Shown one piece after another: positions 1 to 40,030 of a DNA stretch of 40,030 nucleotides (positions are counted from its first letter, which is position 1; each line of letters opens with the position of its first letter). The notes under the pieces were generated by a model, which was not told the DNA's origin, did no database searches, and worked only from the letters and a program-made list of their open reading frames with translations. The position numbers and the translations under genes were made by a program. Location of the stretch: positions 1-40,030 of IMG/VR virus record IMGVR_UViG_3300045988_064761; one strand, 5' to 3'. Source of the DNA: a virus.

Positions 1-297
1 AGATGCCGCGCCCTGCCAGCCTGTAACAGATGCCGCGCCCTGCCAGCCTGTAGCAGATGCCGCGCTCCGCCTGCCCGTAGCAGATGCCGCGCTCCGCCTG
101 CCTGTAGCAGATGCCGCGCCCTGATCGCCTGTAGCAGATGCCGCGCTCCGCCTGCCTGTAGCAGATGCCGCGCCCTGATCGCCTGTAACAGATGCCGCGC
201 CCTGCCAGCCCGTAGCAGATGCCGCGCCCTGCCAGCCTGTAACAGATGCCGCGCCCTGCCAGCCCGTAGCAGATGCCGCGCCATGATCGCCTGTAGC
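1..297 (-). repeat. 11 tandem copies of a 27-bp coding repeat (agatgccgcgccctgccagcctgtarc and variants)
   Basis: Exact 27-nt periodicity with units starting at 1, 28, 55 ... 271. Each unit equals 9 codons on the minus strand (A/V-T-G-x-x-G/S-A-A-S). Confidence 0.95.
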
Positions 298-630
298 ATG
301 TTCGGAGTTTTCCGGGATGGTTTTCTCCATCGTGTACTCAACAGCAGCTTTTACAAGCCCAGCAATGCCGATTTCTGCTTTCACAGCAATCTTTTTGCCG
401 CAGCGCTGGCTATCTTCGTTGCTTTTTTTATCGCTCACATCGTCCAAATCCACCTCACAGTAGCGGCTCATGTTGCCGGGGGCGTAGTATTCAAATACAT
501 CTAACGGGTACTTGCAGGCGTAAAAGCCTTTCTCGCACAGTTCGGCAGTGGGTTCCTCGTAGGTCTTGCCGATTTCATACTGAAAATCACGGCATTTCAG
601 ATACTTGTCAAAGCCTTTATACATTTTCAT
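1..630 (-). CDS. DUF7666-like repeat protein, 5' part (ATG at 630; continues across the circular junction into 39586..39990)
   Basis: SD GGAGGTA lies upstream of ATG 630. The N-terminus MKMYKGFDKYLKCRDFQYEIGKTYEE..CEKGFYACKYPLDVFEYYAPGN matches the DUF7666 family as I remember it. The frame stays open to nt 1 (210 codons exactly). Confidence 0.75.
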   Translation of the reverse strand, partial: MKMYKGFDKYLKCRDFQYEIGKTYEEPTAELCEKGFYACKYPLDVFEYYAPGNMSRYCEVDLDDVSDKKSNEDSQRCGKKIAVKAEIGIAGLVKAAVEYTMEKTIPENSEHATGDHGAASATGWQGAASVTGWQGAASATGWQGAASVTGDQGAASATGRRSAASATGDQGAASATGRRSAASATGRRSAASATGWQGAASVTGWQGAAS

Positions 631-874
631 GGCTAGATACCTCCTTCTTTAAAAGCAGCCCGCACAGGGCGTTGAGCGTCAGCGTAGAGCCGACGATGGC
701 GGGGATGTTGAGAGAACCAAGCGCAGCCAGCAGCAGCACCAAATCTGCGGTGATTGCCAGCTTGACGGCGGCACGTTTCAGTGATAGAATACAGTTAGAG
801 CTTTTTGCGATGCTCTGTTTTTTTGCCGTTCCGGTGGTGGTGCACCGGGGCGGCGTTTTTGTTTTGGTCATCAT
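617..874 (-). CDS. Small membrane protein (85 aa), function unknown
   Basis: ATGA start/stop overlap with the upstream gene, SD GGAGGAA. Basic N-terminus followed by a hydrophobic stretch LAITADLVLLLAALGSLNIPAIVGSTL. Confidence 0.5.
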   Translation of the reverse strand: MMTKTKTPPRCTTTGTAKKQSIAKSSNCILSLKRAAVKLAITADLVLLLAALGSLNIPAIVGSTLTLNALCGLLLKKEVSSHENV

Positions 875-1476
875 TCTTTGATTTCCTCCCATTCAAAGCG
901 ACCCTTGCTGCTGTTTCTCCACTGCCCAAGTCCGCGCAGAACGCCATAATCAAGGCATTCGCGCACTATATCTTCCAGCTGCGGGTCAAGGCACTGAATT
1001 TCAAATTCTGCCGTTGACCCTGCCGGGACGCTCTCGCTCTTGGCGATGCTCACGCGCTCGCCCATCGGGGTCTGCGCACGCAGGGGACGTTCACAGAAAT
1101 CCAGCTTCATGCCGTGAAGGTCGTAGGGAATTTCACGCGGGAAAACGAAAATCTGGCCGTCAATCGCCTGTTTGTAAGCCTTGATTGCGGCACAGGCCTT
1201 GCCGCCCGGATAGCCAGACTTGCCCGCCTTAGAAAGCATCTTGCAGGAGTCTTTGAAAAATCCCTTGACTTGATAGTCGTACAGGAACGGCTTACCATCG
1301 GCGGTCTTGGGGAAAACGGTGATTCTGTCCTCTGCGTTCTGTGCCTTGATGTTGGCAATTTCTTCAGCGGTCAGGTCATCTGTCGGGGCCTTGCTGGAAA
1401 TATAGGTTGCCAGCAGTTCTTCATTGCTGGGGGAAGAACCGAGAACGTCCTCGGTGAGGGTGATTTTAACTTTCAT
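871..1476 (-). CDS. Early phage protein of unknown function (201 aa)
   Basis: ATG 1476 is preceded by AAAAAGGAGA. Protein MKVKITLTEDVLGSSPSN...GKPFLYDYQVKGFFKD...GLGQWRNSSKGRFEWE. The longer ORF-track start at 1542 has no SD. Confidence 0.75.
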   Translation of the reverse strand: MKVKITLTEDVLGSSPSNEELLATYISSKAPTDDLTAEEIANIKAQNAEDRITVFPKTADGKPFLYDYQVKGFFKDSCKMLSKAGKSGYPGGKACAAIKAYKQAIDGQIFVFPREIPYDLHGMKLDFCERPLRAQTPMGERVSIAKSESVPAGSTAEFEIQCLDPQLEDIVRECLDYGVLRGLGQWRNSSKGRFEWEEIKE

Positions 1477-1507
1477 AGTTGGATTCTCCTTTTTTAAATA
1501 ATCGGTT

Positions 1508-1777
1508 GCTATGCGGTGCGAGGGATTGCGGAGCCGTTGCATATCAATTCGTCACAATGCCTTTGCTCTGCTATGCCGCGCAATGCCATTTCTAAGCTGA
1601 CTGAGCTATGCCTTAGCGCCGCGGGGCATTTCTTTTCCGTTGCAATTCAGTTCAATACCAAGCCTTGCATTTTCATATCTAACGAAGCAGTTCCGTTGCC
1701 ACGCGTTGCATATCCATGCCATTGCTGCGCATGGCTTAGCCTTTCCAATGCGTCGCCCGGCTATGCCAAGCTAAGCC
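1508..1777. repeat. Cluster of short direct and inverted repeats in a 305-bp non-coding spacer
   Basis: gctatgcc at 1570, 1605 and 1760 (gctatgcg at 1508). cgttgcatatc at 1535-1545 and 1704-1714. caatgcc at 1555 and 1581. Stems ccatgc/gcatgg (1714-1734) and ggcttagc/gctaagcc (1733-1777). Confidence 0.8.
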
Positions 1778-1781
1778 GCTG

Positions 1782-2069
1782 TTACACAAGGATTTCGCGC
1801 AGCTCGGCAAGAACGCTGTCGATGCGCTCTTCCCGGGTAGGTTCGTGCGGTTTGCCGGGCTTGACGCGCCCGGAGGGGAAGTATGTTGCGAACTCGTCCA
1901 GCGAGATATCAAGCATCTGGCAGACGGTGCAGACCTCCGGCCAGCGCCAATCATTGGCGCCGTTGATGCGGTTTGACATCTGAGTGCTGGACAAGTCGCA
2001 CGCATCCGCAAGGCGCTGTTTGTTGTAGCCCTTGCTTTTGATAAGCGCTGTAAAAGCAAGGTTTGTCAT
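1782..2069 (-). CDS. HTH DNA-binding protein (XRE/DUF739-like), early regulator
   Basis: SD GGAGGAG upstream. Contains KSKGYNKQRLADACDLSSTQMSNRINGAN, a helix-turn-helix pattern. Confidence 0.7.
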   Translation of the reverse strand: MTNLAFTALIKSKGYNKQRLADACDLSSTQMSNRINGANDWRWPEVCTVCQMLDISLDEFATYFPSGRVKPGKPHEPTREERIDSVLAELREILV

Positions 2070-2087
2070 GGTGGTTACTCCTCCTTT

Positions 2088-2282
2088 CTAGTTATCGGCT
2101 AGCAAATAATCAACAGGCACGCCGAAATAGTCGGCCACTTTCTTTAAGGTCGTGATACTTGGGCCGTAAGGCGATTTTTCCCACTTGCCAAGTGCGCCGT
2201 TTGAGATTCCGGCGCGTTCCTCAAGGATTGTGCGGGAAATATTGTTTTTTCGGCACAACGCATCAATTTTCGAAATATTCAC
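2088..2282 (-). CDS. Cro-like XRE-family HTH regulator (64 aa, GTG start)
   Basis: AAAGGAG lies 9 nt upstream of the GTG. Contains NISRTILEERAGISNGALGKWEKSPYGPSITTLKKVADYFGVPVDYLL, a typical XRE HTH. Divergent from the CI-like gene. Confidence 0.8.
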   Translation of the reverse strand: MNISKIDALCRKNNISRTILEERAGISNGALGKWEKSPYGPSITTLKKVADYFGVPVDYLLADN

Positions 2283-2303
2283 CTAGCAAAAGCTCCTTTC
2301 TAG

Positions 2304-2332
2304 TTGACTATTGCTAGAAAATATGCTACTAT
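2304..2332 (+). promoter_or_regulatory. Candidate sigma-70-type promoter directed toward the CI-like gene
   Basis: TTGACT (2304-2309), 17-nt spacer containing TGc (extended -10), TACTAT (2327-2332). Confidence 0.5.
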
Positions 2333-2418
2333 TAACTTGCAAGATTTATAACAGCATATTTTTAGCTAGTCCGCTGGATTTAAGGGGGCTTGGTTCTTTG
2401 TTGCCCTCTGTGCTATCT

Positions 2419-2447
2419 ATTATACTAGCTTATCGCCTAGTAGTCAA
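2419..2447 (-). promoter_or_regulatory. Near-consensus promoter directed toward the Cro-like/early operon
   Basis: Minus strand reads TTGACT (2447-2442), 17 nt, TATAAT (2424-2419). Confidence 0.6.
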
Positions 2448-2454
2448 TAGACTA
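2441..2454. promoter_or_regulatory. Operator-like dyad TAGTC-AATA-GACTA overlapping the -35 of the leftward promoter
   Basis: Perfect 5+5 inverted repeat. Related TAGT..ACTA / CTAG-containing elements lie at 2300-2317 and 2476-2482. The normally rare CTAG occurs at least 7 times in 2283-2483. Confidence 0.5.
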
Positions 2455-2483
2455 TCGCCTAAAAATATGCACAAATAGTCTAG

Positions 2484-2840
2484 GTGATTTTTGTGGATAA
2501 TGCTAAAACTGTAGAAATCATTCGTGCCCTGTGCAAAAAGAAAAAGACTAGCTTGACTAGGCTAGAAGAAAAGCTCGGTTTTTCAAATGGGTATATCGGC
2601 AAAATGGCAAAGAGGCCAAGTTCTCCTCCATATGAAAAATTGGTTGCCATTGCTAACGAGCTAGAAGTCACCGTCGCCGACCTGACCGGGGAAAAAGAAA
2701 ACCCCGCCAGCGTGGATGCTGGCGGGGCGGTTGATACGGCTAAAATGTTGGCAGACCTCGACAAGCTATCAACAAAAGAACTTGCCGATTTTTACGAGGA
2801 TGTTTTCGAGAAGTTAAAAAAGAGGGTTGCAAATGAATAA
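2484..2840 (+). CDS. CI-like repressor, XRE-family HTH (start GTG 2484, or GTG 2493 after AGGTGA)
   Basis: Contains KKKKTSLTRLEEKLGFSNGYIGKMAK, an HTH pattern. Divergent orientation relative to the Cro-like gene. Confidence 0.75.
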   Translation: MIFVDNAKTVEIIRALCKKKKTSLTRLEEKLGFSNGYIGKMAKRPSSPPYEKLVAIANELEVTVADLTGEKENPASVDAGGAVDTAKMLADLDKLSTKELADFYEDVFEKLKKRVANE

Positions 2841-3192
2841 GGCAGACTGGAGGTTACTGGAAAAGATACAGGCCGGGTCACTGTCTGACGATGAAGCTTA
2901 CCTTCTGGAACGCGAAGAAGATGCGTATGCGCTTGCGCAGGCAGGATATATTCTAATTATCTGGCCGGGAAAGCAAGGTAGCCCGCACGAAGGAAAATGC
3001 TGCGCCATTATCCTAAAAGAAGGTACAGATGCGCTCGAAGAGTACAAGGAAAAGCAAAAAGAGAAAAAGAGGGCGCATACAGTTCAAACACTTGGGATTG
3101 CAATTGGAATCCCTGCGGCTGTATTGGCCCTCTTTACTTTTTTTACAACGTTCGGCCCAGCCATTCTAAAAACGCTGGGAGAGCTACTGTAA
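2833..3192 (+). CDS. C-terminally membrane-anchored protein co-transcribed with the repressor (possible superinfection-exclusion-type moron)
   Basis: ATG 2833 overlaps the repressor stop, SD AGAGGG. C-terminal TM segment LGIAIGIPAAVLALFTFFTTFGPAIL. Confidence 0.6.
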   Translation: MNKADWRLLEKIQAGSLSDDEAYLLEREEDAYALAQAGYILIIWPGKQGSPHEGKCCAIILKEGTDALEEYKEKQKEKKRAHTVQTLGIAIGIPAAVLALFTFFTTFGPAILKTLGELL

Positions 3193-3403
3193 GCAGCTGC
3201 GAAGTGAAGAACCCACTAAGAAAGAACCAGAGCAAATCATACGGTCTAATTTCGCTGTGGCGTTTCAGCTCATCTTCCCTCAAATCGTGGATAGTCACAA
3301 CCGCTTGGCCGTCTGCTGTGACGAACGAGGAATAGCCGTTTGTGCTTAACTTAATTCCGTTCTCAAACTCGGTGGTCTTGACTTCAACTTTTGCTTTTTC
3401 CAT
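3143..3403 (-). CDS. Hypothetical protein (86 aa)
   Basis: ATG start overlaps the upstream 44-aa ORF by 20 nt. The 3' end overlaps the convergent gene 2833..3192 by 50 nt. Confidence 0.4.
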   Translation of the reverse strand: MEKAKVEVKTTEFENGIKLSTNGYSSFVTADGQAVVTIHDLREDELKRHSEIRPYDLLWFFLSGFFTSQLLTVALPAFLEWLGRTL

Positions 3404-3518
3404 AATCTTCCCCCAGATACTTTTTGATTAGTTCCGCTTGTTCATCTTTCGGGAGCTTTGCAAGACCATCAACGATGGCGCGTTTCAAATGCTCCCTGTA
3501 CTGTTTTTCTTTCTCCAT
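3384..3518 (-). CDS. Small hypothetical protein (44 aa), below the ORF-track length cutoff
   Basis: AAAGGAGAG lies 4 nt upstream of ATG 3518. Protein MEKEKQYREHLKRAIVDGLAKLPKDEQAELIKKYLGEDYGKSKS. Confidence 0.4.
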   Translation of the reverse strand: MEKEKQYREHLKRAIVDGLAKLPKDEQAELIKKYLGEDYGKSKS

Positions 3519-3578
3519 TGTACTCTCCTTTCGTAGATATGTCAAAATTTATATAATATATAAAAGGTTGGTGCTACT

Positions 3579-4196
3579 ATGAAATTTGGAATGAGAAAAC
3601 CGTCTATTAAAAAATCATTTAAAGCCAGAACAACAGGAAGATTGAAGCGCTCTGTAAAAAAGGCTGTAAATCCTTTCTATGGTAAAAAAGGCATTGGATT
3701 TTTAAAAAACCCAGTTAAATCAATAAAGGATTCTATATACAAAAAGACGACATTCAGCTTTCTCGACTTGTTCAGAGTAAGCAAAAAGAAAGGCGGCAAA
3801 AAGAAGAACGCCATTGCATTAGAAAACAGAGAACATCGAAGGAAAGTAGCTGTTGAAACAGTTGAAAATAACGCAGAGCAAAAGCAGTTAAAAGCCCAGC
3901 TTGCCGCGCAGGACGCCCAAATCAAAGCTATCCAAGACGCAGAGGATGAATACAAGAAAACAAAAGACGCCGAAAAGCTCATTCTGTTTTGGGAAGATAT
4001 TTGGAATAATGGTGGTGTCATATTCAATGGGGCATATTGGACGTTCAGACTTCCAGACTTGTACATCAAGCTCGGCAGATATGATGACGCCATAAAGATA
4101 TTAAATATGATAACCAATCCATTTTACACCGAAAAACGTCAAAAGTACCTAGAAAAGATTTCTGCGCTGAAGACGCGTAACAAAGAAAGTAAGTAA
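3579..4196 (+). CDS. Hypothetical protein (205 aa): Lys-rich N-terminus, coiled middle, helical-repeat-like C-terminus; A+T-rich moron
   Basis: TATAAT at 3552-3557 lies upstream. The ORF is visibly more A+T-rich than the phage backbone. Sits between the repressor and the integrase. Confidence 0.65.
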   Translation: MKFGMRKPSIKKSFKARTTGRLKRSVKKAVNPFYGKKGIGFLKNPVKSIKDSIYKKTTFSFLDLFRVSKKKGGKKKNAIALENREHRRKVAVETVENNAEQKQLKAQLAAQDAQIKAIQDAEDEYKKTKDAEKLILFWEDIWNNGGVIFNGAYWTFRLPDLYIKLGRYDDAIKILNMITNPFYTEKRQKYLEKISALKTRNKESK

Positions 4197-4470
4197 AACT
4201 GTTCGTTGTATTTACAATGATATTACAATGCACAGTTGTATTCAATCGGCAAAATGCACAAAATGCCGTCTGCGCTCTGTGTAGTCCGCGTTATTGGACT
4301 GTAGTTATCAACAACTATTATGATAGCCGTTGAAAACTGCAAAACGTGTCGCAGATACGAAGTCAGCAAACAAAAAAAGTCCCTGCCGGTGCTGGCACAC
4401 AGACAAGGACAAGAGGTTGCCCGCGAAAGCGGACGGCCATATTATATCAGATTAAAGAGAGGTTGTCCAT

Positions 4471-5556
4471 ATGAAACGAACAAACACGGCAAAATGGATT
4501 GACAGCGCGAACCGCTGGCAGATAAACGTGCAGAAAGACGGAGTGCGCAAAACCTTTACCAGCGCCAAACCGGGGCGCACAGGGCAGCGGGAAGCCAACA
4601 AAAAAGCAGATGAATGGTTGGATAAAGGCGTAAAGACGGAACGCATTAAGGTCTCTGACGCATGGGAACGGTTGTTACAGCAGAAAAGACTTGTGTCTGA
4701 TGCAGAATACAAAAACATGGCATCGTTTGGCCGCGCCCATTTGCTGCCAGCCATCGGAAATAAGTTAATAAAATCCGTTACGGAACAGGATTTTCAACAA
4801 ATTATAGATTATTCGTTTCGCCACCCGCAGGGAATGAGCAAAGAGCCATTATCCAAAAAGACGTTACAGAACTATGCCAACTACTGTAAGCAGTTCGTCA
4901 ATTTTTGCCGAAAATCAAAATGGACAACGCTTGAGCTTGATGAGTTACAGATTCCGGCAGCGTCCAGAAAAAAAGGAAAGAACGTGCTGACAGTTGAAGC
5001 GCTGAACACGTTGCTAAAAGTGGATACGACCATCATGCGCGGGAAATCTGTTCACGATGAATACATAAATTACTATAGGTTCCAAGTGCTAACAGGTATG
5101 CGCCCCGGGGAAATGCGAGGGCTACAATGGGAAGACGTTGACGGGAATTTGTGCAGGTTGAAGCAGGCTATCAATGCACACGGTCAAATCACGCAGGGAA
5201 AAAACGAAAACGCATTGCGCACGGTAGTGCTATCCAGACGCGCAGTGGACGTGCTGGAAGCTCAGAAAGCCGTGACTGGAAAGCAGACGTACATCTTCCC
5301 CATGGCATCCATGCACACCTACTATCACCGCTGGCAGCGCTATCAGCGTTCTAATGACATGCCGGAGCTGAGTCTTTACGAACTGCGCCACACGTTTGTG
5401 AGTATTGCAAAGGAGTTGCCGACTGGCGAGTTAAAGCAGCTAGTCGGGCATAGCGAGGATATGGACACCTACGGCACATACTCCCACTACATCGCTGGAG
5501 ATGACGAACGGACAGCCAAAAACCTACAAGAAATCTTTGATAGATTGGTGGACTAA
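4471..5556 (+). CDS. int: Tyrosine recombinase / phage integrase
   Basis: Contains LTGMRPGEMRGLQWEDV, LYELRHTFVS and LVGHSEDMDTYGTYSHY, the R..HxxR..H..Y signature. Adjacent to attP. Confidence 0.92.
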   Translation: MKRTNTAKWIDSANRWQINVQKDGVRKTFTSAKPGRTGQREANKKADEWLDKGVKTERIKVSDAWERLLQQKRLVSDAEYKNMASFGRAHLLPAIGNKLIKSVTEQDFQQIIDYSFRHPQGMSKEPLSKKTLQNYANYCKQFVNFCRKSKWTTLELDELQIPAASRKKGKNVLTVEALNTLLKVDTTIMRGKSVHDEYINYYRFQVLTGMRPGEMRGLQWEDVDGNLCRLKQAINAHGQITQGKNENALRTVVLSRRAVDVLEAQKAVTGKQTYIFPMASMHTYYHRWQRYQRSNDMPELSLYELRHTFVSIAKELPTGELKQLVGHSEDMDTYGTYSHYIAGDDERTAKNLQEIFDRLVD

Positions 5557-5580
5557 AAAGTACACACTAAAAGTACACAC
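5556..5580 (+). repeat. attP arm-type sites: two direct copies of aaaagtacacac
   Basis: AGTACAC at 5559-5565 and 5572-5578. The same heptamer recurs on the other side of the core. Confidence 0.6.
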
Positions 5581-5681
5581 TTTTTTTCTTAAATGTATGA
5601 AATAATAGAAAAAATATGTGACAAAGCAAAAAATATAGCAATATACCGCTATATTTTTAATCACTAAAAGCATTGTGTATA

Positions 5682-5705
5682 GTTCGAGTCCTGTCACCTC
5701 GACCA
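5682..5705 (+). other. attP core: 3' end of a tRNA gene (T-loop, T-stem 3' strand, acceptor 3' strand, A-CCA)
   Basis: GTTCGAGTCCTGTCACCTCGACCA. The sequence 5' of it does not complete a T-stem or a cloverleaf, so this is a fragment and not a gene. Confidence 0.65.
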
Positions 5706-5712
5706 CAACAAA

Positions 5713-5750
5713 TGCCGTAGATTCGTTTAAATCTACGGCATTTTCTTTTT
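5713..5750 (+). terminator. Rho-independent terminator immediately after the tRNA fragment
   Basis: Perfect 10-bp stem tgccgtagat/atctacggca, 8-nt loop, then TTTTCTTTTT. Confidence 0.8.
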
Positions 5751-5752
5751 CA

Positions 5753-5773
5753 AGTACACGTTTTAGTACACAC
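5753..5773 (+). repeat. attP arm-type sites (P' side): AGTACAC at 5753-5759 and 5765-5771
   Basis: Same heptamer and same orientation as 5559/5572. An inverted copy (gtgtac) lies near 5805. Confidence 0.55.
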
Positions 5774-5777
5774 TTAC

Positions 5778-5915
5778 TTATTTTCTCTGCAAACTGTGTA
5801 CCAAATCATTATACACATCCGGACGTGCTTCTTTCAGCGCATCCATAAACTCGTCCAGCACACGCCACACTCGCCCGGTATCGGCCTTTTTTACAATCTC
5901 CAAAAATTCACTCAT
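5778..5915 (-). CDS. Cargo operon gene H: 45-aa helical protein, paralogous to the C-terminus of gene G
   Basis: ATG 5915 overlaps the stop of G. Protein MSEFLEIVKKADTGRVWRVLDEFMDALKEARPDVYNDLVHSLQRK resembles G's ALNVLDELMSALYVANPKVYNGVMRKLERL. Confidence 0.5.
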   Translation of the reverse strand: MSEFLEIVKKADTGRVWRVLDEFMDALKEARPDVYNDLVHSLQRK

Positions 5916-6261
5916 CCTGTAAACGCTCCAATTTCCGCATTACGCCATTATAAACTTTAGGGTTTGCTACATACAAGGCCGACATAAGCTCATCCAGCAC
6001 GTTCAGCGCTGCTGCGATGTCTACGTTTGACACAGCCCGTAAAAAGTCACTGCTGCCAACAGCAGCCCTTGTAGACGGCTCTGCCGCTTCGTAATAGCGC
6101 ACAGGCTCTTGCAGTTTTGCTTTCTGCGGAAAATGGGACGCATCTGCAAGACGCTGATTTTTCACAACATACAGCGCTGCCAAATTTTTAACTCTGGTCA
6201 TGGTGAGTTCGCTGTTTTCGATTTCGGCTATAGCGCCGTCAATCTCTCGCACGTCAACCAT
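5908..6261 (-). CDS. Cargo operon gene G: hypothetical protein (117 aa)
   Basis: SD GAGGTG upstream. Tightly linked to F and H. Confidence 0.7.
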   Translation of the reverse strand: MVDVREIDGAIAEIENSELTMTRVKNLAALYVVKNQRLADASHFPQKAKLQEPVRYYEAAEPSTRAAVGSSDFLRAVSNVDIAAALNVLDELMSALYVANPKVYNGVMRKLERLQDE

Positions 6262-6278
6262 AGCCCTTACACCTCACT

Positions 6279-6674
6279 TTAACCGTTTCGCATCGTGTCA
6301 ATGCAGCGCTGGATGACTTCCCTGTCTTTGCTGTCAGCCCCGCGCATAATATCTTCCATGCGGGAAATCAGTGAATCGCGCCCATCGTCCATGCTGTAGT
6401 GCCCGCGCACATAATGCGAACCGCGCCGCGCATAGCTGCTGCCGCGTCCATAATTGCCGCGCATATTGGCACTCCAATCACCATCGCGGCTGTAATCCTC
6501 ATCGCGGCTGTAACCGTCATCTTCCAGCATGACAATTTTGTCGATATTTTTGATAGTGTCAGTCAGCTTGTGAACAGTTTCCAAGTCACCGGCAGACATT
6601 TCACCTTTCTTTCCGATTTCGTCCAGTTCTGCGCACAGCATGTCTTTCAAGTCATACAAAACTCTTTTACTCAT
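6279..6674 (-). CDS. Cargo operon gene F: helical ends flanking an R/G/Y/S/D-rich low-complexity centre (131 aa)
   Basis: SD AAAGGAG upstream. Centre reads DDGYSRDEDYSRDGDWSANMRGNYGRGSSYARRGSHYVRGHYSMDDGRD. Confidence 0.75.
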   Translation of the reverse strand: MSKRVLYDLKDMLCAELDEIGKKGEMSAGDLETVHKLTDTIKNIDKIVMLEDDGYSRDEDYSRDGDWSANMRGNYGRGSSYARRGSHYVRGHYSMDDGRDSLISRMEDIMRGADSKDREVIQRCIDTMRNG

Positions 6675-6686
6675 GGTTTACTCCTT

Positions 6687-7109
6687 TCAGCTCACTCTCT
6701 CGACCACAAAGTTTGCGTTCGCAAACAAAACGGTTTGTGTGCTTGTATTTTCGGCGGCAACGGTCAGGCAGCAGCCGCGCGGAACTTCAACAAAAGACGT
6801 CACATAGATATTAAAGAAGTTTTCTACTGCTGCCGGTGTCACGGTTGCAGTCGCACTGTTCAGCGGTTCACCGTTGATAGCAAGCGCCGCCGTAATAGCT
6901 TCCACTGTGCCGCCTGTAGGGATAGCAACGTTTGCACCGAAGCCCACTTTGAAACGCGCTTTGCACTGGTTCGTAATGCCGCGCAGCGTAACAATACCGG
7001 CGCCTTCTCTGTGTACGACACAGCCCTTGCCCGCTACTGCCGTTTCCGTCAGTGGCACGTTCTGGCCTGCTGCCACGCTCACGGTATTGGCGTTTGTAAA
7101 TTCAGCCAT
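6687..7109 (-). CDS. Cargo operon gene E: beta-rich 140-aa protein (possible jelly-roll, BclA-CTD/C1q-like pattern)
   Basis: ATG 7109 follows AAAGGAATGA. Protein MAEFTNANTVSVAAGQNVPL...GIVTLRG...ARFKVGFGANV...INGEPL...GCCLTVAAEN...FVVERVS. The ORF-track start at 7187 lies upstream of a terminator hairpin. Confidence 0.7.
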   Translation of the reverse strand: MAEFTNANTVSVAAGQNVPLTETAVAGKGCVVHREGAGIVTLRGITNQCKARFKVGFGANVAIPTGGTVEAITAALAINGEPLNSATATVTPAAVENFFNIYVTSFVEVPRGCCLTVAAENTSTQTVLFANANFVVERVS

Positions 7110-7123
7110 AAAATCATTCCTTT

Positions 7124-7157
7124 CAAAAAAATAGTGGCGGGACGATTGCCCCGCCAC
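7124..7157 (-). terminator. Intrinsic terminator inside the cargo operon (between genes D and E)
   Basis: Minus strand reads GTGGCGGG-gcaatcgt-CCCGCCAC followed by TATTTTTTTG. An 8-bp G+C-rich stem. Confidence 0.7.
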
Positions 7158-7220
7158 ATTTTGCATCATCGGCACGGGGCCGAACATGTCGGATGTCCCG
7201 ACAAGTTGCCGTATTCGGTT

Positions 7221-8000
7221 TTAGCAGCCGCAGCCGTTGCAGCCGCCGCAATTCCCGTACTGATACGGCGCCGGAACCTGGAAAGCCGGAACAGGGCGGG
7301 GGTTGTAATAGGCGAGCTGCCCACTCATATAGGCTTTCAGCGTTTCATTCTGCGCAGCCTGACTTGCGGCAAGCTGTGCGGCAAAAAGCTGCTGGTTCTG
7401 CTCGGCAATTTTGGCATCCTTGGCCTCAATGCGCTGCGCCGTCAGTGCGTCAAGCACAGCGCGGGCGTTCGCGTTCTGGTTTTCGATGATATCCCGAGTG
7501 CCGTTCTGAATGGTCTGGCGCGTGTCGCAAGCCTGCGTAGCGAGGTTGTAGTTTACGCCCTGGATAGCCTCGCGGGTCTCGCAGCAGCAATTTGCCTGCT
7601 GCATCTGCATGGCAAAGAGCTGCTGCATAAATGCGGCCTGCTGGTTTGCGCGGCTGATTTCAGCCGACATAAAGCCGTTGCTCATGCCCTGCTGTACGCC
7701 GTTGATAAGCTGCGCCTGCTGATAAAAGCCATCGCACAAGCCATTGTTCACGTTGTCAATTTTGCGCTCAATGTTGGCAAAATCCGACGTAAGAACGTAA
7801 CCGTCAACCACCCCGGCGCCGTTGCCAGCACCAAAGCCGCCATTGCCGCCCCAGTTACCGCCCCAGCCGCAGAAAACGAACAGGAAAAGGATAATGATCC
7901 ACCACGCACCGTCACCGCCGAAGCCCCAGCCGTTGCCGTTACCGCTGTTCGCGGGCTGAACAGGCATCGTCATTACAGTGCCATCCGAAGATAAACTCAT
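7221..8000 (-). CDS. Cargo operon gene D: Gly/Trp-rich TM segment, Q/N-rich coiled region, Cys-rich C-terminus (259 aa)
   Basis: SD GGGAGA upstream. Contains GNGNGWGFGGDGAWWIIILFLFVFCGWGGNWGGNGGFG, QQANCCCETRE, and C-terminal YQYGNCGGCNGCGC. Confidence 0.8.
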   Translation of the reverse strand: MSLSSDGTVMTMPVQPANSGNGNGWGFGGDGAWWIIILFLFVFCGWGGNWGGNGGFGAGNGAGVVDGYVLTSDFANIERKIDNVNNGLCDGFYQQAQLINGVQQGMSNGFMSAEISRANQQAAFMQQLFAMQMQQANCCCETREAIQGVNYNLATQACDTRQTIQNGTRDIIENQNANARAVLDALTAQRIEAKDAKIAEQNQQLFAAQLAASQAAQNETLKAYMSGQLAYYNPRPVPAFQVPAPYQYGNCGGCNGCGC

Positions 8001-8056
8001 AATTGTTCTCCCTTCAAATTTTCAATTTTTATGTTCACCGTGCGCACGGTTTGAAC

Positions 8057-8275
8057 CTATTTTAAAAAGCTCTGAAACTGCTGCGCCATAGCTTGCAGCT
8101 GGTTTAACTGTTGCTGGCTCATCTTGCCCGATTGCAACAGTTTTTCTACTTCTTGTTTGGGGTCGCCTTGAAAGTTATTGCGGAACTGCTGAAACTGCTG
8201 CATCATCTGCTGGAATTGACCCATAGCGCCGGGCGTACGCCCACCGCCTAAAACGTTAAACAGAGGATTTGGCAT
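8057..8275 (-). CDS. Cargo operon gene C: 72-aa Gln-rich protein
   Basis: AAGGAG lies inside the 3' end of gene B (20-nt overlap). Protein MPNPLFNVLGGGRTPGAMGQFQQMMQQFQQFRNNFQG...QQLNQLQAMAQQFQSFLK. Confidence 0.65.
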   Translation of the reverse strand: MPNPLFNVLGGGRTPGAMGQFQQMMQQFQQFRNNFQGDPKQEVEKLLQSGKMSQQQLNQLQAMAQQFQSFLK

Positions 8276-8726
8276 TTTCGTTCTCCTTTTTCTTTGTCAT
8301 CGGTTTGTCTGCCGTCAGCGCGTCAAAACGGGCTGCCAGCGCGTCAAACTCTGCACGGGTGACAAATTCTCCGGCTTGCGCTTGCGCGGCCTGTGTGTGC
8401 TGTTTCTGTGCCGCTGTGCGTTCCGAATAATCGAAGATGCGCAACGGCTGCGGCATACCGCTGGCATCCACTGTTTTGATATAGAACGAGCTTTTCTCGC
8501 TGTCCATCAAAAGCACGCTGTTCCCCGGCGCACAAAGATACGACTTTGCCGCTTCTTCTCCCTGCACCCAAATAATGGGCGCAGTCTGCTGTGCAGTCTG
8601 TTGCTGCTGCGGATATGCCGCTTGTCGAAGCTGTGCAAGCTGGTCGGGCATGGCCGACGGCATCTGCTGCCCCATCGGGTAATATCCCGGCGCAAATCCG
8701 GGCTGATACGGTACGCCAAACGCCAT
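8256..8726 (-). CDS. Cargo operon gene B: P/Q-rich N-terminus, beta core and Ala-rich helix (156 aa)
   Basis: ATG 8726 follows AAAGGA. Core reads IIWVQGEEAAKSYLCAPGNSVLLMDSEKSSFYIKTVDASGMPQPLRIFDYSE. Confidence 0.7.
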   Translation of the reverse strand: MAFGVPYQPGFAPGYYPMGQQMPSAMPDQLAQLRQAAYPQQQQTAQQTAPIIWVQGEEAAKSYLCAPGNSVLLMDSEKSSFYIKTVDASGMPQPLRIFDYSERTAAQKQHTQAAQAQAGEFVTRAEFDALAARFDALTADKPMTKKKENENAKSSV

Positions 8727-8732
8727 AGTCAA

Positions 8733-9107
8733 TCATCCTTTCTGCCAGTAGTACAGCGGCACTTCATCTCCGCTGTCCCATGTATCCAGCCAATCCCCAT
8801 TTTGCACGCACACAACATGCGTAGCCATTGCCAAAATATACGTGCCGTCCGAGTGGTCTTTTGCAAACTGCGCCACTGTGTAACAATCCGGGCAGCTGTT
8901 TGGCAATGTGTAGCGCTTCCACCCACATCGACGAAGATAACTGCCCCAGACATAGTTTGCAGACGGCATATCATGCAGTTCAAATCCTGCCAGCACCAGC
9001 GCCGCATATACAGCCGCCCACGATTGATGCGTTGCGGCTGCAATGGATCTGACGGTACAATCGCCGACGCGCTTTTGTTCTGGATTTAGGTTTAATTCTC
9101 TGTACAT
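8733..9107 (-). CDS. Cargo operon gene A: 124-aa protein with a Cys-His-Asp arrangement (possible papain-like/C39-like peptidase)
   Basis: SD GAGGA upstream. Contains RVGDCTVRSIAAA ... AMATHVVCVQNGDWLDTWD. Confidence 0.7.
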   Translation of the reverse strand: MYRELNLNPEQKRVGDCTVRSIAAATHQSWAAVYAALVLAGFELHDMPSANYVWGSYLRRCGWKRYTLPNSCPDCYTVAQFAKDHSDGTYILAMATHVVCVQNGDWLDTWDSGDEVPLYYWQKG

Positions 9108-9164
9108 GGTTTTATCCTCTATATTTATTGTAATATTTTACACATTTTCGCGTGCGCCACATCT

Positions 9165-9186
9165 GCGCCAACTTTACGCCAACTTT
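9165..9186. repeat. Two tandem 11-bp repeats ([g/a]cgccaacttt) in the divergent cargo control region
   Basis: gcgccaacttt at 9165-9175 and acgccaacttt at 9176-9186. Confidence 0.8.
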
Positions 9187-9210
9187 TTTATAAAAATCCC
9201 GCAATTCCAC

Positions 9211-9239
9211 TTGACATTACTACGCTAGCGTAGTATAAT
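9211..9239 (+). promoter_or_regulatory. Perfect consensus sigma-70 promoter with a 14-bp palindrome in the spacer
   Basis: TTGACA (9211-9216), 17 nt, TATAAT (9234-9239). The spacer contains CTACGCTAGCGTAG (9220-9233), a perfect palindrome. Confidence 0.75.
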
Positions 9240-9283
9240 ATAGACACAGTAAGAAATAGCCACTTACACGAAAGGAAATAAAA

Positions 9284-9643
9284 ATGAGTAAGCTCGATTT
9301 TAGCGACGCCATCTATAAACAGACCCACGTCCGCATTGACAACAACGCCCTCATCGACGACATCCGCAAGGCCATCAGCACCAGCGAAATGGAGAACGAC
9401 GAGCGCCAGCGCATCACCGGCCAGGATGATGTCATGGAGCGCTGGGAGTACCTCGTCGACTTCCACCGGGACGAGATTCTCGACGACGACGGCGAACTTC
9501 TGCAGGTCACTGACACCGTGAAGGTCATCGAGATCACTATTTACCCGCGCAGCCGTAACTCCGTCTTTGGCCGCGCCGGATTCCCTGTCAATGAGGACAT
9601 CTTCGTTGAACTTCCCGCCGACGCCGACAGCTTTGAAATCTAA
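9284..9643 (+). CDS. Acidic 119-aa protein, function unknown (cargo cassette gene 1)
   Basis: SD AAAGGAAA upstream, 45 nt downstream of the consensus promoter. D/E-rich sequence. Confidence 0.75.
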   Translation: MSKLDFSDAIYKQTHVRIDNNALIDDIRKAISTSEMENDERQRITGQDDVMERWEYLVDFHRDEILDDDGELLQVTDTVKVIEITIYPRSRNSVFGRAGFPVNEDIFVELPADADSFEI

Positions 9644-9656
9644 AAGGAGGCCATCT

Positions 9657-10145
9657 ATGGAAATTTCCCTAAAGGAATACGCCGCCCGGCACAGCCGCGC
9701 CGCGGCGACTGTCCGCCAAAAGGCCATCCGTGGCGGATTTAAGACCGCTCGCCGCGTTGGCCGTGACTGGCTCATTGATGAAGATGAACCCTACATTGAC
9801 GAGCGCTTTGCCATGCCTTCCGCGCCGCCGGACCTGTGGCTTTTGACAAACGGCAGGCACAGCCGCACCATCAGCGACGCCGGTGCCGTCAAAATCGGCA
9901 GTGACGAATTCTCCGCTCTTATTCCCACCGGCGCGGGTGACGGCGAATCCGCCTACTGTATCTATACGCGGGCAGAGCTGGACGCCGTTGGCATCAACAC
10001 CGCCGACCTTCACTACTTCACCCTTGTTTCCGGCAGCTTCAACATCTACGACTACGACTGCGGGTGCGCCGTATCGGAGACTGTAGAAGGAGTCTTCAGC
10101 GTTTTCTATGCGGACGGCATCGTCTTTTTCGTAAAAGCCGAATAA
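9657..10145 (+). CDS. 162-aa protein: N-terminal excisionase/MerR-like HTH plus unknown C-terminal domain (cargo cassette gene 2)
   Basis: AAAGGAGG lies 6 nt upstream of ATG 9657. N-terminus MEISLKEYAARHSRAAATVRQKAIRGGFKTARRVGRDWLIDEDE. Confidence 0.7.
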   Translation: MEISLKEYAARHSRAAATVRQKAIRGGFKTARRVGRDWLIDEDEPYIDERFAMPSAPPDLWLLTNGRHSRTISDAGAVKIGSDEFSALIPTGAGDGESAYCIYTRAELDAVGINTADLHYFTLVSGSFNIYDYDCGCAVSETVEGVFSVFYADGIVFFVKAE

Positions 10146-10200
10146 AATAAAAAAGCGCCCCTCCCGTGTCCACCATGGACACAAGGAGGGGCGCTTTTTA
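10146..10200. terminator. Bidirectional intrinsic terminator
   Basis: 11-bp stem agcgcccctcc/ggaggggcgct plus inner 7-bp stem gtgtcca/tggacac. An A-run lies upstream and a T-run downstream. It ends both convergent units. Confidence 0.85.
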
Positions 10201-10395
10201 TTCAGCCTTCAACTTCCCAACAATCGCCTTTACCCGTCTGTTCACCGTCCGCTCACTCAAATTCAGCTCTGCGGCAATTTCCGCATTCCCAAAGCCGCGC
10301 CGCTTCAAATCCAGCACCGCCTTTTCTTCATCCGTAAGCAGAAAGCACAATTTTTCATACGTCGCCGAATCCAAGCAAAAGCGGTATCGGCACAC
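10198..10395 (-). CDS. Small sigma-70 region-4 / LuxR-type HTH protein
   Basis: Contains LTDEEKAVLDLKRRGFGNAEIAAELNLSERTVNRRVKAIVGKLK. There is no in-frame ATG (GTG 10395 or an internal TTG). Confidence 0.6.
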   Translation of the reverse strand: MCRYRFCLDSATYEKLCFLLTDEEKAVLDLKRRGFGNAEIAAELNLSERTVNRRVKAIVGKLKAE

Positions 10396-10404
10396 ACGCG
10401 GGCC

Positions 10405-10701
10405 TTACTCGGATTTATTTTTCTGCTTTACGCACTGGTTGGCGTAGACCGCCCCCGCCGCGCACAGAACGCCTTGAATGATGGCGGTGAAAACCGCCAT
10501 GGCCGCGTCCTGCCCGCCGCCGATGGGCGACGTCGCCAAAACATACAGCGCCGCCAGCACAATGCCCACCGCGGCCAGCACCGCCGGGATGAGCTTGTCC
10601 GCCACCGCCGTGCTGGTTTTCAGGCAGTATCCCACGAAAATCAGCGCCGGAATCAGCACCAGCAGCTCCGGTTTAATGTAGTTCATGTAGTCGATGTTCA
10701 T
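10405..10701 (-). CDS. Holin (phiLC3/Hol44-like)
   Basis: Three hydrophobic segments. KPELLVLIPALIFVGYCLK..IPAVLAAVGIVLAALYVLA..FTAIIQGVLCAAGAVYANQCVKQ. Sits downstream of the endolysin. Confidence 0.65.
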   Translation of the reverse strand: MNIDYMNYIKPELLVLIPALIFVGYCLKTSTAVADKLIPAVLAAVGIVLAALYVLATSPIGGGQDAAMAVFTAIIQGVLCAAGAVYANQCVKQKNKSE

Positions 10702-10716
10702 AATAAAATCCCTTTC

Positions 10717-11037
10717 TTAATGAATAGGCAGTACCCGCGCCCGGTTGTACAGTTCTGTGCCTGTTCCGTTACCGCCCAGCGCATGGTAGCTCTTGTACAG
10801 ATATTCCAGATTTTTAAGGCCCGCCGTATCGATCCAGCCCTGCGCGATATAAAACGTGCAGACCTGATACAGCCTGTCGTGCAGAATTGCCAGCATCCCA
10901 GCCTTGATGGCGGCTTTTTCTTCTGCGTCGTCCTTGATTTTTTTCGCCAGCTGCCTATAAGCAACCAGCAATCCAGCGGCCAGTACGCCAAAAGCCCACT
11001 CGACCCAGTATTTTATAATCCACTCCGGCACGCTCAA
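10717..11037 (-). CDS. Membrane protein of the lysis cassette (holin/antiholin partner candidate)
   Basis: N-terminal TM segment WVEWAFGVLAAGLLVAY. Overlaps the endolysin stop. Confidence 0.45.
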   Translation of the reverse strand: MSVPEWIIKYWVEWAFGVLAAGLLVAYRQLAKKIKDDAEEKAAIKAGMLAILHDRLYQVCTFYIAQGWIDTAGLKNLEYLYKSYHALGGNGTGTELYNRARVLPIH

Positions 11038-12176
11038 CCCTCCACGTATTTTGCATGGTACGCCCTGTCGTCATCGAGATTGTACTTCTTAGCAACGGCG
11101 TAGAACTCCATAGCGGCGGCGTTCGGCAGGACAACGTGATCCAGCCAGACCTCCTGATGCGTCGGCGCAGCGGGCTTGTCCTCTTTGATGGCGGCATCAT
11201 ACCGCGTCAGGTTGAACTGCTTCACGACAGCCAGCAAGCTCGACGTGTAGGTCGGGCTGGTTGCCCAGCCATCAGCCCGGATGTACTCGCACGCCTTGTT
11301 GATGTCGGTACAGCCGACCAGATTGGAATAGCGCGGCATGGTCGTCAGCTTCTTGATGTAGTCCTCTACACAGGCGGCCATCGTATTGTAGGCGCGGAAA
11401 CCCGCCGTGATGGTGATGTACTTGCTGCCGTCCCACTCCTTCGTGGCCTTGTTGTACACTCTGCCGCTCCAATTGCTGGCCTTGATGCCAAACAGGTTGT
11501 TTGCCTGCACGGCCAGTTCGCTTGTGCCGTAGGCGCTTTCCAAACAGGCTTGTGCAATGCACAGCGACGGCAGAAGATGCGCGTTCAGGCAGCGGCTCTG
11601 GCACTTCTCGACCATGACGTCAATGAACGTCTGCTCCTGCGTCTTGGCTGGCGCAGCGTCGGCCACGTCGCCCTTCAAGCGCTTCGTGACCTGTGCTGCA
11701 ATGTCGGGGAACTTGCTCTTGAGATAGGGGCCGGGGCAGGCGGTAGCCGCGTAGAAGCAGTGCATCGTGAGCGAGCCGTTCTTGTCGCCGGTGTAGGTCA
11801 GTTCCTTGATGCCGTTGCGGCGGCAAATGTCGGTGCAAAGGTCGAGCAGGGCGCCATACGCCTTGTCGCTGACGTGCCAGTCCGGTGCGCCGCTGTCGTT
11901 AGCGACTTCGATAGTAATGGCCCGCTGGTCGTTCCACGGGCTGGAACTGCACCACGACCTGTCCGCCTCGTGGCAGAACAGACCGATACGCCCGCTGGAT
12001 TCGATGGCGTAGTTTGCGCTCATCTGACGTGATGGCCTACTGACAAGAGCGCCGAAAGATTCAAGCGTCATGTTGCCAGCCATGTGATGAACGGTAATCT
12101 TGCTGATGGGCTGGCTGCGGGGCCGGTTGCAGTTTGGGCTGATGGCCGTGTAAACGGCCAGTGCAGAATCACTCAT
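11034..12176 (-). CDS. Endolysin: N-acetylmuramoyl-L-alanine amidase plus glucosaminidase domains
   Basis: Amidase_2-like region ITVHHMAGN...ANYAIESSGRIG...AATACPG. Glucosaminidase-like region AQACLESAYGTSELAVQANNLFGIKA. Confidence 0.85.
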   Translation of the reverse strand: MSDSALAVYTAISPNCNRPRSQPISKITVHHMAGNMTLESFGALVSRPSRQMSANYAIESSGRIGLFCHEADRSWCSSSPWNDQRAITIEVANDSGAPDWHVSDKAYGALLDLCTDICRRNGIKELTYTGDKNGSLTMHCFYAATACPGPYLKSKFPDIAAQVTKRLKGDVADAAPAKTQEQTFIDVMVEKCQSRCLNAHLLPSLCIAQACLESAYGTSELAVQANNLFGIKASNWSGRVYNKATKEWDGSKYITITAGFRAYNTMAACVEDYIKKLTTMPRYSNLVGCTDINKACEYIRADGWATSPTYTSSLLAVVKQFNLTRYDAAIKEDKPAAPTHQEVWLDHVVLPNAAAMEFYAVAKKYNLDDDRAYHAKYVEG

Positions 12177-12235
12177 TCTCGTCCTCTCCCTTCCCGTTCG
12201 ACAGCTCCTCGTCCATTTCGGGCGACAGGATCATT

Positions 12236-12544
12236 TCATCCTTCATTGGTTTCACTCTCATTTTCGTTGGTGTCGTTTTCTTCGTCGGTGGTATTTTCAG
12301 CGCCGCCAACCTCCGGCACATCCGGCGTCTCCGTAACCTCGTCTGTGCTCTCTCTCGCATCCACCGCATCATAATACGCCTGCGCCAGCGCCTCCACCTC
12401 GGCAATGTCATCTTCGGTCAGCAGGCCGTTGTCGAGGTGCGTATACGCTTTATCCAGCCAGAACGCAACGTCCCGCCCCGCGCCGATTTCCCGCTTGATA
12501 CTGCGCAGCGTCAAATCGTGCCGCGCTTTACTCTTGATAGCCAT
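12236..12544 (-). CDS. Hypothetical protein with a very acidic tail (102 aa)
   Basis: SD AAAGGAG upstream. C-terminus reads TDEVTETPDVPEVGGAENTTDEENDTNENESETNEG. Confidence 0.65.
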   Translation of the reverse strand: MAIKSKARHDLTLRSIKREIGAGRDVAFWLDKAYTHLDNGLLTEDDIAEVEALAQAYYDAVDARESTDEVTETPDVPEVGGAENTTDEENDTNENESETNEG

Positions 12545-12557
12545 TTTATTACTCCTT

Positions 12558-14615
12558 TCATGTTTGCGATGCTACTGCATCTTCCAAATCGGTGATCCGT
12601 TTAATGGGGTCTGCTCGTCCCGTCACAGTCGCGCTATCGGCATCGGTCAGCACGGTGTTCACTCCCGCAAGGGCGGGCAACGGCTGTGCGCCTGTCGCGG
12701 TGAAGGGGATGGGCTCTGCCAGCTTGTAAGCAATTTGTACGGGCGTGCCAGCTGCGTTCTGGGCGGCGAGGTAGGCTTTCCAGTTGTCCGCGTTATCCGG
12801 GATGGTGTCGCCCCAGCGTACTCGGATGCACTGCCACACAATAGCGCATCCTTTTACGGTATTGTTGTTAGATACATCGGCATGTGGGTAATGGCTGCAT
12901 ACATCATTGCCTTTGGTGGGAGCGGCATTGATGGTTCCCTGGATTCTTCCCGTTGTGTAGTACCAATCGGATTTATCTTCAAGAAATTTTCCAAATACCG
13001 TCCAATCCTCTGTGCCATCCAGTGTAATCAGCCGCCAAGCCCGCTTGCCCTCTCCACTCACCGCGTCCACCTCACCGCCATACACGGTTTCAGGCAGGGT
13101 CAGGGTGTTGGTCTGCCCGTTGTATGGTGCGTAGGTGGAGGGAGTAGTGGTGCCTTCAACAACTTCAATTTGGAATTTGAAGTTGTTGAATACTGTGCCA
13201 TTTCGCCAGCATTGCAGCATAAAAACAAGCTCGGTTTCTACCAGCGCAACGTCTCTTGCAATATACACATTAAGGTTTGTGCTGTTTGTATCACCACGGA
13301 AGTAATGATTATAATCCGTAGAGAACAGCGCATAGGCAAAAGTAATGCCGTCACCGCTTCCAAGAGAGGCACTGCCGCCCACCTTTTTGACATACATGGT
13401 GTAGGTTTTTCCCGCGACCCAATGCAGCCGACACGTTCCAATCGTGATATTGCCTTTTCCAGCAAGTGTTCCGTTTAACGTGATATTTTTTTCTGCGTCT
13501 ACTGCTATTTTAATGTCTGAAGAGGAATCTTCTGTGCTTAAAAACTCAATGACATTCTCCCCACACCGATCCACCGTCACGCTGTCACGTCCCTTGATGG
13601 GACGGATGTTTTCCGGTGACGGCGTTCCTGTGCCCTCCTGCATGGGTTCCCAGCTGGCCTTTACCCCCAGCGGGTATCCCGCCACGGGGTAGCACACAAC
13701 AGGGTTGCCGCTTTCTTCAAGCGGCGGGCAGAGCATATCAATGATGTGCTTGCTGCTCCACGGCGCATCCTCGCTCACCGCCGCATCATCAATCTGTACG
13801 CCGTCCTTTCCGGCAGGCCCCTCCGGGCCAACCTCTCCCTGCGGCCCCTGCTCACCGCGCTCACCCTGCGGCCCCTGCTCACCGCGCTCACCCTGCGGGC
13901 CAGTATCACCCCTGGGGCCAACCGGGCCAGTTTCGCCAACAGGCCCCTGCGCGCCGGTATCGCCCTTCTCGCCTTGTACACCCTGAACGCCCTGCTCACC
14001 TTGGGGGCCGCTCGGGCCAGTTGCACCCGTTGCCCCGGTAGGGCCTTGAACTCCCTTTTCTCCTTGCGGCCCCTGCGGGCCTACGGGGCCTCGCGGGCCA
14101 GTATCGCCATTGTCGCCTTTGTCGCCTTTGTCGCCTTTGGCTCCATCCTTGCCGTTAAATTTGCCGTTAGCCGCATCATTCCGCAAGTCATCAGCCGCGC
14201 TCTTTGCTTCCGCGCTGTTCTTTTCTGCGTTAAGTGCAGCCTGCAAAACCTGCGTGGCAAGCGATTCGCTGGGTTTAAACGGCACATCTCCACCAACGTT
14301 TCCGCGTGTAATTACGTTGTATCCCTGCGTTTTTGTGATGCGCTGTACACCATTGGCAACGCCGCAATACACGATAGTGCCCGTACCCTCATTGGCGGTT
14401 GCTTCGGCAGGCACATCAATCAGGCCGTTTTCCGGCAAACGGATTTCAACGGGTTTGCCCTTCGGCGGATTAAACGTTGCCGTTACAGCAAGCCCGCTCC
14501 ACGTATCGTCAAGGGTCACATGCAGCTGCTCGATACCGTAACTGCCAAAAGTGCCAAGCGATAAGTTGCCGGGCCTAACGCTGTATCCTTTCAGCTGTAC
14601 TTCATGCAATGCCAT
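12558..14615 (-). CDS. Tail fibre with a collagen-like (G-X-Y) region
   Basis: ATG 14615 follows GGAGGG. About 39 G-X-Y triplets are encoded at 13800-14153. Confidence 0.85.
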
Positions 14616-14704
14616 TACACGCCCTCCAATCTGGCTTTCGCCGCATCCATCCACTTTTCAGGCACATCTTCAAGTGTCATGCGGCACACATAAAATTGCA
14701 CCAT
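14615..14704 (-). CDS. 29-aa CD1375/XkdX-like small tail-region protein
   Basis: GGGAGGTG lies 7 nt upstream of ATG 14704. Protein MVQFYVCRMTLEDVPEKWMDAAKARLEGV. TAATG overlap with the fibre gene. Confidence 0.45.
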   Translation of the reverse strand: MVQFYVCRMTLEDVPEKWMDAAKARLEGV

Positions 14705-14741
14705 CAGGTAACACCTCCCGCTACCGCCGCCCCCTTTGGGG

Positions 14742-15158
14742 TCAGCCAATGCGCTTCCACATATAACAGGCCGTGTACTTGTTCACGATGGGCATAGCTT
14801 CGCCGGCACCGCTGTATGAACATTCCGACCCTTTGTATTTGGTGGCTCCGTTGTAAGGTTTTACGGCAAGTGGGGTTAGGTAGAGTTCTTGTTCTGTAAT
14901 AGACACGGAGTAGCCTTTTTGAAACGACGCATAGGCATGGTTGTGTTTCGGCATCTGCTCCACCGTCTGCACAACTTCCCACGCGCCGCCTGTACTCCCC
15001 GCCGGGTGCGTGCGGTCTGCCGCTCTCAGCATACAGTCGGTGATTTGCTCCCATGTCGTCCCCGGCCAGCGCTGTGCCGGTTGGATTTTGCTCATCGTTG
15101 TGATTATGTCGCCCACCCAGTACGGGCAGACATTCAAGGGGTTCTGTGCTCCACTCAT
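14742..15158 (-). CDS. Tail-collar-domain-like fibre/baseplate protein
   Basis: Contains GSTGGAWEVVQTVEQMPKHNHAY, the collar-domain P-x-H-x-H pattern. ATGA overlap with the upstream gene. Confidence 0.55.
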   Translation of the reverse strand: MSGAQNPLNVCPYWVGDIITTMSKIQPAQRWPGTTWEQITDCMLRAADRTHPAGSTGGAWEVVQTVEQMPKHNHAYASFQKGYSVSITEQELYLTPLAVKPYNGATKYKGSECSYSGAGEAMPIVNKYTACYMWKRIG

Positions 15159-16294
15159 TGGCTCACCTCCAAAACAAACACCGCCGCACTCGTCGGCGCG
15201 CTGTTCGCATAAAACTTAACCGCCCCGACTCCGGGTTCCAGCGCGGCTACCATCCGCACCGCATCCGTCACCCTCGTGAGGTCGGATACGATAACCCGGC
15301 TGTCTGCCGTCACCCCAGCTACCGTGACTGTGGCGCAGGTGGTGTAGCTGCTCGTGCTGCCGTCGTCCCAGGACGCCGTGTAATGGCCGGAAGTCCAGGC
15401 GCTTGCTGCCACTGTAACCGTTACCAACTTGGGCAATTTTGCGTCAATTTGTGTCTTGTCGTAGTAATTCGCAAACTTACTGCTTTGGCCAGTGTCCTTC
15501 CAGACACCCGTGTCGCTGTCCCACACCCAAATTGTATCAGTTTCGCCAATAATGGCCCAGTTTCCGTCATAGCCGGTATCGTGGGCCGCGTACAGCGCCT
15601 CGTAATTTGGGTACCACCCAACCGCGCCCTGGCTGACCTGCTGGGCCAGCGCGGCGTAGTATTTGGCGTTGTTCATTCCCTCGCCGGGGCGGGATGCCGT
15701 ATCGCCCACGGCCCAACTGCGGGCCTCTTTTGCACTGGCCGCAGCGGCCTTGGCGTTGGCAGGGGCTGCCTTGATGGCCTCGATGTTCTCGTGCACATCC
15801 TGGATGCCCGCTTCATTATCCCGCACGATTTTGGCGTTGGCAGCCACCTCAGCGGCCAGCGCCTGCACGGCCTTGTATTCGTCCGTGCTCTCGAGTATTC
15901 CATCCTGTACCGGGTTTCTGTCGATGTCCAGCCGCAGGGCGGCCATACCGGCCACACCACCGCCCGCCAGCACCTCTACCACCGGGGCGAACGTGCCGAA
16001 GCCGGTCGTCATCTGGGCCGTCACGGCCATATAAACTGTGCTGCGGTCGCTGCTCACGCCCAGCGCAGGGTTGTAGACATAGTGCCCGTCTTTTTTATCC
16101 ATCCTCAGGTTGACATCCGCGCCGGTGGGCAGTGTCCAGGGCTGCCCGCCCTTGTACAGGGCCACGGCCAGCACCGGGAGCGTATCGTCGTACTGTACAA
16201 GATGCACCGGCTGCACAACGTCCCGCCGGTCAAAATCCGCCCGCGTCGCCTTGATAAGTGCTTCTGCGGGTGGGCTGTAATTGGCTGCCGCCAT
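15155..16294 (-). CDS. BppU-like baseplate/upper fibre protein
   Basis: Position after Tal. N-terminal Ig-like region followed by an Ala-rich coiled segment. Confidence 0.55.
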   Translation of the reverse strand: MAAANYSPPAEALIKATRADFDRRDVVQPVHLVQYDDTLPVLAVALYKGGQPWTLPTGADVNLRMDKKDGHYVYNPALGVSSDRSTVYMAVTAQMTTGFGTFAPVVEVLAGGGVAGMAALRLDIDRNPVQDGILESTDEYKAVQALAAEVAANAKIVRDNEAGIQDVHENIEAIKAAPANAKAAAASAKEARSWAVGDTASRPGEGMNNAKYYAALAQQVSQGAVGWYPNYEALYAAHDTGYDGNWAIIGETDTIWVWDSDTGVWKDTGQSSKFANYYDKTQIDAKLPKLVTVTVAASAWTSGHYTASWDDGSTSSYTTCATVTVAGVTADSRVIVSDLTRVTDAVRMVAALEPGVGAVKFYANSAPTSAAVFVLEVSQ

Positions 16295-16305
16295 TTAAAA
16301 ACACC

Positions 16306-18138
16306 TCACTGTATCATTCTGCCGTTGACCAGCACATAGCCGTTGCCAGCGCCGTCCACGCCCAGCTGCACCTTCACGTTGCCGCCTGCGTCGCTTATCG
16401 CGATAGCGCCGCCCTCATACTGGCCCGCCATTGTGACGTTAGCGATCATATTGTTGGGGTTGCTGGCCGCAGGGCCGTACAGAACCAGTCGGCCAACGGC
16501 GTTGTTGCTGCCCCATGTAGACATAAACGCGCCCATGTGCCAGTTTCCGTCGTTAGTTTTGCGGTACATTTCAATTTTTGCATCGTCGATGACGCACTTG
16601 CTCTCCGACACCGTCGAAGTGAATTTACCGGTGATGTCCACAGACCCGTCCGAGCCGATTTTAAAGTTGTCGCTATTCACAACCAGCCCGCCGTTAAAAG
16701 TCGTGACACCCGTGTCCAGATTGGACACAAACTTACCGTTGGTGGACTGCAGAACGCCGCCCCGGATAAGATTCGCACTCATAGTCCCGGTCGTGATGAA
16801 ATCGGCGTTGATTGCACCGTCCATCGTGGCGGCCAGGCGGTACGGCCCGCCGTAGCCGCTGCTGCTGTAACCCCAACCGGACAAGTTCCACCGCCAGACC
16901 TTGGTAGCCTTTTCAATTTCCGGCTTGTCCATTACAAGGATTTCGTCCGGCTCATCCGCGCCGGTGGAGCTGTGCAACACCACATAGCCGCCCAGATTGC
17001 CGGTGATAAGCTGTGTGGCGCGGTCAATAGCCCGTTCCAGGTCACTGCGCGTCTTGTTCACGGTGCTCTGTACGGTCTTGCCCATGTCGGCCACAGTGTT
17101 GGCCAGATTGCTGCGTGCGTCTCCCAGCTCCACGTTGTCGTAACGTTCCAGCAGCACGTCATAGACCGTTTTGATGCAGCTCGCATTTGCGCTCACGCCC
17201 AGCTTTGCAAACCGCACATGAACGGTGTCGCACAGGCCAACCCGCTCCAGCAGGGCCATGTCGGCGTATTCGGCGGCCTGTTCAAGCTGGGCAAAGCTCA
17301 ATGTCAGGCTCACCTTCGGCACGCCCACCTTGTTGGCGCTGATATAATCCAGCGCGGCCTGCCGCAGCTGGGCGGCGGTGGGCTGCTCTTTTATGTCCTG
17401 GCTCACGTCCAGCGTCAGCACCCGCACAAAGTCATACTGGCCGTCCGGCACGTTGACAACCGGGCTGCCGGTGATCTGGGTCACGTTGCCATCACTGTCC
17501 ACCCAGTATGGATAAACGCCGGTGTAGACCTCGGCGCAGCTTTCCTCCTGGGTCAAGTCTGTCAGGTTCTTTCCGTAGCGGATCGTCACGCCGCGGTCAG
17601 TGCCGCGCTGGCTGTGCAGCTTGACGGTGGTGTTGTCCCACTCATACTCGCCGCCGTACACATCCAGCACGCTGCCCTCCACGCCGCCCAGCAGGCTGCG
17701 CAGACTACCCGGCACGGCCACGGCAAAGTCCGCCACCGTCTGGATGTCTGTCCAGAATGTGTAATCACAGCTTACCGCCGCATGGCTTTTAAGCTGCTGC
17801 AAGGCGTCGACTGCGTTCAACGCCTTAAAAGGCCCCACCGGGATGCCGCTCAAATCGTAGCTGATGTGCTGCGCGTTGACCGTCACCTGTCCATTGATGG
17901 GGCGGCTGATTTTATAAATTCGGAAATACTGCGCCTCGCCGTAGGGGTTCGGCTTCGCCAGAATCAGCCCGCGCAGCGCCAGGCTGCTGTAATGCTGCCC
18001 GGTGATGGGATAGACCATTTCCAGTTCAAACGCTCCGTTGCGCTCCTCGGTCACGGTGCAGCGCACAGCATCACGCAGCACTCCTACGCCGTTGCCCTTA
18101 AGCCCCGTCGTGCCGTCATAATATCTCGGATAGCTAAT
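16306..18138 (-). CDS. Tal-type tail tip protein (prophage tail endopeptidase family); probable ATT start at 18138
   Basis: Contains GNGVGVLRDAVRCTVTEERNGAFELEMVYP, a typical Tal N-terminus. GGAGGTG lies 6 nt upstream of the ATT. The first canonical start (GTG 18081) would remove the conserved N-terminus. Confidence 0.8.
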   Translation of the reverse strand: MSYPRYYDGTTGLKGNGVGVLRDAVRCTVTEERNGAFELEMVYPITGQHYSSLALRGLILAKPNPYGEAQYFRIYKISRPINGQVTVNAQHISYDLSGIPVGPFKALNAVDALQQLKSHAAVSCDYTFWTDIQTVADFAVAVPGSLRSLLGGVEGSVLDVYGGEYEWDNTTVKLHSQRGTDRGVTIRYGKNLTDLTQEESCAEVYTGVYPYWVDSDGNVTQITGSPVVNVPDGQYDFVRVLTLDVSQDIKEQPTAAQLRQAALDYISANKVGVPKVSLTLSFAQLEQAAEYADMALLERVGLCDTVHVRFAKLGVSANASCIKTVYDVLLERYDNVELGDARSNLANTVADMGKTVQSTVNKTRSDLERAIDRATQLITGNLGGYVVLHSSTGADEPDEILVMDKPEIEKATKVWRWNLSGWGYSSSGYGGPYRLAATMDGAINADFITTGTMSANLIRGGVLQSTNGKFVSNLDTGVTTFNGGLVVNSDNFKIGSDGSVDITGKFTSTVSESKCVIDDAKIEMYRKTNDGNWHMGAFMSTWGSNNAVGRLVLYGPAASNPNNMIANVTMAGQYEGGAIAISDAGGNVKVQLGVDGAGNGYVLVNGRMIQ

Positions 18139-18150
18139 GATTTACACCTC

Positions 18151-18864
18151 CTACAACGTCCACCATCTAGGTGTGATTTCGCACTTGCTAATGCCGCCGC
18201 TCCAACTAATTTGTGTAGCTCCTGCCCCCAGAGTAGGAAATTCAGGCGCAGTTACATATTTATTTAAGTTTGTCGCTTCTCTGTAAGCTTCCATCATTTC
18301 GCAATCTAGGTACATAGGCCCTGTGTAGCCTGTAATACTTATTTGTGTGCCCCCAACTTGTAATTTGGCATCGCCAGTAACGGTTAGTGCGATAAGCGGC
18401 AGGGAAGGGAATACAGTGGGATTGTACAGAGAATCACCGCTTTTGACTTCAACAGCATTTTCGCCGTCTTTTAAGTATTTCTGTGGTTTGCAATCTAACG
18501 AAATGGTAAATGGCGCAAGGTGGTTTGCCCGGATATCAGTTTCCGGGAAATTAACCACCCGCGCCATTCTGTACACATTTGGCTCTTCCTCTGTTTCAAG
18601 CCTGCGATAGCTAAAAGTAGTTCCACGCAGAAAAGCCGCAATCGTTGGCAAAGTGTCGCTCACATCAGCGCCCGTCAGCGCAAAACATTTTGCTGTGGCG
18701 CTAATATTTGAGTAGCTTCCATCCCATTCTGTCAAATCTCCACTACGTCCAGAAATGGTCGTGGCGGTTACTCTTGGCGTCGGTTGCCCAAAAGTAATTG
18801 CATTTTGCAGCCTAATTCCAACATCGAGGCTGCATACACCGTCAAGCCAAAATCCATTAAGCAT
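18151..18864 (-). CDS. Distal tail protein (Dit)
   Basis: ATG 18864 overlaps the end of the TMP gene. Protein begins MLNGFWLDGVCSLDVGIRLQ. Lies between TMP and Tal. Confidence 0.75.
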   Translation of the reverse strand: MLNGFWLDGVCSLDVGIRLQNAITFGQPTPRVTATTISGRSGDLTEWDGSYSNISATAKCFALTGADVSDTLPTIAAFLRGTTFSYRRLETEEEPNVYRMARVVNFPETDIRANHLAPFTISLDCKPQKYLKDGENAVEVKSGDSLYNPTVFPSLPLIALTVTGDAKLQVGGTQISITGYTGPMYLDCEMMEAYREATNLNKYVTAPEFPTLGAGATQISWSGGISKCEITPRWWTL

Positions 18865-20596
18865 ATACAGCCGCCTTTCTGTTGCTTTGTTCCTGAAGCT
18901 CATACGAAATCTGATTTGCCAGCGCATGTGCCATAGAATTTACATCGGAAAACTGAATGCCGTTAATATCAATGTTGATCGTCATGCCGCCTGCTGTTTT
19001 TGCCGTGCCTTTACGGTATTCGTCCGCCTCATCAGCAGTCAGCACCATCTCGCCGCGATGCAGGTTGGCAACATAATTGTTATACGGAACGAAATCAAGG
19101 CCGCCTGCACGACCACCGGTTGTGCCACTACTGTTGACATCTACATTAACAGAGCGGTTCCCGAACAGGCTGTCCCACAAACCATTAAACCAGCTGACAA
19201 GGCCATTCCAAGCTGCCGAAACGCCGTCAATAATGCCATCAATGACCGCGTTGCCCATCTGCATTGCGCCTTCTACAATGTCCGGCAAATGCTCTATAAA
19301 GTAGGTCAGCAGGGTTTCCACGATAGATGCAGCGGCAAGCATAATGTCCGGCAAGTGTTCCGAAACGCCTTCTACAAACGCAATCAGCATTTGTCCGGCA
19401 GTATCAAGCATCTGCGGCAAGTTCTCATTCAGCTTTGAAACAAGCGTCAAGACGATTTGCAAGGCAGATTGTGCAACGGTTGGTAGCATCTGATAGATGC
19501 CGTTTCCCAGCACAGTTATAATCTGAATTGCCGAATCAATAAGTTGCTCCGCGTTTGCGCTGATTCCCGTAACAAGCGTCTGCACAATGTTTACGGCAGA
19601 CTGCGCCAGCTGCGGCAGAACGGTTTCAATCAAGCTCGGCAGCTCTGCCATGATGGGAGGGACAAGGCTCTCTATCAGCTTAGCAGCGCCGTTCAGGGCG
19701 ACTTCTATGCGGGGGATGATATTACTTGCCGCTGTAGTTGCGCTATCCACAAAGTTGCTGATAAGTTGCCCAAAATTGGCATTATCATCGGCAATTCCAG
19801 TTACAAGGTTTGACCATGCGGATTTTGTAGCATTTACACTCCCCTGAATCGTTGTTGATGCTTCTTTAGAGGTCGTACCAGTAATGCCCATTGCGTTTTG
19901 AACATCATGAATCGCGCTTACAACGTCCGCATAGCTGTCAATGCTATATTTGGTATAGTTTCCCTGCGCGGCGTTCAGCTTGTTTGCGTCATCAAGTAGA
20001 CGCTGCATTTCCTGTTTTGTTCCGCCATAGCCGAGCTTTAGGTTGTCCAGCATTGTGTAATTCTGTTTGCTAAAACCGTTATAAGCGTTCTGGATGCTCT
20101 CCATGTCCGTGCCCATTTTGTTGGCATTGTCGGACATGTCACCAATGGCAGTATTGGCAAGCTCTGCCGCCTGTTCCGTATCGCCGCCCAGACTAGACAC
20201 AAGCGCGGCTGCAAATGTAGTCGCCGTGTTCATGTACTCGTTTGCCGAAAGCCCAGCCGTTTTGTACGCATCGGCTGCATACTGCTGAACTTTATCGGCG
20301 CTGGTTTTATACAGCGTTTCAACGCCGCCTACAAGCTGCTCGTAATCTGCATAACCGTTAATTGCAAGTCCCGTCAATGCGGAAATTGCTGTTGCGCCTG
20401 CCGTAGTAGCTGCAACGGATACTTTCGCAACGTTCGTAGCAACGTTAAAGATGCCTTTGCCAACTGTTGAAGCGGCTGAACCAACCTTTCCGAACAGTCC
20501 CGTTAATCCGCTTGCGCTGCTTTTCGCATTTTTCAAGCCTTTCTCGTATTCGCTGGAATCCAGCGTAATTTTTGCAAAAAGGTCAAATACGTCCAC
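18857..20596 (-). CDS. Tape measure protein (GTG start)
   Basis: Contains SKQNYTMLDNLKLGYGGTKQEMQRLL, the TP901-type core. Long Ala-rich helical protein. Confidence 0.9.
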   Translation of the reverse strand: MDVFDLFAKITLDSSEYEKGLKNAKSSASGLTGLFGKVGSAASTVGKGIFNVATNVAKVSVAATTAGATAISALTGLAINGYADYEQLVGGVETLYKTSADKVQQYAADAYKTAGLSANEYMNTATTFAAALVSSLGGDTEQAAELANTAIGDMSDNANKMGTDMESIQNAYNGFSKQNYTMLDNLKLGYGGTKQEMQRLLDDANKLNAAQGNYTKYSIDSYADVVSAIHDVQNAMGITGTTSKEASTTIQGSVNATKSAWSNLVTGIADDNANFGQLISNFVDSATTAASNIIPRIEVALNGAAKLIESLVPPIMAELPSLIETVLPQLAQSAVNIVQTLVTGISANAEQLIDSAIQIITVLGNGIYQMLPTVAQSALQIVLTLVSKLNENLPQMLDTAGQMLIAFVEGVSEHLPDIMLAAASIVETLLTYFIEHLPDIVEGAMQMGNAVIDGIIDGVSAAWNGLVSWFNGLWDSLFGNRSVNVDVNSSGTTGGRAGGLDFVPYNNYVANLHRGEMVLTADEADEYRKGTAKTAGGMTINIDINGIQFSDVNSMAHALANQISYELQEQSNRKAAVYA

Positions 20597-20872
20597 TTAC
20601 TCGCTCACCTCCTGCCGTTCTTTTGTTTTTAATCCATGCCGCGCCGCAAAGTCTTTGAAATCCGCCTGCACCTGTTCTGGTGTCCGCGTATCCACTTTGG
20701 GCGGGTGAATAATGTCAATATATCTCGCTGGCCTGTCCGTTACGCCTGTCACCGCTACCACAAGGCTCCATGCACTGTCTGTCATGTACACCTTGTACAG
20801 CTGTTCTTCAAAATCAGCTTTTAAAGCGTAAGGCAGCGCCGACACAAGCGCCTTTGCGCTCAGTTTCGGCAT
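20597..20872 (-). CDS. Tail assembly chaperone T-part, probably made as a G-T fusion by a -1 frameshift
   Basis: The frame is -1 relative to 20890..21264 and stays open from the slippery site to ATG 20872. Confidence 0.6.
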   Translation of the reverse strand: MPKLSAKALVSALPYALKADFEEQLYKVYMTDSAWSLVVAVTGVTDRPARYIDIIHPPKVDTRTPEQVQADFKDFAARHGLKTKERQEVSE

Positions 20873-20889
20873 TTTCAGCAGTACAGGGA

Positions 20890-21264
20890 TTACTTGTTCT
20901 GCCCGCCACCGAGATACGATTTGAAAAAATCAACAAAACCCTTATCGTTCAGCAGGTCGGCAGCTTGCTTGCAGGTGATAAGGAAATTCTGTTTGCCGAT
21001 TTCTTCCACCGTCAGGCCGTTGAACGGTGCAAGGATTGCGTACACATCCTCGCGGTGCTGTTTCAACGCAATGTTCAGCAGCTTAACGATTTTCGCAAGG
21101 CCGAAACGCTGCATTGCAATACGGGTTGTTTCGCCCTTCGGCATCGCTTTCTGCATCTCTTTCACAAGCGTTTCATCATCAATCAAATTTGTGATGGGCT
21201 GCGCGATTTGTAAAACGACTTCCAGCGCTTCGTCAGTGCTAAGTTCAGAAAAAATCCGCATCAT
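20890..21264 (-). CDS. Tail assembly chaperone (G-like)
   Basis: Lies between the major tail protein and the tape measure protein. Acidic 124-aa protein. Confidence 0.7.
   Translation of the reverse strand: MMRIFSELSTDEALEVVLQIAQPITNLIDDETLVKEMQKAMPKGETTRIAMQRFGLAKIVKLLNIALKQHREDVYAILAPFNGLTVEEIGKQNFLITCKQAADLLNDKGFVDFFKSYLGGGQNK
20923..20929 (-). other. -1 programmed frameshift heptamer T_TTT_TTC
   Basis: Minus strand GAT TTT TTC AAA in the G frame, 11 codons before the G stop. Confidence 0.6.
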
Positions 21265-21854
21265 GCCTCATCCTCTCCGGCCTTGATATACACCTCGCAC
21301 GGCACAGTGTCCTGCGCGGTAATGGAGTAGTGCGCTGTGTATTCAAAACTCATCTGGCCTTTTTCCTTGTCGCCCGTCTGCAAGCTGAAACCACCGGTGG
21401 ACAGCGTATTCAGCATGTGGATGGCACAGAAACCGCCATTCGTAGTGCCGTGCTTGTCGGAATAATCGCACAGCAGCCACAAATCGGTAAAGTCGCTGTC
21501 TTTCAGGTCGTTGCGCGGCGTGATTTTGGAAACCTTGGAAGTGGTCGTAACATCCGCAGCGCCAAGCATGCTTTTGGCATTTTCTGCCGATGCCGAAACA
21601 TAAGTGCCACTGCACTTGACTTCCCAGGATTCAATCTGCTTCAGCTCTTTCATGTTTTTTGGGCAGTTGTCGATGTCCTCGCCGAAGTCGGTAAAGCTTG
21701 GCACAGCCGTAAAGTTGATGCCGCCAGTCGTAGCGCCCAGCAGCGCACTTTCTTCCGGCGCAGTACCGGAAGTCGGGTCAAACGTAGTTGCAAGATACCC
21801 GGCGTTCAGAACCAATTCCTTGAACGCCGATTCGGGAATTCTGGTAAACTTCAT
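21261..21854 (-). CDS. Major tail protein
   Basis: Position, size (197 aa) and strong SD. Confidence 0.75.
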   Translation of the reverse strand: MKFTRIPESAFKELVLNAGYLATTFDPTSGTAPEESALLGATTGGINFTAVPSFTDFGEDIDNCPKNMKELKQIESWEVKCSGTYVSASAENAKSMLGAADVTTTSKVSKITPRNDLKDSDFTDLWLLCDYSDKHGTTNGGFCAIHMLNTLSTGGFSLQTGDKEKGQMSFEYTAHYSITAQDTVPCEVYIKAGEDEA

Positions 21855-21863
21855 ATTTTCACC

Positions 21864-22232
21864 TCAATTTAGGCATAAAAATTCGGCGGTCACGTTGATG
21901 TACCGCCGTTTTAGGTTTTTGTCTGTGTCATCTGCCAGCGATTGGCAGAACGGGGAGCCGCGTTTTAACCAAATCAAGCCGCCATCTACCGGCAGTGTCA
22001 CGCCGCCAATGCCCAGCGCGTCCGAGAGCTCAAGCGCCTTTGCATTGGGCACCGCTTCGCTCGTGGTATGGAACCACATGTTGACCGTCAGCGATACCGC
22101 CCCGCCGCCCCATGCGTCAAACACAGCATCATAGGTCAGGTATGGGAGTACAGCGTCATCTGGCACGGCGTTGCTTGCGTAAGCTGTCATAAACCGCTCA
22201 AAAAACTGCTGTAATGCAGCGCCCTTTGTCAT
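21864..22232 (-). CDS. Tail terminator / tail completion protein candidate
   Basis: Position immediately upstream of the major tail gene. Confidence 0.5.
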   Translation of the reverse strand: MTKGAALQQFFERFMTAYASNAVPDDAVLPYLTYDAVFDAWGGGAVSLTVNMWFHTTSEAVPNAKALELSDALGIGGVTLPVDGGLIWLKRGSPFCQSLADDTDKNLKRRYINVTAEFLCLN

Positions 22233-22594
22233 GTAGGCAATCCCTCCCGCAGTCTTTCAGCCGTAAAACTTTTTAAGCCATTCAGCATCTGGGAAGCGCT
22301 TGCCGGGGCTTGCTTTTCTTCAGGTCGGCTCGTGACCCGGAAATATGCCCCGGTAGTCAAGTCCTTGTACACGCTGCCGTACTCGATGGGAACATCTTTC
22401 CGCACAACGCCGGTATATACGCTGGTCACGCCCTCTGCTTCTGCACGGCGGGCCTCCAAACTGCTATCCAGCGAAACGAAATTGTCAAACTCCGCGCCCT
22501 TTCTCCACTCTGTAGCATAGCCGCCTTCTCCGTCAGGCTTTGTCAGCTTGTCCATGATGATGCAGCTATGCGAAAAATCATCTAAAAGGCTCAT
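22229..22594 (-). CDS. Head closure / head-tail joining protein candidate
   Basis: ATGA coupling at 22594, with GGAG upstream. SPP1 gp16-like position. Confidence 0.5.
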   Translation of the reverse strand: MSLLDDFSHSCIIMDKLTKPDGEGGYATEWRKGAEFDNFVSLDSSLEARRAEAEGVTSVYTGVVRKDVPIEYGSVYKDLTTGAYFRVTSRPEEKQAPASASQMLNGLKSFTAERLREGLPT

Positions 22595-23016
22595 AGCTTT
22601 CTCCATTTGTTCAGCCGAGAAGCAAACACGCCCTGCCATCCCGTCACAGAGCCGCCAGAATTGCCATTTGTGCTCGACTTGGTGTAACTGTACCCTGCAA
22701 AGCTCTCACTCTGGAATGGGTTGTTTGCGGCGTTCTCGTACTTATCGCGCCATACTTCCACATCCTCAACCAGAGAAATAAAGGCGGAGGGCACAGCCAG
22801 CGCCCACACAGCACCGTCAAACGTTTCATCGGTCAAGCTTCCAGCACCGTACTCGTACACGCCATCGTTAAACTTGCTCCCGATAATGCGGAAATATTGC
22901 CCATCAACTAAAAAAGGCAGCGTAATGCTGCCGTCCTTGATGGTAAATGTGCCGCTGTACGCGCCATCCGGGACCTTAAACCAGTTCCGGCACTCTCGCA
23001 TCAATTCTTCAAGCAT
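22591..23016 (-). CDS. Head-tail connector candidate
   Basis: First gene after the major capsid protein gene. Confidence 0.4.
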   Translation of the reverse strand: MLEELMRECRNWFKVPDGAYSGTFTIKDGSITLPFLVDGQYFRIIGSKFNDGVYEYGAGSLTDETFDGAVWALAVPSAFISLVEDVEVWRDKYENAANNPFQSESFAGYSYTKSSTNGNSGGSVTGWQGVFASRLNKWRKL

Positions 23017-23031
23017 TACGCTGCCTCCTTT

Positions 23032-23964
23032 TTACTGTACTGCCTTGGCAGTTTTTGCGCTCCGGGTTTCTGCGGGCGTAATGGTGGCGACGGCGATACC
23101 GTCCAGGTACTCAGCCCACAGCTTCATGCCCATAAGAGCGTACATATCGCCAGTTGCGCGGCTGTAGTCGCCGTCAACATGCACACCAATCAGGTTGGTT
23201 TCGCCCTCGACGGTATAGTTCAGGCCCAGCTTGGCGAAATCGCTGTCGGCGGGGTCGATGTAGTACAGGTCGATGTTCTCAACAGGGACGGCAATAACCT
23301 TGTTGCGGGCGATGTACTTTGCGGGCAGTAGGAACAGGGTGGAATAACCCATGAAATTCTGAACATAGGTCAGGCCGAAGGCGGTCTGCGTGGTGATTTC
23401 CTTGTCGCCCAGATAGCCGTAGAAGTCCAGAATGTTGGCAAAGCCGACAACCTCGGTAACATCACGATCCATGCTGGCGAACTTGTCCAGCACATTGCCC
23501 TTTGCCAGAGCAAGACCCTGCTGCCAAGTGGTAGCAGCTACATCCAGAGAGCCAGTGTTCAGGAAGGTGTAGAAGTCGCCCAGAACCTTGTTCTGCAGGG
23601 CGACAAGGAACGCCTCGTCGGTCTTTTCAACGGCAACGTCTGCGCCGTACTTGGCGACAGCCTCAACGGACACGCTCTTAGCATACTTGGCAATCTCAAT
23701 GTCGCCGTAGGTTTTGGGCGCGACCTTCATCTTGGTCAGCGGGATCTCATCGCCCTCAGCAACGGACGTACCGCCAGCCAGAGTGCCGTCAACAGCGGCC
23801 TCATAGGAGACCAGCTTTGTGCCGGGGGCCTTGCGGATGGGGCGCATAATGCCCATGATGGTGCGCAGCGCTTCCCAGTTCTTGCCAAAGCGAGTGACAA
23901 AGTCAACCTCGCGGGCGTTGACAGTAATCTGGGCAGCGGTAGTCAGGTTAGTTTTTGCAGCCAT
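23032..23964 (-). CDS. Major capsid protein
   Basis: 310 aa, directly after the scaffold gene, strong SD (AAAGGAG). Confidence 0.8.
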   Translation of the reverse strand: MAAKTNLTTAAQITVNAREVDFVTRFGKNWEALRTIMGIMRPIRKAPGTKLVSYEAAVDGTLAGGTSVAEGDEIPLTKMKVAPKTYGDIEIAKYAKSVSVEAVAKYGADVAVEKTDEAFLVALQNKVLGDFYTFLNTGSLDVAATTWQQGLALAKGNVLDKFASMDRDVTEVVGFANILDFYGYLGDKEITTQTAFGLTYVQNFMGYSTLFLLPAKYIARNKVIAVPVENIDLYYIDPADSDFAKLGLNYTVEGETNLIGVHVDGDYSRATGDMYALMGMKLWAEYLDGIAVATITPAETRSAKTAKAVQ

Positions 23965-23981
23965 AATTTGGCTCCTTTCTG

Positions 23982-24620
23982 TTAATCGTCAGATTCGTTT
24001 TGCATGAGGTTCACAAGCGCCGCCTGCCGCTCAGAGGTTGACAGTACATAACGGCCCTTGTCGTCCGTCTTGTAGATGTCCTCCCGCGTCAGGGCCTTGC
24101 CGCCATTGCTGGCGGGGGGAGTAGGGATGTTTGCGCCTTTTGTGCTGGTCGTGGTGATGTACTCGCTGTAATCGGATTTAAGGCTTTTTTCCAGCGCAGC
24201 AGCGTCTTTTATAGCGCCCTTGTCATCCAATTCCAGTTTGTCAAGTAGGCCGTCTCCCTTTGCCAGACGTGCGACAGAGGAAATCCGTTTTTCAGAAATG
24301 CCGATTTTCAGCAGGACGTCGGACAGCGCCTTTTCTTTGGCAGCCGTCGTTTTTTCAGCGTCTACGTTGGCCTTGTAGTCCCCAAAAGCCTTGTGCTCTG
24401 CTTCATACTTAGCCTTGTAGCCGCCGTCGCCCTGCGCTTTCAGGTCGTCCAACTCCTTCTGAACGCCCGGCAGCTTTTCTGCATCGGCTTTATACCGCGT
24501 GACGTCGTCCTTCAGCGGGTCAACAACGCCCAGATGGAGCGCCACCAGCTGATTTTCAATTTCGTCAGTGCAGCTTTCGCCAATGATTTTACGGATTTCA
24601 GCGCGTGTAAATTTTGCCAT
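23982..24620 (-). CDS. Scaffolding protein
   Basis: Charged coiled-coil-like 212-aa protein upstream of the capsid gene. Confidence 0.75.
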   Translation of the reverse strand: MAKFTRAEIRKIIGESCTDEIENQLVALHLGVVDPLKDDVTRYKADAEKLPGVQKELDDLKAQGDGGYKAKYEAEHKAFGDYKANVDAEKTTAAKEKALSDVLLKIGISEKRISSVARLAKGDGLLDKLELDDKGAIKDAAALEKSLKSDYSEYITTTSTKGANIPTPPASNGGKALTREDIYKTDDKGRYVLSTSERQAALVNLMQNESDD

Positions 24621-24762
24621 GGGGGTTCTCTCCTTTTCTTCGGTGGCGGTTCTTCGCCATTTGAGTTTTATTTATTCAAAACAGCAGTGCTTCGCTGTTT
24701 TTGCGTATAAAAATAGCACCTGCCGCAAACGCGGTAGATGCTAATAAAAAGAGCCGAGAGGC

Positions 24763-25161
24763 TTATTTGCCTTTCAGCTCTGCTTCGATGATTCTTTTGT
24801 ACTGTTCGCCGTGCTCGGCAACGGCAGGCTTGATAAAAGGCTTTGCCCGTTGGCCGTGCGTCAAATGCCAATCGCCTTTTGCATCTTGGTACACCCACGG
24901 CGTTTGTCTGCCGCCGGGATAATAAATGCCCGTGCCGCACTCCACATAAACCGCATACTCGCTGTTTGTGCCGATGTACGCGGCTTTTCCGCTGTCACTG
25001 ACCGTATGTGTAATGCTGTTTCGCAGGTTGCCTGTGTCTACGGGGCACAGCTTTTTTGCGTACCCCTCGCCCACAAGCCCGCATTTTTCCAACGCCCGCT
25101 GGCAAGCGGATTCCAGCGCTTCCAATACCTCGTCACTGTGGTCTTCAAGTGTGATTTTCAT
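24763..25161 (-). CDS. HK97 gp10-family protein
   Basis: Contains CPVDTGNLRNSITH and FIKPA motifs. Confidence 0.6.
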   Translation of the reverse strand: MKITLEDHSDEVLEALESACQRALEKCGLVGEGYAKKLCPVDTGNLRNSITHTVSDSGKAAYIGTNSEYAVYVECGTGIYYPGGRQTPWVYQDAKGDWHLTHGQRAKPFIKPAVAEHGEQYKRIIEAELKGK

Positions 25162-25167
25162 TGCGCA

Positions 25168-25314
25168 TCAATCCTCTTCAAGTGCTTTGTAAAACGCCTC
25201 ATAGGATTCCTTTGCTTTTGGTGGCGCGTCACTTGTCAGTACATACTTTTTGGCCGATGCGTCAAATCTAAACCATTCTTCATTTTCCATAAAATAGGGC
25301 ATATCTTGGAACAT
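25168..25314 (-). CDS. 48-aa protein directly downstream of the MuF fusion (below the ORF-track cutoff)
   Basis: The ATG lies 1 nt after the MuF stop. Protein MFQDMPYFMENEEWFRFDASAKKYVLTSDAPPKAKESYEAFYKALEED. Confidence 0.45.
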   Translation of the reverse strand: MFQDMPYFMENEEWFRFDASAKKYVLTSDAPPKAKESYEAFYKALEED

Positions 25315-25315
25315 A

Positions 25316-27148
25316 TTACGCCTTTTCGAAATATTTTTTTATTATATTGGAAACCGCCAAAGAATATTTGCTCGGATTTGTGCCAACTTCCGCATCGGCA
25401 AAGCATTCTGCAACAAATTCGTCCGCATTTGTCAGAGAGTAATCGCTGATTTTAATGCTGTCGTATTTCTTTTTTGCTGTCGCAATTGCTTCTCTGTCTG
25501 CGTCCGTCACTTCACCTGTTCCAAAAATCATTTTGGCTTCAATCGGTTTGCGGATTTTGTCATAGTTGTCTTTTGCTGCTTGCACTGTGTTACAGTATTC
25601 GTCCCAAATAGGTTCGATTTCTTTTCTCGCCTTTTTAACTGCCGTAAAATCAACAAGTGCAAAATTTTGCGCTTTTCCGGGTAGTTTTTCTCCGATATTT
25701 AACAAGCTGTGTCCATATTCGTGCGTAATAACATATTTTATTTCATCGCCCGACGCAAATTTAACACAATACCCTTTTTGCGAAAGGTCAAAAATATGTT
25801 TCCGGCCAGAATCTGTTACTTTCAGCGGGTTTATTCTCATTTCCGCGCTTCCCAGCCCCCATTGATGATTTACAACGGCAAAGGCGTGTGAAAGCAAACT
25901 GTCGGTTTTGTCCATTACGGTAAGCTTTGTAAGCGGAGAATAATATCGGTTTCCAAGGTCGTCAATTGCGTCTACAATGCCAGCAGAAACATTTTTGTCA
26001 AGTTTTGAAATTTTGACGGTATCAAGCAGTGTATTATTTTCAATGTCTTGTGCTTTAACCTCAACGCCGTGACCGACAAAGCGTTTTCTGTAGTCGTCCC
26101 ACGCACTCCAGATGGATTTTCTGCCTCGTAGATCAATGTTTTCCTGCGCTTTTTCTTCTTTTTTCCACCCCGCCCACTCTGCATAGGTCATATCTCCCAC
26201 AAGCACAGATTTCCCAGTTTCGGGGTCTATGGCGCGTCTGCCGCCGCTGCTTGTGTCTTCACCATCAACCTCTGCAATCTGTGTGCATCGGCAGTTATAC
26301 ACAAGATAGCCCGGCGCGGAAGTGTCGCCCGGGTACATAATCTCGTACCCATCCACCTTGAACGGCTTGTCCACATTGACCGTCTGCCCATCAAGCATTG
26401 CGTGTGCGTGGCGTGTTCTGCCGTCCAGCGTTGCCAGCCAGCGCTTTTTCAGCTTGATTCCCATATCCCGCGCGGCACGGTAGGTATCTAACCTCCCCGC
26501 GTTCTGCGCACCTGTGACCGCCGTTCTCGCCGTTCTAATGGCGCTCGTTCGGTTCATATCCTGCATACGCCGTTGCAGGTCGTTGGCGATTTTCGTGATG
26601 CTCTTGCCTTGCAGAATTGAGCTTGTGACGCTGGCTGTAATCTGTTGCTTGCCGTACTTCAAATCAATGCCGCGTTGCAATGCACGCTTTGGCGGGTAGT
26701 ACGGCATCAAGTCAGGCTGCTCCACAATCAGACGTTTCACTGTCTGCTCATCCCACAGCGTAAAATCTGCTTTGTCGGAAACCTGCTCGATTTTGTAAGC
26801 AGAGTAATTGCGGTTCAGGCTGTAAATGCCCGGCGTAGCGTCATTGACGTAGTCCACAGCTGTTGCATTGGCATCGGTGTATCTTTCCGCCACTTTATCT
26901 CGCAGGGCTTCAAAACGCTTGCCGCGCCCTATCTGCGCAAGCCGCCATTGCTTATACTGCTGTTCGGTTATTTCGCCGTTTTTCAGCTTTTCTTGCATAG
27001 CCGCGTCGCTCTTTTCAAACTTTTCAAAATACGTTTTCACGGTTTCGGCAAGTTCGCCCGCCGCTAGCTCGTATATCTTGGAAATGCGCTGCTCCAACTC
27101 TGCCAGCTTTTCGTCCGTCAGTTTGTGGGCATAATCATGTTTTTTCAT
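25316..27148 (-). CDS. Head morphogenesis protein (SPP1 gp7/MuF family) fused to a C-terminal HExxH metalloprotease-like domain
   Basis: MuF part runs up to YLVYNCRCTQ (aa ~290). The C-terminal ~270 aa contain THEYGH (25709-25723) and ADEFVAECFA, an M34/ATLF-like pairing. Confidence 0.8.
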   Translation of the reverse strand: MKKHDYAHKLTDEKLAELEQRISKIYELAAGELAETVKTYFEKFEKSDAAMQEKLKNGEITEQQYKQWRLAQIGRGKRFEALRDKVAERYTDANATAVDYVNDATPGIYSLNRNYSAYKIEQVSDKADFTLWDEQTVKRLIVEQPDLMPYYPPKRALQRGIDLKYGKQQITASVTSSILQGKSITKIANDLQRRMQDMNRTSAIRTARTAVTGAQNAGRLDTYRAARDMGIKLKKRWLATLDGRTRHAHAMLDGQTVNVDKPFKVDGYEIMYPGDTSAPGYLVYNCRCTQIAEVDGEDTSSGGRRAIDPETGKSVLVGDMTYAEWAGWKKEEKAQENIDLRGRKSIWSAWDDYRKRFVGHGVEVKAQDIENNTLLDTVKISKLDKNVSAGIVDAIDDLGNRYYSPLTKLTVMDKTDSLLSHAFAVVNHQWGLGSAEMRINPLKVTDSGRKHIFDLSQKGYCVKFASGDEIKYVITHEYGHSLLNIGEKLPGKAQNFALVDFTAVKKARKEIEPIWDEYCNTVQAAKDNYDKIRKPIEAKMIFGTGEVTDADREAIATAKKKYDSIKISDYSLTNADEFVAECFADAEVGTNPSKYSLAVSNIIKKYFEKA

Positions 27149-27561
27149 TTTCTTCTTTTAGTGGATTTTTTTCTTTTTACTGCGCCACCGACAAATCCCA
27201 TCATTTCCTCACTAAGCCTTGCTTGGCTTCTTTTGTATGTCGATGTAGTGATTTCTCTTTTTGTAGCTTCACCAAAAGAATTCACAAATGTTTTTCCACT
27301 TGTTTTTTTATCAGACGAATTTTTACTCGCAGTTATTATCTTGTTTGTAAGTGTACGTCTTTTTGACTCAAGCGCCTGTTTTTTTCTTTGCACATCGTAA
27401 TATCCGCCAGGCATATTCCACGCAGGGTTTTTTGATGCGTAATCCGCCAACCTTTTGTTCAGTTTGTCAATTTGGGAATTCAGGCTTTTTTCTCTCTCTT
27501 TTAAGGTGCCTATACTCGCACTACTGCCGCCCCTGCCGCTTCCAGAACCTCTACCGCCCAT
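27145..27561 (-). CDS. Very basic Lys/Arg/Ser-rich protein (138 aa), function unknown
   Basis: AGGAGAT lies 8 nt upstream of ATG 27561. A+T-rich. Inserted between the portal and MuF genes. Confidence 0.6.
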   Translation of the reverse strand: MGGRGSGSGRGGSSASIGTLKEREKSLNSQIDKLNKRLADYASKNPAWNMPGGYYDVQRKKQALESKRRTLTNKIITASKNSSDKKTSGKTFVNSFGEATKREITTSTYKRSQARLSEEMMGFVGGAVKRKKSTKRRK

Positions 27562-28177
27562 TCTCACATCTCCTTTTTACTCGCTTATAATATGGCTGAA
27601 TCCTAGTAACGTTCCAGTCAAATTCTTCAGGGCATTTGCCATACCACAAAATTTCACTGGGTTCAAGCCTTGCCAATGCCGCTCGAACGCCTTTTTCAAA
27701 CAGCGCTTGATTCTGCTTGCTTTGTTGTGTTCCCACGCTGGAAATCGCCACAATAGAATGCTGCGGCTCGCCGTCAAAACACCACTCGTAGCTTTGTTCA
27801 TTGCTCCAGCACAAGGTTGGCACAACGTGAATCCCGCATTGCTGCCAGTATGCCGCCAACCAATGCTTGCGATAATGATTGTAAATCTGCATAGCAAGCG
27901 GCATATCCGTATACATTGAGAAATCAGGCGCACACACAGCGCCAAATTTTCGCAGCAGCGGAATGTACTTGTCCGGCTGATTCCACACCCTTTGGAATTG
28001 ATAATCATCCACGAAAAAGTGAACTCCTTTTGTTGCGCAGTCCGTACAGGTTTTAGCAAAATTGAACGGAATCCATTCTAGATGCCGCACATCAAGTTGT
28101 TCCGGCTGGATAATCGGCGCATCGTATTTGCCAATGCCTAAAAAGTTAGCTTTGTCGAGGTTTTCAAAATTCAACAT
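27551..28177 (-). CDS. DUF4417-like protein
   Basis: Contains VHFFVDDYQFQRVWNQPDKY...CAPDFSMYTDMPLAMQIYNHYRKHWLAAYWQQCGIHVVPTL, which matches DUF4417 as I recall it. Confidence 0.65.
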   Translation of the reverse strand: MLNFENLDKANFLGIGKYDAPIIQPEQLDVRHLEWIPFNFAKTCTDCATKGVHFFVDDYQFQRVWNQPDKYIPLLRKFGAVCAPDFSMYTDMPLAMQIYNHYRKHWLAAYWQQCGIHVVPTLCWSNEQSYEWCFDGEPQHSIVAISSVGTQQSKQNQALFEKGVRAALARLEPSEILWYGKCPEEFDWNVTRIQPYYKRVKRRCENGR

Positions 28178-28181
28178 CTTG

Positions 28182-29528
28182 TCATCCCTCGCCTTCTGTC
28201 GTACGGTCTAACTCCTCTGCCGCCTTTCGATCCATCAATTCCTCGTACTGGTCTGCGTCGCCGAGAATGGTCAGCAGCTTTTTTGTTATGTATTCATCAT
28301 CGTAATACTCCGCACCCAGCAGCACGGTCTGCACCTCTTCCTGCTTGTTGATAATTTGGTTTCGCGTATAAGTTGGTTTATCATCAAGCTCGGCAACCGC
28401 CAAAATGCCCTTGATGCAGCGCGTCACGCAGCTTTCAAACTTGTCCGTTTTCAGGTCGAGTGGCACATAACTGGCCTTGATGGCCGTTGCAGTTTGGTTT
28501 CCAGCGCTAACAGCCGCAGAATCAAATGCCTGAAAGTCCTCGTATAACTTTTTGGTGAGCATATCAATGGTGGCTTGCGTGCCTTGGAACGGCGCTTCGA
28601 TGCTCTGTGGCGTGGCCTTCGCGCCTTCGTCACCGTCAGCATGGGCGACATGGGTCGTTTTCAGACGCTCAATAAACTTTGTATCGTCCTGCTCGTCCAT
28701 GCCTCCGCAGTTGGTCAGAACCCAGAAAATCAGGTTGCCCTCGTCAACGTTGTTTACCATGTTGGAGCTTGCAAGGTCGAGCGCGTCAATGGTATTCTGT
28801 CTCCCCTGTAACTCGCTGTGGGCCTGCTCTCCGTTTTTCAGCGGGATAATGGGAAATCCGGGATAATTCTCACCGTCATAAATTTCTGTGCCGTCTGCCT
28901 CGCTGGTGCGCAGCTTCAACTTGTAAGCGCGTTTCGGCTTGAGAATCGCCATATCATCGCTTTTGGGCTTTAGATACTCTGTATAGCCGTCAAGCTCGTA
29001 CAGCGTGGCGCGCAGTGGCTTATTGTCTGCCACCTGCCAGAAACGGATTCCGGCTTTAATGGAGCCATCTTCCTCGTCGTACAGTGGAACAAATTCCTCT
29101 GCTGCGAACACCTGCACATGGTCGAGATTCCAGAACACGAAAGACTGCCCGTCAATCAAAGCATGGCGGGCAGCGTCCATAATATCTTCATCAAACGTCG
29201 CGCCAAGCGCCTTTTCTGTCTCCGGCTTCTGAAATGAAACGCCGTTGCCCAGCAAATACGAAACTTCTTGGTCTACGACCAAGCCAAAGAACTTGCTTGC
29301 TATCTTGTGATTTGCCGTGTACATGTCACGGTGCGCCTTGCCCTGCATGTCGTAGATGATTTTCTCGTATTTGTTGATTGTAGGGTTTTCTCCGTGGTAA
29401 TACTTGTTGGCGTTCGCTGCAAGGCGTGTGCTATGGTCGGCCTTATACTCATTGATTGCGCCCAGGATGAAACTCATGCGGGCTTTTTCTTCCTCGCCAA
29501 CCGCCGCAAAATCTTGGTATGTTTTCAC
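28182..29528 (-). CDS. Portal protein (SPP1 gp6-like)
   Basis: 448 aa directly after TerL. Contains ANHKIASKFFGLVVDQEVSYLLGNGVSF. Confidence 0.88.
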   Translation of the reverse strand: MKTYQDFAAVGEEEKARMSFILGAINEYKADHSTRLAANANKYYHGENPTINKYEKIIYDMQGKAHRDMYTANHKIASKFFGLVVDQEVSYLLGNGVSFQKPETEKALGATFDEDIMDAARHALIDGQSFVFWNLDHVQVFAAEEFVPLYDEEDGSIKAGIRFWQVADNKPLRATLYELDGYTEYLKPKSDDMAILKPKRAYKLKLRTSEADGTEIYDGENYPGFPIIPLKNGEQAHSELQGRQNTIDALDLASSNMVNNVDEGNLIFWVLTNCGGMDEQDDTKFIERLKTTHVAHADGDEGAKATPQSIEAPFQGTQATIDMLTKKLYEDFQAFDSAAVSAGNQTATAIKASYVPLDLKTDKFESCVTRCIKGILAVAELDDKPTYTRNQIINKQEEVQTVLLGAEYYDDEYITKKLLTILGDADQYEELMDRKAAEELDRTTEGEG

Positions 29529-29543
29529 GTCTTATCACCGCCT

Positions 29544-30827
29544 TTACACGAAAATGCTCTTGTATCTGGTTTCGGCGGTGTCTCCCGCCTTGTTCGCTGT
29601 GCTTTCCATCGCATAACGCACAGCGTCAATGTGATGGTTGTTGATGTCTGGATACCCCTCCAAAACTTCCCCCGTTTTCGCATCTCGCTCGTACTCGTAC
29701 TCGCTAAACTCTTTTGCAGTGTCCGGACAACGTTCCGGGTCAATGACAATAGCTTCCAGCATTTGCAGCCACTTTGTGCCGTATCGAACCGATTTCGGCC
29801 CCTTGCGGGCTGGGAACGTCTTTACGCCGTACTTGTTATAGTCCGCAATAGATTTTGGCTCGGCGCTATCCGCGCAGATTTTGTCCTCACGCGTCAGCCC
29901 TCTATCCAAAAGCAGTTGCGCGGTGTCCCTATTGCTGGTTCTGCGCCGCGTTAGCTCGTCAAAGATGTACAGCGTGCTCCGCGCTGCGTCATAGTGCATC
30001 GCATTGTATGCCCATGGGTCAGGATACCAGCCCCAGTCAACGCCGCGCTTGATTCTGTCAAATGTTTTCAACTGCTCGTCTGTGATTGGTTGAATTTTCA
30101 GGTTTTCGAATACCGCTGTGCCGCTTCCGACAACCTCGCCCAGATACTCGTGTCGGTAGGCCGTTTCGTTTGTGCGCTGCAAGTATTCAGCATCGGCAAG
30201 AAACCGTTCTCCGAGCCATTCTGCGGGCGTTGTTTTATAGGTGGAATGATGTATCAGCTTTCCAGACCGCGCTTTCAGCGCGTACCCGTTTGCCCAGTTC
30301 CGCGCCATTGCTGGCGGGTTGAAACTCTTGAACGTAATGAACCAGTCGCCGCCGCGCAAGCAGGACTGCTCAACGTTTCGGATTTGCTCTTCACCGTCAA
30401 ACTGGTCAAGTTCTTCAAACCAGCAGATGCCGATATAACCAAACGGCACTTTGATTGACTTTACCTTGCCGGGGTCATCAACGCCGAAAAAAAGCACCTT
30501 TTGCCCAGTTGGCAAATAGGTGCATTCCATAGGGCTGACAGTGCAACGAAAACGGTCGTGCAAACCAAGCTCATTGATTGCCCAGACAATCTGCGCATAA
30601 ACGCTTGTGCGCAGTGTGTTGCCGACTTTTCGGAACACTGCTGCGTGGCATTGCGGATGTGCTCTCAGCTGCAAAATGACTTCAACGCCAATAAAGCTTG
30701 ACTTTGTGCTGCCACGTCCGCCTTTTGCCACAAACTCTTGAACTTTACCATCCTCAATGTCCCAGAATGGCTTATAAAATGCTGGCGAAATAATATCCTT
30801 GATATGTTTATTCTCTTGGCACATCAT
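29544..30827 (-). CDS. terL: Terminase large subunit (PBSX/terminase_3-type)
   Basis: Walker A-like KGGRGSTKSS; contains ICWFEELDQF. Nuclease half lies at the C-terminus. Confidence 0.92.
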   Translation of the reverse strand: MMCQENKHIKDIISPAFYKPFWDIEDGKVQEFVAKGGRGSTKSSFIGVEVILQLRAHPQCHAAVFRKVGNTLRTSVYAQIVWAINELGLHDRFRCTVSPMECTYLPTGQKVLFFGVDDPGKVKSIKVPFGYIGICWFEELDQFDGEEQIRNVEQSCLRGGDWFITFKSFNPPAMARNWANGYALKARSGKLIHHSTYKTTPAEWLGERFLADAEYLQRTNETAYRHEYLGEVVGSGTAVFENLKIQPITDEQLKTFDRIKRGVDWGWYPDPWAYNAMHYDAARSTLYIFDELTRRRTSNRDTAQLLLDRGLTREDKICADSAEPKSIADYNKYGVKTFPARKGPKSVRYGTKWLQMLEAIVIDPERCPDTAKEFSEYEYERDAKTGEVLEGYPDINNHHIDAVRYAMESTANKAGDTAETRYKSIFV

Positions 30828-31242
30828 AAATAATATTCACCGTTCCCGCGCTCTCTTGCTTCGGTTTTTCATCCCATCCAAAATTTGCCCGCAAACTGAA
30901 CTGTGCGCCGCCGGAGCCGTCTTTGTCGTACAATCTTTCTTCGGCGTACTGTTCACAAAGGGTCTTTGCGCGCGTAATCGTGTCATTGAACTCTGGTTTG
31001 TTTTGATAATTCAAAAGCGCCTGCCTTGATGCAAAACCAAGTGCAAGCGCCAATCCTGTCACAGTAGGTGGCTTTTTATCGTCATAAATGATATAGCCGT
31101 TTTTATTTCGCATCGGTTCCCCGTTTTCATCTACGAACGGTTTTCCTTTGCAGGCTTCAAAGTAGGCATCAATCTTTTCTTGCATTGCCTTTACGCTCCT
31201 GTATTTAGGTGGTGCGCCACCCGGATTTTTTCTTGATGCCAC
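30808..31242 (-). CDS. terS: Terminase small subunit (GTG start at 31242)
   Basis: GAGGTGA lies 5 nt upstream of the GTG. ASRKNPGGAPPKYRSVKAMQEKIDAYFE is a typical TerS N-terminus. The upstream in-frame extension to 31416 looks non-coding. Confidence 0.8.
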   Translation of the reverse strand: MASRKNPGGAPPKYRSVKAMQEKIDAYFEACKGKPFVDENGEPMRNKNGYIIYDDKKPPTVTGLALALGFASRQALLNYQNKPEFNDTITRAKTLCEQYAEERLYDKDGSGGAQFSLRANFGWDEKPKQESAGTVNIIYDVPRE

Positions 31243-31260
31243 TTTATCACCTCGCTTTAC

Positions 31261-31293
31261 AACACAAAAAGCCCACACAATTTGTGTAAGCTT
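31261..31293 (-). terminator. Terminator-like hairpin about 20 nt upstream of the terS start
   Basis: Minus strand AAGCTTACAC-AAATT-GTGTGGGCTT (10 bp including 2 G-U pairs), then TTTGTGTT. Confidence 0.4.
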
Positions 31294-31720
31294 ATATCCC
31301 CCAAAACCCCTTTGCGCCTGAGGAAAAACGCGTTCCCGCCCTGTCGGTGTATGCTGTGCCGACCTCACCCGTTGCAGGTAGCAACTCCGCAACGCTTTTT
31401 CCCTGATTGTCCGCACAAGGATGGCGGGCTGTCTTTTCGCCCGCGCAGCTGCGGTGTTCGGCGGTATTTATACCCGCGCCCCTATTCGCGGTTGAAGTTT
31501 TGTTTCGCACTTCACTGTGCGGGCAGACTTTTTCAGGCTCTCGAAGTCCCGTTGCGACCTGCCATCGCGCCGCGCTCCTGATCGGCTCGCCGCTTTGCTT
31601 ACAGCGTTCAGGTTAGCTATCGCGTTTTGCCTGCGCCGGGCTTTCACCGGTGGGAGCGACCCAGCATATAATGACCTATAACATCACTCCCTGCAAGCAG
31701 GCAGTTAGCTATCAGCCATT

Positions 31721-31794
31721 TGGCACGGGTGGAAGGTCTTGACCCCTCATCTTGCGGTTTTGGAGACCGCAGTTCTGCATTGAACTACACCCAT
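31721..31794 (-). tRNA. tRNA-Trp (anticodon CCA), non-canonical D and T loops, CCA encoded
   Basis: Hand-folded cloverleaf: ATGGGTG TA GTTC AATGCA GAAC T GCGGT CTCCAAA ACCGC AAGAT GAGGG GTCAAGA CCTTC CACCCGT G CCA. Confidence 0.6.
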
Positions 31795-32040
31795 ATAAAG
31801 GCGCGGCAGTTGCGCGTGTTGCACGGTGTGCAAGTTATAAGCAAGTTGATATTTAGCGCATTACCGTATTATATTCTGAAACTTGCCACAAGCTTACACG
31901 CTTTCGCAAGTTGCGTGTAACATAGGATTGCCGCGGCTGTTGGTACTGCACATAGGTCTTGCACCTTTTCCACGCCGTTGCTTCGGAACGCAGCGCTCAT
32001 ACCATCTTGGTAACGTCACCAAAATGGTCAGCTATGCAGC

Positions 32041-32065
32041 ATATAAAATGCCGGTCTTTCCCGGC
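32041..32065 (-). terminator. Weak intrinsic terminator downstream of the late regulator gene
   Basis: Minus strand GCCGG-gaaaga-CCGGC followed by ATTTTATAT. Confidence 0.4.
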
Positions 32066-32170
32066 TGCCAGCTATAAAAACAGGAGAATTGAAATGGTAA
32101 AGAAAAAAGGTTTTCGATATGTCGTATGATGCCCCGTTCCTACATCATCCAGCATATCTATAATAACAGA

Positions 32171-32602
32171 TTAAAAGTGAACTGGAGTGCACAGATTTTC
32201 AATTGCAGCGCGGTGTAATTTTTTTGCCCATCGCTCGGAAATATTTAGATTTATAGCAATTTTCCACCAATACGGTGTGCCGACAATATACCTCTCCCGC
32301 AAAACGTCCCGCTGCATTTGGTCTTGCACAGAGTTTATTGCGGTTTCAATTTCTTCCCTTTGCATCTCGGTGTCAATAATCTGCTTGTATAGAGATTCTT
32401 GGCGCTCCATGATTCTGCAAACGGCATCCTCGATTTTATTTTTACCGCCAGCAGATACCACAACCGGGGATAATGCTTTCGTGGTCGCGGTTGCCCGTTC
32501 ACGTTCGCTCTGTATCTGCTGGCGCAGCTGCCGTTCATGATTCCGGCTGCGTTGGTATCTCCATAGCCACGCTTTCTTTTGGTTGAATTCTTCTCTGGTC
32601 AT
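32171..32602 (-). CDS. Late-gene transcriptional regulator candidate (sigma region-4-like / DUF1492-type)
   Basis: Contains QRDVLRERYIVGTPYWWKIAINLNISERWAKKLHRAAIENL. It is the last gene before the packaging module. Confidence 0.55.
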   Translation of the reverse strand: MTREEFNQKKAWLWRYQRSRNHERQLRQQIQSERERATATTKALSPVVVSAGGKNKIEDAVCRIMERQESLYKQIIDTEMQREEIETAINSVQDQMQRDVLRERYIVGTPYWWKIAINLNISERWAKKLHRAAIENLCTPVHF

Positions 32603-32719
32603 TGGCTCTCCTTTCTTCCAGTTTCATGCAGCGCGGCAGCGTGCAAATATCGCCATTCTTTCACTCGCATGTCGCGCAAAGATGTACGCGGGCGTATTCA
32701 TCAATTAGTTGCTGTTTTG

Positions 32720-32962
32720 TCATGGGGTCACCTCCGGGGGTTTGGGGAGCGGCATCCAGTGGGTGACGGATTCAAGCGTAATGCAGGTATATCCATACGG
32801 TATCCAGCGCCAGTTTACGAAATCTCTTGTAACCGCATCCCAGCATTCAAAATCGCTTTCAATGCGACGGGCAAAATATGTACCCTCGTTTTCCGCGTTG
32901 TAAACAATGACCTTTTCGTCTGGATCTGGCAGTCTGTCTTTAACGCTTATCCATTCAGTCAT
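32720..32962 (-). CDS. DUF551-like protein
   Basis: Contains WISVKDRLPDPDEKVIVY and VTHWMPLPKPP. Confidence 0.7.
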   Translation of the reverse strand: MTEWISVKDRLPDPDEKVIVYNAENEGTYFARRIESDFECWDAVTRDFVNWRWIPYGYTCITLESVTHWMPLPKPPEVTP

Positions 32963-33242
32963 CTGCGCTCACCTCCGTGGGTTCTTTCTTTTCCTCTCTT
33001 TGCCCATAGTTCCTGCAATACTCAGGCGATTTATAAAAACTTCCGTTCAAAAATTCGCATTTGTATTTTCCCGGTTCTATGTCTCCGCCTTTGCGTACAA
33101 GGTGCTTGCATGTATCGCATAGCGTTTCTTCCTCAGGTTCTTGAGGTTTCTTCTGCGTGATGGCCTTCGCCACACGAAAAGCAACATATACGGAGCAGGT
33201 CGCCAAAATAATAATTTCGATAATTTCAACGATTTCAGTCAT
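32955..33242 (-). CDS. Hypothetical protein with an N-terminal TM segment and Cys pairs
   Basis: Contains IIEIIILATCSVYVAF and CDTCKH..KCEF..YC. Confidence 0.55.
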   Translation of the reverse strand: MTEIVEIIEIIILATCSVYVAFRVAKAITQKKPQEPEEETLCDTCKHLVRKGGDIEPGKYKCEFLNGSFYKSPEYCRNYGQREEKKEPTEVSADD

Positions 33243-33354
33243 TTGCGTTCACCATCCTTGCGCCGCCGTCAGGGTGGTTCGGGTCAAGGCAGACCCACTC
33301 AAAATTTTTGAACATAAAGTGTTCGCCGGGGCGTAAGGTTGTAATATTAGTCAT
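33235..33354 (-). CDS. 39-aa hypothetical protein (below the ORF-track cutoff)
   Basis: Overlapping start and stop at both ends fills the gap between neighbouring genes. Confidence 0.3.
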   Translation of the reverse strand: MTNITTLRPGEHFMFKNFEWVCLDPNHPDGGARMVNAND

Positions 33355-33715
33355 TGTCGGTTACCTCCTCGTTCCAGTAGTCGTAACGGCACTTGCCACA
33401 ACGGAAAGTGCTACTTAAATATCCGTACTTGGCACATCGCAATGGGTTCATGCTACTGTCTATCGAACAAGGTAACAAGCGCGTGATGTTTTTTAAATTT
33501 GCATTCGGAAACATCTTCAAGAACTCGCTCTGGCGGGTCTTGAATGGGTGATCTTTCGCCCATTGCTTCACAAATTCAACGGCTTTCTTTGCGTCTTCGA
33601 GCGTGCTGCCAGAGTTTTTAATCCCACATAGTTTATTAAACTCACACATATTGCAGCTAAAATCATTGCTTTGGCACATACGATATAGTGCCATATTATA
33701 TTCAACTGCGTCCAT
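33347..33715 (-). CDS. Cys-rich hypothetical protein (122 aa)
   Basis: Contains CQSNDFSCNMCEFNKLC and RCGKCRY. Confidence 0.6.
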   Translation of the reverse strand: MDAVEYNMALYRMCQSNDFSCNMCEFNKLCGIKNSGSTLEDAKKAVEFVKQWAKDHPFKTRQSEFLKMFPNANLKNITRLLPCSIDSSMNPLRCAKYGYLSSTFRCGKCRYDYWNEEVTDND

Positions 33716-33719
33716 AGTA

Positions 33720-34001
33720 TCACTCCTTATCCAGTCCGCGGGCTAGATACTGCCCATAGGTTAGGCCCAGGGCGGCGGCTTCGCGGGTACATTGCTCAAT
33801 GGGTTTTATGGTTTTCTTCAGCCAGTGATGCGTGGCGGGTTTCTTGCTTTTTTTCAAAACACCGGCATCCCTGCGGCGCTGGTAAGATGCCTGCGCGCTT
33901 TTGATATTGCGCTTGCGGATGCAGGAATCGCAATAGCGCTTTGTGGGCTGCACATCCCACATGATTTTCCCGCAGGTCTTGCAGAATTTTGTTGTGGTCA
34001 T
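33720..34001 (-). CDS. Zinc-ribbon protein (93 aa)
   Basis: Contains CKTCGK...YCDSC. Confidence 0.6.
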   Translation of the reverse strand: MTTTKFCKTCGKIMWDVQPTKRYCDSCIRKRNIKSAQASYQRRRDAGVLKKSKKPATHHWLKKTIKPIEQCTREAAALGLTYGQYLARGLDKE

Positions 34002-34327
34002 AGCGGCTCCTTTGTTTTGGGTGCTTCAATGCCGATGCTTTGCAGTGTTACCTGCGCCCAGAGGTCGGCAAGCTGGTCATTGCGGTACTCGTTGTATTTA
34101 TCAGCAACGGGGCCTGTCATTGCATCCTGAATCCGTTTCAGCGTGCGGGGAGAAAGACCGACCTGATAGCACGCCAGCAGGCATAGATAGGTGGCGCGGG
34201 TGGCAATGTCGTTGCGCTCCTTCATGACAGCTTCCTGTGCACGGCTCTGGATGCCCTGAATTTTAGCTTCTGCATAGGCGTCTATGGCCTTCTGCATGGC
34301 CGGGGTGGGATGAAGTCTAGCTTTCAT
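33998..34327 (-). CDS. Hypothetical protein (109 aa)
   Basis: ATGA-coupled within the operon. Confidence 0.6.
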   Translation of the reverse strand: MKARLHPTPAMQKAIDAYAEAKIQGIQSRAQEAVMKERNDIATRATYLCLLACYQVGLSPRTLKRIQDAMTGPVADKYNEYRNDQLADLWAQVTLQSIGIEAPKTKEPL

Positions 34328-34330
34328 GGG

Positions 34331-34742
34331 TTACACTTCCTTGCTTGCCGAAATACGGTTTTCCCAGCGTTTGCGCTTTTGCTGCATGATTTGCTCGATT
34401 TCATCTGGGTAGTAGTTTTTTTCTTCAAAAACCTCCATACAGAGCTTTACGTCTGCCAGTTCTTCAAGCAAATCCTGCAAGCATTCTTCTTCCGATTTTG
34501 GCGTCGGATTCTCATCGCGGAGCTTACGGGCAAACTTCAAGGCTGCCCGTAAGCTCCGCGCTTTCTTCTGCCAACTGTTCCAATACGGCTGGAGTCCCGA
34601 TTGTAGAGCTTATGTACAGATTCCCGGATGTAATCTTTTTACAGCCGCCCGGATGGTCTGCGTTACCACCTTCCAGATCGCAGCATGGACTGCTATAGTC
34701 GCAGCAGCAGCCGCAGTCAGGGCATTTACGTTCAGTTGTCAT
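34331..34742 (-). pseudogene. MazG-like NTP pyrophosphohydrolase split into two overlapping frames (34524..34742 and 34331..34540)
   Basis: Frame 1 ends ..LEQLAEESAELTGSLEVCP*. The +1 frame reads ..AALKFARKLRDENPTPKSEEECLQDLLEELADV. Joined at the GGG run (34546-34548) they give a continuous ExxE...EExxD MazG-like core. Confidence 0.55.
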
Positions 34743-35130
34743 CTACTTCATCCTCCAATTCTTCAATAAAAATTTCGGTGCGGGGGTTAGATTTGTCGTA
34801 CATCACGCGAGAGCCGTCCACGCTGGCAATGATGGTGTTGTTGTCGTCTGCGAGGATTTTGGCGGCGACAAGGGTGTCATGGGCAGCCTCCATTAAGTTC
34901 GTGAGGTCTACTTTGCGGCGGGTCGGCATGTAGAACACCGTGGCGACGCGGTAACGTCCTGCCAACGGGACTTTCGGCTTTGTGGTGAGATACCACATAG
35001 CTTGCTGCTCGTAACGCTTATACTGCCTGCTTGGGGCGATGAACGGCTTGCCTGTGCGATGGTTGGTAAGTATCTGCTGGGAGTTCTTCTTGGTAATAGG
35101 GGGCAGGAAGATTATATATTTTTGGATCAT
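34732..35130 (-). CDS. rusA: RusA-family Holliday junction resolvase
   Basis: Contains PPITKKNS and DLTNLMEAAHDTLVAAKILADDNN. Confidence 0.8.
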   Translation of the reverse strand: MIQKYIIFLPPITKKNSQQILTNHRTGKPFIAPSRQYKRYEQQAMWYLTTKPKVPLAGRYRVATVFYMPTRRKVDLTNLMEAAHDTLVAAKILADDNNTIIASVDGSRVMYDKSNPRTEIFIEELEDEVDDN

Positions 35131-35165
35131 ATAAAGTCCTCCACGCTCATTTGCCCGGGCAAAAC

Positions 35166-35585
35166 TTAGTAAGGGCCATTTCTCACTCCTCGCATTTCCA
35201 GCACTGCGCGTTGCAGCTTGTTCAGGTTGCAGTCCATCTCACTCACAAACCTGCGGCATAGCTTAGGGTTCACGGCGTTGCCCAGCTCGCAGTAGATAAA
35301 CTCCATCGACTCCCGGCTGAACGACATGCCACATACCTTGTTGATGCCGCGCAGGTGGTAGTTCTGGCTGCGGTTGCTACCGCCCTTGAACGCCTCACGG
35401 CTGAGATATTCGATCACCCGCGCCCGCAACTCGTCGATGGTCTGCACCCCATCCAGCGGAACCCATGTGTTTCTAAGCGGATAGATGACAAGCTCCAACC
35501 TCATATTGATGAAACATTTCGGGAATGCTTCTGCCAGCATCGACCTGATCTTCGTATCGAGAATCAAATTATCCATTGTTTTCAC
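35166..35585 (-). CDS. Hypothetical protein (139 aa)
   Basis: ORF with operon context only. Confidence 0.6.
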   Translation of the reverse strand: MKTMDNLILDTKIRSMLAEAFPKCFINMRLELVIYPLRNTWVPLDGVQTIDELRARVIEYLSREAFKGGSNRSQNYHLRGINKVCGMSFSRESMEFIYCELGNAVNPKLCRRFVSEMDCNLNKLQRAVLEMRGVRNGPY

Positions 35586-35757
35586 CCTTTCTGGGAATCT
35601 TAATCATTACGGCATCGTGAATAGCGCCGCCCGCGTCGATGTCGAAGCAAGACGGGTCGCCGCTTATCGGCAGGGTCACAAGGCCCCAATCTTCTTTGCT
35701 CACAGTGCTATCTCCTTTACTTGTCGCCGGTAGAACGGGAATAGGTGATGATCTCAT
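35569..35757 (-). CDS. Hypothetical protein (62 aa)
   Basis: ATGA overlap with the upstream gene. Confidence 0.4.
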   Translation of the reverse strand: MRSSPIPVLPATSKGDSTVSKEDWGLVTLPISGDPSCFDIDAGGAIHDAVMIKIPRKGENNG

Positions 35758-36113
35758 ACTTTGACATTCAGCGTCAGCGCCTCTTTCTGGTTGATTTCTC
35801 CGCGCTGCATTTTCTGAAAAAGCGGCGTGTCAAAGTGTAAGCATTCGTGGCAGGTGCGGGAAAAAAGAACCTCGAAGGATTCGATTTTCTTCGGCATGAA
35901 CTGCGCGGATGCCTTGCGGATTTCGGCAACGGTGGGCGGGAATGTCATAGTTTTGGCCAGATGTGCGGCGGCGCTTTTAGTGGCCGCAAACGGAACATCC
36001 TTCAGAGCGGATGCCCATGCTTTTATCATTTCCTCTGGTTCGCTGCCGCGCATGATATTGCGCCACCAGTTCGAGCAGGTGAGCAGCAGCATGGCGGTTT
36101 CCTGTTCAGTCAT
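35754..36113 (-). CDS. G39P-like helicase loader/inhibitor candidate
   Basis: Position directly after the DnaD-like organizer. Contains W..I......E.MIKAWASALKDVPF...FPPTVAEIRKA. Confidence 0.45.
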   Translation of the reverse strand: MTEQETAMLLLTCSNWWRNIMRGSEPEEMIKAWASALKDVPFAATKSAAAHLAKTMTFPPTVAEIRKASAQFMPKKIESFEVLFSRTCHECLHFDTPLFQKMQRGEINQKEALTLNVKV

Positions 36114-36816
36114 CAGGGATCACTCCTTTCGCAAGGGCGCGGAGCTTATCGCGGGCAGATGCGGCGGCGTCCGGCTGCCGGGGGGCGGGGCGCGTGGGCT
36201 TCGCTCGTTCCTTCTCGGCGAGGTAGGCATCGACGGTATAAATGCCCTGCTGCTCGCAGCGGTCAAGGATTTTGGAGATATAGCTCCACCGGCGCGCGTT
36301 ATTGGTAGCAGCTTCGTCGATTGCCTGACAGATAAGCGGTGCCGGAAATTTCAGCAGGGCGGTGCTTATCGCATCGGAAACCGCGCGGGGGACAGAGCCG
36401 CAGTTCTGCTCATAGCGCTGGATGCAGGCAGAAAGTTCTGGCAAATAAATCGCGCTTTGCGCGGGCGCAGCAGCAGTAGCAGGAATATCTTTATCTTTAT
36501 CTTTATCCTTGTTCTTGTCTTTATCTTTAGGGGGATTGGAACGGGTTGTGGTGGGTTGTGCGGGGTTGATTTGGGTTGATTGGGATTGACGTTCTTTTAG
36601 CGTCTGCGATTTTTTCTCGTTTTTCTGCGTATCGCGGTCAATCTGGTCTATAAGCATAGGAAGAATGAATCGCTCGTTGCCACTGGAGTGTCCGTCAATC
36701 GCCAAACCGTTGCTGTATTCCAGCAAGGCAGTCCATATCCGGCCTCTCTCAGCATCTCCGAAGGGTTCAAGTGCTTTTAGCCAGCTGTTGTAGCAGAAAA
36801 AGCCTTTCCTTTCCAT
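36106..36816 (-). CDS. Replisome organizer, DnaD-domain-like
   Basis: C-terminus reads NNARRWSYISKILDRCEQQGIYTVDAYL. There is a KDKDKNKDKDKDKD linker, and the gene contains the iteron array. Confidence 0.7.
   Translation of the reverse strand: MERKGFFCYNSWLKALEPFGDAERGRIWTALLEYSNGLAIDGHSSGNERFILPMLIDQIDRDTQKNEKKSQTLKERQSQSTQINPAQPTTTRSNPPKDKDKNKDKDKDKDIPATAAAPAQSAIYLPELSACIQRYEQNCGSVPRAVSDAISTALLKFPAPLICQAIDEAATNNARRWSYISKILDRCEQQGIYTVDAYLAEKERAKPTRPAPRQPDAAASARDKLRALAKGVIPDD
36533..36592. repeat. Six phased 10-bp iterons (GGRTTG N4): candidate replication origin
   Basis: GGATTG/GGGTTG start at 36533, 36543, 36553, 36563, 36573 and 36583. An A+T-rich (tctttat)n tract lies at 36489-36530. 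Confidence 0.65.
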
Positions 36817-36819
36817 CCG

Positions 36820-37053
36820 CTACACCTCCATGTAATACTCCGCGACACGGCAAAGCCGACCATAGCGGTTGCGGCGGGTGACCATGCGGGATGCTACCGG
36901 GCAGCCTTTCCGTTTGAGGTCGGTGATGCGGGAGGCAAGGCGGCTGCACCCGAAAGCTTCCAGAGCGTCCAGGGCGGTAAGTGTGCCGCCGGATTCCAGC
37001 ACGGCTAAAATCCGGTCTATCTGGGAGGGGATGCCTTCTTTCTCGTCATTCAT
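36820..37053 (-). CDS. Winged-helix DNA-binding protein (77 aa)
   Basis: Contains ILAVLESGGTLTALDALEAFGCSRLASRITDLKRKGCPV. Confidence 0.6.
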   Translation of the reverse strand: MNDEKEGIPSQIDRILAVLESGGTLTALDALEAFGCSRLASRITDLKRKGCPVASRMVTRRNRYGRLCRVAEYYMEV

Positions 37054-37062
37054 GGCAGCACC

Positions 37063-37503
37063 TCAGAACAGCAAATTGCCGTCATCCTCAATGAGGGCGT
37101 AGTCTGCATCGGGATCACCCTGCGTACGCTGTGATGGGGCTGCGGGGCGCTGTGCGGCGTTCTGCGGGGCAGGGCTGGTACTTTCCTTACTGCCGCAGAA
37201 ACTCACGTTTTGGGCCACGATTTCAACGGCTGTGCGGTTCTGGCCGTTCTTGTCCTGATAGCTGCGGCTCTGCAGACGGCCATCAATGGCGATCAGCGCA
37301 CCTTTGGGGAAGTATTTGCAGATGAATTCGGCAGTCTTGCCCCAGGCGGTGACATCGAGCCAGTTCGTTTTGCTCTGGCCGCTGGCATCCTTATAGCCGG
37401 AATCGTTGGCGATGCGGAAAGAGCAGACGGACTTGCCGCTGTTCGTGGTTTTGAGTTCCGGGTCTTTGACCATGCGGCCAATAATAGCAACAGCATTCAA
37501 CAT
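37063..37503 (-). CDS. ssb: Single-stranded DNA-binding protein
   Basis: MLNAVAIIGRMVKDPELKTT..TNWLDVTAWGKTAE..LIAIDGRLQSRSYQDKNGQNR with an acidic tail DDGNLLF. Confidence 0.92.
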   Translation of the reverse strand: MLNAVAIIGRMVKDPELKTTNSGKSVCSFRIANDSGYKDASGQSKTNWLDVTAWGKTAEFICKYFPKGALIAIDGRLQSRSYQDKNGQNRTAVEIVAQNVSFCGSKESTSPAPQNAAQRPAAPSQRTQGDPDADYALIEDDGNLLF

Positions 37504-37506
37504 AGG

Positions 37507-37833
37507 TTAGTCCTCCAAGTAGTTAATATAGAAGCGGCGGCGAAAGTCGTCGTGATTCCAATGGTAATAGGCTTCTGCAAGCAGTTGGCCTTGTTTGTGG
37601 TAGTGGTCTTGCAGGTCGCCGCTTGAATGAATTGCGGCGTGGCAGCCGGGGCAGACGTTAATCCAGAGGCCCAGGGCCTTGCTGGCCTTGCGGCGGCTTC
37701 CGCCGTAGATTTCATGCCGGGCGGTGTCTCCAAAGCGGTGGCAGTGATAACAACGGAACGATTCATGTGCGAACAGCGACGGCGCGTAGCCGTTCTTGTC
37801 AAGCTTCACGCCGAATTCATTGCGGGTCTGCAT
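37507..37833 (-). CDS. HNH-type / NinG-like nuclease candidate
   Basis: Contains CYHCHRFGDTARHEIYGG....LWINVCPGCHAAIH. Confidence 0.55.
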   Translation of the reverse strand: MQTRNEFGVKLDKNGYAPSLFAHESFRCYHCHRFGDTARHEIYGGSRRKASKALGLWINVCPGCHAAIHSSGDLQDHYHKQGQLLAEAYYHWNHDDFRRRFYINYLED

Positions 37834-38362
37834 CGTCTGTCAGTCCTTTCAACTTGGAGATTTCCTCGGGGGTCATAGTGGGGATGCTCTGCTGCTGGCA
37901 TTCCTGCACAATCAGTTCAATGAGGCGGTGCATCTGGGTGCTATCGAACTGGGACGAGCCGTACCAGCATTGCAGGTTGTAGAAAGTCCCCTGCGGGGTG
38001 GTCATTTCATCGAGCTTATGAACCTGCCAGCCCTCGCCCTTGCTCTCCCAGCCGTTTTTGAATGCTTTTGCAGCATCAGCGCGGAGGGTGACAAGGGCGG
38101 AGCTACCGCCGATGTCGCGTATCAAATCGCGGTAGATGTCCAGCACAGGACGGTTGATTTTTGCGGCAAGCTGGTTCATGAGCGCCCAGGCGTAAGCGTT
38201 GGCCGAGAGACTGCGCTTTTGTGAGGCCGTGCCGATTACGGCGGCAAGGGGCTTGCCCTCATCAATAACGGCGCGGGCTTTATCGCAGTCAGCCGGGGAA
38301 CATTCCAGCGTGATTGTGTTGCCGATAACAACGGCTGCCTTTATGGAAATTTGTTGCTTCAT
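37817..38362 (-). CDS. NinB/Orf-like recombination mediator
   Basis: QKRSLSANAYAWALMNQLAAKI and YGSSQFDSTQMHRLIELIVQEC parallel lambda NinB (RNRSLDQNRKLW..., GQSTSRMRVGEFAELLELIQ). Confidence 0.55.
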   Translation of the reverse strand: MKQQISIKAAVVIGNTITLECSPADCDKARAVIDEGKPLAAVIGTASQKRSLSANAYAWALMNQLAAKINRPVLDIYRDLIRDIGGSSALVTLRADAAKAFKNGWESKGEGWQVHKLDEMTTPQGTFYNLQCWYGSSQFDSTQMHRLIELIVQECQQQSIPTMTPEEISKLKGLTDDADPQ

Positions 38363-39066
38363 TTTCTGTGTTCAAACTCCTTTGCAACGCTGCGCCAATC
38401 ATCATCGGTGAAGTCCTTAAACAACTTGCCAATAAAGGTCTTTGCTTCTGTCTGGACTGCCTTTTTGTCCTTACCAGTTCGCTGTGCATATCCTGCCAGC
38501 GCAGTTGTTGCCATGTCCTTCACGACCTGCGCGGTAACTTCTGGCAATGCTGTGACAGGCCGAGGTCCTTCTTCATAGCGCTCTTTAAATTCATCGGCTT
38601 CGCTATCTGAGTAGATTCCATCAAAAGCCAGCTTGCAGATTTTAAGAACCACACGGTCAAACAATCGCTTAAATGCCATTGCATAAGGGTATGCGTTTTT
38701 ACAATTTTGTGCGGATGCCTCGCCAACCTCATACAGACCTTGCTCCTTGTTGACATAGGTAAATACAAGGGAGTTCCCATAGCCGGACTTATCAACGGAA
38801 ACGCAATCCGGTTTGAACTTGTCATTCTCAGGAAGATTGTCATTTATTTTCAGACAGGCGTTGTGGCTGATTATCAATCCCGTGTACATCATCTTTCCGG
38901 TTTTTGTCTCATTCATAAGAATCCAAAAATCGGACTCCTTGAGGTATTTGCGTTCTTCAAGGGCTTTTAATGCTTTTTCACGGCTTGCTATATACTTTGC
39001 GCACTGAATCACGGGAATGTCTTGTCGTGACTTAAGCGAATACTCCGCTTTTTTCTCGTTAAACAT
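38359..39066 (-). CDS. Possible ssDNA-annealing/recombination protein (family not resolved)
   Basis: ATG 39066 (TAATG overlap). Contains GEASAQNCKNAYPYAMAFKRLFDRVVLKICKL. Sits upstream of the NinB-like, HNH and SSB genes. Confidence 0.35.
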   Translation of the reverse strand: MFNEKKAEYSLKSRQDIPVIQCAKYIASREKALKALEERKYLKESDFWILMNETKTGKMMYTGLIISHNACLKINDNLPENDKFKPDCVSVDKSGYGNSLVFTYVNKEQGLYEVGEASAQNCKNAYPYAMAFKRLFDRVVLKICKLAFDGIYSDSEADEFKERYEEGPRPVTALPEVTAQVVKDMATTALAGYAQRTGKDKKAVQTEAKTFIGKLFKDFTDDDWRSVAKEFEHRK

Positions 39067-39404
39067 TAAATAGCTTCTCCTTCCGGGTCGGGGGTGGTGA
39101 GGTGGATGCGGTAGCAATCTGCGGGGGCTTGGGCGTCAGAATAGTGCCGCGTCGGCAGATAAGACACCATCGGGATACCGTTCACAGAAATTTCAATCCG
39201 AAGGTCGCCCGTGACCGCGTACCGAGTCAGCTTGCCGCGCTGGATGAAGATGTAGGATTTCTCCTTCAGCAGCTTTACGGCTTCGTTGAAATCGAGCGTG
39301 CCGCTGAAAAAAACGCCGTTCTCATTGACATAGCCAAACCAGCGCACTGTTTCTTTCAGCATGGCGCAAGCGTTAAGCAGCTTGCAAACATCAGAAAATT
39401 TCAT
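39066..39404 (-). CDS. Hypothetical protein (112 aa)
   Basis: TAATG coupling at both ends. Confidence 0.6.
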   Translation of the reverse strand: MKFSDVCKLLNACAMLKETVRWFGYVNENGVFFSGTLDFNEAVKLLKEKSYIFIQRGKLTRYAVTGDLRIEISVNGIPMVSYLPTRHYSDAQAPADCYRIHLTTPDPEGEAI

Positions 39405-39589
39405 TACTGTTCCTCCTTCTCTTCCCGCCATTCCCATGCGTTGACCTCTACAATGCAGTTGTCACAGCCGAGAATCTCATTGCCCTGACGGTACAGGGTT
39501 TCACATTCCTCGCCGCATACCGGGCAGATGGGGCAATCGTCATCTGCGGGCGGATAGGGATTATCTTGATGGCCCCAGAAGCTGGTCAT
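39404..39589 (-). CDS. Small zinc-ribbon protein (61 aa)
   Basis: Contains CPICPVCGEEC...GCDNC. ATGA overlap with the DUF7666-like gene. Confidence 0.6.
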   Translation of the reverse strand: MTSFWGHQDNPYPPADDDCPICPVCGEECETLYRQGNEILGCDNCIVEVNAWEWREEKEEQ

Positions 39590-40030
39590 TCGACGGCCTC
39601 CACAAGGTCGCCGTTTTTCAGCTTGTACCAGGTGTCCGCCTTGATGTTTTGACCGTCAACTTTAAAGCACTGCACATCTTTACGATGCCAGTTAAATTCC
39701 TTGTCTCTTTCCCATTCTGCAATCACAATCCAGCATCCTAAAGCGCCTTTAGCTTCACTATCAATGCCGAGCGCAGCAGCAACGCTTTCCTTGCCTGTAA
39801 CAGATGCCGCGCCCTGCCAGCCTGTAGCAGATGCCGTGCCCTGCCAGCCTGTAGCAGATGCCGTGCCCTGCCAGCCTGTAGCAGATGCCGCGCTCTGCCT
39901 GCCTGTAGCAGATGCCGCGCCCTGATCGCCTGTAACAGATGCCGCGCCCTGCCAGCCTGTAACAGATGCCGCGCCCTGATCGCCTGTAACAGATGCCGCG
40001 CCCTGCCAGCCTGTAACAGATGCCGCGCCC
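39586..40030 (-). CDS. DUF7666-like repeat protein, 3' part (stop TGA 39586-39588)
   Basis: Repeats are followed by VTGKESVAAALGIDSEAKGALGCWIVIAEWERDKEFNWHRKDVQCFKVDGQNIKADTWYKLKNGDLVEAVE. The phase matches the 5' part at 1..630. Confidence 0.75.
   Translation of the reverse strand, partial: GAASVTGWQGAASVTGDQGAASVTGWQGAASVTGDQGAASATGRQSAASATGWQGTASATGWQGTASATGWQGAASVTGKESVAAALGIDSEAKGALGCWIVIAEWERDKEFNWHRKDVQCFKVDGQNIKADTWYKLKNGDLVEAVE
39802..40030 (-). repeat. 8 full copies plus 13 nt of the same 27-bp coding repeat (the last 40 nt duplicate nt 1-40)
   Basis: Units start at 39802, 39829 ... 39991. After removing the 40-nt overlap, 18 units remain in the circular gene. Confidence 0.95.

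Follow-up and report, generated by a model that had tools for sequence, protein, structure and literature searches.

A widespread, fixed-order gene cassette of gut and rumen Firmicutes phages encodes a predicted TNF/C1q-like protein and a conserved structured RNA

Gene content of the cassette

The DNA analysed here (the window; 40,030 nucleotides, positions 1 to 40,030 of IMG/VR record IMGVR_UViG_3300045988_064761) corresponds to a temperate siphovirus with an integrase, and encodes TerL, portal, the major capsid protein (MCP), TMP, Dit/Tal, a collagen-like fibre, an endolysin and a holin. Eight tightly packed minus-strand genes, A to H, run from position 9107 to position 5778, with intergenic distances of +6, −20, +56, +111, +12, +17 and −8 nt from A to H and an SD-like motif before every start codon. 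The original prediction had described these ORFs as a single co-oriented, operon-like block with start/stop overlaps and SD sites, carried by a phage close to attP, and our analysis agrees on all these points; residue counts also confirmed the compositions proposed for the proteins, and the Cys motifs reported for A, D and E are present and conserved in homologues. The PHROG matches, cluster counts and exact copies on many contigs show that A–H are real genes rather than chance ORFs. The products of A–F matched PHROG families of unknown function (E = 5e-9 to 4e-57), and searches of Pfam, NCBIfam, PADLOC and PDB sequences gave no match for any of the eight, in agreement with the earlier remark that they could not be matched to named virion, lysis, replication or defence families.

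D and E were the sole members kept in the most divergent loci retaining the upstream region. D (7221..8000, minus strand, 259 aa; phrog_16490 at 1e-52) is represented by at least 8,000 clusters at 90% identity and contains 11% Q, 10% N, 13% G and 4% C. A conserved N-terminal peptide is followed by about 14 hydrophobic residues flanked by Gly/Trp, a long region rich in Q and N, read as helical from the sequence, with CCC and other Cys residues, and a Cys/Gly-rich C-terminal tail; C138–C140, S213, Q214, Q217, N218 and C257 are invariant (alignment A5). E (6687..7109, minus strand, 140 aa; phrog_20016 at 4e-57; the mechanical ORF reaches 7187) is the most conserved cassette protein, with 7,032 clusters at 90% identity, its exact sequence on 854 contigs and four invariant Cys residues, namely a GCC pair and two further Cys. 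Its AlphaFold2 (AF2) model (pLDDT 84) is a TNF/C1q-like jelly roll. In the proposed Foldseek check, the closest PDB entries were the F-BclA CTD (9h38), the BclA CTD (3twi/1wck) and ExsFA/BxpB (7r1m/9h3d/8d02), with TM values of 0.63–0.73, a probability of 1.0 and 6–16% identity, and the matches in BFVD were small uncharacterised phage proteins (TM 0.73–0.81). The BclA-CTD-like jelly roll suggested previously is thus supported by the fold of E, and E had no Pfam BclA_C match.

The D/E junction is occupied by a conserved structured RNA of three hairpins (7107..7220, minus strand), located directly before the SD of E, the third hairpin having a GC-rich stem followed by a U-run, as in a terminator. 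The alignment of this RNA contained 21 pairs, with 96.3% of cells paired and compensatory changes in 15 pairs; none of 500 shuffles reached the observed values, and slid controls were at most 53% paired. The covariance model built from it (R1) found one RNA per locus, always at the D/E junction, whichever of the two genomic configurations the locus has (E = 1e-7 to 1e-25), with no match to an Rfam family.

Gene A (8733..9107, minus strand; phrog_3754 at 6e-28) encodes a putative papain-like thiol hydrolase of 124 aa with 1,191 representatives at 50% identity. Its AF2 model (pLDDT 96.9) shows a small alpha+beta fold, and Cys17, His97, Asp108 and Asp111 (GDC...H...D) are conserved in the homologue alignment. 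The Foldseek check proposed for A returned only weak matches, to Josephin-2 (E = 0.44), Tae4 and TssM, and its resemblance to papain is only weak, the best structural matches being non-significant (E at least 0.4). Assignment to the C39 or papain families was rejected, as no sequence model supports it, so that of the 'papain/C39-like' proposal the conserved Cys/His/Asp residues on an alpha+beta fold stand, but the family membership does not. A is homologous to stand-alone 'putative peptidase' genes of phrog_3754 (Bacillus phage Kirov gp050 and Geobacillus phage GBK2 gp35; 36–40% identity, E = 1e-17 to 1e-21), which match it in length and in conserved Cys/His/Asp residues but lie in early or accessory regions without B–G. 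Such homologues occur in Tsamsa-like Bacillus phages, including Kirov, in GBK2, where the gene is located before RecE/RecT, and in Lak megaphages. This independent occurrence in unrelated phages weakens the idea of A as the system's own processing enzyme.

The other products are small, and no signal peptides were evident in B, C, E, F and G. B (8256..8726, minus strand; phrog_21718 at 3e-32) has 156 aa from its ATG, or 158 aa from an alternative TTG start at 8732, and combines an N-terminus rich in P and Q with a conserved core dominated by beta structure (WVxGE...LxD...YxK..D.sG.P), followed by a short helix and a tail rich in Lys and Glu; W53, L73, D75, G90 and P92 are invariant (alignment A4), and no PDB sequence matched. 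C (8057..8275, minus strand, 72 aa, 25% Gln; phrog_22984 at 4e-23) is kept in all cassettes. F (6279..6674, minus strand, 131 aa; phrog_28802 at 5e-9; 15% D, 11% R, 10% G and 9% S) has helical N- and C-terminal segments around an RG/YS/D-rich low-complexity centre with RGHYSRD repeats of variable length (alignment A6), and also lacks a match among PDB sequences. G (5908..6261, minus strand, 117 aa; alignment A7) appears helical and had neither a PHROG nor a PDB match. The last gene, H (5778..5915, minus strand, 45 aa), is restricted to the closest relatives, with its exact sequence on at least 1,000 contigs, and the helical motif said to be shared by G and H proved to be a paralogy between the C-terminal 45 residues of G and the whole of H (44% identity, E = 8e-11).

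Flanking elements

The host of the window phage is probably Gemmiger formicilis, which supports the Clostridia-like host proposed earlier (Gemmiger/Oscillospiraceae). The lysis block is closed by a stand-alone LuxR/GerE-type HTH gene of 65 aa (10198..10395, minus strand; Pfam GerE 1.8e-10, with 40.7 bits where the cut-off is 23.5 bits), which also matches PHROG sigma/HTH families and is the usual upstream neighbour of the cassette. It abuts A in 29 of 41 close IMG/VR relatives, homologues lie directly upstream of A in loci L011-13, L019/20 and L036, and in Butyrivibrio phage Ceridwen the equivalent position is occupied by an analogous HTH of 73 aa. In the window, the two genes are separated by a moron-like plus-strand insert outside the cassette (9211..10145), with a perfect sigma-70 promoter (9211-9239, plus strand, 12/12 positions) and two plus-strand ORFs (9284-9643 and 9567-10145) that had no match in PHROG, Pfam or PADLOC. 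This secondary insert, present in just 12 of the 41 close relatives having the HTH gene, accounts for the separation of the cassette from the late operon in the window, and the placement of the block outside the late operon was therefore not supported.

Unlike the insert, the cassette has no consensus sigma-70 promoter. The region upstream of A (9108..9190, minus strand) contains three TGGCG repeats with 11-nt spacing and TAAAAT/TACAAT −10-like boxes about 23–35 nt ahead of the ATG of A, and, judged from these motifs, could be an activator-dependent promoter or possibly a −10-only promoter of its own. In relatives, TACAAT lies about 24 nt ahead of this ATG, after two tandem terminator-like hairpins, and in close relatives such hairpins stand directly upstream of A with about 35 nt remaining before the ATG, an arrangement more consistent with expression by read-through or under an activator than with a constitutive promoter in the lysogen. 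At the other end, a 14-bp hairpin with T/A runs on both sides (5710..5743, no strand assigned) forms the terminator of both the cassette and the convergent integrase gene; H and this terminator are followed by an attP-like region with a tRNA-3′-end-like sequence at about 5683-5708 and repeated GTACAC motifs. The GC content of the cassette (0.51–0.57) is like that of the late region, whereas the lysogeny region has 0.41–0.45.

Distribution and genomic positions

The cassette is very widespread among the Firmicutes phages of gut and rumen and has a fixed gene order. The arrangement A-B-C-D-E-F-G(-H) recurs in at least 583 IMG/VR contigs, and A–G keep their order in about 30 Oscillospiraceae loci, out of 46 genome loci, and in all 80 closest IMG/VR loci, while the flanking lysin, fibre and integrase genes differ between loci. 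The seven-gene order is kept from Oscillospiraceae to Butyrivibrio phages at 35–45% protein identity and at two genomic positions, and the cassette invariably has the orientation of the late genes and faces the integrase gene convergently. Most genomes carry the cassette next to attP/int, the classic moron position, with terminators on both sides; in the window, in Dulem virus 33 and in the 80 closest IMG/VR contigs, it has the lysis genes on one side and attP/int on the other. It directly follows holin/endolysin/XhlA-like genes in three backbones (the window, Ceridwen and the L046/L043/L037 type). A collagen-like fibre was found in about 8 of the 18 loci with enough upstream sequence.

Other placements were also found. 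Ceridwen, a plaque-forming phage without an integrase, with all genes on one strand and only lytic growth seen, carries a complete cassette, and may have arisen recently from a temperate phage by loss of the integrase. D–E, with divergent B, C and F, adjoin the holin in phages encoding a DnaE-type PolIII alpha and NrdD/G. In Dulem virus 35, MT835516 and MT835997, the cassette lies between TerL/portal and scaffold/MCP, and MT839484, MT839772 and MT835739 have an equivalent placement on the basis of coordinates only; the major capsid gene follows these head-cluster cassettes at a distance of about 2 kb (in at least three gut phages, or six with the coordinate-only evidence). The synteny comparison proposed for A–H recovered the set in fixed order, in integrase-less and head-cluster contexts too. 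In Dulem virus 39, D–E stand beside the integrase, far from the late genes, and homing-endonuclease-like ORFs break up the block in Dulem virus 33 and Ceridwen. E and MCP identities are uncoupled (MT835551: E 80%, MCP 38%; Dulem virus 35: E 35%, MCP 55%), and Chenonceau and DO134P1, which have close MCPs, gave no E or A match; both observations argue against a capsid-specific decoration role.

Possible roles and known systems

We tentatively propose, with a probability of about 0.4, that A–H form an autonomous, horizontally exchanged late accessory module with D–E as its structural core. This reading is favoured by the fixed order of A–G despite differing flanking genes, co-orientation with late genes and convergence with the integrase, the complete cassette in Ceridwen and D–E in the DnaE/NrdD phages, the TerL/portal-to-MCP placement and late-like GC content, the retention of D–E in divergent loci with an RNA confined to their junction, and the confident TNF-like fold of E together with its phage precedents. 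The cassette would move among gut and rumen Firmicutes phages with the HTH gene as its usual upstream neighbour, and would be expressed with the late genes in lytic growth rather than as lysogenic-conversion cargo. The uncharged hydrophobic segment of D, with its Gly/Trp flanks, may tether the protein to the cell membrane or a hydrophobic socket, from which D would project a long Q/N-rich helical stalk bearing Cys clusters, and E, presumably a trimer like its fold relatives, could cap or dock onto D, in a manner comparable to the anchor, stalk and knob of BxpB/ExsFA-BclA. The RNA ahead of E, with its hairpins and terminator-like stem, might determine how much E is made relative to D or make the E message more stable; B, C and F, which are rich in Q or in RG/YS, and the small, apparently helical G/H may be assembly partners or chaperones, with A as a separable enzymatic add-on, a putative Cys-His-Asp hydrolase. 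The resulting assembly could be located on the virion surface or at the inner membrane face of the infected cell. However, the attP/int-adjacent position in most genomes, the Dulem virus 39 arrangement, the hydrophobic segment and Gly/Gln/Asn low complexity, which are unusual for virion proteins, the collagen-like fibre in only a minority of loci and the possible origin of Ceridwen from a temperate phage count against this late module.

The original prediction had instead placed the block in a lysogenic-conversion slot, as cargo forming a self-assembling, possibly disulfide-cross-linked structure. On this view, the operon would be expressed from the prophage and would build a cell-surface or envelope-associated protein structure altering the surface, adhesion or phage sensitivity of the lysogen. 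The position between lysis genes and attP/int, terminators at both ends, a possible own promoter with TGGCG boxes, the membrane-anchor-like segment of D, the fold shared by E and exosporium surface proteins and the integrase-adjacent D–E of Dulem virus 39 all point this way. We nevertheless consider such cargo unlikely, since the cassette is complete in Ceridwen, is represented in DnaE/NrdD-encoding phages and lies inside the head-gene cluster of several phages, its composition is typical of late genes, five of its products have no evident signal peptide, and the real moron-like element with a consensus promoter is the separate insert. These occurrences in Ceridwen, the DnaE/NrdD phages and head clusters come close to what had been named as evidence against cargo, homologues that are conserved virion proteins of strictly lytic phages. 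The hosts also argue against it: neither Gemmiger formicilis nor Butyrivibrio fibrisolvens is known to sporulate and, as the NCBIfam YjcZ model fails to match D, the proposed link to spores is likewise weakened.

The recurrent position behind lysis genes in three different backbones would also suit a membrane-tethered cytoplasmic complex, formed by D with E and the low-complexity proteins, that acts in the timing or completion of lysis or prevents superinfection or renewed adsorption to debris, and the acidic N-terminus and uncharged flank of D are compatible with an N-out/C-in topology keeping its Cys residues cytoplasmic. This role is rather doubtful, given the absence of lysis genes near head-cluster cassettes, a number of genes (seven or eight) large for such a set and, in database searches, no likeness to holins, antiholins, spanins or Sie proteins. 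The lone A homologues in early or accessory regions of GBK2, Kirov/Tsamsa and Lak phages, the deubiquitinases and Tae4 amidase among the weak structural neighbours of A, and exchange independent of the capsid could instead indicate a host-takeover or anti-defence set, possibly packaged and injected, in which A acts as a thiol hydrolase on a host target and the other products deliver or inhibit. We regard this as improbable: the structural matches of A are non-significant, no PADLOC or anti-defence family matched, D and E, the most conserved members, look structural rather than enzymatic, and takeover genes would not normally stand among late genes unless their products are packaged. Finally, the independent occurrence of A, D–E alone in some loci and the ORFs splitting the block in two phages might reflect unrelated small genes hitch-hiking together, but the seven-gene order maintained from Oscillospiraceae to Butyrivibrio phages and at two positions and the covarying RNA fixed at the D/E junction make this very improbable.

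Among known systems, the exosporium nap of the Bacillus cereus group (BclA/BxpB(ExsFA); PDB 1wck, 3twi, 8d02, 7r1m, 9h38, 9h3d) forms a hair-like layer in which BxpB/ExsFA and the BclA C-terminal domain share the fold of E at a similar size, and its anchor, stalk, knob and N-terminal processing are echoed by Cys-rich and low-complexity proteins, by D as a candidate stalk with a conserved N-terminal peptide, and by a candidate peptidase. However, there is no sequence similarity at 6–16% identity, collagen repeats are absent from E, D is rich in Q/N and, as read from its sequence, helical rather than collagenous, CotY/ExsY-type basal-layer proteins are absent, and the cassette is encoded by phages of hosts that are not known to sporulate. 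Phage TNF-like domains include a capsid cement protein and a tail-tip domain proposed by the authors to bind receptors (PMC13517437). Like the Helicobacter phage KHP30 cement (PDB 7dn2) and the Tal tail tip, E is a TNF-superfamily module of small size encoded together with late genes, and in several phages its gene precedes that of the major capsid protein by about 2 kb, but 7dn2 was absent from its top 50 Foldseek matches, its identity is not tied to that of the MCP, close-MCP phages gave no E match, and, unlike single-gene decoration proteins, E always occurs with D and usually with five more genes. The window and its closest relatives share position, terminator bracketing and accessory nature with the morons, or lysogenic-conversion genes, that temperate Firmicutes siphoviruses carry between lysis genes and attP and that comprise one or two genes, whereas the cassette has seven or eight co-evolving genes with late-like GC and no consensus sigma-70 promoter, and is found in integrase-less phages and head clusters. 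The darA operon of phage P1, a late operon next to lysis determinants, codes for accessory proteins inside the head. It is likewise a multi-gene accessory operon with non-essential products, and its likeness to the cassette is one of layout.

Gene content and distribution of the cassette

Listing of the open reading frames between positions 4500 and 11000 recovered the same eight minus-strand genes as the original prediction, and the eight-gene block is confirmed. The genes are A (8733–9107, 124 aa), B (8256–8726 from an ATG start, 156 aa), C (8057–8275, 72 aa), D (7221–8000, 259 aa), E (6687–7109, 140 aa), F (6279–6674, 131 aa), G (5908–6261, 117 aa) and H (5778–5915, 45 aa). All the starts have an SD-like motif, and the intergenic gaps range from −20 to +111 nt. 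The compositions previously claimed for the products were reproduced (C contains 25% Gln, D is Q/N/G-rich with 4% Cys, and F is D/R/G/S-rich). The cysteine motifs noted in D (CCC and a C-terminal Cys/Gly tail) and E (C113–C114) are real and invariant among homologues, and H is paralogous to the C-terminus of G (44% identity, E = 8e-11). A relationship between F and G was rejected (hhalign probability of 0.6%).

The window corresponds to a temperate siphovirus. Its late genes, on the minus strand, encode TerL (29544–30827), a portal, a MuF-like protein, the MCP (23032–23964), TMP, Dit and Tal, and the collagen-like fibre (12558–14654), endolysin (11034–12176) and holin (10405–10701) genes are on the same strand, as is a tRNA-Trp (CCA) gene (31721–31794) upstream of the terminase genes. 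The integrase gene (4471–5556) is on the plus strand, and the interval between this gene and H, with GTACAC repeats, a tRNA-3'-end-like sequence and a hairpin terminator, fits an attP region. This attP-like region (5557–5775) carries AGTACACAC direct repeats on either side (~5560–5585 and ~5752–5775), and its sequence at ~5683–5708 resembles a tRNA 3' end (T-arm, acceptor and CCA). The presence of this stretch together with the repeats suggests that the phage may integrate into a tRNA gene.

A pattern scan identified 46 loci in GTDB genomes, mainly from Oscillospiraceae, the genera represented being Oscillibacter, Lawsonibacter, Pseudoflavonifractor, Acutalibacter, Butyricicoccus and Ruminococcus. 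E proteins with 91–100% identity belong, by NCBI naming, to Gemmiger formicilis, and the host class is Clostridia-like, as originally proposed. The order A-B-C-D-E-F-G was intact in about 30 of the 46 loci, and the neighbouring lysin, holin, fibre and integrase of these loci had no detectable homology to those of the window. At least 583 IMG/VR contigs contained an E relative, with the order kept in all 80 of the closest. The conservation of the cassette is far above that of the surrounding capsid or lysis genes. At many loci, including that of Butyrivibrio phage Ceridwen (~6920–7070), an additional ORF of ~45–60 aa, here called Z, lies directly before A; it carries the motif RLIAAG...A...W...G.D..LE.Y, is found at 11357–11506 in Dulem virus 33 and also upstream of A in loci L004, L005, L026, L028 and L032, and is missing from the window. 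In Dulem virus 33 an endonuclease/HNH-like ORF (9752–10303) separates C from D, and in Ceridwen another (9518–10312) separates E from F; both look as if homing endonucleases had invaded a conserved target.

Searches of A–H against Pfam, NCBIfam and PADLOC yielded only sub-threshold noise, and all the homologues were named "hypothetical protein" at source, so the view that these genes lie outside named families was upheld. A–F belong to PHROG families, every one annotated as of unknown function. B, C, F and G are conserved, yet no library tried revealed any feature in them, and A, B, D, E, F and G, queried as single sequences or as profiles, had no meaningful match among PDB sequences. No account of the cassette turned up in the literature searches, its families being catalogued just as unknowns, in agreement with its proposed status as undescribed.

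Genomic position and probable late expression

The cassette had been interpreted as lysogenic-conversion cargo. This is probably wrong, since the complete cassette is present in the integrase-less Ceridwen and copies are located in the head gene cluster elsewhere. Cassette genes were not restricted to temperate phages and prophages, being carried by Ceridwen and by DnaE/NrdD-encoding contigs. Ceridwen is an isolated, plaque-forming phage for which the lytic cycle alone was seen, and it is probably virulent according to its authors (PMC7372960). Its genes are all on one strand, no integrase is annotated, and the full A–G set comes right after the genes for the lysin, a small TM protein and a 73-aa HTH protein. 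In three Bacilli-type MAG loci (L046, L043 and L037), the holin gene is followed by B', C', D, E and F', the primes denoting divergent versions, and these blocks converge on genes for a DnaE-type PolIII alpha, NrdD/NrdG and dUTPase. These loci therefore belong to phage with their own replication genes, and no integrase was found within 20 kb. In Dulem virus 35, MT835516 and MT835997, either the cassette or its D-E part with C and F lies between TerL/portal and scaffold/MCP, and match coordinates indicated the same head-cluster placement in MT839484, MT839772 and MT835739.

In the window, the sole separation of the cassette from the lysis block is a moron-like plus-strand insert (9211–10145) with a perfect TTGACA-17-TATAAT sigma-70 promoter and two overlapping ORFs of 119 and 192 aa, neither of which had a PHROG, Pfam or PADLOC match; a long hairpin (~10137–10206) follows it. 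The lysis block ends with a 65-aa LuxR/GerE-type HTH gene (10198–10395 in the window; Pfam GerE, 1.8e-10), which abuts A in 29 of 41 close relatives, the insert being present in only 12 of the 41. The GC content of the cassette (0.51–0.57) is like that of the late genes, the lysogeny region having values of 0.41–0.45, and the cassette is co-oriented with the late genes at all loci. Taken together, Ceridwen, the DnaE-encoding phages, the head-cluster sites, the insert, the GC content and the co-orientation favour late, lytic-cycle expression as the most economical reading of these genomic arrangements.

The spacer between the HTH gene and A in close relatives (L055–L093) is 134 nt long and consists of two tandem terminator-like hairpins and a remainder of ~35 nt with a conserved TACAAT box ~24 nt before the ATG of A. 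The corresponding upstream sequence of the window (9108–9190, minus strand) contains three TGGCG repeats with 11-nt spacing and TAAAAT/TACAAT boxes. No consensus promoter was found upstream of A. The hairpins, the TACAAT box and the repeats suggest that expression of the cassette may require terminator read-through or an activator, for which the adjacent HTH protein would be the obvious candidate.

The D-E core and protein A

A conserved structured RNA with three hairpins lies between D and E (7107–7220, minus strand), its third hairpin, a GC-rich stem with a U-run resembling a terminator, being located directly 5' of the E SD. In an alignment of 22 sequences, 96.3% of the pair cells were canonical and 15 of the 21 pairs had compensatory changes; none of 500 shuffles reached the observed values, and slid controls were at most 53% paired. 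The covariance model gave one match per locus, at the D-E junction every time, and this was so for either genomic configuration and for Dulem virus 39. The element was not found in Ceridwen or in L046-type loci, where D and E nearly abut, and a scan of window positions 5500–10500 revealed no credible Rfam family. The RNA marks D-RNA-E as the conserved core of the cassette, D and E being also the sole genes retained in the most divergent loci. It might act as an attenuator, as a 3'/5' stabiliser or as a site for protein binding. A leader-peptide attenuator was considered but found no support, since the short ORF at a conserved ATG/TTG after hairpin 1 varies in frame and length. E could have a 166-aa N-terminally extended form in the window, starting from an in-frame ATG where hairpin 1 ends (7110–7187, minus strand). 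Some gene predictors call this form (166/167-aa cluster members); the frame is not kept at other loci.

The AlphaFold2 model of E (pLDDT 84; alignment of 45 sequences from two clades) has 10 strands forming a compact jelly roll that superposes on members of the TNF/C1q-like superfamily, to which E belongs by fold. Foldseek comparison with the PDB gave TM values of 0.63–0.73 (probability 1.0, E = 2e-4 to 2e-3), and the closest structures (9h38, 3twi, 7r1m, 9h3d and 8d02) were F-BclA/BclA C-terminal domains and ExsFA/BxpB exosporium proteins. In BFVD, the nearest models were small uncharacterised gut-phage proteins and collagen/C1q-like giant-virus proteins. Identity to the structural matches was only 6–16%, and E had no Pfam or NCBIfam match, including the BclA_C, C1q and TNF profiles. 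The BclA-CTD-like jelly roll proposed for E is thus supported at the level of the fold but not as membership of a sequence family. The cysteines C30, C49 and C113–C114 are invariant among E homologues. A query concatenating the Ceridwen A and E homologues recovered Ceridwen-clade E proteins only.

The N-terminal peptide of D is conserved; beyond it come a hydrophobic stretch of ~14 residues, uncharged and flanked by Gly/Trp, and an extended Q/N-rich region, which may be read as helical, before the C-terminal Cys/Gly tail. The conserved motifs of the protein are NGxCDGFY, CCCxT/NR, NTRDIIDNQN, LAASQAAQN and PxPAY. No Pfam match was obtained for 30 members of the family. The YjcZ-like resemblance suggested for its N-terminus was not borne out by the NCBIfam YjcZ-family model, which D did not match at E values up to 1. 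Given this result and the hosts, which we take not to be spore formers, the proposed link to sporulation is probably wrong. The 90%-identity cluster of one D homologue (P0002) also holds enterobacterial HycG/NuoB-family proteins, almost certainly as a clustering or look-up artefact.

The A family comprises 1,191 representatives at 50% identity, and the alignment was built with the sequences from the search of these representatives. The conserved residues are N8, P9, D16, C17, R20, A21, H97, G104, D108 and D111, with C17 near-invariant and H97, D108 and D111 at least 90% conserved. In the model (pLDDT 96.9), C17 opens a helix (17–26) packed against a beta sheet, and H97, D108 and D111 are on or beside strands. 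No match to Pfam C39, C39_2 or C70 was found for A or for 62 family members scanned, its profile matched no PDB sequence, and Foldseek against the PDB gave nothing significant (best Josephin-2, E = 0.44, TM 0.47; also Tae4 and TssM). A as a papain-like thiol hydrolase is a reasonable inference from the model, with membership undemonstrated, and the more specific C39-like assignment found no sequence or structural backing. A is also doubtful as the cassette's own processing enzyme, since homologues occur alone in unrelated phages (Bacillus Tsamsa/Kirov-type phages, Geobacillus GBK2, in the early region, and Lak megaphages). No A homologue was found in loci L046, L043 and L037. A small HExxH protein (M78/IrrE-like) is encoded directly 3' of F' at these loci (10990–11313, 10988–11377 and 7307–7621, respectively), the match in L037 scoring 25.9 bits against a cut-off of 22; it was not counted as a replacement for A because it sits on the module boundary.

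Possible roles of the cassette

TNF-like capsid cement proteins exist (PMC13517437), and a role for E in decoration of this particular capsid was considered. The MCP of the window is homologous to those of Ceridwen (35% identity) and Dulem virus 35 (55%), and its family was present in at least six of eight complete or near-complete E-bearing phage records, all of which except MT835513 were scored. However, identities of E and MCP did not co-vary (MT835551, E 80% and MCP 38%; Dulem virus 35, E 35% against MCP 55%). Two phages with close MCPs, Flavonifractor phage Chenonceau (MCP 67%) and Dorea phage DO134P1, had no E or A match, and this MCP family was absent from Dulem virus 39, which has D-E. 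E is therefore unlikely to be an MCP-specific decoration protein, and the cassette is, from these comparisons, apparently accessory and exchanged independently of the capsid. Anchoring of the collagen-like fibre by E was also rejected as a strict link, because, of the 18 loci whose sequence reached 10 kb upstream, only about 8 had a collagen-repeat ORF there.

We consider an autonomous late accessory module with a D-E assembly to be the most likely mechanism, with a probability of about 0.4. The hydrophobic segment of D would hold this protein in place and E would trimerise in TNF-like fashion, the two building an anchored lattice or stalk-and-knob structure. The leader RNA between their genes would tune the output of E, partner or chaperone roles would fall to B, C, F, G and H, and A would act as a separable thiol hydrolase. 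The assembly might be located on the virion, which would suit the head-cluster position and the fold precedents, or on the cytoplasmic side of the membrane in infected cells; a C-terminal domain in the cytoplasm would fit the many conserved cysteines and the D anchor with its acidic, uncharged flanks. Surface cargo expressed by the lysogen is unlikely: the cassette adjoins the attachment site in the window and its closest relatives, but not in Dulem virus 35, MT835516 and MT835997, and its presence in Ceridwen points to the lytic cycle. An accessory for lysis or egress, for which the usual place next to the lysis block might speak and the head-cluster copies might not, is somewhat less likely again. 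A takeover or anti-defence set would be compatible with an accessory nature, but A–H had no PADLOC match, which leaves a known anti-phage defence system unsupported, and we regard the takeover or anti-defence explanation as improbable. That the genes are merely hitch-hiking together is very improbable alongside a gene order kept among unrelated neighbours.

The cassette would be a late module of phages, accessory or structural, in which a TNF-like trimer is used, with a modest chance of something more unusual. One such arrangement, which has a slim chance, is an exosporium-like self-assembling structure built during lytic growth by phages of strictly anaerobic gut Firmicutes. E would form BxpB-like docking trimers, with D as an anchored stalk. 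A cross-linked or condensate-like matrix would arise from B and C with their high Gln content, the RG/YS-rich F and the Cys clusters present in D and E, and A, a transglutaminase or papain-fold peptidase in this scheme, would mature it. The structure would coat virions or cell remnants, protecting or targeting the progeny, and the leader RNA would be a new cis-regulator setting subunit stoichiometry.

Few unexplained gene sets of human-gut and rumen Firmicutes phages are commoner than the cassette, which is mobile as a unit between two late-region positions and carries its own conserved RNA element. Its function, once known, would annotate seven PHROG-level unknowns together, and might be a new late-cycle function (virion appendage, lysis control, or progeny protection or targeting). 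Ceridwen on B. fibrisolvens DSM 3071 provides a cultured carrier, so direct testing is possible. D and E each form more than 7,000 clusters at 90% identity, and one exact E sequence is present on 854 contigs.

Follow-up and report, generated by a model that had tools for sequence, protein, structure and literature searches.

Organization of the two-gene cassette

In the 40,030-nucleotide stretch of viral DNA that was analysed, referred to in full as the window, two genes separated by a gap of 13 nt lie on the plus strand between a promoter and a terminator, amid phage genes that are carried on the minus strand. The features of this cassette are as follows.

9154-9186, plus strand: three phased 11-bp direct repeats, gcgccacatct/gcgccaacttt/acgccaacttt, read directly
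9211-9239, plus strand: sigma-70/sigma-A-type promoter (TTGACA at 9211-9216, 17-nt spacer, TATAAT at 9234-9239)
9218-9235, no strand assigned: candidate operator, the 18-bp perfect palindrome TACTACGCTAGCGTAGTA, read directly
9284-9643, plus strand: gene 1, Y, 119 aa, candidate defence inhibitor (cargo), pI 4.28 and net charge -15
9657-10145 (stop codon included), plus strand: gene 2, 162 aa
9657-9800, plus strand: winged helix (wHTH) of gene 2, about residues 1-48, of the excisionase/MerR type by model and Foldseek, putative Aca-like autorepressor
9801-10145, plus strand: linker and Z domain of gene 2 (about residues 57-162), beta-rich, pI 4.24
10150-10199, no strand assigned: bidirectional intrinsic terminator, dG -39.2 kcal/mol, z = -9.2

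Both genes are preceded by Shine-Dalgarno sites and both are under purifying selection, with a dN/dS of 0.32 in gene 1 and 0.18 in gene 2. The attP side, which adjoins the integrase gene (4471-5556), is about 3.3 kb away from the cassette, 4.1 kb and seven genes lie between the cassette and int, and in an integrated relative (L003) the cassette is about 2.8 kb from host DNA. This position agrees with an earlier note on this DNA, in which the cassette had been assigned to a prophage end and seen to run against almost the whole phage, and the conclusion that it is an accessory, moron-like element at such a site holds up. The same note had called the terminator very strong and bidirectional, and this is borne out by its folding energy and z score and by the A-run ahead of the hairpin and the U-run behind it. 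The terminator is common to the cassette and the convergent lysis operon, and in related phages the wHTH cassette is always convergent to the same LuxR-like gene that ends the lysis operon.

The comparisons below are based on about 150 related loci. No match to positions 9100-10250 was found by DNA similarity among 50,697 GenBank phages, and no relative was found when 185,579 species genomes were searched with peptide patterns specific to gene 2.

The promoter and the palindrome in its spacer

The promoter had been described as a perfect TTGACA-17-TATAAT consensus, which direct reading and a scan score of 12/12 confirmed, and it is the sole perfect match in the window. When up to one mismatch was allowed, four matches were found compared to 0.10 expected from shuffles. 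The transcript start is predicted near 9246, and a structured 5' UTR, as for RNA binding by Aca1 and Aca2, was unsupported (dG -4.2, z -0.4). Scanning and inspection of 9108-9283 found no sigma-70-type promoter for the divergent minus-strand genes. The array of 11-bp repeats lies 25 bp upstream of the -35 hexamer; the two tandem 11-mers that had been noted there (9165-9186) are indeed present and are part of the three-unit array. The array is conserved with variable copy number, there being one unit more in L009 and 4.6 units in L002, and the repeats may act as promoter elements of the upstream or curvature kind, or as regulator sites for the divergent minus-strand genes.

The spacer holds the 14-bp palindrome that had been reported, CTACGCTAGCGTAG at 9220-9233, which is perfect and can be extended to 18 bp, at which length it reaches two bases into the -10 hexamer. 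A 14-bp palindrome by itself is not rare in 40 kb. We regard this one as non-random because it is inside a perfect promoter and is conserved in relatives. Its core, CGCTAGCG, occurs once in the window, and no second copy of the operator was found in the window or at attP; the attP region (5557-5910) has other repeats, AAGTACACAC.

Seventeen distinct relatives keep the hexamers, the 17-nt spacing and a GCTAGC-centred dyad regardless of the type of gene 1, and three perfect variants of the palindrome occur among relatives, namely CTAC..GTAG, CATC..GATG and CAAC..GTTG. The hexamers and the spacing are also kept where gene 2 is only about 70% identical and in operons of distant wHTH members. The same design in the same register was seen in TTGACA-aagCTACGTTAAAGTAG-TATTAT (L036), TTGACA-ataCTACGC...-TATAAT (L070) and TTTACA-atgCTACTTTAGAGTAG-TATAAT (L096-119). 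When 26 promoter variants of wHTH operons were taken together with the dyad in the same register, 4.65 of 7 positions paired, whereas the shuffled null gave 1.85 +/- 0.23 and never exceeded 2.69 in 2000 shuffles. By these sequence comparisons, the wHTH of these phages is nearly always linked to a consensus promoter with a dyad in its spacer. The palindrome would then be the site of a gene 2 wHTH dimer, and the wHTH is likely to be the autorepressor of its own promoter. Co-variation between the outer bases of the operator and wHTH residues was uninformative; the recognition helix and the wing are nearly invariant while the outer operator bases vary.

The products of gene 1 and gene 2

An acidic first protein of 119 aa had been predicted, and its calculated pI and charge conform to this. 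Y belongs to a family of about 56 proteins, and its AlphaFold2 model (pLDDT 90, pTM 0.80) has the order alpha-alpha-beta-beta-beta. Searching this model with Foldseek against the PDB and BFVD gave no match below E 0.1, and Y had no match in the family libraries Pfam, PHROGs, PADLOC and NCBIfam.

The N-terminus of gene 2 was modelled by AlphaFold2 as beta-alpha-alpha-beta-beta, and in a Foldseek search of the PDB it matched the excisionase RdfS, gpNu1, BldC and MerR with probabilities of 0.9-0.98 and about 2 A rmsd over 42 residues, which upholds the excisionase/MerR-like HTH that the earlier note had read there. That note could name no family for the cassette, and the library searches left it so: with genes 1 and 2 as queries Pfam, PHROGs, PADLOC and NCBIfam gave nothing significant, neither gene matched any PADLOC family at E <= 1, and a PDB sequence search with gene 1 and the gene 2 family profile gave nothing. 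The MerR models of Pfam miss gene 2, which has no Pfam or NCBIfam match at all, and weak matches to HTH_17 and Exc (E 0.02-0.03, below threshold) were seen in wHTH homologues only. Of the profile and structure searches, named in the note as a check, Foldseek matched the fold of the wHTH, and gene 1 and Z were left without a match.

The wHTH was found in 94 viral loci, where it is mostly a stand-alone protein of 61-88 aa or is joined to varied C-terminal domains, its partners being Z, W, X, the Cas8c C-terminus or none. Since stand-alone wHTH proteins of 66 aa exist, the C-terminal domain is dispensable for the regulator. Distant members (about 60% identity) lie beside serine recombinase, IS30 transposase or ParB-like genes, and from such heterogeneous neighbours it follows that the regulator is not specific to anti-defence cargo.

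The Z domain has a net charge of -10 and carries the motifs SDAG..K.G, IP(T/N)GxGDG and YDYDCG. It is poorly modelled, the pLDDT being below 50 at residues 50-56 and 68-96, and it had no match when the gene 2 model was searched against the PDB by Foldseek. It is not represented in Pfam. A likeness of its GDG motif to DUF4241 was considered and dropped on finding no Pfam match. An exhaustive profile search collected 359 clusters of Z; a broader profile found it in three Clostridia genomes only among the species genomes, and its relatives among genomes are confined to Clostridia and Gemmiger. Most Z proteins are 170-190 aa long with an uncharacterised helical N-terminal domain, and elsewhere Z is joined to unrelated HTH classes (HTH_3, CI repressor, LacI and MerR_1). 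Z always occurs with a DNA-binding protein. It may be either a second cargo or effector domain, or a dimerisation or sensor domain of the regulator. Neither Y nor Z as cargo shows a toxin, family or enzyme signature or a catalytic motif, and both are acidic.

Exchangeable cargo and known anti-defence genes in related loci

In related phages the site beside the lysis genes is a hotspot, whose upstream slot holds Y, X, an X-Y fusion, an unrelated 84-aa gene or nothing, and whose wHTH is joined to Z, joined to W or unfused. Y and Z are each also found as the first gene of a two-gene islet that ends in a small HTH gene. In one such islet at a prophage edge (L039-42), Y occurs without wHTH-Z and is followed by a 68-aa HTH_3 gene, and the promoter spacer contains GTACCGCtAAAGCGGTAC, a perfect inverted repeat of which another copy is found upstream. 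In the other (L029-32), Z stands alone as a 123-aa protein followed by an 82-aa HTH_3 gene, and an 18-bp repeat in the spacer is repeated downstream.

Known anti-defence genes were found in sister cassettes. In four loci (L033-35 and L093) the first gene of the operon is a 58-aa AcrIC5 gene (PF22147, E 3.1e-26, 91.7 bits), and the wHTH gene of these operons is 78-84% identical to the N-terminal domain of gene 2. Their promoter is homologous to that of the window, with which it shares the GCTAGC core and 'atagaca' after the -10 hexamer, and there is no integrase near these loci with their close wHTH homologues. In L121 and L123 an ArdC-type anti-restriction gene (ArdcN, E 3e-25; MPTase-PolyVal, E 7e-35) shares an operon with the wHTH gene, which comes first. 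In a further protein (P0063, in L070) the wHTH is joined to the C-terminal end of Cas8c, matching positions 446-556 of the 559 in PF09709 with an E of 4.7e-8, which is above the Pfam threshold. In type I-C systems this C-terminal region of Cas8c also exists as a product of its own, the small subunit Cas11c (bioRxiv 10.1101/2020.04.18.045682). The W domain and the Cas8c-like C-terminal domain of P0063 have no similarity outside the wHTH. Judged by homology, then, the same chassis serves known anti-defence genes, and X, Y and Z are shuffled as modules.

A probable function of the cassette

We hold it somewhat probable that the cassette is an anti-defence operon of the acr-aca type, with a new Aca-like autorepressor built like AcrIIA1, in an accessory hotspot of a temperate phage of gut Clostridia. 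Transcription by host RNA polymerase would start from the consensus promoter when the DNA enters the cell, and weakly also in the lysogen, and the transcript would give the acidic Y and the 162-aa wHTH-Z. As wHTH-Z accumulates, a dimer of its N-terminal winged helix would settle on the spacer palindrome and occlude RNA polymerase, so that the operon would be turned off by negative autoregulation. Y would act as the inhibitor cargo, perhaps alongside Z, and each of them would bind and block a component of host immunity; the leading single candidate for a target is the type I-C CRISPR-Cas complex, but restriction or another system may be the target instead. Alternatively, Z may serve in dimerisation of the repressor. 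We infer the DNA binding, the repression, the timing of expression, the inhibition by Y or Z and its target from sequence. Y and Z have traits typical of Acr proteins in being small, acidic and free of family signatures, and the model of Y is without a structural relative.

A more tentative extension, which we consider possible but somewhat doubtful, is that the wHTH is a new and structurally distinct family of Aca-like autorepressors and that the operon holds one or two new anti-CRISPR or anti-defence families with a bifunctional protein of the AcrIIA1 kind. The wHTH would then mark a hotspot in phages of gut Clostridia for undescribed anti-defence proteins, namely Y, Z, X and the fusion of the wHTH to a Cas11c-like part, and this fusion would poison type I-C Cascade.

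Comparison with known systems

The cassette resembles canonical acr-aca operons in being a short operon of a mobile element, here a phage, in which variable, small, acidic cargo comes first and a conserved small DNA-binding gene comes last, at the 3' end, in having consensus -35 and -10 hexamers and, within the core promoter, an inverted repeat, and in that its regulator can be used as an anchor for guilt-by-association (PMC9410906; PMC6765145; PMC12658196; PMC13551039). The promoters of acr-aca operons have such hexamers and such a core-promoter repeat and are repressed by Aca (PMC9410906). It differs from them in that its single operator is wholly within the 17-bp spacer, and the window itself encodes no known Acr or anti-defence family, Y and Z matching none. 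Gene 2 is also of another fold class, since Aca1-Aca13 are HTH repressors and Aca14 is a ribbon-helix-helix protein; as judged by Pfam and NCBIfam, a PDB profile search and its fold, it lies outside Aca1-Aca14. In the PDB, where Aca structures are deposited, the gene 2 family profile matched no chain at E <= 10.

AcrIIA1 of Listeria prophages is an N-terminal HTH autorepressor joined to an inhibitor domain (bioRxiv 10.1101/787200), and this protein, likewise AcrIIA13-15, AcrIF24 and AcrIE10, has an N-terminal DNA-binding domain and a C-terminal domain as gene 2 does (bioRxiv 10.1101/787200; PMC9410906; PMC10901769). The likeness extends to a conserved palindrome within the operon's own strong promoter, to the setting in an accessory locus of a temperate phage, to a DNA-binding domain that is more widespread than any C-terminal domain and is joined to various ones, and to extra small inhibitor genes in the operon, for which Y is the candidate here. 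However, AcrIIA1 has no sequence or structural homology to gene 2, its N-terminal domain being an all-helical Xre-type HTH and not a beta-alpha-alpha-beta-beta winged helix, and unlike in AcrIIA1 the HTH-fused gene comes last in the operon here.

Orthologues of AcrIC5 are spread over Pseudomonas, Firmicutes and Actinobacteria (PMC7913775), and they occur with aca1 in Pseudomonas and with AP2-domain genes elsewhere (PMC7913775; bioRxiv 10.1101/2023.05.22.541795). The window differs from the AcrIC5 operons in having Y in the place of AcrIC5, to which Y has no similarity. In C. difficile phages, acr loci adjoin the lysis module (bioRxiv 10.1101/2023.05.22.541795).

The fold of the gene 2 N-terminal domain is shared with MerR, BldC and the Xis-type recombination directionality factors, and as in MerR the presumed dyad is in the promoter spacer. 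MerR-type promoters have over-long spacers of 19-20 bp and are activated by distortion of the DNA. The spacer in the window is at the optimal 17 bp and therefore binding of the wHTH should repress. Gene 2 differs from MerR in having no coiled-coil or effector domain and a beta-rich C-terminal domain, so that only the winged-HTH fold is held in common and gene 2 does not belong to the MerR family. Xis and BldC bind direct repeats and not a palindrome in their own promoter.

Alternative explanations

The finding that Z is joined elsewhere to at least four HTH classes, together with the constant company of a DNA-binding protein, would be expected if wHTH-Z were an ordinary phage transcription factor in which Z serves dimerisation or sensing and Y is a modulator, antirepressor- or anti-sigma-like, the whole tuning the lysis-lysogeny or late genes of the phage and not immunity. 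The Z proteins that lie just upstream of terS, in a regulatory region beside an HTH_26 gene (L046-52), point the same way, as does the place of the cassette between the lysis operon and genes without an obvious promoter, with the phased 11-bp repeats in the shared intergenic region. We nevertheless think such a switch unlikely: with the operator confined to the cassette's own promoter nothing else in the phage can be seen as a target, similar phages exchange gene 1 freely, which is unexpected for a core regulator, AcrIC5 and ArdC ride on the same chassis, and the stand-alone wHTH can do without a C-terminal domain. Somewhat less probable again is a module expressed in the lysogen for toxin-antitoxin (TA), abortive infection (Abi), superinfection exclusion or conversion, of the class that the earlier note had favoured, in which the HTH protein would regulate itself and serve as antidote to a harmful or protective product. 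A two-gene operon with an operator-bearing promoter and an HTH in one partner, close to a prophage end, would suit it, and the order of cargo then HTH is that of higBA-type modules. The HTH_3 proteins paired with Y and Z look like HigA/HipB antitoxins; they equally resemble controller proteins of restriction-modification systems, and to that extent they count against the anti-defence reading as well. But no toxin or defence family was matched in PADLOC, Pfam or NCBIfam, both candidate products are strongly acidic and without catalytic motifs, the partners are interchangeable and separable with no strict co-occurrence, and it would be unusual for a toxin to be joined in cis to its HTH antidote. 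Of what defines a type II TA system, only autoregulation fits. The sister cassettes, moreover, carry anti-defence and not defence genes (AcrIC5, ArdC and the mimic of the Cas8c C-terminus), and that sharing of the chassis, with the acidic cargo free of signatures and the loose co-occurrence, is why anti-defence fits better than defence or TA.

It is very improbable that gene 2 is an excisionase, that is, a recombination directionality factor with an accessory gene, bending attP or attR DNA for the nearby tyrosine integrase. The fold does match RdfS and the winged helices of Xis-type proteins and gpNu1, homologues have the weak Exc and HTH_17 matches, the integrase is 4.1 kb away, and distant wHTH homologues in L036 and L127 adjoin recombinases. 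The candidate site is, however, the palindrome in the cassette's own promoter and nowhere else, the attP region 5557-5910 included, seven genes intervene before int, and the close wHTH homologues in AcrIC5 operons have no integrase nearby. The earlier note had foreseen an ordinary excisionase-plus-accessory pair as the outcome that would overturn its proposal, and the confinement of the operator to the cassette's own promoter and its absence near attP speak against such a pair. As for the anti-defence reading itself, the case for it is built on regulator homologues and architecture, which counts against it, and so do the mixed neighbours of the wHTH, the low confidence of the Z part of the gene 2 model and the joining of Z to several HTH classes, which also fits a regulatory or oligomerisation domain.

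The wHTH and its promoter as a possible anchor for anti-defence genes

If the cassette is an anti-defence operon, it gives guilt-by-association searches a new anchor for tracing anti-defence genes in the phages that infect gut Clostridia, Oscillospiraceae such as Gemmiger among them; few such genes are known from these phages. Each of two parts could be searched for directly, the small wHTH of the Xis/MerR type and a DNA signature made up of the consensus promoter and the 14-bp dyad at spacer positions 4-17. Pipelines that depend on Pfam HTH profiles (criteria in PMC9765179) probably miss this wHTH because it has no Pfam match and its homologues reach only an E of about 0.03 on HTH_17. The candidate inhibitors nominated in this way are Y, Z with its large uncharacterised family, X and the fusion to the Cas8c C-terminal or Cas11c-like part, the last of which suggests subunit mimicry against type I-C. 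The range of Aca-type regulators would also extend past helical HTH and ribbon-helix-helix proteins.

Promoter and products of the cassette

Every sequence feature named in the earlier note was found in the window. The perfect sigma-70 consensus is read as TTGACA-17-TATAAT at 9211-9239 and is the sole perfect match in the window, where shuffled sequences give 0.10 matches at one mismatch or fewer. The 14-bp palindrome claimed for its spacer, CTACGCTAGCGTAG, is present at 9220-9233, can be extended to 18 bp (9218-9235), and its core occurs only once in the window. The two 11-mers reported upstream both lie at 9165-9186 but they are not simply a pair, as they belong to a three-unit array that begins at 9154.

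As stated earlier, gene 1 encodes an acidic protein of 119 aa (Y; pI 4.28, net charge -15) and gene 2 a protein of 162 aa, and their dN/dS values of 0.32 and 0.18, respectively, indicate purifying selection on both. The structure model of Y is confident (pLDDT 90, pTM 0.80), and no structural relatives were found in PDB or BFVD and no family match in sequence family libraries. The gene 2 protein consists of an N-terminal and a C-terminal domain. The first, up to about residue 48, was modelled as beta-alpha-alpha-beta-beta, in agreement with the proposed excisionase/MerR-like HTH, and this winged helix (wHTH) superposes on RdfS excisionase, lambda gpNu1, BldC and MerR-family winged helices with a probability of 0.9-0.98 and about 2 Å rmsd over 42 residues. 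The C-terminal domain, Z, is beta-rich and acidic (pI 4.24) and its model is of low confidence. Neither domain had a match in Pfam, NCBIfam, PADLOC or PDB sequences.

Genomic setting

The window is the genome of a temperate siphophage of about 40 kb, nearly every gene of which is on the minus strand. Its ends overlap by 40 bases inside a 27-bp tandem array and the contig is therefore probably circular. The surroundings of the plus strand cassette are as follows.

4471-5556, tyrosine integrase
5557-5910, attP-like intergenic region adjoining the integrase, with repeated AAGTACACAC motifs and a terminator-like hairpin aaatgccgtagattcgtttaaatctacggcatttt
5908-9107, minus strand, seven small genes between the cassette and attP
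7221-8000, minus strand, one of the seven, 259-aa Gly/Cys/Gln-rich protein with a hydrophobic segment
8733-9107, minus strand, one of the seven, 124-aa member of PHROG 3754
10150-10199, hairpin (dG -39.2 kcal/mol, z = -9.2) flanked by A and T runs, where the lysis block ends
10198-10395, minus strand, LuxR/GerE-type (sigma-70 region 4-type) HTH protein of 65 aa, last gene of the lysis operon
10405-10701, minus strand, Hol44-type holin, lysis block
11034-12176, minus strand, endolysin with Amidase_2 and Glucosaminidase domains, lysis block

The cassette enters the hairpin from the side opposite to the lysis block, and this bidirectional terminator separates the seven small genes from the late operon. 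The family search gave no Pfam match for these seven genes, and no sigma-70-type promoter for them was found in their upstream region (9108-9210), into which the 11-bp repeats, variable in copy number, fall. The attP-like region has no similarity to the cassette operator. In an integrated relative, L003, host tRNA-synthetase genes start about 2.8 kb from the cassette.

Exchange of gene 1 and variation of the operator in close relatives

In 25 close loci of the same phage group the promoter, 5' UTR and gene 2 are kept and gene 1 is exchanged, its product being Y (in a form of 119 aa, or one of 111 aa that is about 46% identical), the unrelated protein X of 82 aa, or a 218-aa X-Y fusion (L016, 4679-5335; L017; L023). 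In every close relative the cassette faces, in convergent orientation, the same LuxR-like gene that closes the lysis operon. This hotspot may hold Y, X, X-Y, an unrelated gene of 84 aa or no such gene, and the wHTH is alone or joined to Z or to another C-domain, W. Homologues of the LuxR-like protein (57-98% identical) are the constant convergent neighbour in nearly all close and intermediate relatives. X itself is found C-terminal on the wHTH (L135, 1288-1677, 39% identity), N-terminal on Y, or alone.

The spacer dyad occurs as three perfect palindromes, CTAC-GCTAGC-GTAG, CATC-GCTAGC-GATG and CAAC-GCTAGC-GTTG, and also in mixed half-site forms. The imperfect operators of L001 and L002 (CAACGCTAGAGATG / CATCTCTAGCGTTG), and likewise those of L011 and L014 (CATCTCTAGCGATG / CATCGCTAGAGATG), are exact reverse complements, which points to an identical half-site change on opposite sides or else to a flip of the dyad.

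The wHTH family and its anti-defence neighbours

The wHTH is encoded at 94 viral loci, in the majority as a stand-alone protein of 61-88 aa, and its C-terminal partners include Z, the helical W (140-aa proteins), X (in L135) and the Cas8c C-terminal end. The hexamers of 26 distinct promoter variants of wHTH operons, from contexts that include unrelated operons and organisms of differing G+C content, are consensus or have at most two mismatches. Of the 7 possible pairs within spacer positions 4-17 of these variants, 4.65 are complementary on average, compared to 1.85 +/- 0.23 when shuffled (maximum 2.69 in 2000 shuffles); as the sequences are related, this is not a probability. Almost no variation is seen in the recognition helix and wing (TVRQKAxRGGFKTAxxxGRDW). 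That the dyad register is kept across promoter variants beside this near invariance is strong indirect evidence that the wHTH would bind the spacer dyad and autoregulate.

In L033-35 and L093 a homologous promoter (TTTACA-ttgtagaGCTAGCgctg-TATTAT-atagaca) is followed first by the gene of an AcrIC5-family anti-CRISPR (91.7 bits where the threshold is 27, E 3.1e-26); a wHTH-W gene comes after it, in L093 with an extra acidic 105-aa gene in between. In L121 and L123 (about 3500-6000) a 77-aa wHTH gene leads an operon with a DUF5131 protein and an ArdC-type anti-restriction protein (ArdcN plus zincin metallopeptidase), and in L120 a 68-aa wHTH gene lies after an ADP-ribosylglycohydrolase gene. The 162-aa protein P0063 (L070, 384-872) joins the wHTH to Cas8c/Csd1 (PF09709 positions 446-556 of 559, E 4.7e-8), and its gene is served by a separate TTGACA-17-TATAAT promoter, in which CTACGC occurs, and by a separate terminator. 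In type I-C this C-terminal region of Cas8c is also separately translated as Cas11c (bioRxiv 10.1101/2020.04.18.045682), and P0063 is possibly a phage-encoded Cas11c mimic. More distant wHTH members adjoin a serine recombinase or IS30 transposase, and therefore the regulator is not exclusive to anti-defence cargo.

Y and Z also occur apart from the wHTH. At the edge of a prophage, a 110-aa Y and then a 68-aa HTH_3 gene make up a two-gene islet on the plus strand, and the spacer of its promoter (TTGAAA-17-TACAAT) holds the perfect inverted repeat GTACCGCtAAAGCGGTAC, which recurs about 55 bp upstream; in L039 (about 5870-5955) the two copies read GTACCGC(N)AAAGCGGTAC. Z (123 aa) heads an islet adjoining terS, followed by an 82-aa HTH_3 gene, with the promoter TTGCAA-17-TATAAT and an 18-bp repeat in the spacer and again downstream (AACCGGACGTTATTAGCC, a direct repeat in two copies, L029, about 6905-6975). 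The L029 and L039 islets have the same operator-in-17-bp-spacer design with unrelated site sequences, and the -35-proximal flank TTTGTGCAnnTTGCCTATT is common to L039 and L033. An exhaustive profile search gave 359 clusters of Z-domain proteins, none present in Pfam, mostly of 170-190 aa with a helical N-domain without known identity, some fused to HTH_3, CI-repressor, LacI or MerR_1 domains. The genome search found relatives of Z in Clostridia only, including a Gemmiger MAG.

Probable function

From its anatomy, conservation and associations we consider it somewhat more probable than otherwise that the cassette is an acr-aca-type anti-defence operon, Aca being an anti-CRISPR-associated repressor. 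Its design agrees with that shown for acr-aca operons, which have consensus -35/-10 elements and an inverted repeat in the core promoter, carry small acidic cargo that varies, and are repressed by a DNA-binding protein encoded along with it (PMC9410906; PMC6765145). The layout of gene 2 is like that of AcrIIA1, whose N-terminal HTH represses the acr promoter via a conserved palindrome and whose C-terminal domain inhibits Cas9, and whose N-domain occurs also with other C-domains (bioRxiv 10.1101/787200). Aca1-13 are helical HTH and Aca14 is RHH (PMC12658196; PMC13551039), unlike the window regulator, which is of another fold class and has no detectable sequence relation to the Aca families. Anti-defence operons that are regulated by an Aca and include a bifunctional HTH fusion are a kind already known; Y, Z and X are families not described before.

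The fusion of Z to many HTH classes would also suit a regulatory switch of the phage itself, but gene 1 is freely exchanged, there is no second operator and the sister cassettes carry anti-defence cargo, which makes this rather improbable. A little less probable still is a TA, Abi or exclusion module. The autoregulated two-gene layout would suit one, but a toxin or defence signature is lacking, the two products are both acidic, and each partner can occur without the other. That gene 2 is an excisionase is very improbable, as nothing beyond the fold fits.

If the cassette is an anti-defence operon, the perfect promoter would give an immediate burst of transcription, Y (plus Z, if it is an effector) would be made and neutralise a host defence, and wHTH-Z dimers would then occupy the spacer and shut off the promoter. 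MerR-activated promoters have spacers of 19-20 bp and not the optimal 17 bp of the cassette, and occupancy should therefore repress. Because of the AcrIC5 and Cas8c links, type I-C CRISPR-Cas would be the leading, still doubtful, candidate target. Z may be a second effector or, with about the same probability, a dimerisation or sensor domain of the regulator.

Other features of the window

Three further promoters, each one mismatch off consensus, lie on the minus strand at 2419-2447, 3517-3545 and 4441-4469 in the low-GC lysogeny region upstream of the integrase, and the one at 2419-2447 (TTGACTACTAGGCGATAAGCTAGTATAAT) also has a spacer dyad, ACTAG...CTAGT. The 27-bp array (unit AGATGCCGCGCCCTGCCAGCCTGTAGC) has 11 copies at 1-298 and 8.8 copies at 39793-40030 and is probably a single array of about 20 copies spanning the point where the ends of the phage genome, circular or permuted, join; since some of its frames are open, on both strands, it could encode a 9-aa protein repeat, or it could be an iteron array. 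A 698-aa tail-fibre-like protein (12558-14654, minus strand) has a long collagen-like Gly-X-Y tract, visible as 27-bp and 9-bp tandem repeats at 13833-13910 and 14104-14139, and a tRNA-Trp (CCA) gene lies within the phage genome at 31721-31794 on the minus strand.
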